A DNA stretch of 32,000 nucleotides. It comes from Pedobacter nutrimenti. GTDB lineage: Bacteria; Bacteroidota; Bacteroidia; Sphingobacteriales; Sphingobacteriaceae. Position 1 is the stretch's first letter, and each line of letters starts with the position of its first letter. This document shows positions 1 to 32,000 of the stretch, in pieces. The notes below the pieces were generated by a model. The model was not told the origin of the DNA and did no database searches. It worked only from the letters and a program-made list of their open reading frames with translations. The translations under genes and the position numbers were made by a program. The DNA is taken from assembly GCF_032678445.1 (NCBI RefSeq), contig NZ_JAVTSQ010000009.1, positions 122,346 to 154,345 on the forward strand. The letters are read 5' to 3'.

Positions 1-64
1 GCTGATCATCTGATTCCGAGTTCAGTGAATCGTCTAATGGTACGTTATCTTCTGGATTTATCAT
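1..64 (-). CDS. Possible 5' end of a minus-strand gene running off the left edge (MINPEDNVPLDDSLNSESDDQ...)
   Basis: The reverse complement of 1-64 starts with ATG (62-64). It stays open for 21 codons to the window edge, and an in-frame TAA lies 4 codons upstream of the ATG. It is too short to assign a function. Confidence 0.25.
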   Translation of the reverse strand, partial: MINPEDNVPLDDSLNSESDDQ

Positions 65-153
65 CTTCTTTATTTTTTAGGAATATAACAACTCAGGCGA
101 ACTAATGTTTCAATCGATAATATTGAGTACCTTTAAGGTCAGAAAAAATAATT

Positions 154-585
154 ATGAATTACGAAGAGTATTACAATGAGCTTTCAAGTGAACTGGAGAG
201 GTCTGCAAGTGTATTGAAAGAATACGATGATTTGGAAGCACATTTTATGAGCTCAACGCACAGCCGTGTCAGGTATGAATCTTATGTTTTAAGTTCTATG
301 CCAGTGGGAATTGTTGACATCGTCTATATCCTCACCTCCGGAACCATGACAGTAAGCTTTGATATGGAGCTGAAAAATACTCTTAAAAACAATACCAGGT
401 TGCAGTACACATTAGGCGTGAGCCGTCTGTTTGATAAAGAGAGAGTCAAGATATTAGGCATTTTCAAATCACTAACTGAAATTGCAAATGACGATGTGCT
501 CTTAAACATATTAAATGGGATCAGAAATGACCTTAGCAAAAATGAAGACAGGATTGTTAAGCTTAAGGAGCTTATGAGAAGGTAA
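154..585 (+). CDS. Hypothetical protein, 143 aa, with helical charged N- and C-terminal segments
   Basis: This is the only long ORF here. An A-rich leader precedes it and a clear intrinsic terminator follows at 615-650. I recognise no motifs. Confidence 0.55.
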   Translation: MNYEEYYNELSSELERSASVLKEYDDLEAHFMSSTHSRVRYESYVLSSMPVGIVDIVYILTSGTMTVSFDMELKNTLKNNTRLQYTLGVSRLFDKERVKILGIFKSLTEIANDDVLLNILNGIRNDLSKNEDRIVKLKELMRR

Positions 586-614
586 TTCTTCTTCTGAAAA
601 ACATTTTTTTTTAC

Positions 615-650
615 AACGGGCATGGCTATATAAGTTATGCCCGTTTTTTT
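615..650 (+). terminator. Rho-independent terminator after ORF 154-585
   Basis: Stem AACGGGCAT (615-623) pairs with ATGCCCGTT (637-645) around a 13-nt loop, followed by a T-run to 650. It separates the upstream ORF from kaiC. Confidence 0.8.
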
Positions 651-724
651 ATGCACTAAACATTTAGGCATTATCCTTGTTATTTACATCATTCCCAAGT
701 GGAGAAATCTATAGAGCGTAAAAT

Positions 725-2491
725 ATGTCGGTAAAAAAAGAAACTTCATTACGTTTAAATAAGAAACTGGTCACAATGCCCAAGACTAAAACGGGCATTA
801 ATGGATTAGATGAAATTACCCTGGGTGGTTTGCCTTCTGGCAGGCCAACCCTGATTTGTGGTGGCCCTGGATGTGGGAAAACATTATTCTCTCTTGAGTT
901 TCTAGTTCGTGGAGCCCAGGATTTCAATGAACCAGGTGTGTTTGTTGCATTTGAAGAAAAGGCTGATGAACTGCTGATGAACGTGGCATCCCTGGGCTTT
1001 GACCTGGAAAAATTACAAAGAGAAAAAAAGATCAGGATGGATTATATCCATATTGACAAAACTGAAATTGAAGAAACAGGTGAATATGATCTGGAAGGGC
1101 TTTTTATCCGACTTGGTTATGCTATAGACAGCATTGGCGCTAAGAGGGTCGTATTAGACACGATAGAGAACCTCTTTGCCGGATTGTCTAACGAAGGGAT
1201 ACTGAGGGCCGAACTCCGCAGGTTGTTCCGGTGGCTAAAGGATAAAGGAGTAACCGCGATTGTAACTGGTGAAAAGGGAAAGGAAAGTCTAACCAGGCAG
1301 GGCTTGGAAGAATATGTTTCTGACTGTGTGATCCTACTCGATCACAGGGTAATTAACCAGATTTCGACCAGACGACTGAGAGTTGTGAAGTATAGAGGTT
1401 CGCTGCATGGCACTAATGAATATCCGTTTTTAATAGATCAGGATGGGATTTCGGTCTTGCCGGTAACCTCATTAACTTTAGATAAACCTGTTTCGTCAGA
1501 GACCATCTCTTCGGGGATCGGTGCACTGGACGAAATGTTTCCTATGGGGGGCTTTTACAAAGGAAGCAGCATCCTGGTTTCGGGAACGGCTGGTACAGGA
1601 AAGACCAGTATTGCGGCCAGCTTTGTAAATCATGCCTGCTTAAAAAAAGACAAATGCTTGTTTTTTGCATTCGAAGAATCGCCTGCGCAGATTGTCCGTA
1701 ACATGAAATCCATAGGCATGAACTTGCAGGAACATATCGATAATGGCCTGCTTCAGTTTTATGCTTCGCGTCCAACTATGTTTGGACTGGAGATGCATCT
1801 GGTTGCAATTCACAAGGCCATCCAGAAATTTAAACCTAAAGTTGTGGTGCTGGATCCAATCACAAATCTGATCACAGTAGGCAGCTTTAGCGACGTTAAG
1901 GCGATGTTGGTGCGGTTAATTGATTTCTTGCAAAACGAACAGATTACGGTGATGTTTACGGCATTAACTTTAAATACAGTTATAAGTGAACAGACAGATG
2001 ACGGTGTTTCTTCGCTGGTAGATGCCTGGTTGTATATTAAAGATATTGAACTTAATGGTGAGCGCAACCGGGGATTATACATTATGAAATCACGGGGAAT
2101 GCACCATTCCAATCAAGTGCGGGAATTTCTGATCACTAGCGGGGGGCTGGAACTGGTTGATGTTTATCTTGGCCCGGAAGGTATATTGACCGGTTCGGCA
2201 CGGGAAGCGCAAATGTTATTGGAAGAAACAGGACAAATTTTACATAGCCATGCGGTAAGCCGCAAGGACAGGGAACTGCTCCGTAAACGTAAAATACTGG
2301 AAGCAAAGATTGAGAATTTAAAATCTGAATTTGAATCGGCCGAAGAAGAACTGAACAAGATTTACACGGAGGAGGAGATTAAAAGGAGAGTAATGGAAGA
2401 AAACCGGCAAAAGATCACAGAAATCAGAAAAACCAGTGGAAAGTCTTTAGCTGACAAGCAACAGAATAATAAGTCAAAAACAAACAAATAG
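725..2491 (+). CDS. kaiC: KaiC homolog: double RecA/DnaB-like ATPase (CI+CII) with an extended C-terminus, 588 aa
   Basis: There are two Walker A motifs (GGPGCGKT and GTAGTGKT) and two catalytic Glu pairs (VAFEEK and FAFEES). Two Walker B-like motifs are present (VVLDTIENL and [10 protein letters not shown]). KaiC-type motifs [16 protein letters not shown] and [17 protein letters not shown] are present. The phosphosite region [11 protein letters not shown] aligns to EITDSHISTITD of S. elongatus KaiC. Confidence 0.95.
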
Positions 2492-2772
2492 TGGAAGAGA
2501 GATATGAACTGAGGCTGTATGTAGCTGGTAAGACCCAGAAATCAGTCACTGCACTTAGCAATCTGAAGAAGTATTGCGAAGAACATTTAAGCGGTCAGTA
2601 TTCCATTGAGGTGATCGATCTTCTTCTTCAGCCGCAACTGGCAGAAGGGGATCAGATCCTGGCTATTCCTACCTTGGTGAAGAAAGTCCCTGAACCGGTC
2701 AGGAAAATTATTGGAGATCTCTCCAATAAAGAAAAAGTATTAGTTGGATTAGATATCCGTCCCAGATCTTAA
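2491..2772 (+). CDS. kaiB: KaiB, canonical-looking, 93 aa
   Basis: The motifs [19 protein letters not shown] and [20 protein letters not shown] closely match cyanobacterial KaiB ([37 protein letters not shown]). The GTG start at 2491 shares 1 nt with the kaiC TAG stop (TAGTG). Confidence 0.93.
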
Positions 2773-2789
2773 TTGTATTACGAAGGATT

Positions 2790-3077
2790 ATGAATATAGA
2801 AGAGGAGCCAGTTTATATACTCAGGTTATTTGTTGCAGGAGCTTCTTCTAAATCGATTCGGGCAATCAATAACCTGCAGGGAATTTTAGACGAAAAGCTT
2901 AAGAATAAATATGAAATGGAAATCATTGATGTGCATCAGCAGCCTGAAATTGTAAAAAGAGATGATGTTGTTGCTGTTCCCATGCTCATAAAGAAATCTC
3001 CAGGACCGGAAAGGCGTCTTGTTGGAGATATGTCAGATACTCAGCGTGTACTGAGAGGATTAGGACTATTGGTATAA
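2790..3077 (+). CDS. kaiB: Second, more divergent KaiB paralog, 95 aa
   Basis: The motifs LRLFVAGASSKS, AVPMLIK and PERRLVGDMSDTQRVLRGLG follow the KaiB pattern. The gene lies 17 nt after the first kaiB and 4 nt before the histidine kinase. Confidence 0.85.
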   Translation: MNIEEEPVYILRLFVAGASSKSIRAINNLQGILDEKLKNKYEMEIIDVHQQPEIVKRDDVVAVPMLIKKSPGPERRLVGDMSDTQRVLRGLGLLV

Positions 3078-3081
3078 AATT

Positions 3082-4779
3082 TTGCTTTTGGAGAATTTAA
3101 AGACACTTAAGGAATTACAGGACCAATTACGGGAAACTCAGTTTCAATTGGAAGAAGCGAAAGATATGCTCGAGGCCATACGCCTGGGGGAAGTGGACGC
3201 GCTGGTTCTTAAAGGAAACGATGGGCATCAGATCTATACGCTGAAAAGTGCCGATCAGACCTACAGGATCTTTATTGAACAGATGACCGAAGGGGCAATT
3301 ACCCTGAATGAGAAAGGGAATATTCTGTATTGTAATTCCCGTTTTGCAGGATTGGTTGGTCTCCCCCTGGAAAAAGTAACTGGTCGGCCACTCGTGAAAT
3401 TTATAGATAAAAAAGACTTGAAGAAGTATGAAGTACTCATTGAAGGGGCGTGGGGAAATACAATAAAGGGTGAATTGAAAATACGTACCTCTACTGGCGA
3501 AAAAATCTGTGTACAATTGTCTTTGAAAATGCTGGACCTGGAAGAGGGGCTATCCATGAGCATCATTATTACTGATCTGACAGACCAAAAGAAGAACGAA
3601 AAATTATTAAAGCAAAGGAACAAACAACTAAAAAGAGCGGAGCGCATCGCAAATGATCTGAATGTTAATCTGGAGAAGACGGTTAAAGAAAGAACGGCAG
3701 AGCTCCGCCGAAATCAGGAGCAACTTGGCAGGATTCTGGAAACCATGGCCGAAGGCGTTGGCATAACCGATGTAGAAGGGAAATTGCTTTATGCTAATCC
3801 TATGGCACAAAAAATATTAGGATTAAAGCCAGGTGAAATTACAAAAGGAATATATGATAATCCTCAATGGCAAAACCTTCGTTTAGACGGTAGTTTTTTA
3901 CCAGAGGTTGAACACCCGATGCATCTGTCAATGAAAACAGGGAAGCCTGTTTATGATTTTGAAATTGGTATCCGACCTCCCGGCAGGGAAACCTTTTACA
4001 TCTCTATTAATGCTGCTCCCATTCATGATGAGGAAGGAAATATTACGGGGAGTATTGGCACATTTATGGACGTAACACATCGACGGATGGCTATCCGGCA
4101 GAAGGATGATTTCATTAGTGTGGCCAGTCATGAACTTAAAACGCCTATCACCAGTCTTAAGGCTTCTCTTCAATTGCTGAACCGCTTAAAAGATAAGAAT
4201 GAAATTTCCTCCAGTAATATGGTTCCTCTGCTCATTCAGCAGGCCAATAAGAGCATGGACAAAGTGACGGCTTTAATTAATGACCTTTTGAATGCGGGGA
4301 AATATACGGAAGGGCAGCTCCACCTCAACAAGACCCGCTTCAGTTTGGTGAAAATGATTAGAGAGAGCCTGCAGCATCTTCATGCTTCAGATGGCTATAA
4401 AATAAATGTAACGGGTGACGAAGATATCCTGGTTTTTGCAGATGCCGACCGGATTGAGCAAGTGGTCGTAAATTTTGTAAATAATGCAGTTAAATATGCT
4501 CCTGAATCCAAATTCATCTTTGTCTTGATATCAGGAACGGACCAGGAATCAAAACTGGAAGTTAGAGATGAAGGAAACGGAATTGCTGAAGAGAAACTCC
4601 CTTATATCTTTGAAAGATATTACCGTGTAGATGAAAGTGGCAGTCAATATTCTGGACTAGGGCTTGGGCTGTATATTTCGGCAGGAATTATCAAGAAGCA
4701 TGGAGGGAAAATCGGTGTGGAGAGTAAACCGGGAAAGGGAAGCACATTTTGGTTTAGTCTTCCCGCGGAGCAATTGTAA
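3082..4779 (+). CDS. Cytoplasmic sensor histidine kinase: coiled coil, PAS, coiled coil, PAS, HisKA, HATPase_c
   Basis: The H-box is SVASHELKTPITSL. ATPase boxes are NNAVKYAP (N), DEGNGI (G1) and GLGLGLYI/GKGSTFWF (G2). Two PAS-like cores are visible (MTEGAITLNEKGNILYCN and MAEGVGITDVEGKLLYAN). No TM helix is seen. The TTG start at 3082 is the first start-like codon after an in-frame TAG at 3061; the alternative start is ATG 3166. Confidence 0.9.
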   Translation: MLLENLKTLKELQDQLRETQFQLEEAKDMLEAIRLGEVDALVLKGNDGHQIYTLKSADQTYRIFIEQMTEGAITLNEKGNILYCNSRFAGLVGLPLEKVTGRPLVKFIDKKDLKKYEVLIEGAWGNTIKGELKIRTSTGEKICVQLSLKMLDLEEGLSMSIIITDLTDQKKNEKLLKQRNKQLKRAERIANDLNVNLEKTVKERTAELRRNQEQLGRILETMAEGVGITDVEGKLLYANPMAQKILGLKPGEITKGIYDNPQWQNLRLDGSFLPEVEHPMHLSMKTGKPVYDFEIGIRPPGRETFYISINAAPIHDEEGNITGSIGTFMDVTHRRMAIRQKDDFISVASHELKTPITSLKASLQLLNRLKDKNEISSSNMVPLLIQQANKSMDKVTALINDLLNAGKYTEGQLHLNKTRFSLVKMIRESLQHLHASDGYKINVTGDEDILVFADADRIEQVVVNFVNNAVKYAPESKFIFVLISGTDQESKLEVRDEGNGIAEEKLPYIFERYYRVDESGSQYSGLGLGLYISAGIIKKHGGKIGVESKPGKGSTFWFSLPAEQL

Positions 4780-4833
4780 AAAAAAAATATAAATAAATGA
4801 CATTAAAGTGGTGGTATATGTTGGAACAATAAT

Positions 4834-4841
4834 TATATTTG
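4834..4841 (+). promoter_or_regulatory. Candidate Bacteroidota -7 promoter box (TATATTTG)
   Basis: It is a perfect match to TAnnTTTG, but it sits about 140 nt upstream of ATG 4985 and I found no convincing -33 TTTG. Confidence 0.3.
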
Positions 4842-4984
4842 CTTCGAGAGCGTTAATTTAAGGGGGTAAATCGAAAGATTTATCTCCTTTTCTTTTTTTA
4901 CCCCTGACTCTCGGTTCATTGGATTAATTTCTTTTTCGGATCTCTAAATTGTATAGATTTGGCAGAAATTAAATCCTTTTCAAG

Positions 4985-6658
4985 ATGATCTACCTGCTGG
5001 GTATTCCCGTTGTCCTTATTCTTCTGTGGTTTTTTATAAGATTCAAGCGTCAGCAGGAAATGCGAAAACGGGCAGAAGAAGTCATCACCAAATGGTCTCA
5101 GCCCTCTGAACATTCTATAGACTTCAAACAGCTCAAAGGCTACTGCGCTTACTTTGCACAGGAAAGCGGAGGTCATTTATCTGATGCAATTGCTGCGGAT
5201 ATAGATCTTGAAAATCTGTTTGCCTATATAGACAGGACCAACAGTAAGCCGGGACAACAGTACCTGTACCAGAAATTAAGATCCGGGAAGAAAGACCCCG
5301 AAGCTTTGAAACAACTTGATCTTCTGGCAGAGCAATTTGCTGCAGATGAACACCTCAGGATCAGTACAGAAATTGAATTGTCTGCACTGGGCAGTAAGAA
5401 TGCCTATTATATACATGAATTGTTTACCACAAGTTATCAAGCTTTGTACAGCGGATGGATCAGTTTGTACATCCGCTTTGCTGCGCTGCTGTGGATTGCT
5501 TCAGTTGTATTGACTGTTGTTTTAAAGAACCAGATGTTTTTTCTGCTGAGCCTGGGTCTGACGCTGTTTAACTTCTACCTGCATTACGGCAATAAAAAGA
5601 AAATATCAAGCTATGTTCATTCGCTGCCGCAATTGTATAAGCTGATGAGGGCGGCCGAGCGTATACTGAAGCTGGTGGTCCATCCGGATGCTCAGTCCGC
5701 AAAGGCAAGCTTGAAGGAACTTGCACCGCTTCAGCGTTCCCTGAGTATGGTTAATTTTCAGGATAAAACAAGCGGAGATCCAACGGATCTCAGTGCCAGC
5801 GCACTTGAACTGATTAAAACCTTTTTGCTGGTAGAACCGGCAATGTTCCTCAAATCTGTAAACCGGATCAATCAGCAGAGGAGCAACATAGAAATATTGT
5901 TCAATTTTATAGGTCAAACAGATATGGCCATTTCAGTGCTTTCTTTAAGAACAGGACTGCCTTATTATTGTAAACCCGATTTCAGCGGGGTAAAAGAAGA
6001 ACTTAAGGTGACTGATCTGTACCATCCACTGGTGGAAAACTGTGTGGCCAATTCTATTAAAGTAAAGGCGGAACAGGGGGTATTGATCACGGGTTCAAAT
6101 ATGTCAGGAAAAACCACTTTTATCCGCTCTTTGGTCATCAATGCGCTCTTGTCGCAAACTTTATATACTTCCTGTTCCAATTGTTATTCGGCGCCTTTTA
6201 TGAACCTGTTTACCAGTATCCGGATGAGCGATGATCTGGAAGAACACAAGAGTTATTTTCAGGCTGAGGCTTTGTCGATCCTGGATATTGTGAATAAAAC
6301 GATGGGACAGAAGGAGAGCAGTCTGATTCTGATTGACGAGATCTTCAGAGGCACCAATACGATTGAACGTGTTGCTGCTGCTAAAGCCATTCTGTCTTAT
6401 CTTACGGCCCATAAGAATTTTACCTTCGTTTCTACACATGATCTGGAGCTGGCAGAGCTGCTGGGTAAGGAATATGCAGTGTATTCATTTGAAGAATTGG
6501 TATCTGAAACGCGACTGGTATTTGATTATAAGATTAAACCTGGGGTACTGAAAAATAAAAACGGGCTGGCTATTTTATCTTCAATGGGCTATCCACAGTC
6601 TATTATTGAAGATGCGACTGCCATCAGTACGGTTTTGCGAAAAAAATATGATCTTTAA
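4985..6658 (+). CDS. Membrane-anchored MutS-family ATPase (domain V only; no mismatch-binding, clamp or Smr/endonuclease domain recognised)
   Basis: Walker A is GSNMSGKTTFIRS. The SYFQAE motif, Walker B LILIDEIFRGTN and STHDLELA are all MutS domain-V signatures. An N-terminal TM helix (IYLLGIPVVLILLWFFI) and a hydrophobic hairpin (ISLYIRFAALLWIASVVLTVVL...FFLLSLGLTLFNFYL) are present. Confidence 0.85.
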   Translation: MIYLLGIPVVLILLWFFIRFKRQQEMRKRAEEVITKWSQPSEHSIDFKQLKGYCAYFAQESGGHLSDAIAADIDLENLFAYIDRTNSKPGQQYLYQKLRSGKKDPEALKQLDLLAEQFAADEHLRISTEIELSALGSKNAYYIHELFTTSYQALYSGWISLYIRFAALLWIASVVLTVVLKNQMFFLLSLGLTLFNFYLHYGNKKKISSYVHSLPQLYKLMRAAERILKLVVHPDAQSAKASLKELAPLQRSLSMVNFQDKTSGDPTDLSASALELIKTFLLVEPAMFLKSVNRINQQRSNIEILFNFIGQTDMAISVLSLRTGLPYYCKPDFSGVKEELKVTDLYHPLVENCVANSIKVKAEQGVLITGSNMSGKTTFIRSLVINALLSQTLYTSCSNCYSAPFMNLFTSIRMSDDLEEHKSYFQAEALSILDIVNKTMGQKESSLILIDEIFRGTNTIERVAAAKAILSYLTAHKNFTFVSTHDLELAELLGKEYAVYSFEELVSETRLVFDYKIKPGVLKNKNGLAILSSMGYPQSIIEDATAISTVLRKKYDL

Positions 6659-6694
6659 TTCACAGGTTCAGAACTTTTTCAAATACAATTGCGT

Positions 6695-6702
6695 TATTTT
6701 TG
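6695..6702 (+). promoter_or_regulatory. Candidate -7 promoter box (TATTTTTG) for ORF 6726
   Basis: It is a perfect TAnnTTTG match 24 nt upstream of the ATG. Confidence 0.35.
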
Positions 6703-6725
6703 ATTATGTATTAATTTAGGCGGAT

Positions 6726-7025
6726 ATGCACGAATATAAGGAACAACTTTTTCAGAACCTTAAAAGACATCTAAAGGGTTCAGGGTGGACATTGGTTAAG
6801 CTATTTGAAGGCAGAGGAGAGATCCGGATCATTCTTCCAGGTAACCAGGATGTGAAGACTGAATTTGAAAAGATTTACAGCATTCTGGATCAGCTGCCTG
6901 ACATAGATCTTGAACCCGAACAGGTTATCATTGGTTATTGTAATAAAGACGCGATCAATTATCATTGTACGATTATCAATCCTGATCAGGAATTATTGAT
7001 AAAAAGCATGTATTTAAACGAGTAG
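6726..7025 (+). CDS. Hypothetical small protein, 99 aa
   Basis: The ORF has its own candidate -7 box and no competing ORF. I recognise no motifs. Confidence 0.5.
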   Translation: MHEYKEQLFQNLKRHLKGSGWTLVKLFEGRGEIRIILPGNQDVKTEFEKIYSILDQLPDIDLEPEQVIIGYCNKDAINYHCTIINPDQELLIKSMYLNE

Positions 7026-7161
7026 TTTTTTATAAGTGAATTTTTGGAAAATTCTGTACAACTGCTTCAAGACTAACGATATCAGGCGGGCTGAAGAAGC
7101 CCGCAGATCTCTGAGGTCTTTCCGCAGTGTACGAGAATTTTCCTTAGCAAATTGCAGAGGA

Positions 7162-7299
7162 GGGTGGTGACCGGGTAAGGCGCAGAAACCGGGTAAGGCG
7201 CAGAGATTAGGTAAGGCGCAGAGATTGGGTGTGATGCAGAGATTAGGTGTGGTGCAGAAAGTGGGTATGGTGCAGAAAGGGGGTATGGATGGGGTCTGG
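7162..7299. repeat. Degenerating 18-bp tandem repeat with six clear units (7174-7281) and decayed flanking units
   Basis: The units, read head to tail with no spacers, are GGTAAGGCGCAGAAACCG, GGTAAGGCGCAGAGATTA, GGTAAGGCGCAGAGATTG, GGTGTGATGCAGAGATTA, GGTGTGGTGCAGAAAGTG, GGTATGGTGCAGAAAGGG and GGTATGGATGGGGTCTGG. Confidence 0.85.
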
Positions 7300-7539
7300 G
7301 TTATACCTTGATCTGTGTTGGTTGTTCGATGATCCGGCCTTTTAGCGCCGATTGTTCGGTAGAAGTACCTGTTTGCCTAAGTTACGTCGCAGGAGCGGCG
7401 GAGAAGTGACGAACCGAGACGAAGCCACGTCTCTTTGTCTCGTCACTGAGTCTTATACGGATATAGCTATATAGTTGGTCTATTTTATTTATCCATTTAA
7501 ATAACTACAATTGTGCTGCAAATTTAAACTTCGGCATTA

Positions 7540-8304
7540 ATGAGCATTTTAGACACCCTACTCGTTTTCTCCCTAATTGTAATGGTTATTTTATTTGTCT
7601 TAAAGGGCAAAAATAAGGCAGGAACTCAACAAGGTGCTGTGGAAGATGAAATGAGTATTGACAAAAAGGAGGTGATTGCTGGAAAAGTACTCACTGCAGA
7701 AGAGCAGTCTGCCCTTGCGCCTGATACCGTGCTTGCTATTTTAAAAGAAGGGAACCGGGAATTTGTAGAGGGTGCCTTAACCGTAAGAAACAATTCTGAA
7801 AGAATTCGTCAGGCCTCTTTGGGTCAGTATCCACTTGCCGTTGTGCTGTCCTGCCTGGATTCCAGAGTTCCGGTAGAGGATGTTTTTCATCGGGGTATAG
7901 GTGATATTTTTGTCGCCAGGGTTGCGGGGAATATCGTCAATGAGGACATCCTGGGGAGTTTGGAGTATGCCTGCAAAGTTTCAGGTTCCAAGGTGATCCT
8001 GGTTCTTGGACATGAGCACTGTGGTGCTATTAAATCTGCTATTGATGATGTCAAGTTGGGAAATATCACCCCGTTACTGGCTAAAATACGTCCCGCGGTG
8101 CTGTCTAGCAGTGATTTTGTAGGTGAAAAGACATCTGCTAATGCGAAATATATGCACCATGTATGCGAAGAGAATGTAAAACTCAGTGTACGCAATATAA
8201 GAGAACATAGCCCGATCCTGAAAGAAATGGAGGAGGAAGGGGAAATCCTTATTGTCGGTGCTGTATACGATATGGGGACAGGCAAAGTAAATTTTTCCAT
8301 GTAA
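7540..8304 (+). CDS. Beta-class carbonic anhydrase with an N-terminal membrane anchor
   Basis: The zinc ligand motifs SCLDSRV (CxDxR) and GHEHCGA (HxxC) are present. The N-terminal hydrophobic helix is LLVFSLIVMVILFVL. A near-consensus -7 box, TACAATTG, lies at 7506-7513. Confidence 0.9.
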   Translation: MSILDTLLVFSLIVMVILFVLKGKNKAGTQQGAVEDEMSIDKKEVIAGKVLTAEEQSALAPDTVLAILKEGNREFVEGALTVRNNSERIRQASLGQYPLAVVLSCLDSRVPVEDVFHRGIGDIFVARVAGNIVNEDILGSLEYACKVSGSKVILVLGHEHCGAIKSAIDDVKLGNITPLLAKIRPAVLSSSDFVGEKTSANAKYMHHVCEENVKLSVRNIREHSPILKEMEEEGEILIVGAVYDMGTGKVNFSM

Positions 8305-8375
8305 TTGCCTTAAAGATTCTATCTTTAACAACAGGATGTCTATTCATAACAAAGACGATCGGAAAATAACCAGAT

Positions 8376-9986
8376 ATGCTGAATAAAATTGGGATGGCTG
8401 CGGTGTTCAGGACTGCTGTTCTTGCTGCTTTATTTTTAATTTGTATTTCTTGCTTTGGTCAATCTGAAAGAGATCCGGTGAAGCAGAAAATTGCCTTATT
8501 GAACCAGAAAGCAAAACGCCTGAATCAGGACTCTACCAATCAGGCTATTGCTTATGCTTATCAAGCCTACCTGCTGGCTTACGAGAATAAGTTAAAGGAG
8601 CAGGAAGCGGATGCGATGGTGATCCTTGCTGAAGGTTATTTGTACAATGATATTTACGATCTGGCACTTGAATATGGCTTTAAGGCGCTGGAAATCTATA
8701 AAGTCAAAGGAACCCGGGAGCAGATTGCCGCCAACTATACTTTGCTGGGCTGGATCTATTATGATGTGGAAAATGCGGAACTTTCATTGAAATATCATAC
8801 CATGGCTTATGAGCTGTATAAGAAAATTCATAATGAAAATAAAGCATCGGTTTCTTTAAATGGTATTGGCCTGAGCTATCAGTTAAAAAATGAGTTTAAA
8901 AAGGCGGCTGCTTACTTTAAGCAGGTATTGGCCGAAGCGGAACGTCTTCATAAAAAAGTACTGATCAGTGCGGCTTATAATAATTTGGGCATCAGCAGCA
9001 ATAACGAAGATGACTATAACCAGGCTATTCTTTACTTTCATAAATCACTGGAATATTCAACAGGGCAGGTGCTTTCTCTTGCAGAAGTTCATAACCAGAT
9101 GGCTTTTTCGCTGGTGAAGCTCGGTCGTTATAAGGATGCAAAAGAATCATTGGATAAAGCGCTGTTTTATATCAGCCAATCCAGTTCCAACTCTAAAAAG
9201 GAAAACCTGCTCGACAATTATAAAGTTTCCTCACAGCTCTATCAGTTAACTGGTGACTACCAAAAAGCTTATGAAAATATCCAAAAATACAATGCCATAA
9301 GAGAGGAATTCCTATCCAAGAACAAAGTAAATGCTTTGCTCTCTATGACGATGAAGAGGGAAGCCCAGGATAAAGAGCGGCAAATCAAAGCACTTTCCCT
9401 GGAGAAGAGCCTGAAATCTTATCAGCGGAACACATTGGCCATTATTATTGTGCTGTTGGTTATAATTGGGTTTCTGCTGTATAATAAGCTGCGGAGCAGG
9501 CAAAGAAAGAATACAGAGCTTGCAGAAATTAAACAGCAAGCCTTAAATAATAAATTAGAGTTCAACAATATGGAGCTGAAAAATTATGCTCTATATATGT
9601 CACATCGGAATGAGCTTATTACAAATTTTATTGAGGAATTAAGCGTACTGGACAAATCCGGTTCTGCAGAAATATCCTTAAAACTGCATAAGTTGATCCA
9701 CAAATTTCGGTATGACATTAATATTGAAAAATACGTGGAAGATTTCAATTTGCAGATAGAAACCAAATACCGGGATTTCTTTTACAACCTGCAGCAGAAA
9801 TTTCCTGATCTTACTCAAAACGAACGCCGGCTTTGTGCGCAGATCCGTCTAAGTTTGTCGATCAAAGAAATTGCCTCTCTGAACAATATTTCTGTTAAGT
9901 CAGCTGAAATGGCGAGGTACCGTTTGCGTAAACATTTTGGGCTGAATCCTACCGACAGTCTCAATGATTTCCTGAAATCTTTCTAA
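8376..9986 (+). CDS. Single-pass transmembrane regulator: signal peptide, extracytoplasmic TPR repeats, TM helix, cytoplasmic LuxR/GerE-type HTH
   Basis: Repeated TPR-like A/Y/L patterns occur (for example AIAYAYQAYLLAY and AAAYFKQVLAEAE). The TM helix is LAIIIVLLVIIGFLLY. The C-terminus LTQNERRLCAQIRLSLSIKEIASLNNISVKSAEMARYRLRKHFGL is a LuxR-type HTH. Confidence 0.85.
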   Translation: MLNKIGMAAVFRTAVLAALFLICISCFGQSERDPVKQKIALLNQKAKRLNQDSTNQAIAYAYQAYLLAYENKLKEQEADAMVILAEGYLYNDIYDLALEYGFKALEIYKVKGTREQIAANYTLLGWIYYDVENAELSLKYHTMAYELYKKIHNENKASVSLNGIGLSYQLKNEFKKAAAYFKQVLAEAERLHKKVLISAAYNNLGISSNNEDDYNQAILYFHKSLEYSTGQVLSLAEVHNQMAFSLVKLGRYKDAKESLDKALFYISQSSSNSKKENLLDNYKVSSQLYQLTGDYQKAYENIQKYNAIREEFLSKNKVNALLSMTMKREAQDKERQIKALSLEKSLKSYQRNTLAIIIVLLVIIGFLLYNKLRSRQRKNTELAEIKQQALNNKLEFNNMELKNYALYMSHRNELITNFIEELSVLDKSGSAEISLKLHKLIHKFRYDINIEKYVEDFNLQIETKYRDFFYNLQQKFPDLTQNERRLCAQIRLSLSIKEIASLNNISVKSAEMARYRLRKHFGLNPTDSLNDFLKSF

Positions 9987-10023
9987 TTTCAAAATGTTGC
10001 CTTAAATGGCTTCTATCGCCACA

Positions 10024-10067
10024 TGTAGAGGTCGTGTAGGGGTAGTTTATGTTCGATGTAGGGGTAG
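10024..10067 (+). promoter_or_regulatory. Three direct repeats of TGTAGRGGT(AG) upstream of susC; candidate operator or activator sites
   Basis: The copies are TGTAGAGGT at 10024, TGTAGGGGTAG at 10035 and TGTAGGGGTAG at 10057. Start-to-start spacings are 11 and 22 bp. A partial fourth copy, TGTAGC, lies at 10115. Confidence 0.5.
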
Positions 10068-10097
10068 GTCCCTTCGTTTTTTGCCTTATGTAATCTT

Positions 10098-10105
10098 TAG
10101 GTTTG
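10098..10105 (+). promoter_or_regulatory. Candidate -7 promoter box (TAGGTTTG) for the susC operon
   Basis: It is a perfect TAnnTTTG match 59 nt upstream of ATG 10164. A TTTG lies at 10080-10083, but the spacing is shorter than the consensus. Confidence 0.35.
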
Positions 10106-10163
10106 AGTAACCAATGTAGCCAGGCCAGAGGTCTGGATATTTATCAACTTCAAACCAAATATT

Positions 10164-13100
10164 ATGATTAAAAATTTACGATGGTCAATTCATTTCCTTT
10201 TTGGGCTGCTTCTGATCTTCCTGGGAGGAAGTGTCTATGCCCAGAATACCCTGGTTAAAGGGCAAGTCTTAAATGAGATCGATCAGCCGGTAGCCGGCAT
10301 TAGCATCAAAATAAAAGGGAGTACTACAGGAACCACGTCAGCCGCAGATGGTAGTTTTTCGATCAGAGCGGGTGCAAAGGACATTCTGATTTTCTCGGCG
10401 GTCAGTTTTAAAACACAGGAAATCCCCGTTGTTCCAGGGAAAGACATCACCGTAAAGATGATCATGGACATGAAGGGGCTGGACGAAGTGGTTGTGGTGG
10501 GCTATGGTACACAGAAAAAAAGCAACCTGACCAGTGCGGTCAGTTCTGTAAGCGGAGAAAAGCTAGACCAGGTCGCTTCCAATAATCCTGTAAATGCTTT
10601 ACAGGGCCGTGTAGCGGGCTTATCTGTCAGCAGCCCAGGAGGCAATCCAGGCCAGTCTTCGGATGTTCGTTTAAGAGGTGTAGGAACTTTTGGCGCACAC
10701 CAGCCATTGTACATCATTGACGGTGTTCCGGGCGACCCATATTATTTGAGCAGTAATGATGTTGCTTCCGTTGAGGTGCTGAAGGACGGTGCTGCCGCCT
10801 CTATCTATGGCTCTAATAGTGCCAACGGGGTCATCCTCATCACCACCAAAAAAGGTAAAAAAGGGGCGCCAATAATTGATTTTTCAGGTTATTACAGCGC
10901 GGTTAATCCGACAAAGAAATACAGTTTCCTGGATGCCAATGGCTATAAGCAGGTGCACAATCAGATGTATACCAATGCCGGCGAATCAGCACCGGATTTT
11001 CCTGCGTATATCACCAAAGCCAGCAATAACAATACCGACTGGCAGAAGCTGATCAACCGTCAGGGCATTTCACAAAACTACAATCTGGGTTTAAATGGAG
11101 GAGGAGATTATCTGACCTATGCTTTGAGTGGTGACCTGACCGACGATAAAGGGACATTTATTGGTTCTGGTTTTAACAAAAAATCCTTTAAATCAAGGAA
11201 TGATTTTACAAAGGGCATACTGACTGTAGGAAGTAACATTACGTATACGGAAACCATGTCTGAGCCAGCAAAATTTGATGTTAAAGATGCCTATTTCCAG
11301 TCACCTTTACTACCGGTATACGACACCAAGGAAAAATACGGATACGGATTAACCGAAAACGGTCTGCCTAAATTTCAGAATCCGATAGCGGCTGATCATT
11401 TCCTGGAAGCCAATACCAAAATTAAATACCTGGCCGCCAATATGAAGGTAGGACTTCAGTTGTATAAGGGCCTGAAGTATACCGCTAACCTCAGTTATAT
11501 TTCTTCACAGCAGGAAGATTATTCCCACCATCCGCCCTATAGAGCCAATGCCAACGATCCTGCGGTGTCTTATCCACAGGTATATGACAGGATCTCCAAT
11601 TATAAAGAACGTTTGATGGAGCATTTGCTCAACTATGACTTTGATATCGATAAACATAGTTTTAAATTACTTGCAGGTTATACCGCACAGGAGAAAACCA
11701 ACCGGTACCTGAGCGCAACTGTAGATGGCAAGACCATTGTCCGCACGGTGGTTAATGGCAAAATTGTTGAAACCGAAGTGCCGGCAGGTTTTAGCAATCC
11801 TGATTTTAATACGATTAATGCAGGCCTGGGCGGTACTTTTAATGCTACCGGGTCCAACAATAAATATGTTCGCCTGTCTACACTGGGTAGATTTAACTAT
11901 GCCTACGACAATAAATATTTGTTACAGGTTTCCGTGCGCCGGGATGGTTCTTCTGTATTTGGAGAGGACAGAAGATATGGAGTATTCCCTTCCGTATCTG
12001 CGGGCTGGAACATTAACAAAGAGAATTTCCTAAAAGAAATAACCTGGTTAAATGCTTTAAAACTCAGGGCAAGTTATGGCGAACTGGGTAATGAAGGCGC
12101 ATTGGGCTTTTATGACCATCAGGCCTTGATCACGACCGACAACACCTGGGCAGGAGGTTATGTACAAGGCTCGGGGGCCACGCCATGGCCAGGTTCGGCC
12201 AGCTATTCTCTGCTGAACAGGGATTTGCGCTGGGAAACTATAAAATCTAAAAATATTGGACTTGACTTTGGTCTGTTCAACAATGCGCTGACCGGATCGT
12301 TAAACTATTTTAACAACACAACCGATGGATTGCTGATCACCAAAGAGGTGCCGCCATCGGCTGGATTAAACAATCCCATCCTGAACGTAGGCAAGATCGC
12401 CAATAAAGGACTGGAACTGGAAGCCAATTATAAATTCTCAAGAGAAGACTGGCATTTTGATTTTGGTGGTGCGTTCAGTTTGTTGAGAAACAGAGTGATC
12501 AGCCTGGCCAATGCAGATCAGATATTGATGGGAACCGGATTAAGGTATGGAACAGACCATATCCCTACACAAACCAGGGTAGGTAAAGAAATTGGTGCTT
12601 TCTATCTGTATGAAGCCAATGGTTTGTTTCAGTCTGATGCAGAAGCTGCCAACTATAAAAATTCAGCTGGCGAGCGTTTACAGCCGGATGCTAAAGCTGG
12701 TGATGTGAGGTTCCGGGATACCAATGGAGACGGGGTAATTGATGAGAAAGACAAGACTTACCAAGGCTCAGGTTTTGCCAGAGTGGAATACAGCTTAAAC
12801 ATGAGCGTAAATTATAAGAATTTTGACTTGTCACTTTTCTGGCAGGGTGTAGGTGGCAATAAGATTTATAATGGTAACCGTTTTGAATTGGAAGGTATGG
12901 ATGCCGGAAGAAATTTCCTTTCTACCACTCTGGATGCCTGGACACCTCAGCACACCAATACAGATATGCCTCGTGCAGTGCTTGGTGATCCAAATGGCAA
13001 TGCCAGAGAATCGACCCGTTTTTTGGAAAATGGAGCTTATCTCCGGTTAAAACTGGTACAATTGGGTTATACGCTTCCGGCTAAGGTGCTTCAAAAGATG

Positions 13101-13271
13101 AAGGTCAACCGATTGAGGGTGTATTTAAGTGCCCAAAACCTGATTACGATCACTAAATATTCAGGTCTTGATCCCGAAGTGGGCAATTTCACCGTACTGG
13201 ATACAGGGGTAGACCGTATGCTTTATCCTCAGAATAAGAGATTACTGGCTGGTCTTCAACTAACTTTTTAA
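10164..13271 (+). CDS. susC: SusC/RagA-family TonB-dependent outer-membrane transporter
   Basis: It has a signal peptide and an N-terminal carboxypeptidase-regulatory-like domain (GQVLNEIDQPVAGISIKIKGSTTGTTS). The plug motif DEVVVVGYGTQKKSNLTSAVSSV is present. The protein is 1035 aa, ends in an aromatic residue (LQLTF) and is immediately followed by susD. Confidence 0.97.
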   Translation: MIKNLRWSIHFLFGLLLIFLGGSVYAQNTLVKGQVLNEIDQPVAGISIKIKGSTTGTTSAADGSFSIRAGAKDILIFSAVSFKTQEIPVVPGKDITVKMIMDMKGLDEVVVVGYGTQKKSNLTSAVSSVSGEKLDQVASNNPVNALQGRVAGLSVSSPGGNPGQSSDVRLRGVGTFGAHQPLYIIDGVPGDPYYLSSNDVASVEVLKDGAAASIYGSNSANGVILITTKKGKKGAPIIDFSGYYSAVNPTKKYSFLDANGYKQVHNQMYTNAGESAPDFPAYITKASNNNTDWQKLINRQGISQNYNLGLNGGGDYLTYALSGDLTDDKGTFIGSGFNKKSFKSRNDFTKGILTVGSNITYTETMSEPAKFDVKDAYFQSPLLPVYDTKEKYGYGLTENGLPKFQNPIAADHFLEANTKIKYLAANMKVGLQLYKGLKYTANLSYISSQQEDYSHHPPYRANANDPAVSYPQVYDRISNYKERLMEHLLNYDFDIDKHSFKLLAGYTAQEKTNRYLSATVDGKTIVRTVVNGKIVETEVPAGFSNPDFNTINAGLGGTFNATGSNNKYVRLSTLGRFNYAYDNKYLLQVSVRRDGSSVFGEDRRYGVFPSVSAGWNINKENFLKEITWLNALKLRASYGELGNEGALGFYDHQALITTDNTWAGGYVQGSGATPWPGSASYSLLNRDLRWETIKSKNIGLDFGLFNNALTGSLNYFNNTTDGLLITKEVPPSAGLNNPILNVGKIANKGLELEANYKFSREDWHFDFGGAFSLLRNRVISLANADQILMGTGLRYGTDHIPTQTRVGKEIGAFYLYEANGLFQSDAEAANYKNSAGERLQPDAKAGDVRFRDTNGDGVIDEKDKTYQGSGFARVEYSLNMSVNYKNFDLSLFWQGVGGNKIYNGNRFELEGMDAGRNFLSTTLDAWTPQHTNTDMPRAVLGDPNGNARESTRFLENGAYLRLKLVQLGYTLPAKVLQKMKVNRLRVYLSAQNLITITKYSGLDPEVGNFTVLDTGVDRMLYPQNKRLLAGLQLTF

Positions 13272-13288
13272 CCTAATTCTATTTTCTG

Positions 13289-14800
13289 ATGAACACAAAA
13301 AAACTATATATAGTCCTTTGCCTGCTGCTGGCAGTTGCAGGATGTAAAAAAAGTGAACTGGAACAAAATATTCCTGACCAGTTAACTGTAGATAATTTCT
13401 GGACCAGTAAAGAACATGCTTTGTCTGGGCTAGCTTCGGCCTATTCCCAACTGGAAGGCTTTGTTGCCTGGGATAATTACGTAGAAGCCCGCTCGGTAAG
13501 GGAGTTTTACCGGGAAGATTATGTGGTTCCTGGAGCTGATGCCTATAACTATCCCTGGTGGACCGAGCATTATAATTTTAATTTCACCTCCGGAAACTAT
13601 GCTATAGATCTGCTTTGGAGAGAAAACTACAAGGGCATCAATTTTTCCAATCAGGTGATTGAAGGCCTGGTTAAAATGAGCAGTACGGCAATTGATGACG
13701 CCAGTAAGAATCAATATTTAGCAGAAGCGAAATTCCTGAGGGCCTATTATCATTTTAAACTGCTTAATAATTTCAGCAAGGTCATTATTCGGGACAAAGT
13801 CCCTACTTCAGAAGCTGACTTGTCTAAACCTTTTTCTTCCCGTGCGGAAGTCTATGATTTTATTTTGAAAGACTTGAAAGAAGCAGAGCCGAATCTTCCT
13901 TTAAGATCTGCCCGTCCGGCTACAGAACTGGGCAGGGTTACTAAAGGGGCTGCTGAAGCTTATTTAGGCAAAGTATATCTCTATCGCGCAGGCGAAGACA
14001 AAAACAACGCTTATTATACGGAGTCTGCTGGTTGGCTGCAGAAAGTAATTCTTTCCACAGAATATAGCCTGGATCCCAAGTTTGTGGACATGTTTAATGG
14101 CGTGACTAAAAACAGTGTAGAGTCTATTTTTGAATTGCAGCAGACAGCTGATGCTTCGAGCGGGGCTTATTACCGTTCTTATCTGAGCGATTGGGTGGCC
14201 GCATCAGAATTGGGTGGCTACGGCGAAATCTACGGTACACCACGTTTGCTGAACGAGATGACCAAGGAAGGAAAAATAGCCAGTGGTAAATACGATGCAA
14301 GGGTATACCAGACTTTGTATTTCAATGATCCTTATTTTAACAATCCTGCAGATCCGCAGATTTACGGAAGTACCTACAACGCATTATTTGGTGCAACAGC
14401 AAAGACAATTGCTTTTCGTAAATGGATACCGGCAACTCCAGATCGTATTGGTTTATCCAATGCCATCAATTTTCCTTTAATGCGTTATGCCGATGTGTTA
14501 TTGATGTATGCAGAAGTTTTAAATGCGCAGAACAATGCTGAGGCTTCTAAGTACATCAACCTGGTGCGTAAAAGGGCTGGTTTGCCAGATGCGCCTTCGG
14601 GCAACCAGCAAACGGTATTTAACCAGATTGTACATGAAAGAGTGATGGAATTTACCCTGGAGGGCAGCCGGTTTTATGATCTGAGAAGATGGGGCCTGCT
14701 CAGCCAGAATATGCAAGCCGCAGGAAGAAGTTTCAGCCCCGATAAGGCCTTTTATCCAACACCGCTTAAAGAGGTGACCAACAACCCTGACGCTCAATAA
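13289..14800 (+). CDS. susD: SusD/RagB-family outer-membrane glycan-binding lipoprotein
   Basis: It has a lipoprotein signal (LLLAVAGCKK) and the SusD-like motif LKFLRAYYHFKLLNNF. The C-terminal MRYADVLLMYAEVLN...ERVMEFTLEGSRFYDLRRWG is typical of the family. It lies 17 nt after susC. Confidence 0.93.
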   Translation: MNTKKLYIVLCLLLAVAGCKKSELEQNIPDQLTVDNFWTSKEHALSGLASAYSQLEGFVAWDNYVEARSVREFYREDYVVPGADAYNYPWWTEHYNFNFTSGNYAIDLLWRENYKGINFSNQVIEGLVKMSSTAIDDASKNQYLAEAKFLRAYYHFKLLNNFSKVIIRDKVPTSEADLSKPFSSRAEVYDFILKDLKEAEPNLPLRSARPATELGRVTKGAAEAYLGKVYLYRAGEDKNNAYYTESAGWLQKVILSTEYSLDPKFVDMFNGVTKNSVESIFELQQTADASSGAYYRSYLSDWVAASELGGYGEIYGTPRLLNEMTKEGKIASGKYDARVYQTLYFNDPYFNNPADPQIYGSTYNALFGATAKTIAFRKWIPATPDRIGLSNAINFPLMRYADVLLMYAEVLNAQNNAEASKYINLVRKRAGLPDAPSGNQQTVFNQIVHERVMEFTLEGSRFYDLRRWGLLSQNMQAAGRSFSPDKAFYPTPLKEVTNNPDAQ

Positions 14801-14822
14801 ATAAGATCTGAATCTATCATTT

Positions 14823-14846
14823 GGAAGGCTATGAAAATAGCCTTCC
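14823..14846 (+). other. Perfect 10-bp stem with a GAAA tetraloop in the susD/GH2 junction
   Basis: GGAAGGCTAT (14823-14832), GAAA, then ATAGCCTTCC (14837-14846). The stem contains the first in-frame ATG (14831) of the GH2 ORF. No U-tract follows. Confidence 0.7.
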
Positions 14847-14860
14847 ATCATTATATGCCC

Positions 14861-17800
14861 ATGAAATGTCTTAAATTCTTTGTTTTACTTTGCTTCGCCT
14901 TGTTCCTGACGCCTGTGCTGATGAAAGGGCAGAATGCAGACTGGGAAAATCCATCCATACCCTCCAGGAACGTGGTAAAGCCTCATGCCTGGTTTCTTCC
15001 AAATCAGCCCCTGTTGCAATCTTTGGATGGGATGTGGAGGTTTAAAATCGTTCAGAATCCATCATTAAGGTCTTTGGATTTTTTTAAAGATACAGATCAG
15101 ACCAAAGACTGGGGTCAGATAAAGGTTCCTGCACACTGGCAAACCGAAGGTTACGATAAATACATTTTCACAGATGTGGAATATCCTATCCCGCCAAACC
15201 CACCCTTTGTACCTAAAGATTATAATCCGGTTGGATCTTATCAGCGTGATTTTATCCTGGATCCCGACTGGGCAGATAAACAGGTATTTATCCATCTCGG
15301 TGCGGTTAACTCCTTCTTCTATATATGGATCAATGGACAGCTGATGGGTTTCAGCAAAGACAGCAAGACACCAACAGAGTTTGACATTACCAAAGCCTTG
15401 AAAAAAGGTAAGAATACGGTGTCCCTGCAAGTGTTTCGCTTCAGCGATGCGACCTATCTGGAAGGACAGGATATGTGGAAGTTAAGTGGGATTGAAAGAA
15501 GTGTCTTCCTGATCGCAAGACCTGTTTTTCACATTGCGGATTTTAGCATCAAAGCGACACTGGACAGTGCCTATCAGAACGGGCTTTTTGACCTGAATGT
15601 CGAATTCAACAAACGACCCGCAAAAAGCGAAACAGGCAGTCTAAAGGTAGAACTGACGGATGTTTCAGGAAAAGCGGTTTTCCAGCAAAATCAGCAGCTG
15701 AAATCTGGGGAGCGTTTTAATTTTGCTTCGAAGATCAATGCAGTTAGGGCTTGGAACGCCGAACATCCAAATCTATACACCCTTACCATCAGGCATCTGG
15801 ATGCACAGGGGGCAGAAGTAGAAAGTATTACCCGTCAAATTGGCTTTAGAACAACCGAAGTTAAAGGTGGGCTTTTTCTACTCAATGGCCAGGCCATTAA
15901 AATCAAAGGCGTAAATCGCCACGAGCACAATATGCTGACGGGTAAGGTAATTACAGAAGCCGATATGCTTCGGGACATTCGCCTCATGAAGCAAATGAAC
16001 ATTAATGCGGTAAGGGCCAGTCATTATCCGAATGGAGAACGCTGGTATGAACTCTGTGACCAGTACGGTTTATATGTTATTGACGAGGTGAATCTGGAAT
16101 GCGATGGTATGAGTTTTACGCCGATGGAGACGCTTTCAGGTCAGCCGGAATGGAAAAATTCCTATATGGACCGTACTCAGCGTATGTGGGAGCGTGACAA
16201 AAACTTTACCTGTATCATTACCTGGTCTTTGGGCAATGAAAGTGGATTTGGGCCCAATTTTGTAGCCACTTACAATTGGATCAAGTCAAGAGACAAGACT
16301 CGTCCGGTGCAATATGAAGCCACAAAAGATGAACATTACTCAGACATCTGGTGTCCAATGTACAAATCCATTAGTATTATGGAGAACTATGTGAAAACCT
16401 GGAGAACCAGACCGATGATTCAGTGCGAGTATGCCCATATGATGGGCAACAGCGGGGGTAATTTAAAAGACGACTGGGATTTGATCTATAAGCATAAACA
16501 GTTACAGGGTGGTTTTATCTGGGATTTTTCTGATCAGACTTTTGCCCGTAAGGATGAAAAAGGCAATAAGATTTGGGCCTATGGCCGGGACATGGGGACT
16601 GTGGGCCTGACCAGCGATACCAGTTTTTGTGCCGACGGCTTGTTAAATTCAGATCGTACTTTCCATCCGCAGGCCTATGAATTACAAAAGGTTTATCAGA
16701 ATATTTCTTTCGAAAAGGTTGATCTTAAAAATTACAAGTTCAACATCAGAAACAGGTTTGACTTTACCAATTTATCGGCTTATGTCCTGCGCTGGTTCAT
16801 AAAAGGGGATGGGGCGTTAATCTGCTCGGGAAAACTACCTGAAACAGTACTTGGTCCGCAGGAGGAAAAGGAGATAAGTATAGAGGTGCCAGCATTTGAA
16901 GCTAAACCTGGCGTTGAATATTTCATGACGCTGGAAGCCTATACGGGAAATGCATCCGGGTTGTTAGACAAGGATTTCATTATAGCAAAAGAGCAGTTTA
17001 AACTTCCTTTTGAGGTTAAGGCGGTGGTCGCAGAGACAGGAAGAAGTGAAAAGTTGAAGAAACAAGTGGAGGGGGAGCATCTTCGCCTTTATGGGAAGGA
17101 TATCATGATTGGATTTAACCAAAAGACCGGCTTACTGGAAGCCTACGAGATTTCAGGCAGGCCTGTGATACAACAAGCTTTGGAACCGCATTTCTGGAGG
17201 GCAGCAACTGATAATGATATTGGCAACAGCCTGCAGATCCGGAGTAAGGTTTGGCAAAACGCTTTTCAGACTGCAGAACTGAAATCTTTTAAAAACACTA
17301 TGGCGGGTAAAGACAAGGCCGTTGTAGAGACGATACATGAGCTGCCTGCTGTAGGCAGTACCATCACCACCAGGTATATCGTTCATAGCAGTGGAGATGT
17401 AGAGGTGAGTTATCAGATGAAAACGGGCACCCGTTCTGTGGCTGAACCGCAAAGGATTGGTATGAGGATGATCCTGAACCCGGAATTTGATCAGGCCAGC
17501 TGGCTTGGCAAAGGGCCTTTTGATAATTATTCAGACCGGAACTATGCTGCACATACTGATGTGTATCGTATGCCCGCAGATTCTCTGTTTTATCCATATC
17601 CAAGGGCACAGGAGAGTGGTTACCGGACCAGTATCCGCTGGGTATCTCTGCAGAACAGAGATGGAGAAGGGCTAATGGCTATTGCAGGTACTTCGCTACT
17701 AAGTACAGGTATCCTGCATTTTGATATGAAGAATCTTGATTTTGATAAAAATGCACCAAGGAATGTGCATGGAGGATCTATGACCAATGAAAAGTTGATC

Positions 17801-17962
17801 TGGTGGAATATTGACCATCAGCAGATGGGAGTAGGTGGCGACAACAGCTGGGGAGCACAAACTCATCCGCAGTACAGGCTTCCCTACCAGGATTATTCCT
17901 ATTCTTTTACGTTGCGGCCAATTTTTAAAAATGAACAATTAACAGAAAGGGCTAAACCTTAA
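14861..17962 (+). CDS. lacZ: GH2 beta-galactosidase (LacZ-type), secreted or periplasmic
   Basis: The region NRHEHNMLTGKVITEADMLRDIRLMKQMNINAVRASHYPN matches LacZ. The acid/base motif WSLGNESG and the nucleophile motif CEYAHMMGNSGGN are present. C-terminal FWRAATDNDIG is the Bgal small-chain domain. I prefer the start MKCLKFFVLL at 14861, which gives a signal peptide. ATG 14831 (longest ORF) lies inside the hairpin, and ATG 14855 is also possible. Confidence 0.95.
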   Translation: MKCLKFFVLLCFALFLTPVLMKGQNADWENPSIPSRNVVKPHAWFLPNQPLLQSLDGMWRFKIVQNPSLRSLDFFKDTDQTKDWGQIKVPAHWQTEGYDKYIFTDVEYPIPPNPPFVPKDYNPVGSYQRDFILDPDWADKQVFIHLGAVNSFFYIWINGQLMGFSKDSKTPTEFDITKALKKGKNTVSLQVFRFSDATYLEGQDMWKLSGIERSVFLIARPVFHIADFSIKATLDSAYQNGLFDLNVEFNKRPAKSETGSLKVELTDVSGKAVFQQNQQLKSGERFNFASKINAVRAWNAEHPNLYTLTIRHLDAQGAEVESITRQIGFRTTEVKGGLFLLNGQAIKIKGVNRHEHNMLTGKVITEADMLRDIRLMKQMNINAVRASHYPNGERWYELCDQYGLYVIDEVNLECDGMSFTPMETLSGQPEWKNSYMDRTQRMWERDKNFTCIITWSLGNESGFGPNFVATYNWIKSRDKTRPVQYEATKDEHYSDIWCPMYKSISIMENYVKTWRTRPMIQCEYAHMMGNSGGNLKDDWDLIYKHKQLQGGFIWDFSDQTFARKDEKGNKIWAYGRDMGTVGLTSDTSFCADGLLNSDRTFHPQAYELQKVYQNISFEKVDLKNYKFNIRNRFDFTNLSAYVLRWFIKGDGALICSGKLPETVLGPQEEKEISIEVPAFEAKPGVEYFMTLEAYTGNASGLLDKDFIIAKEQFKLPFEVKAVVAETGRSEKLKKQVEGEHLRLYGKDIMIGFNQKTGLLEAYEISGRPVIQQALEPHFWRAATDNDIGNSLQIRSKVWQNAFQTAELKSFKNTMAGKDKAVVETIHELPAVGSTITTRYIVHSSGDVEVSYQMKTGTRSVAEPQRIGMRMILNPEFDQASWLGKGPFDNYSDRNYAAHTDVYRMPADSLFYPYPRAQESGYRTSIRWVSLQNRDGEGLMAIAGTSLLSTGILHFDMKNLDFDKNAPRNVHGGSMTNEKLIWWNIDHQQMGVGGDNSWGAQTHPQYRLPYQDYSYSFTLRPIFKNEQLTERAKP

Positions 17963-17963
17963 T

Positions 17964-32000: not shown

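Follow-up and report, generated by a model that had tools for sequence, protein, structure and literature searches.

A probable KaiA-independent KaiBC module of the KaiC2 type, with a second KaiB and an operon kinase, in Pedobacter nutrimenti

Results

Four adjacent genes of Pedobacter nutrimenti, a soil heterotroph that is confirmed as a non-photosynthetic member of the Bacteroidota and has no obvious light dependence, very probably form a KaiA-independent KaiBC module of the KaiC2 type. RefSeq KaiB proteins of this species match the KaiBs encoded here at 100% identity. Blending our confidence in the module with that in the roles of its parts, we consider it fairly likely that the module works without KaiA as a timer or switch like that of R. 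sphaeroides, to which a second KaiB and a dedicated kinase have been added. The specific roles proposed below for KaiB2 and for the N-terminal domain of the kinase are tentative.

The window, i.e. the whole stretch of 32,000 nucleotides that was analysed, carries the kai operon on the + strand between two terminator-like hairpins, as read from the ORF list and the raw sequence:

615..645, + strand, terminator-like hairpin with T-run (13-bp stem with 6 GC pairs, tail TTTTTATGCA)
725..2491, + strand, kaiC of the KaiC2 / R. sphaeroides type, 588 aa (NF006799, 8DBA)
2491..2772, + strand, kaiB1, 93 aa, GTG start, by sequence the orthologue of R. sphaeroides KaiB
2790..3077, + strand, kaiB2, 95 aa, conserved kaiB1 paralogue (clade analysis, AF2 model)
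3082..4779, + strand, soluble histidine kinase with two PAS domains, 565 aa, TTG start (domain profile matches)
4860..4889, + strand, terminator-like hairpin with T-run ending the operon (13-bp stem, tail TTCTTTTTTT)

The TAG stop of kaiC (2489-2491) overlaps the GTG start of kaiB1 in the sequence TAGTG at 2489-2493, and kaiB1 and kaiB2 are followed by intervals of 17 nt and 4 nt, respectively. These junctions agree with the initial annotation, as do the gene identities (KaiC, two KaiBs and a PAS kinase) and the terminator-like hairpin at 615-645, which ends an upstream ORF (154-585) and isolates the operon from it. From the spacing alone we infer that the four genes are co-translated, and they probably make up one transcription unit; a promoter consensus was looked for upstream of kaiC and not found. 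The reported absence of KaiA was reproduced in profile searches, with no KaiA family match among the window ORFs of at least 110 aa, and no KaiA-like or KaiA3-like protein was found in the window. The GC content of the locus equals that of the window, there is no mobile-element context, and dN/dS values of 0.02-0.10 against a sister species indicate purifying selection on all four genes. A synteny check in relatives, set beforehand, found the order kaiC-kaiB-kaiB'-kinase in about 75 of 80 related Bacteroidota loci, so the arrangement is not a chance one.

KaiC is built of a CI and a CII half, each a RecA-like ATPase, with two Pfam KaiC matches (363 bits) and a score of 732 bits against NCBIfam NF006799 (cut-off 408). 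Its top PDB match by phmmer is 8DBA (629 bits, aa 19-554 aligned), and it is 57.7% identical to the KaiC of Cereibacter sphaeroides KD131 (R. sphaeroides here). Its features are as follows:

860..883, + strand, CI Walker A GGPGCGKT, aa 46-53 (no variation at the G, GK and T positions among 83 orthologues)
953..958, + strand, CI catalytic glutamates E77-E78 (invariant in 83/83)
1583..1606, + strand, CII Walker A GTAGTGKT, aa 287-294 (KaiC motif inspection)
1673..1678, + strand, CII catalytic glutamates E317-E318 (invariant in 83/83)
2009..2014, + strand, S429-S430, predicted phosphorylation sites (aligned with S413/S414 of R. sphaeroides KaiC)
2192..2488, + strand, C-terminal extension, aa 490-588 (homologous to the R. 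sphaeroides KaiC coiled coil)

Both Walker A motifs and both EE pairs, already described as intact, are invariant among the 83 orthologues, and judged by these motifs the CI and CII ATPase sites are complete. T424 (1994-1996) corresponds to T426, and the Ser-Ser pair of phosphosites is a signature of the KaiC2 subgroup (PMC5520375, PMC10076222). The tail of about 100 aa had been overlooked in the initial annotation, which otherwise stands in its gene content, motifs, boundaries and host and fails in the novelty that it claimed for the architecture. This tail is charged and heptad-patterned, the 8DBA alignment runs into it up to aa 554, and it extends 105 aa beyond GPEGILTG, compared to 100 aa in R. 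sphaeroides. It was found in 76 of the 83 orthologues, its hydrophobic columns are conserved, and its a/d hydrophobic periodicity is significant against shuffles (p=0.004-0.04). Thanks to the tail, which forms a coiled coil, R. sphaeroides KaiC assembles into a dodecamer, is phosphorylated independently of KaiA and works as an hourglass, and the tail is the published reason for the KaiA independence of such KaiCs (PMC10076222). The remaining seven related KaiCs lack the tail and yet retain KaiB and the kinase, so it is not essential to the module.

The two KaiB proteins score 98 bits (KaiB1) and 89 bits (KaiB2) against the Pfam KaiB model (cut-off 27). On sequence similarity KaiB1, whose top PDB match is 8FWJ_M, is orthologous to the KaiB of R. 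sphaeroides. Its AF2 model resembles ground-state KaiB (TM 0.82-0.87) at only moderate confidence (pLDDT 71), it has hydrophobic residues at V70 and V85, and it is predicted to be a metamorphic form capable of the ground state. The KaiB2 model (pLDDT 92.6) has the topology beta-alpha-beta-alpha-beta-beta-alpha and is closest to 4KUN, 5JWR, 8FWJ_M and N-SasA. In KaiB2 the charged E74 (3009-3011) and R89 (3054-3056) stand in for core hydrophobic residues, at positions that correspond to I68 and V83 of R. sphaeroides KaiB, where the triple change I68R/V83D/N84A flips the protein into its fold-switched state (PMC10808063). KaiB2 thus appears, on this prediction, to be locked into the fold-switched, thioredoxin-like shape in which KaiB binds KaiC; the position-68 equivalent is not charged in about a quarter of KaiB2 sequences, and at loci L075 and L079 the protein in the KaiB2 position is still hydrophobic at both fold sites. 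Fold-switched-only paralogues are known experimentally, namely Legionella KaiB and KaiB-TV-4 (PMC10808063). AF2 predictions of fold switching depend on the alignment, and they have drawn criticism as memorisation (PMC10836070, PMC11344769). The new point is that there are two KaiB clades with opposite predicted folds.

It could be argued that KaiB2 is a redundant tandem duplicate, serving for dosage or as a backup copy with no separate role, given that kaiB1 and kaiB2 are adjacent and similar in length and that their products both exceed the Pfam threshold and have 20 invariant positions in common. We consider this very unlikely. The KaiB1 and KaiB2 clades are cleanly separate, and each is monophyletic over a span of three Bacteroidota families, which makes the duplication an old one. 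Identity between the copies is about 43-44%, against a mean of 81% within the KaiB1 clade (75/75 sequences) and 58% within KaiB2. Moreover, the fold-determining positions differ systematically and the predicted folds are opposite, kaiB2 is under purifying selection (dN/dS of 0.10 against the sister species), and some loci (L076-78) have retained the KaiB2 type alone.

The kinase has two PAS domains, HisKA and HATPase_c, and no membrane segment was found in it:

3082..3591, + strand, Kai-linked N-terminal domain, aa 1-170 (helix EA..mLeAIR.GEVDAlV, then PAS1)
3721..4077, + strand, PAS2, aa 214-332 (PAS_9 and PAS matches)
4099..4305, + strand, HisKA dimerisation and phospho-acceptor domain (domain profile match), with His350 at 4129-4131 in the motif SHELKTP
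4441..4770, + strand, HATPase_c catalytic domain (N box aa 467, G1 aa 496, G2 aa 525)

Its transmitter scores 153 bits against the SasA family model NF006800, below the cut-off. The N-terminal domain is conserved with the operon kinases of R. sphaeroides and Pararhizobium. Across 72,556 plasmids, 13 of its 14 matches lie just 3' of a KaiC2-type kaiC-kaiB, and it directly follows kaiB in 7 of 8 contexts examined; the outputs fused to it are HisKA, HWE, hybrid HK-REC or AraC-HTH. This distribution suggests that the first ~170 residues are Kai-linked, occurring almost only directly 3' of kaiB and across phyla, which is a new observation.

These findings bear on the possibility that the module is a stress or metabolic-state switch without timekeeping, where energy or oxidative stress would lead through KaiC phosphorylation to stress resistance and the PAS kinase would be the upstream sensor, an input and not an output; a switch of this sort has been reported for Legionella KaiBC. 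Links have been reported between KaiC2 homologues and the way Legionella responds to stress, and between such homologues and the adaptive growth of R. palustris, and the operon kinase of R. sphaeroides has been proposed as a redox input (PMC5520375). The two PAS sensor domains, the closeness of the KaiB2 model to Legionella KaiB (4KUN) and the lifestyle of the host point the same way. Nevertheless, we hold this alternative to be unlikely: among the solved KaiCs, that of the R. sphaeroides hourglass is by far the nearest to Pedobacter KaiC, which still has the tail; KaiB1 keeps ground-state features that are useful only for a slow delay; and the kinase N-domain accompanies kaiB whatever the output, DNA binding included, as would be expected of a reader of the Kai state more than of a sensor acting on its own. 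Such a switch is also compatible with the timer or switch that we prefer, and the two are not exclusive.

The kai module elsewhere is often adjoined by a stand-alone receiver, and one candidate lies in the window:

25809..26183, + strand, stand-alone receiver, 124 aa, tentative kinase partner (Response_reg the only family match)

It is 38-43% identical to the stand-alone receivers that sit in or beside the kai module at Pedobacter loci L005, L012 and L023, and loci L088 and L091 have receiver neighbours as well. The receiver at 25809-26183 is possibly the cognate partner of the kinase, a tentative assignment for a protein 21 kb from the operon and of a kind that is common. This possible partnership is a third new point.

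Discussion

The closest characterised system is the KaiBC hourglass of R. sphaeroides KD131 (PDB 8DBA, 8DB3, 8FWI and 8FWJ; Pitsawong et al. 2023, PMC10076222). Likenesses are the KaiC identity over an alignment that includes the coiled-coil extension, the Ser-Ser phosphosites without KaiA, the order kaiC, kaiB, PAS kinase with a KaiB orthologous to Pedobacter KaiB1, and an operon kinase with a homologous N-terminal domain. However, R. sphaeroides has a single kaiB, to which Pedobacter adds a KaiB2 predicted to be of the fold-switched type; its transmitter is of the HWE type instead of HisKA/HATPase_c, and its operon is plasmid-borne. Legionella pneumophila, also a heterotroph, has a KaiA-less operon of the KaiC2/KaiB2 type, with a reported role in stress resistance (PMC5520375). 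Its KaiB (Lpp1115, PDB 4KUN), crystallised in the thioredoxin-like form, is the top match of the Pedobacter KaiB2 model (TM 0.88-0.93, rmsd 1.1 A), but it is the only KaiB there and has a modest similarity to both Pedobacter KaiBs (60-65 bits).

With Synechococcus elongatus the module shares the two-domain architecture and catalytic residues of KaiC; KaiB1 models on ground-state cyanobacterial KaiB, and the KaiB2 model resembles both fold-switched KaiB and the CI-bound SasA N-domain (PDB 6X61). Unlike that KaiABC system with its SasA and CikA outputs, Pedobacter has no KaiA, its KaiC has Ser-Ser in place of Ser-Thr phosphosites and bears a putative C-terminal coiled coil, and the KaiB-like domain and kinase that are fused in SasA are separate polypeptides, the kinase having PAS domains in place of the KaiB-like domain. 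KaiB-TV-4 of Thermosynechococcus vestitus (PDB 8UBH), fold-switched by NMR (Wayment-Steele et al. 2023, PMC10808063), is likewise a KaiB copy that exists beside a metamorphic KaiB and was itself predicted from clade-specific alignments to be fold-switched, and the KaiB2 model matches it; it forms, however, one domain within a larger protein of the cyanobacterium and is not a stand-alone gene in a kaiC-kaiB-kinase operon.

We read the module best as an hourglass or switch, driven by ATP/ADP, whose SasA-like output is split, and we infer all of its biochemistry. The KaiC tails would pair two hexamers and hold the A-loops open, so that KaiC would autophosphorylate without KaiA at high ATP/ADP. 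KaiB1 would convert slowly from the ground state to the thioredoxin-like form and then bind CI on phosphorylated KaiC, and the bound KaiB1 would speed ATP hydrolysis, so that KaiC would be dephosphorylated once ATP/ADP drops. KaiB2, which by its predicted fold would already be competent for binding, could act like the N-terminal domain of SasA and read the state of KaiC without a fold-switch delay, either seeding the loading of KaiB1 or offering a docking surface. The kinase N-domain may then dock onto the KaiB/KaiC complex and switch the kinase/phosphatase activity of HisKA, signalling to a stand-alone receiver, possibly that at 25809-26183, and the second PAS may supply an environmental input.

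The outcome would be an hourglass that a daily or a metabolic cue sets back, not a free-running clock. One could envision a self-sustained circadian oscillator with free-running KaiC phosphorylation, where the fold-locked KaiB2 and metamorphic KaiB1 together, or the kinase, replace the feedback or delay of KaiA. The module does have extra conserved components relative to the R. sphaeroides hourglass, and the thioredoxin-like domain of cyanobacterial SasA is reported to cooperate in KaiB loading and to increase robustness (10.1101/2020.06.17.158394). Still, the nearest characterised system is a damped hourglass (PMC10076222), the window holds no KaiA-like protein that we could find, and a literature search found no report of a rhythm for any Bacteroidota; an oscillator thus seems improbable in the extreme.

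The four-gene module does not represent a novel type of system, and the initial annotation of a distinct architecture has to be given up. The KaiC2-type KaiBC system was already known and is the sole Kai type noted in Bacteroidetes (PMC5520375), a kinase in the kaiBC operon was known from R. sphaeroides, and the order with two kaiB genes occurs also in Pararhizobium (Alphaproteobacteria), Acidobacteriota and Bacteriovoracaceae; RefSeq annotates this form as KaiB plus 'KaiB family protein'. What remains worthwhile is the second KaiB and the operon kinase, as our literature search found no paper that discusses either. The layout of two KaiBs and a kinase is a common variant.

Organization of the kai operon and its surroundings

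Genes and flanking hairpins of the kai operon (genes from the ORF table and the raw sequence)
725-2491, + strand: kaiC, 588 aa
2491-2772, + strand: kaiB1, 93 aa, GTG start
2790-3077, + strand: kaiB2, the second, paralogous kaiB, 95 aa
3082-4779, + strand: histidine kinase gene, 565 aa, TTG start
615-645 and 4860-4889: terminator-like hairpins with T-runs that bracket the four-gene block

Every detail of the four-gene block described in the initial annotation was borne out by the ORF table, the raw sequence and the family scans. The kaiC stop codon and the GTG start of kaiB1 have one base in common (TAGTG at 2489-2493), and the intergenic gaps are 17 nt between kaiB1 and kaiB2 and 4 nt between kaiB2 and the kinase gene. 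A scan of the interval upstream of kaiC (646-724) for sigma-70-type promoters and for the Bacteroidetes -7 consensus TAnnTTTG returned no site; across the whole window the latter motif is at chance level, with 32 occurrences observed and 31 expected. No signature of horizontal transfer was seen, the GC content of the operon being 0.421 versus 0.414 for the window and the flanks being free of mobile genes. Purifying selection acts on all four genes: relative to the locus of a sister species (L001), dN/dS is 0.037 for kaiC, 0.019 for kaiB1, 0.099 for kaiB2 and 0.056 for the kinase gene. The corresponding dS values (window 725-4779 versus L001 269-4321) were 1.08, 0.73, 0.28 and 0.40, and recombination inside the operon could be the source of this approximately four-fold spread.

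The remainder of the window consists of ordinary Sphingobacteriaceae genes, including a SusC/SusD locus, glycoside hydrolases and two-component genes. Downstream of the operon, the product of the gene at 4985-6658 (+) has 557 aa and a hydrophobic N-terminus; its sole domain is a MutS domain V ATPase without the mismatch-binding domains. A match to the Bacteroidetes -7 consensus lies ahead of this gene at 4954-4961, and a few other loci of Pedobacter and Mucilaginibacter, all of them within the Sphingobacteriaceae, have a homologue up to 6 kb 3' of their kai module. In the 779-aa product of the gene at 19871-22210 (+), an aminoglycoside-phosphotransferase-like kinase domain (APH) is fused to a class-III aminotransferase; the gene overlaps the 3' end of the upstream glycoside hydrolase gene by ~50 nt. 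ORFs of 120-233 aa without a Pfam match are located at 154-585 (+), 23677-24839 (-), 27752-28168 (+) and 30273-30635 (+); the first of these is also without an NCBIfam match, and its C-terminus is kept upstream of kaiC in the sister species only.

KaiC and its C-terminal tail

KaiC matched Pfam PF06745 in two stretches (363 bits) and scored 732 bits against NCBIfam NF006799 (cut-off 408), as a KaiC with two tandem RecA-like domains does. Each half has a Walker A motif (aa 46-53 in the first, 287-294 in the second) and a Glu-Glu pair (aa 77-78 and 317-318), all of them invariant across 83 orthologues. When all PDB sequences were searched, the top match was the KaiC of Rhodobacter (Cereibacter) sphaeroides, 8DBA, with 629 bits; cyanobacterial KaiC scored ~327 bits. 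Because the 8DBA alignment spans aa 19 to aa 554, it covers a C-terminal extension that the initial annotation had left out of its account of KaiC: 105 residues follow the conserved GPEGILTG in the window protein, where R. sphaeroides has 100. Charged residues make up 44% of this tail, which contains almost no Pro or Gly; hydrophobic residues recur at a/d positions more regularly than in shuffled sequences (p = 0.004-0.04), and the hydrophobic columns of the tail are conserved among 76 long-tailed KaiC orthologues. Judged from the alignment, the tail is homologous to the R. sphaeroides coiled coil, and we infer that it adopts the same structure; it is well over the ~50-aa C-terminal extension typical of the KaiC2 subgroup (Pitsawong et al., PMC10076222). 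The residues S429-S430, which stand opposite S413/S414 when R. sphaeroides KaiC is aligned, are Ser in 81/83 and 83/83 of the orthologues, respectively, so that by alignment the protein carries the Ser-Ser pair, instead of Ser-Thr, by which the KaiC2 subgroup is recognized (PMC5520375, PMC10076222). Seven of the 83 relatives (loci L067, L068, L070 and L076-L079) have a tail-less KaiC.

The statement in the initial annotation that nothing KaiA-like is present was upheld, there being no KaiA family match among the window ORFs of at least 110 aa. The Kai proteins reported outside cyanobacteria are homologues of KaiB and KaiC, and Bacteroidetes encode only KaiB2/KaiC2-like proteins (Schmelling et al., PMC5520375), a subgroup name that is distinct from our designation of the second KaiB of this operon. 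In R. sphaeroides, the coiled-coil extension links two KaiC hexamers and exposes the A-loops, allowing autophosphorylation and nucleotide exchange independently of KaiA, and KaiC together with KaiB constitutes an hourglass whose driver is the ATP/ADP ratio (PMC10076222). With the subgroup distribution and this KaiA-independent tail both known, the absence of KaiA is expected, and its mechanism is already explained. A free-running oscillator could be imagined from the conserved components that the module has beyond those of R. sphaeroides, but with a damped hourglass as the closest characterized system we regard it as highly improbable.

Conservation of the operon

Gene order in 80 related loci, obtained from a scan with one genome per species, was determined by tblastn and ORF mapping. 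The order kaiC-kaiB-kaiB'-kinase, with tight or overlapping junctions, was found in ~75 of the 80, which answers the question of whether the four genes are syntenic in related genomes. The hosts are Sphingobacteriaceae (Pedobacter, Mucilaginibacter, Daejeonella, Arcticibacter), Chitinophagaceae and Spirosomataceae, and the same order is present in two MAGs, one of Acidobacteriota (L075) and one of Bacteriovoracaceae (L079). Among annotated plasmids, the operon of R. sphaeroides KD131 is kaiC-kaiB-HWE kinase with a single kaiB, a layout that the operons of Rhizobium BG4, Sinorhizobium B11 and Falsirhodobacter resemble, and that of Pararhizobium qamdonense is kaiC-kaiB-kaiB family-hybrid kinase. 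The two-KaiB order in Acidobacteriota, Bacteriovoracaceae and Pararhizobium thus makes this a widespread variant that is not specific to Bacteroidota, and the earlier proposal that tandem kaiB genes plus a kinase form a distinct architecture has to be given up.

Two KaiB clades with predicted opposite folds

Both KaiBs matched Pfam PF07689 over their full length (98.3 bits for KaiB1 and 88.6 for KaiB2; cut-off 27), and only KaiB1 was above the cut-off of 110 for NCBIfam NF006798 (110.7 versus 81.9 bits). In a neighbour-joining tree of 163 KaiBs, the KaiB1 clade comprises first-position genes (75/75; mean identity 81%) and the KaiB2 clade second-position genes (75/75; mean identity 58%), with 44% identity between the clades. 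KaiB1 is the copy nearest to cyanobacterial KaiB and to R. sphaeroides KaiB, its top PDB match being 8FWJ_M. In the Cyclobacteriaceae/Ohtaekwangia loci L076-78, KaiC lacks the tail and the one KaiB falls in the KaiB2 clade, so that versions of the module without the tail and with KaiB2 alone exist. That KaiB2 is a redundant duplicate of KaiB1 would fit the shared family match, but is improbable beside two clades that follow gene position and a KaiB2 that can occur as the only copy.

Models of the two proteins were made by AlphaFold2 with clade-specific alignments, as in the work of Wayment-Steele et al. (PMC10808063). The KaiB2 model (pLDDT 92.6) has a beta-alpha-beta-alpha-beta-beta-alpha order and is closest to Legionella KaiB 4KUN (TM 0.88-0.93), with further top matches to 5JWR/5JWO (fold-switch-stabilised KaiB on KaiC-CI), 8FWJ_M (R. 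sphaeroides KaiB bound on its own KaiC) and 6X61 (the SasA N-domain on CI). The KaiB1 model, of moderate confidence (pLDDT 71), has a beta-alpha-beta unit followed by helix-helix-strand; it superimposes on ground-state cyanobacterial KaiB with TM 0.82-0.87, and fold-switched structures can be aligned with it over the first ~54 residues only. The models therefore predict opposite folds, the ground state for KaiB1 and the fold-switched state only for KaiB2. Fold-state predictions by AF2 are a subject of debate.

The residues at the positions equivalent to I68 and V83 of R. sphaeroides KaiB provide independent sequence support for opposite folds. In KaiB1, where the window has V70 and V85, both are hydrophobic in 75/75 loci. 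In KaiB2 the V83 equivalent is Lys or Arg in 63/75 loci and in 94/97 database homologues (R89 in the window), and the I68 equivalent is Glu or Lys in 52/75 loci (E74 in the window). The second KaiBs of the Acidobacteriota and Bacteriovoracaceae MAGs are hydrophobic at both switch positions. In KaiB of R. sphaeroides, the triple mutation I68R/V83D/N84A brings about the fold-switched state, and pockets of fold-switched-only KaiBs exist in nature, namely Legionella KaiB and KaiB-TV-4, the latter confirmed by NMR (PMC10808063). R. sphaeroides KaiB interconverts on a timescale of hours, with a ground-state lifetime of ~11 h (PMC11185700); judging from its model, a pre-switched KaiB2 would lack this slow step.

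The kinase and its Kai-linked N-terminal domain

The kinase has two PAS domains followed by HisKA and HATPase_c, and carries the motifs of a HisKA-family sensor kinase, i.e. the H-box histidine (His350 in SHELKTP) and the N, G1 and G2 boxes; no membrane segment was found in it. Against the SasA family NF006800, it matched with its transmitter part only (model positions 148-377; 153 bits, cut-off 342). Its N-terminus is a helix plus PAS rather than the KaiB-like thioredoxin domain that SasA-type kinases have fused to HisKA/HATPase_c, the KaiB-like domain being a separate gene here, so the kinase is no SasA member, though the system may be SasA-like in working. Homology of KaiB2 to the SasA N-domain could not be based on sequence: KaiB1 and KaiB2 both match NF006800 weakly (28 and 35 bits), which does not discriminate between them, and the analogy to SasA thus rests on the predicted fold only. 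PAS1 was also rejected by eye as a LOV-type flavin sensor, since the Cys of LYCNSRF is located where the PAS fold begins rather than in an NCRFL motif; a cofactor could not be assigned.

The first ~170 residues, made up of a helix (motif EA..mLeAIR.GEVDAlV) and the PAS1 domain after it, are shared by operon kinases whose transmitters differ (HisKA, HWE, hybrid HK-REC): identity is 25% over 347 residues with the R. sphaeroides operon kinase, strongest in the first ~100 (E = 6e-18), and 36% over 208 aa with that of Pararhizobium. When a 184-aa segment of this N-domain was searched against 72,556 plasmids, 14 records matched, and 13 of these are exactly the plasmids with a KaiC2-type kaiC, the match lying just 3' of kaiB. 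Among database homologues, seven of the eight contexts examined are directly after kaiB, and in the eighth, the divergent P0347, the upstream gene is cut off. Taken with the varied fusions, this implies that the N-domain travels with kaiB and not with one output, a pattern that would be expected of a module reading the Kai state. Cyanobacteria offer analogies: the PsR domain of CikA binds fold-switched KaiB. PAS domains of cyanobacterial KidA bind KaiB as well (PMC9478674). In one of the seven contexts, on the metagenome contig L086 (34-1249), the gene after kaiB encodes 290 aa, and in its product the Kai-linked PAS N-domain is joined to an AraC-type HTH (HTH_18) with no kinase, a one-component version of the output. 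On another contig, L092, a divergently oriented bacteriophytochrome kinase (1-1507, - strand; PAS_2-GAF-PHY-HisKA-HATPase_c) adjoins a kaiC-kaiB-kaiB-kinase operon (1841-5735), which hints at light input in some relatives.

A Legionella-like stress switch, in which the kinase would be the input, could be put forward from the likeness of the KaiB2 model to Legionella KaiB; set beside an N-domain that follows kaiB across changing outputs, it seems rather unlikely.

A candidate receiver

There is no receiver gene within the four-gene operon. Among conserved neighbours outside the four genes, only a stand-alone receiver recurs widely (25 loci); it lies directly 3' of the kinase in nine loci and directly 5' of kaiC in four, and L088 and L091 likewise have one at the kai module. 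The window contains the following gene of this kind.

Stand-alone receiver gene in the window
25809-26183, + strand: stand-alone receiver, 124 aa, Response_reg as the only family match

Its product shares 38-43% identity with stand-alone receivers that three other Pedobacter loci (L005, L012 and L023) encode within their kai module or next to it. By this similarity it is a candidate for the cognate partner of the kinase, located 21 kb away from the operon.

A possible output pathway for KaiA-less Kai systems

The membership of the module in the KaiC2/KaiB2 family is solid. KaiB1 and KaiB2 are each 100% identical to RefSeq Pedobacter nutrimenti proteins named 'circadian clock protein KaiB' and 'circadian clock KaiB family protein', and with the genes already annotated the operon core is already known and would not surprise a Kai specialist. 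On tandem kaiB genes or an operon kinase in Bacteroidota, the literature offered general statements only, and we found no paper on KaiB2, on the fold in which it is probably fixed, or on the kinase N-domain that accompanies kaiB.

It can be hypothesized, tentatively, that KaiB2 and the helix+PAS N-domain of the kinase form a 'split SasA', in which a fixed fold-switched KaiB2 reads KaiC at the CI ring and a Kai-specific docking domain couples that state to interchangeable HisKA, HWE, hybrid or AraC-type outputs. If so, Kai systems without KaiA in Bacteroidota, Alphaproteobacteria, Acidobacteriota and Bdellovibrionota would share a general output pathway, with a slow metamorphic KaiB timer and a fast pre-switched KaiB reporter in one operon. 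For the working of the module as a whole we propose four steps. KaiC would form a coiled-coil dodecamer and autophosphorylate at S429/S430 at high ATP/ADP. KaiB1 would switch fold slowly, bind CI and bring about KaiC dephosphorylation as ATP/ADP drops, which is the hourglass. KaiB2, with its binding fold preformed, would report the state of KaiC without delay and, like N-SasA, might seed the loading of KaiB1 as well. Finally, the kinase N-domain would dock on the KaiB/KaiC complex and toggle kinase and phosphatase activity towards a single-domain receiver.

In KaiA-less Kai systems, the solved part is the KaiC-KaiB core alone, from R. sphaeroides. This locus and its ~75 syntenic relatives offer a testable proposal, of one slow-switching KaiB, one KaiB with the switch lost, and a kinase whose first domain is essentially restricted to the neighbourhood of kaiB, and thus a widely conserved candidate for the missing output arm. 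If it is not true, the locus is one further annotated member of the KaiC2/KaiB2 family. If it is true, the output arm of Kai timers outside cyanobacteria would be defined, and metamorphic proteins could be studied on a pair of KaiB folds that occurs naturally in culturable soil bacteria, Pedobacter and Mucilaginibacter.

Follow-up and report, generated by a model that had tools for sequence, protein, structure and literature searches.

The window analyzed here is a 32,000-nucleotide stretch of the genome of Pedobacter nutrimenti in which four genes, kaiC, kaiB, a second kaiB and a PAS kinase gene, lie tightly packed on the same (plus) strand. The first of these (positions 725..2491) encodes a putative KaiC2-type double-domain ATPase/autokinase of 588 amino acids; public databases label such proteins KaiC, and the label on this one is 'circadian clock protein KaiC'. 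The KaiC domain (PF06745) is found twice by Pfam in the open reading frame, and the general KaiC model of NCBIfam (NF006799) returns 732 bits (cut-off 408), with the KaiC of Rhodobacter sphaeroides (KaiC-RS, 8dba) as the best match in the PDB. The cyanobacterial KaiC equivalog model, TIGR02655, returns 349.6 bits, under its cut-off of 546.25. Both ATPase halves have intact catalytic motifs: the CI Walker A motif, GPGCGKT, spans residues 47-53 (863..883) and the CII Walker A motif, GTAGTGKT, residues 287-294 (1583..1606), and in 46 relatives K52/T53 and K293/T294 are invariant, as are the catalytic pairs E77/E78 (CI) and E317/E318 (CII).

The kaiB gene (2491..2772; 93 aa; PF07689, E 2e-28) begins with a GTG codon that overlaps the kaiC stop by 1 nt, and the best PDB match of its product is KaiB-RS (8fwj_M, E 1e-28). 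It is followed by a second, more divergent kaiB paralogue (2790..3077; 95 aa; PF07689, E 2e-25), whose product is 43% identical to the first KaiB, and then by a gene for a histidine kinase with the Pfam domain order PAS-PAS-HisKA-HATPase (3082..4779), the probable output of the module. This cassette is present in 79 of the 79 assessable Bacteroidota loci, all of which have both KaiB copies, and the kinase gene comes after both kaiB genes in every locus with enough downstream sequence. We also considered the open reading frame upstream of kaiC (154-585) as a cassette member and rejected it because it is present only in the closest relative. In other members of the KaiC clade (P0183, P0186 and P0214), the C-terminal coil leads directly into fused PAS domains. 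The genome encodes a single double-domain KaiC and two adjacent KaiBs, and the KaiA model (PF07688) has no match in its 6.9 Mb (99.97% complete), with the control detected in S. elongatus.

In GTDB species genomes, over 560 loci encode relatives of this KaiC, the nearest being in Pedobacter (93%). The best 80 of these more than 560 loci belong to the Sphingobacteriaceae (Pedobacter, Mucilaginibacter, Daejeonella), the Chitinophagaceae (Terrimonas, Taibaiella, Flavisolibacter, Segetibacter) and the Cytophagales (Spirosoma, Fibrella).

The phosphosite segment, T424-D-D-G-V-S429-S430, is encoded at 1994..2014, within a stretch of residues 423-433 at nucleotides 1991-2023; the codons of T424, S429 and S430 start at nucleotides 1994, 2009 and 2012. 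Aligned by HMMER with S. elongatus KaiC (chain 4ijm; matched segment 'hsiTDshiSTitD'), the segment runs without a gap, and T424, S429 and S430 thus occupy the T426, S431 and T432 positions, exactly as the earlier note had proposed from the sequence, residues and coordinates included. S429 and S430 likewise fall on S413 and S414 of KaiC-RS, both of which are Glu in the S413E/S414E phosphomimetic (8FWI). Each of the three residues is invariant in the 46 relatives. Based on these alignments, S429 and S430 occupy the autophosphorylation positions.

The relationship to KaiC-RS extends well beyond this segment. KaiC-RS is the best solved-structure match (8DBA; also 8FWI and the coil-deleted 8DB3) at E 4e-188 and approximately 50% identity, and query residues 19-554 align with KaiC-RS chain positions 6-540, interrupted by only one gap (1 residue), so that the alignment runs through the crystallographically observed KaiC-RS coiled coil. 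The top 17 Foldseek matches are all KaiC-RS chains (50-55% identity), and those to full-length dodecamer chains span 530-565 columns. An allosteric network of eight residues has been described in KaiC-RS, namely S413, S414, W419, V421, Y436, L438, V449 and R450 (PMC10076222). Seven of these map to S429, S430, W435, Y452, M454, V465 and R466 of the query, six being identical and M454 a conservative replacement; V421 was not mapped because the paper's Val421 misfits the printed KaiC-RS sequence. KaiC-RS (from Cereibacter; PDB 8DBA, 8FWI, 8FWJ, 8DB3) and the query share (i) the double KaiC domain and the aligned Ser-Ser phosphosites; (ii) the conserved hinge motif TG[ST]AR; (iii) a tail helix that is about 80 residues long and carries a heptad seam, in a post-REF extension of 114 residues in KaiC-RS and 120 in the query; and (iv) a setting with no KaiA and with kaiB directly downstream. 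They differ in that the query comes from a member of the Bacteroidota whereas KaiC-RS is alphaproteobacterial, and in that the query has a variable Lys-rich tip and two tandem KaiB genes where the KaiC-RS system has one KaiB.

The REF motif occupies residues 466-468, and F468 is followed by a further 120 residues, the number that the earlier note had counted; the charged stretch that it quoted begins at S512 (nucleotide 2258) and the reading frame ends at 2491. CII is joined to the tail helix by a hinge, the A-loop equivalent (residues 483-493; 2171..2203), which is gapless against KaiC-RS (LGEGGALTGTAR); the 15-residue hinge segment of the query aligns with 'LGEGGALTGTARKAE' of KaiC-RS. Beyond the hinge, AlphaFold2/DSSP predicts one continuous alpha-helix of 81 residues (491-571; 2195..2437), with pLDDT values of 55-82 across residues 510-560, and Foldseek aligns this helix with the KaiC-RS dodecamer chains. 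The model is of modest quality (mean pLDDT 66, pTM 0.43) and was used for secondary structure only. It is a monomer prediction from a 46-sequence alignment and is silent on oligomeric state; its TM-scores against KaiC-RS are low because of domain and helix orientation.

Within the helix lies a conserved coiled-coil heptad core (residues 511-546; 2255..2362), with V511, L518, R522, L525, I529, L532, F536, A539, L543 and I546 at the a/d positions. From 518 to 546 the a/d seam is unbroken (L, R, L, I, L, F, A, L, I), and hydrophobic residues take 8 of its 9 a/d positions vs 3 of the 20 other positions (Fisher p = 3e-4, query). The hydrophobic periodicity of the query at 3.5 residues exceeds that of 99% of shuffles. 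For the family mean profile the periodicity is marginal (p ~0.04; best period 6.6, or nearly a heptad), the signal being dominated by charged residues, and the a/d enrichment test and per-column conservation are the more informative measures. Together with the predicted helix, these results bear out the proposal of a heptad-like tail. To gauge tail-to-tail packing by proxy, we also looked for antiparallel charge complementarity. In the query, residues 513-526 form a basic block and residues 534-551 an acidic one, the best symmetry centre lying near residue 530; the complementarity was not significant (p = 0.33), and we dropped the proxy, the symmetry being equalled by 33% of shuffles and the pattern not being conserved across the clade.

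The distal part of the helix (residues 547-568; 2363..2428) is less regular and ends with I564 and R568. Core positions R522, E550, K553 and N560 are polar and the distal third of the tail is rich in E, K and R. After it comes a basic K/N/Q-rich tip (residues 569-588; 2429..2488), which the earlier note had mentioned as the end of the tail. The tip is variable among relatives, whose ends differ in length and sequence ('GNSRPNPEK', 'GKNKK', 'KKKK' and similar), and it is predicted to be disordered, with pLDDT below 50 from residue 570 and residues 572-588 non-helical in the AlphaFold2 model. Most likely, the tip is a disordered appendage without a specific role.

Long tails of this kind turned out to be the rule among related proteins. 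A HMMER search run exhaustively over 1.84 billion representatives recovered many KaiCs of 550-600 aa that are 34-56% identical to the query and whose alignments extend to query residues 545-580. In the 102 representatives that cover CII, tails of about 92-139 residues after REF are the rule, and they accompany both Ser-Ser and Ser-Thr site pairs. Since the tails of 71 diverse clade representatives measure about 95-139 residues and that of KaiC-RS 114, 120 is a typical tail length; the suggestion of an even longer tail is right to the extent of six residues over KaiC-RS, but the value lies inside the clade range. As expected of a KaiC2-type protein, the query tail exceeds that of KaiC1/KaiC3 by about 50 residues or more.

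Column by column, conservation in the tail is far from uniform. Across 71 diverse representatives with a full tail, which are 34-56% identical to the query, query positions 511, 518, 525, 529, 532, 536, 543, 546 and 564 tend to be hydrophobic; the a/d positions of the heptad core are 60-85% hydrophobic and position 564 is hydrophobic in 81%. Nearly invariant among them are G490 (70/71), R493 (63/71) and R568 (70/71). In the 46 Bacteroidota sequences the majority-residue frequency is 0.85 for the CII domain, 0.86 for the coil (511-547), 0.67 for the distal helix (548-568) and 0.22 for the tip (569-588), where not one column is invariant. Judged by these frequencies, purifying selection on the coil is as strong as on CII. 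The C-terminal ~100 residues make up a single long, predicted amphipathic helix, and its heptad core has been kept throughout the clade.

The query tail alone gave no significant match against PDB sequences, KaiC-RS being reached only at E 2.3, and pairwise sequence search therefore cannot show tail homology; the identity between query and KaiC-RS in the coil is 11/58 (19%). Tail-only profiles of the 46 Bacteroidota sequences and of the 71 representatives did match (95.8% probability, E 7e-9) and were in register, a comparison to be read with the fact that coiled-coil profiles can match by composition alone. Tail homology is shown instead by the clade-wide column conservation and this profile-profile comparison.

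On the evidence given above, we consider the query KaiC most probably an orthologue of the KaiC2-type, KaiA-independent KaiC typified by KaiC-RS. The earlier note had arrived at a KaiA-independent design but attributed it to the coil, which was said to replace KaiA in R. sphaeroides KaiC by holding the A-loop in its activating state. The first part stands: given the homology to KaiC-RS and a genome without KaiA, a KaiA-independent KaiBC design is the right family. The second part is contradicted by work on KaiC-RS, in which deletion of the coil left nucleotide exchange (19.1 vs 18.0 per h) and phosphorylation (5.5 vs 7.4 per h) wild-type-like while dephosphorylation was nearly abolished and the protein fell apart on KaiB binding (PMC10076222). 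As exchange and autophosphorylation proceed at wild-type rates in the coil-deleted protein, the coil is not a KaiA substitute; in KaiC-RS both occur without KaiA due to an intrinsically extended A-loop (PMC10076222).

By homology with KaiC-RS, the probable model is that the six tails of one hexamer interdigitate with the six of another to form a tail-to-tail dodecamer with a 12-helix bundle. The A-loop would be permanently extended, allowing nucleotide exchange and autophosphorylation without KaiA, and it is because of this extension that KaiA would not be needed for autophosphorylation. Phosphorylation of the serines would switch the partners and the register of the coiled coil, in line with the two alternative coil registers and the 12-helix bundle seen in KaiC-RS (PMC10076222), and through this phosphorylation-linked register shift the coil would speed dephosphorylation, so that in the model the ATP/ADP ratio would drive the system as an hourglass. 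The coil would also stabilise the rings while KaiB loosens CI. The last 30 residues of KaiC-RS are disordered except in the phosphomimetic state, in which they order against the opposite CII ring (PMC10076222). The distal helix up to R568 is probably the rough counterpart of this element, and in the phosphorylated protein it would probably dock on the CII ring opposite.

An alternative view of the tail is that, instead of being only a zipper, it serves mainly as a docking helix for a lineage-specific partner, with the second KaiB or the PAS kinase reading or setting the phosphorylation-dependent register of the coil, which in Bacteroidota would then be a docking or signal-transfer surface. What speaks for such a role is that the 46 Bacteroidota sequences show no variation at 11 solvent-facing (non a/d) residues of the 511-547 segment (K514, D515, E517, R520, E526, E537, S538, E542, N544, K545 and Y547), that the coil is conserved as strongly as the catalytic CII domain, that 79 of 79 loci carry the kaiC-kaiB-kaiB'-kinase cassette as a fixed unit, and that PAS domains are found fused to the coil end in P0183, P0186 and P0214. 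However, two registers and a 12-helix bundle, as in KaiC-RS, already constrain many non-core positions, and KaiB-RS binds CI rather than the coil (PMC10076222). Moreover, with an overall identity of 74-81%, the 46 sequences are closely related, and surface invariance among them is for this reason weak evidence. We regard a docking role of this sort as unlikely and favor the coiled coil of the KaiC-RS type.

Still less likely, in our view, is a tail that takes no part in oligomerisation, be it a charged single alpha-helix or a spacer that is largely disordered. Its composition is indeed very rich in E, K and R, chiefly at 547-569, several a/d positions are polar and the tail on its own has no significant structural relative by sequence. 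Against this, the hydrophobic seam at 511-546 is uninterrupted and conserved clade-wide, crystal and cryo-EM structures show the tail of the homologue KaiC-RS as a coiled coil, and the coil is under strong purifying selection, unlike the variable tip. Part of the E/K/R-rich distal third could be a single stable helix and not part of a bundle.

The possibility that we are dealing with a canonical circadian KaiC (a KaiC1-like component of a self-sustained oscillator) with mere extra C-terminal residues, as the database label and the retention of T424 at the T426 position might suggest, is the most improbable of all in view of the TIGR02655 score (350 bits, below 546), the Ser-Ser in place of Ser-Thr sites, the lack of KaiA in a 99.97% complete genome and an identity of 50% to KaiC-RS as against ~36% to S. 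elongatus KaiC. The latter (KaiC1; PDB 1TF7, 2GBL) does share with the query the CI/CII architecture, the Walker A motifs, the catalytic EE pairs, the Thr and Ser at T426 and S431 and the REF motif. It differs in Thr432, which is Ser in the query, in belonging to a system with KaiA, in the identity given above (Foldseek) and in a tail after REF that is ~70 residues shorter, the figure of ~49 residues for S. elongatus coming from the earlier note and a hand count.

There is precedent for a KaiC of the KaiC-RS type, both in this phylum and with this tail. Schmelling et al. (2017) described one Bacteroidetes group with solely KaiB2/KaiC2-like proteins and reported two serines in KaiC2 homologues (PMC5520375); this Bacteroidetes KaiC2/KaiB2 group, known from data sets only, is the same family as the query KaiC. 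Pitsawong et al. (Nature 2023) described a large clade in which the C-terminal tail is lengthened by ~50 aa and kaiC2 with two Ser sites predominates, and their supplementary alignment and tree include Mucilaginibacter polytrichastri (WP_074489239.1) and Daejeonella (Pedobacter) lutea (WP_079703163.1), as well as Pedobacter sp. V48, Chitinophaga pinensis, Spirosoma linguale and others (PMC10076222). Over the aligned part, the query KaiC shares 77-78% identity with the KaiCs of the M. polytrichastri and D. lutea loci in our set (L021 and L015), and the published alignment displays the same tail pattern as the query, e.g. '...HAIGVKDSELLRRRKILESKIDSLKSEFESTE..AELNKSYIEEAIKKDVMEQNRE...'. With Bacteroidetes in the 2017 paper and KaiCs of Sphingobacteriaceae and Chitinophagaceae with the same tail in the 2023 alignment and tree, the idea of a distant phylum as a new host has to be given up. 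According to a 2026 preprint, a reconstructed ancestor of this lineage was, by SAXS, already a dumbbell-shaped dodecamer. Our search of the literature for experimental work on Bacteroidota KaiC or tandem KaiB found nothing relevant.

The query KaiC is a typical member of a published clade and presents no new design. Its phosphosite pattern and coiled-coil tail are published hallmarks of the KaiC2/KaiC-RS clade and have, as such, little discovery value. The locus is nevertheless a pointer to a strongly conserved, putatively hourglass-type KaiBC module in non-photosynthetic soil Bacteroidota. For testing a Kai timer in a heterotroph, the conservation map of the tail (the 511-546 core, the TG[ST]AR hinge and the terminal Arg) would be useful, and the fixed tandem KaiB pair would be a second aid.

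The tandem pair of kaiB genes that lies 3' of kaiC (window 2491-3077, + strand) appears to be a constant feature of these loci. Among the best 80 of more than 560 related loci (L008-L087), both copies were found 3' of kaiC in 79 of the 79 Bacteroidota loci, a count that takes in only those with sufficient sequence downstream. The first KaiB copy is well conserved across L008-L087 (75-96% identity to the first KaiB of the window), whereas the second is far freer to vary, with identities to the second KaiB of the window that range from 44 to 94% and fall mostly between 50 and 70%. KaiB is borne by 15 of the 81 genomes in our sample of the family Sphingobacteriaceae, the genome of the window included; with that genome left out, two adjacent copies were present in 12 of the 14. 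In the literature open to searching, we came across no account of such a fixed pair. A 143-aa ORF 5' of kaiC (window 154-585) gave no match in Pfam and, within the best 80 of the more than 560 related loci, was seen only in the closest Pedobacter relative; it therefore lies outside the conserved kai cassette.

Within KaiC itself, the Arg that closes the tail helix (R568; window 2426-2428, + strand) is conserved throughout the long-tail clade. An Arg occupies this position in 70/71 diverse clade representatives, usually within the motif R-x-[AG]-D, and in all 46 Bacteroidota sequences. R568 likely makes contact with the CII ring of the opposite hexamer; an equivalent Arg is not mentioned in those parts of Pitsawong et al. 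2023 (PMC10076222) that we examined.

Some long-tail KaiC proteins carry further domains. In P0183, P0186 and P0214 one to three PAS domains are fused right behind the coiled coil, while in P0189 a response-regulator receiver domain precedes CI. In the window, the PAS kinase is encoded by a separate downstream gene. By Rosetta-stone logic, the PAS fusions connect the end of the coil with signalling through PAS domains. A heptad-like look is also apparent in the first ~40 residues of the PAS kinase (LENLKTLKELQDQLRETQFQLEEAKDMLEAIRL; window 3082-3210, + strand).

On one contig whose label assigns it to a Janthinobacterium lividum MAG (L084) there is a kaiC-kaiB-kaiB'-kinase cassette of the Bacteroidota type, with 74% identity, which is probably the result of a binning error rather than of transfer. 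Across the family, the kai cassette is patchily distributed, being present in 15/81 sampled genomes and 10/37 genera and missing from all three further genomes that were sampled from the genus of the window. Such patchiness suggests that the cassette has been subject to repeated loss or lateral transfer.
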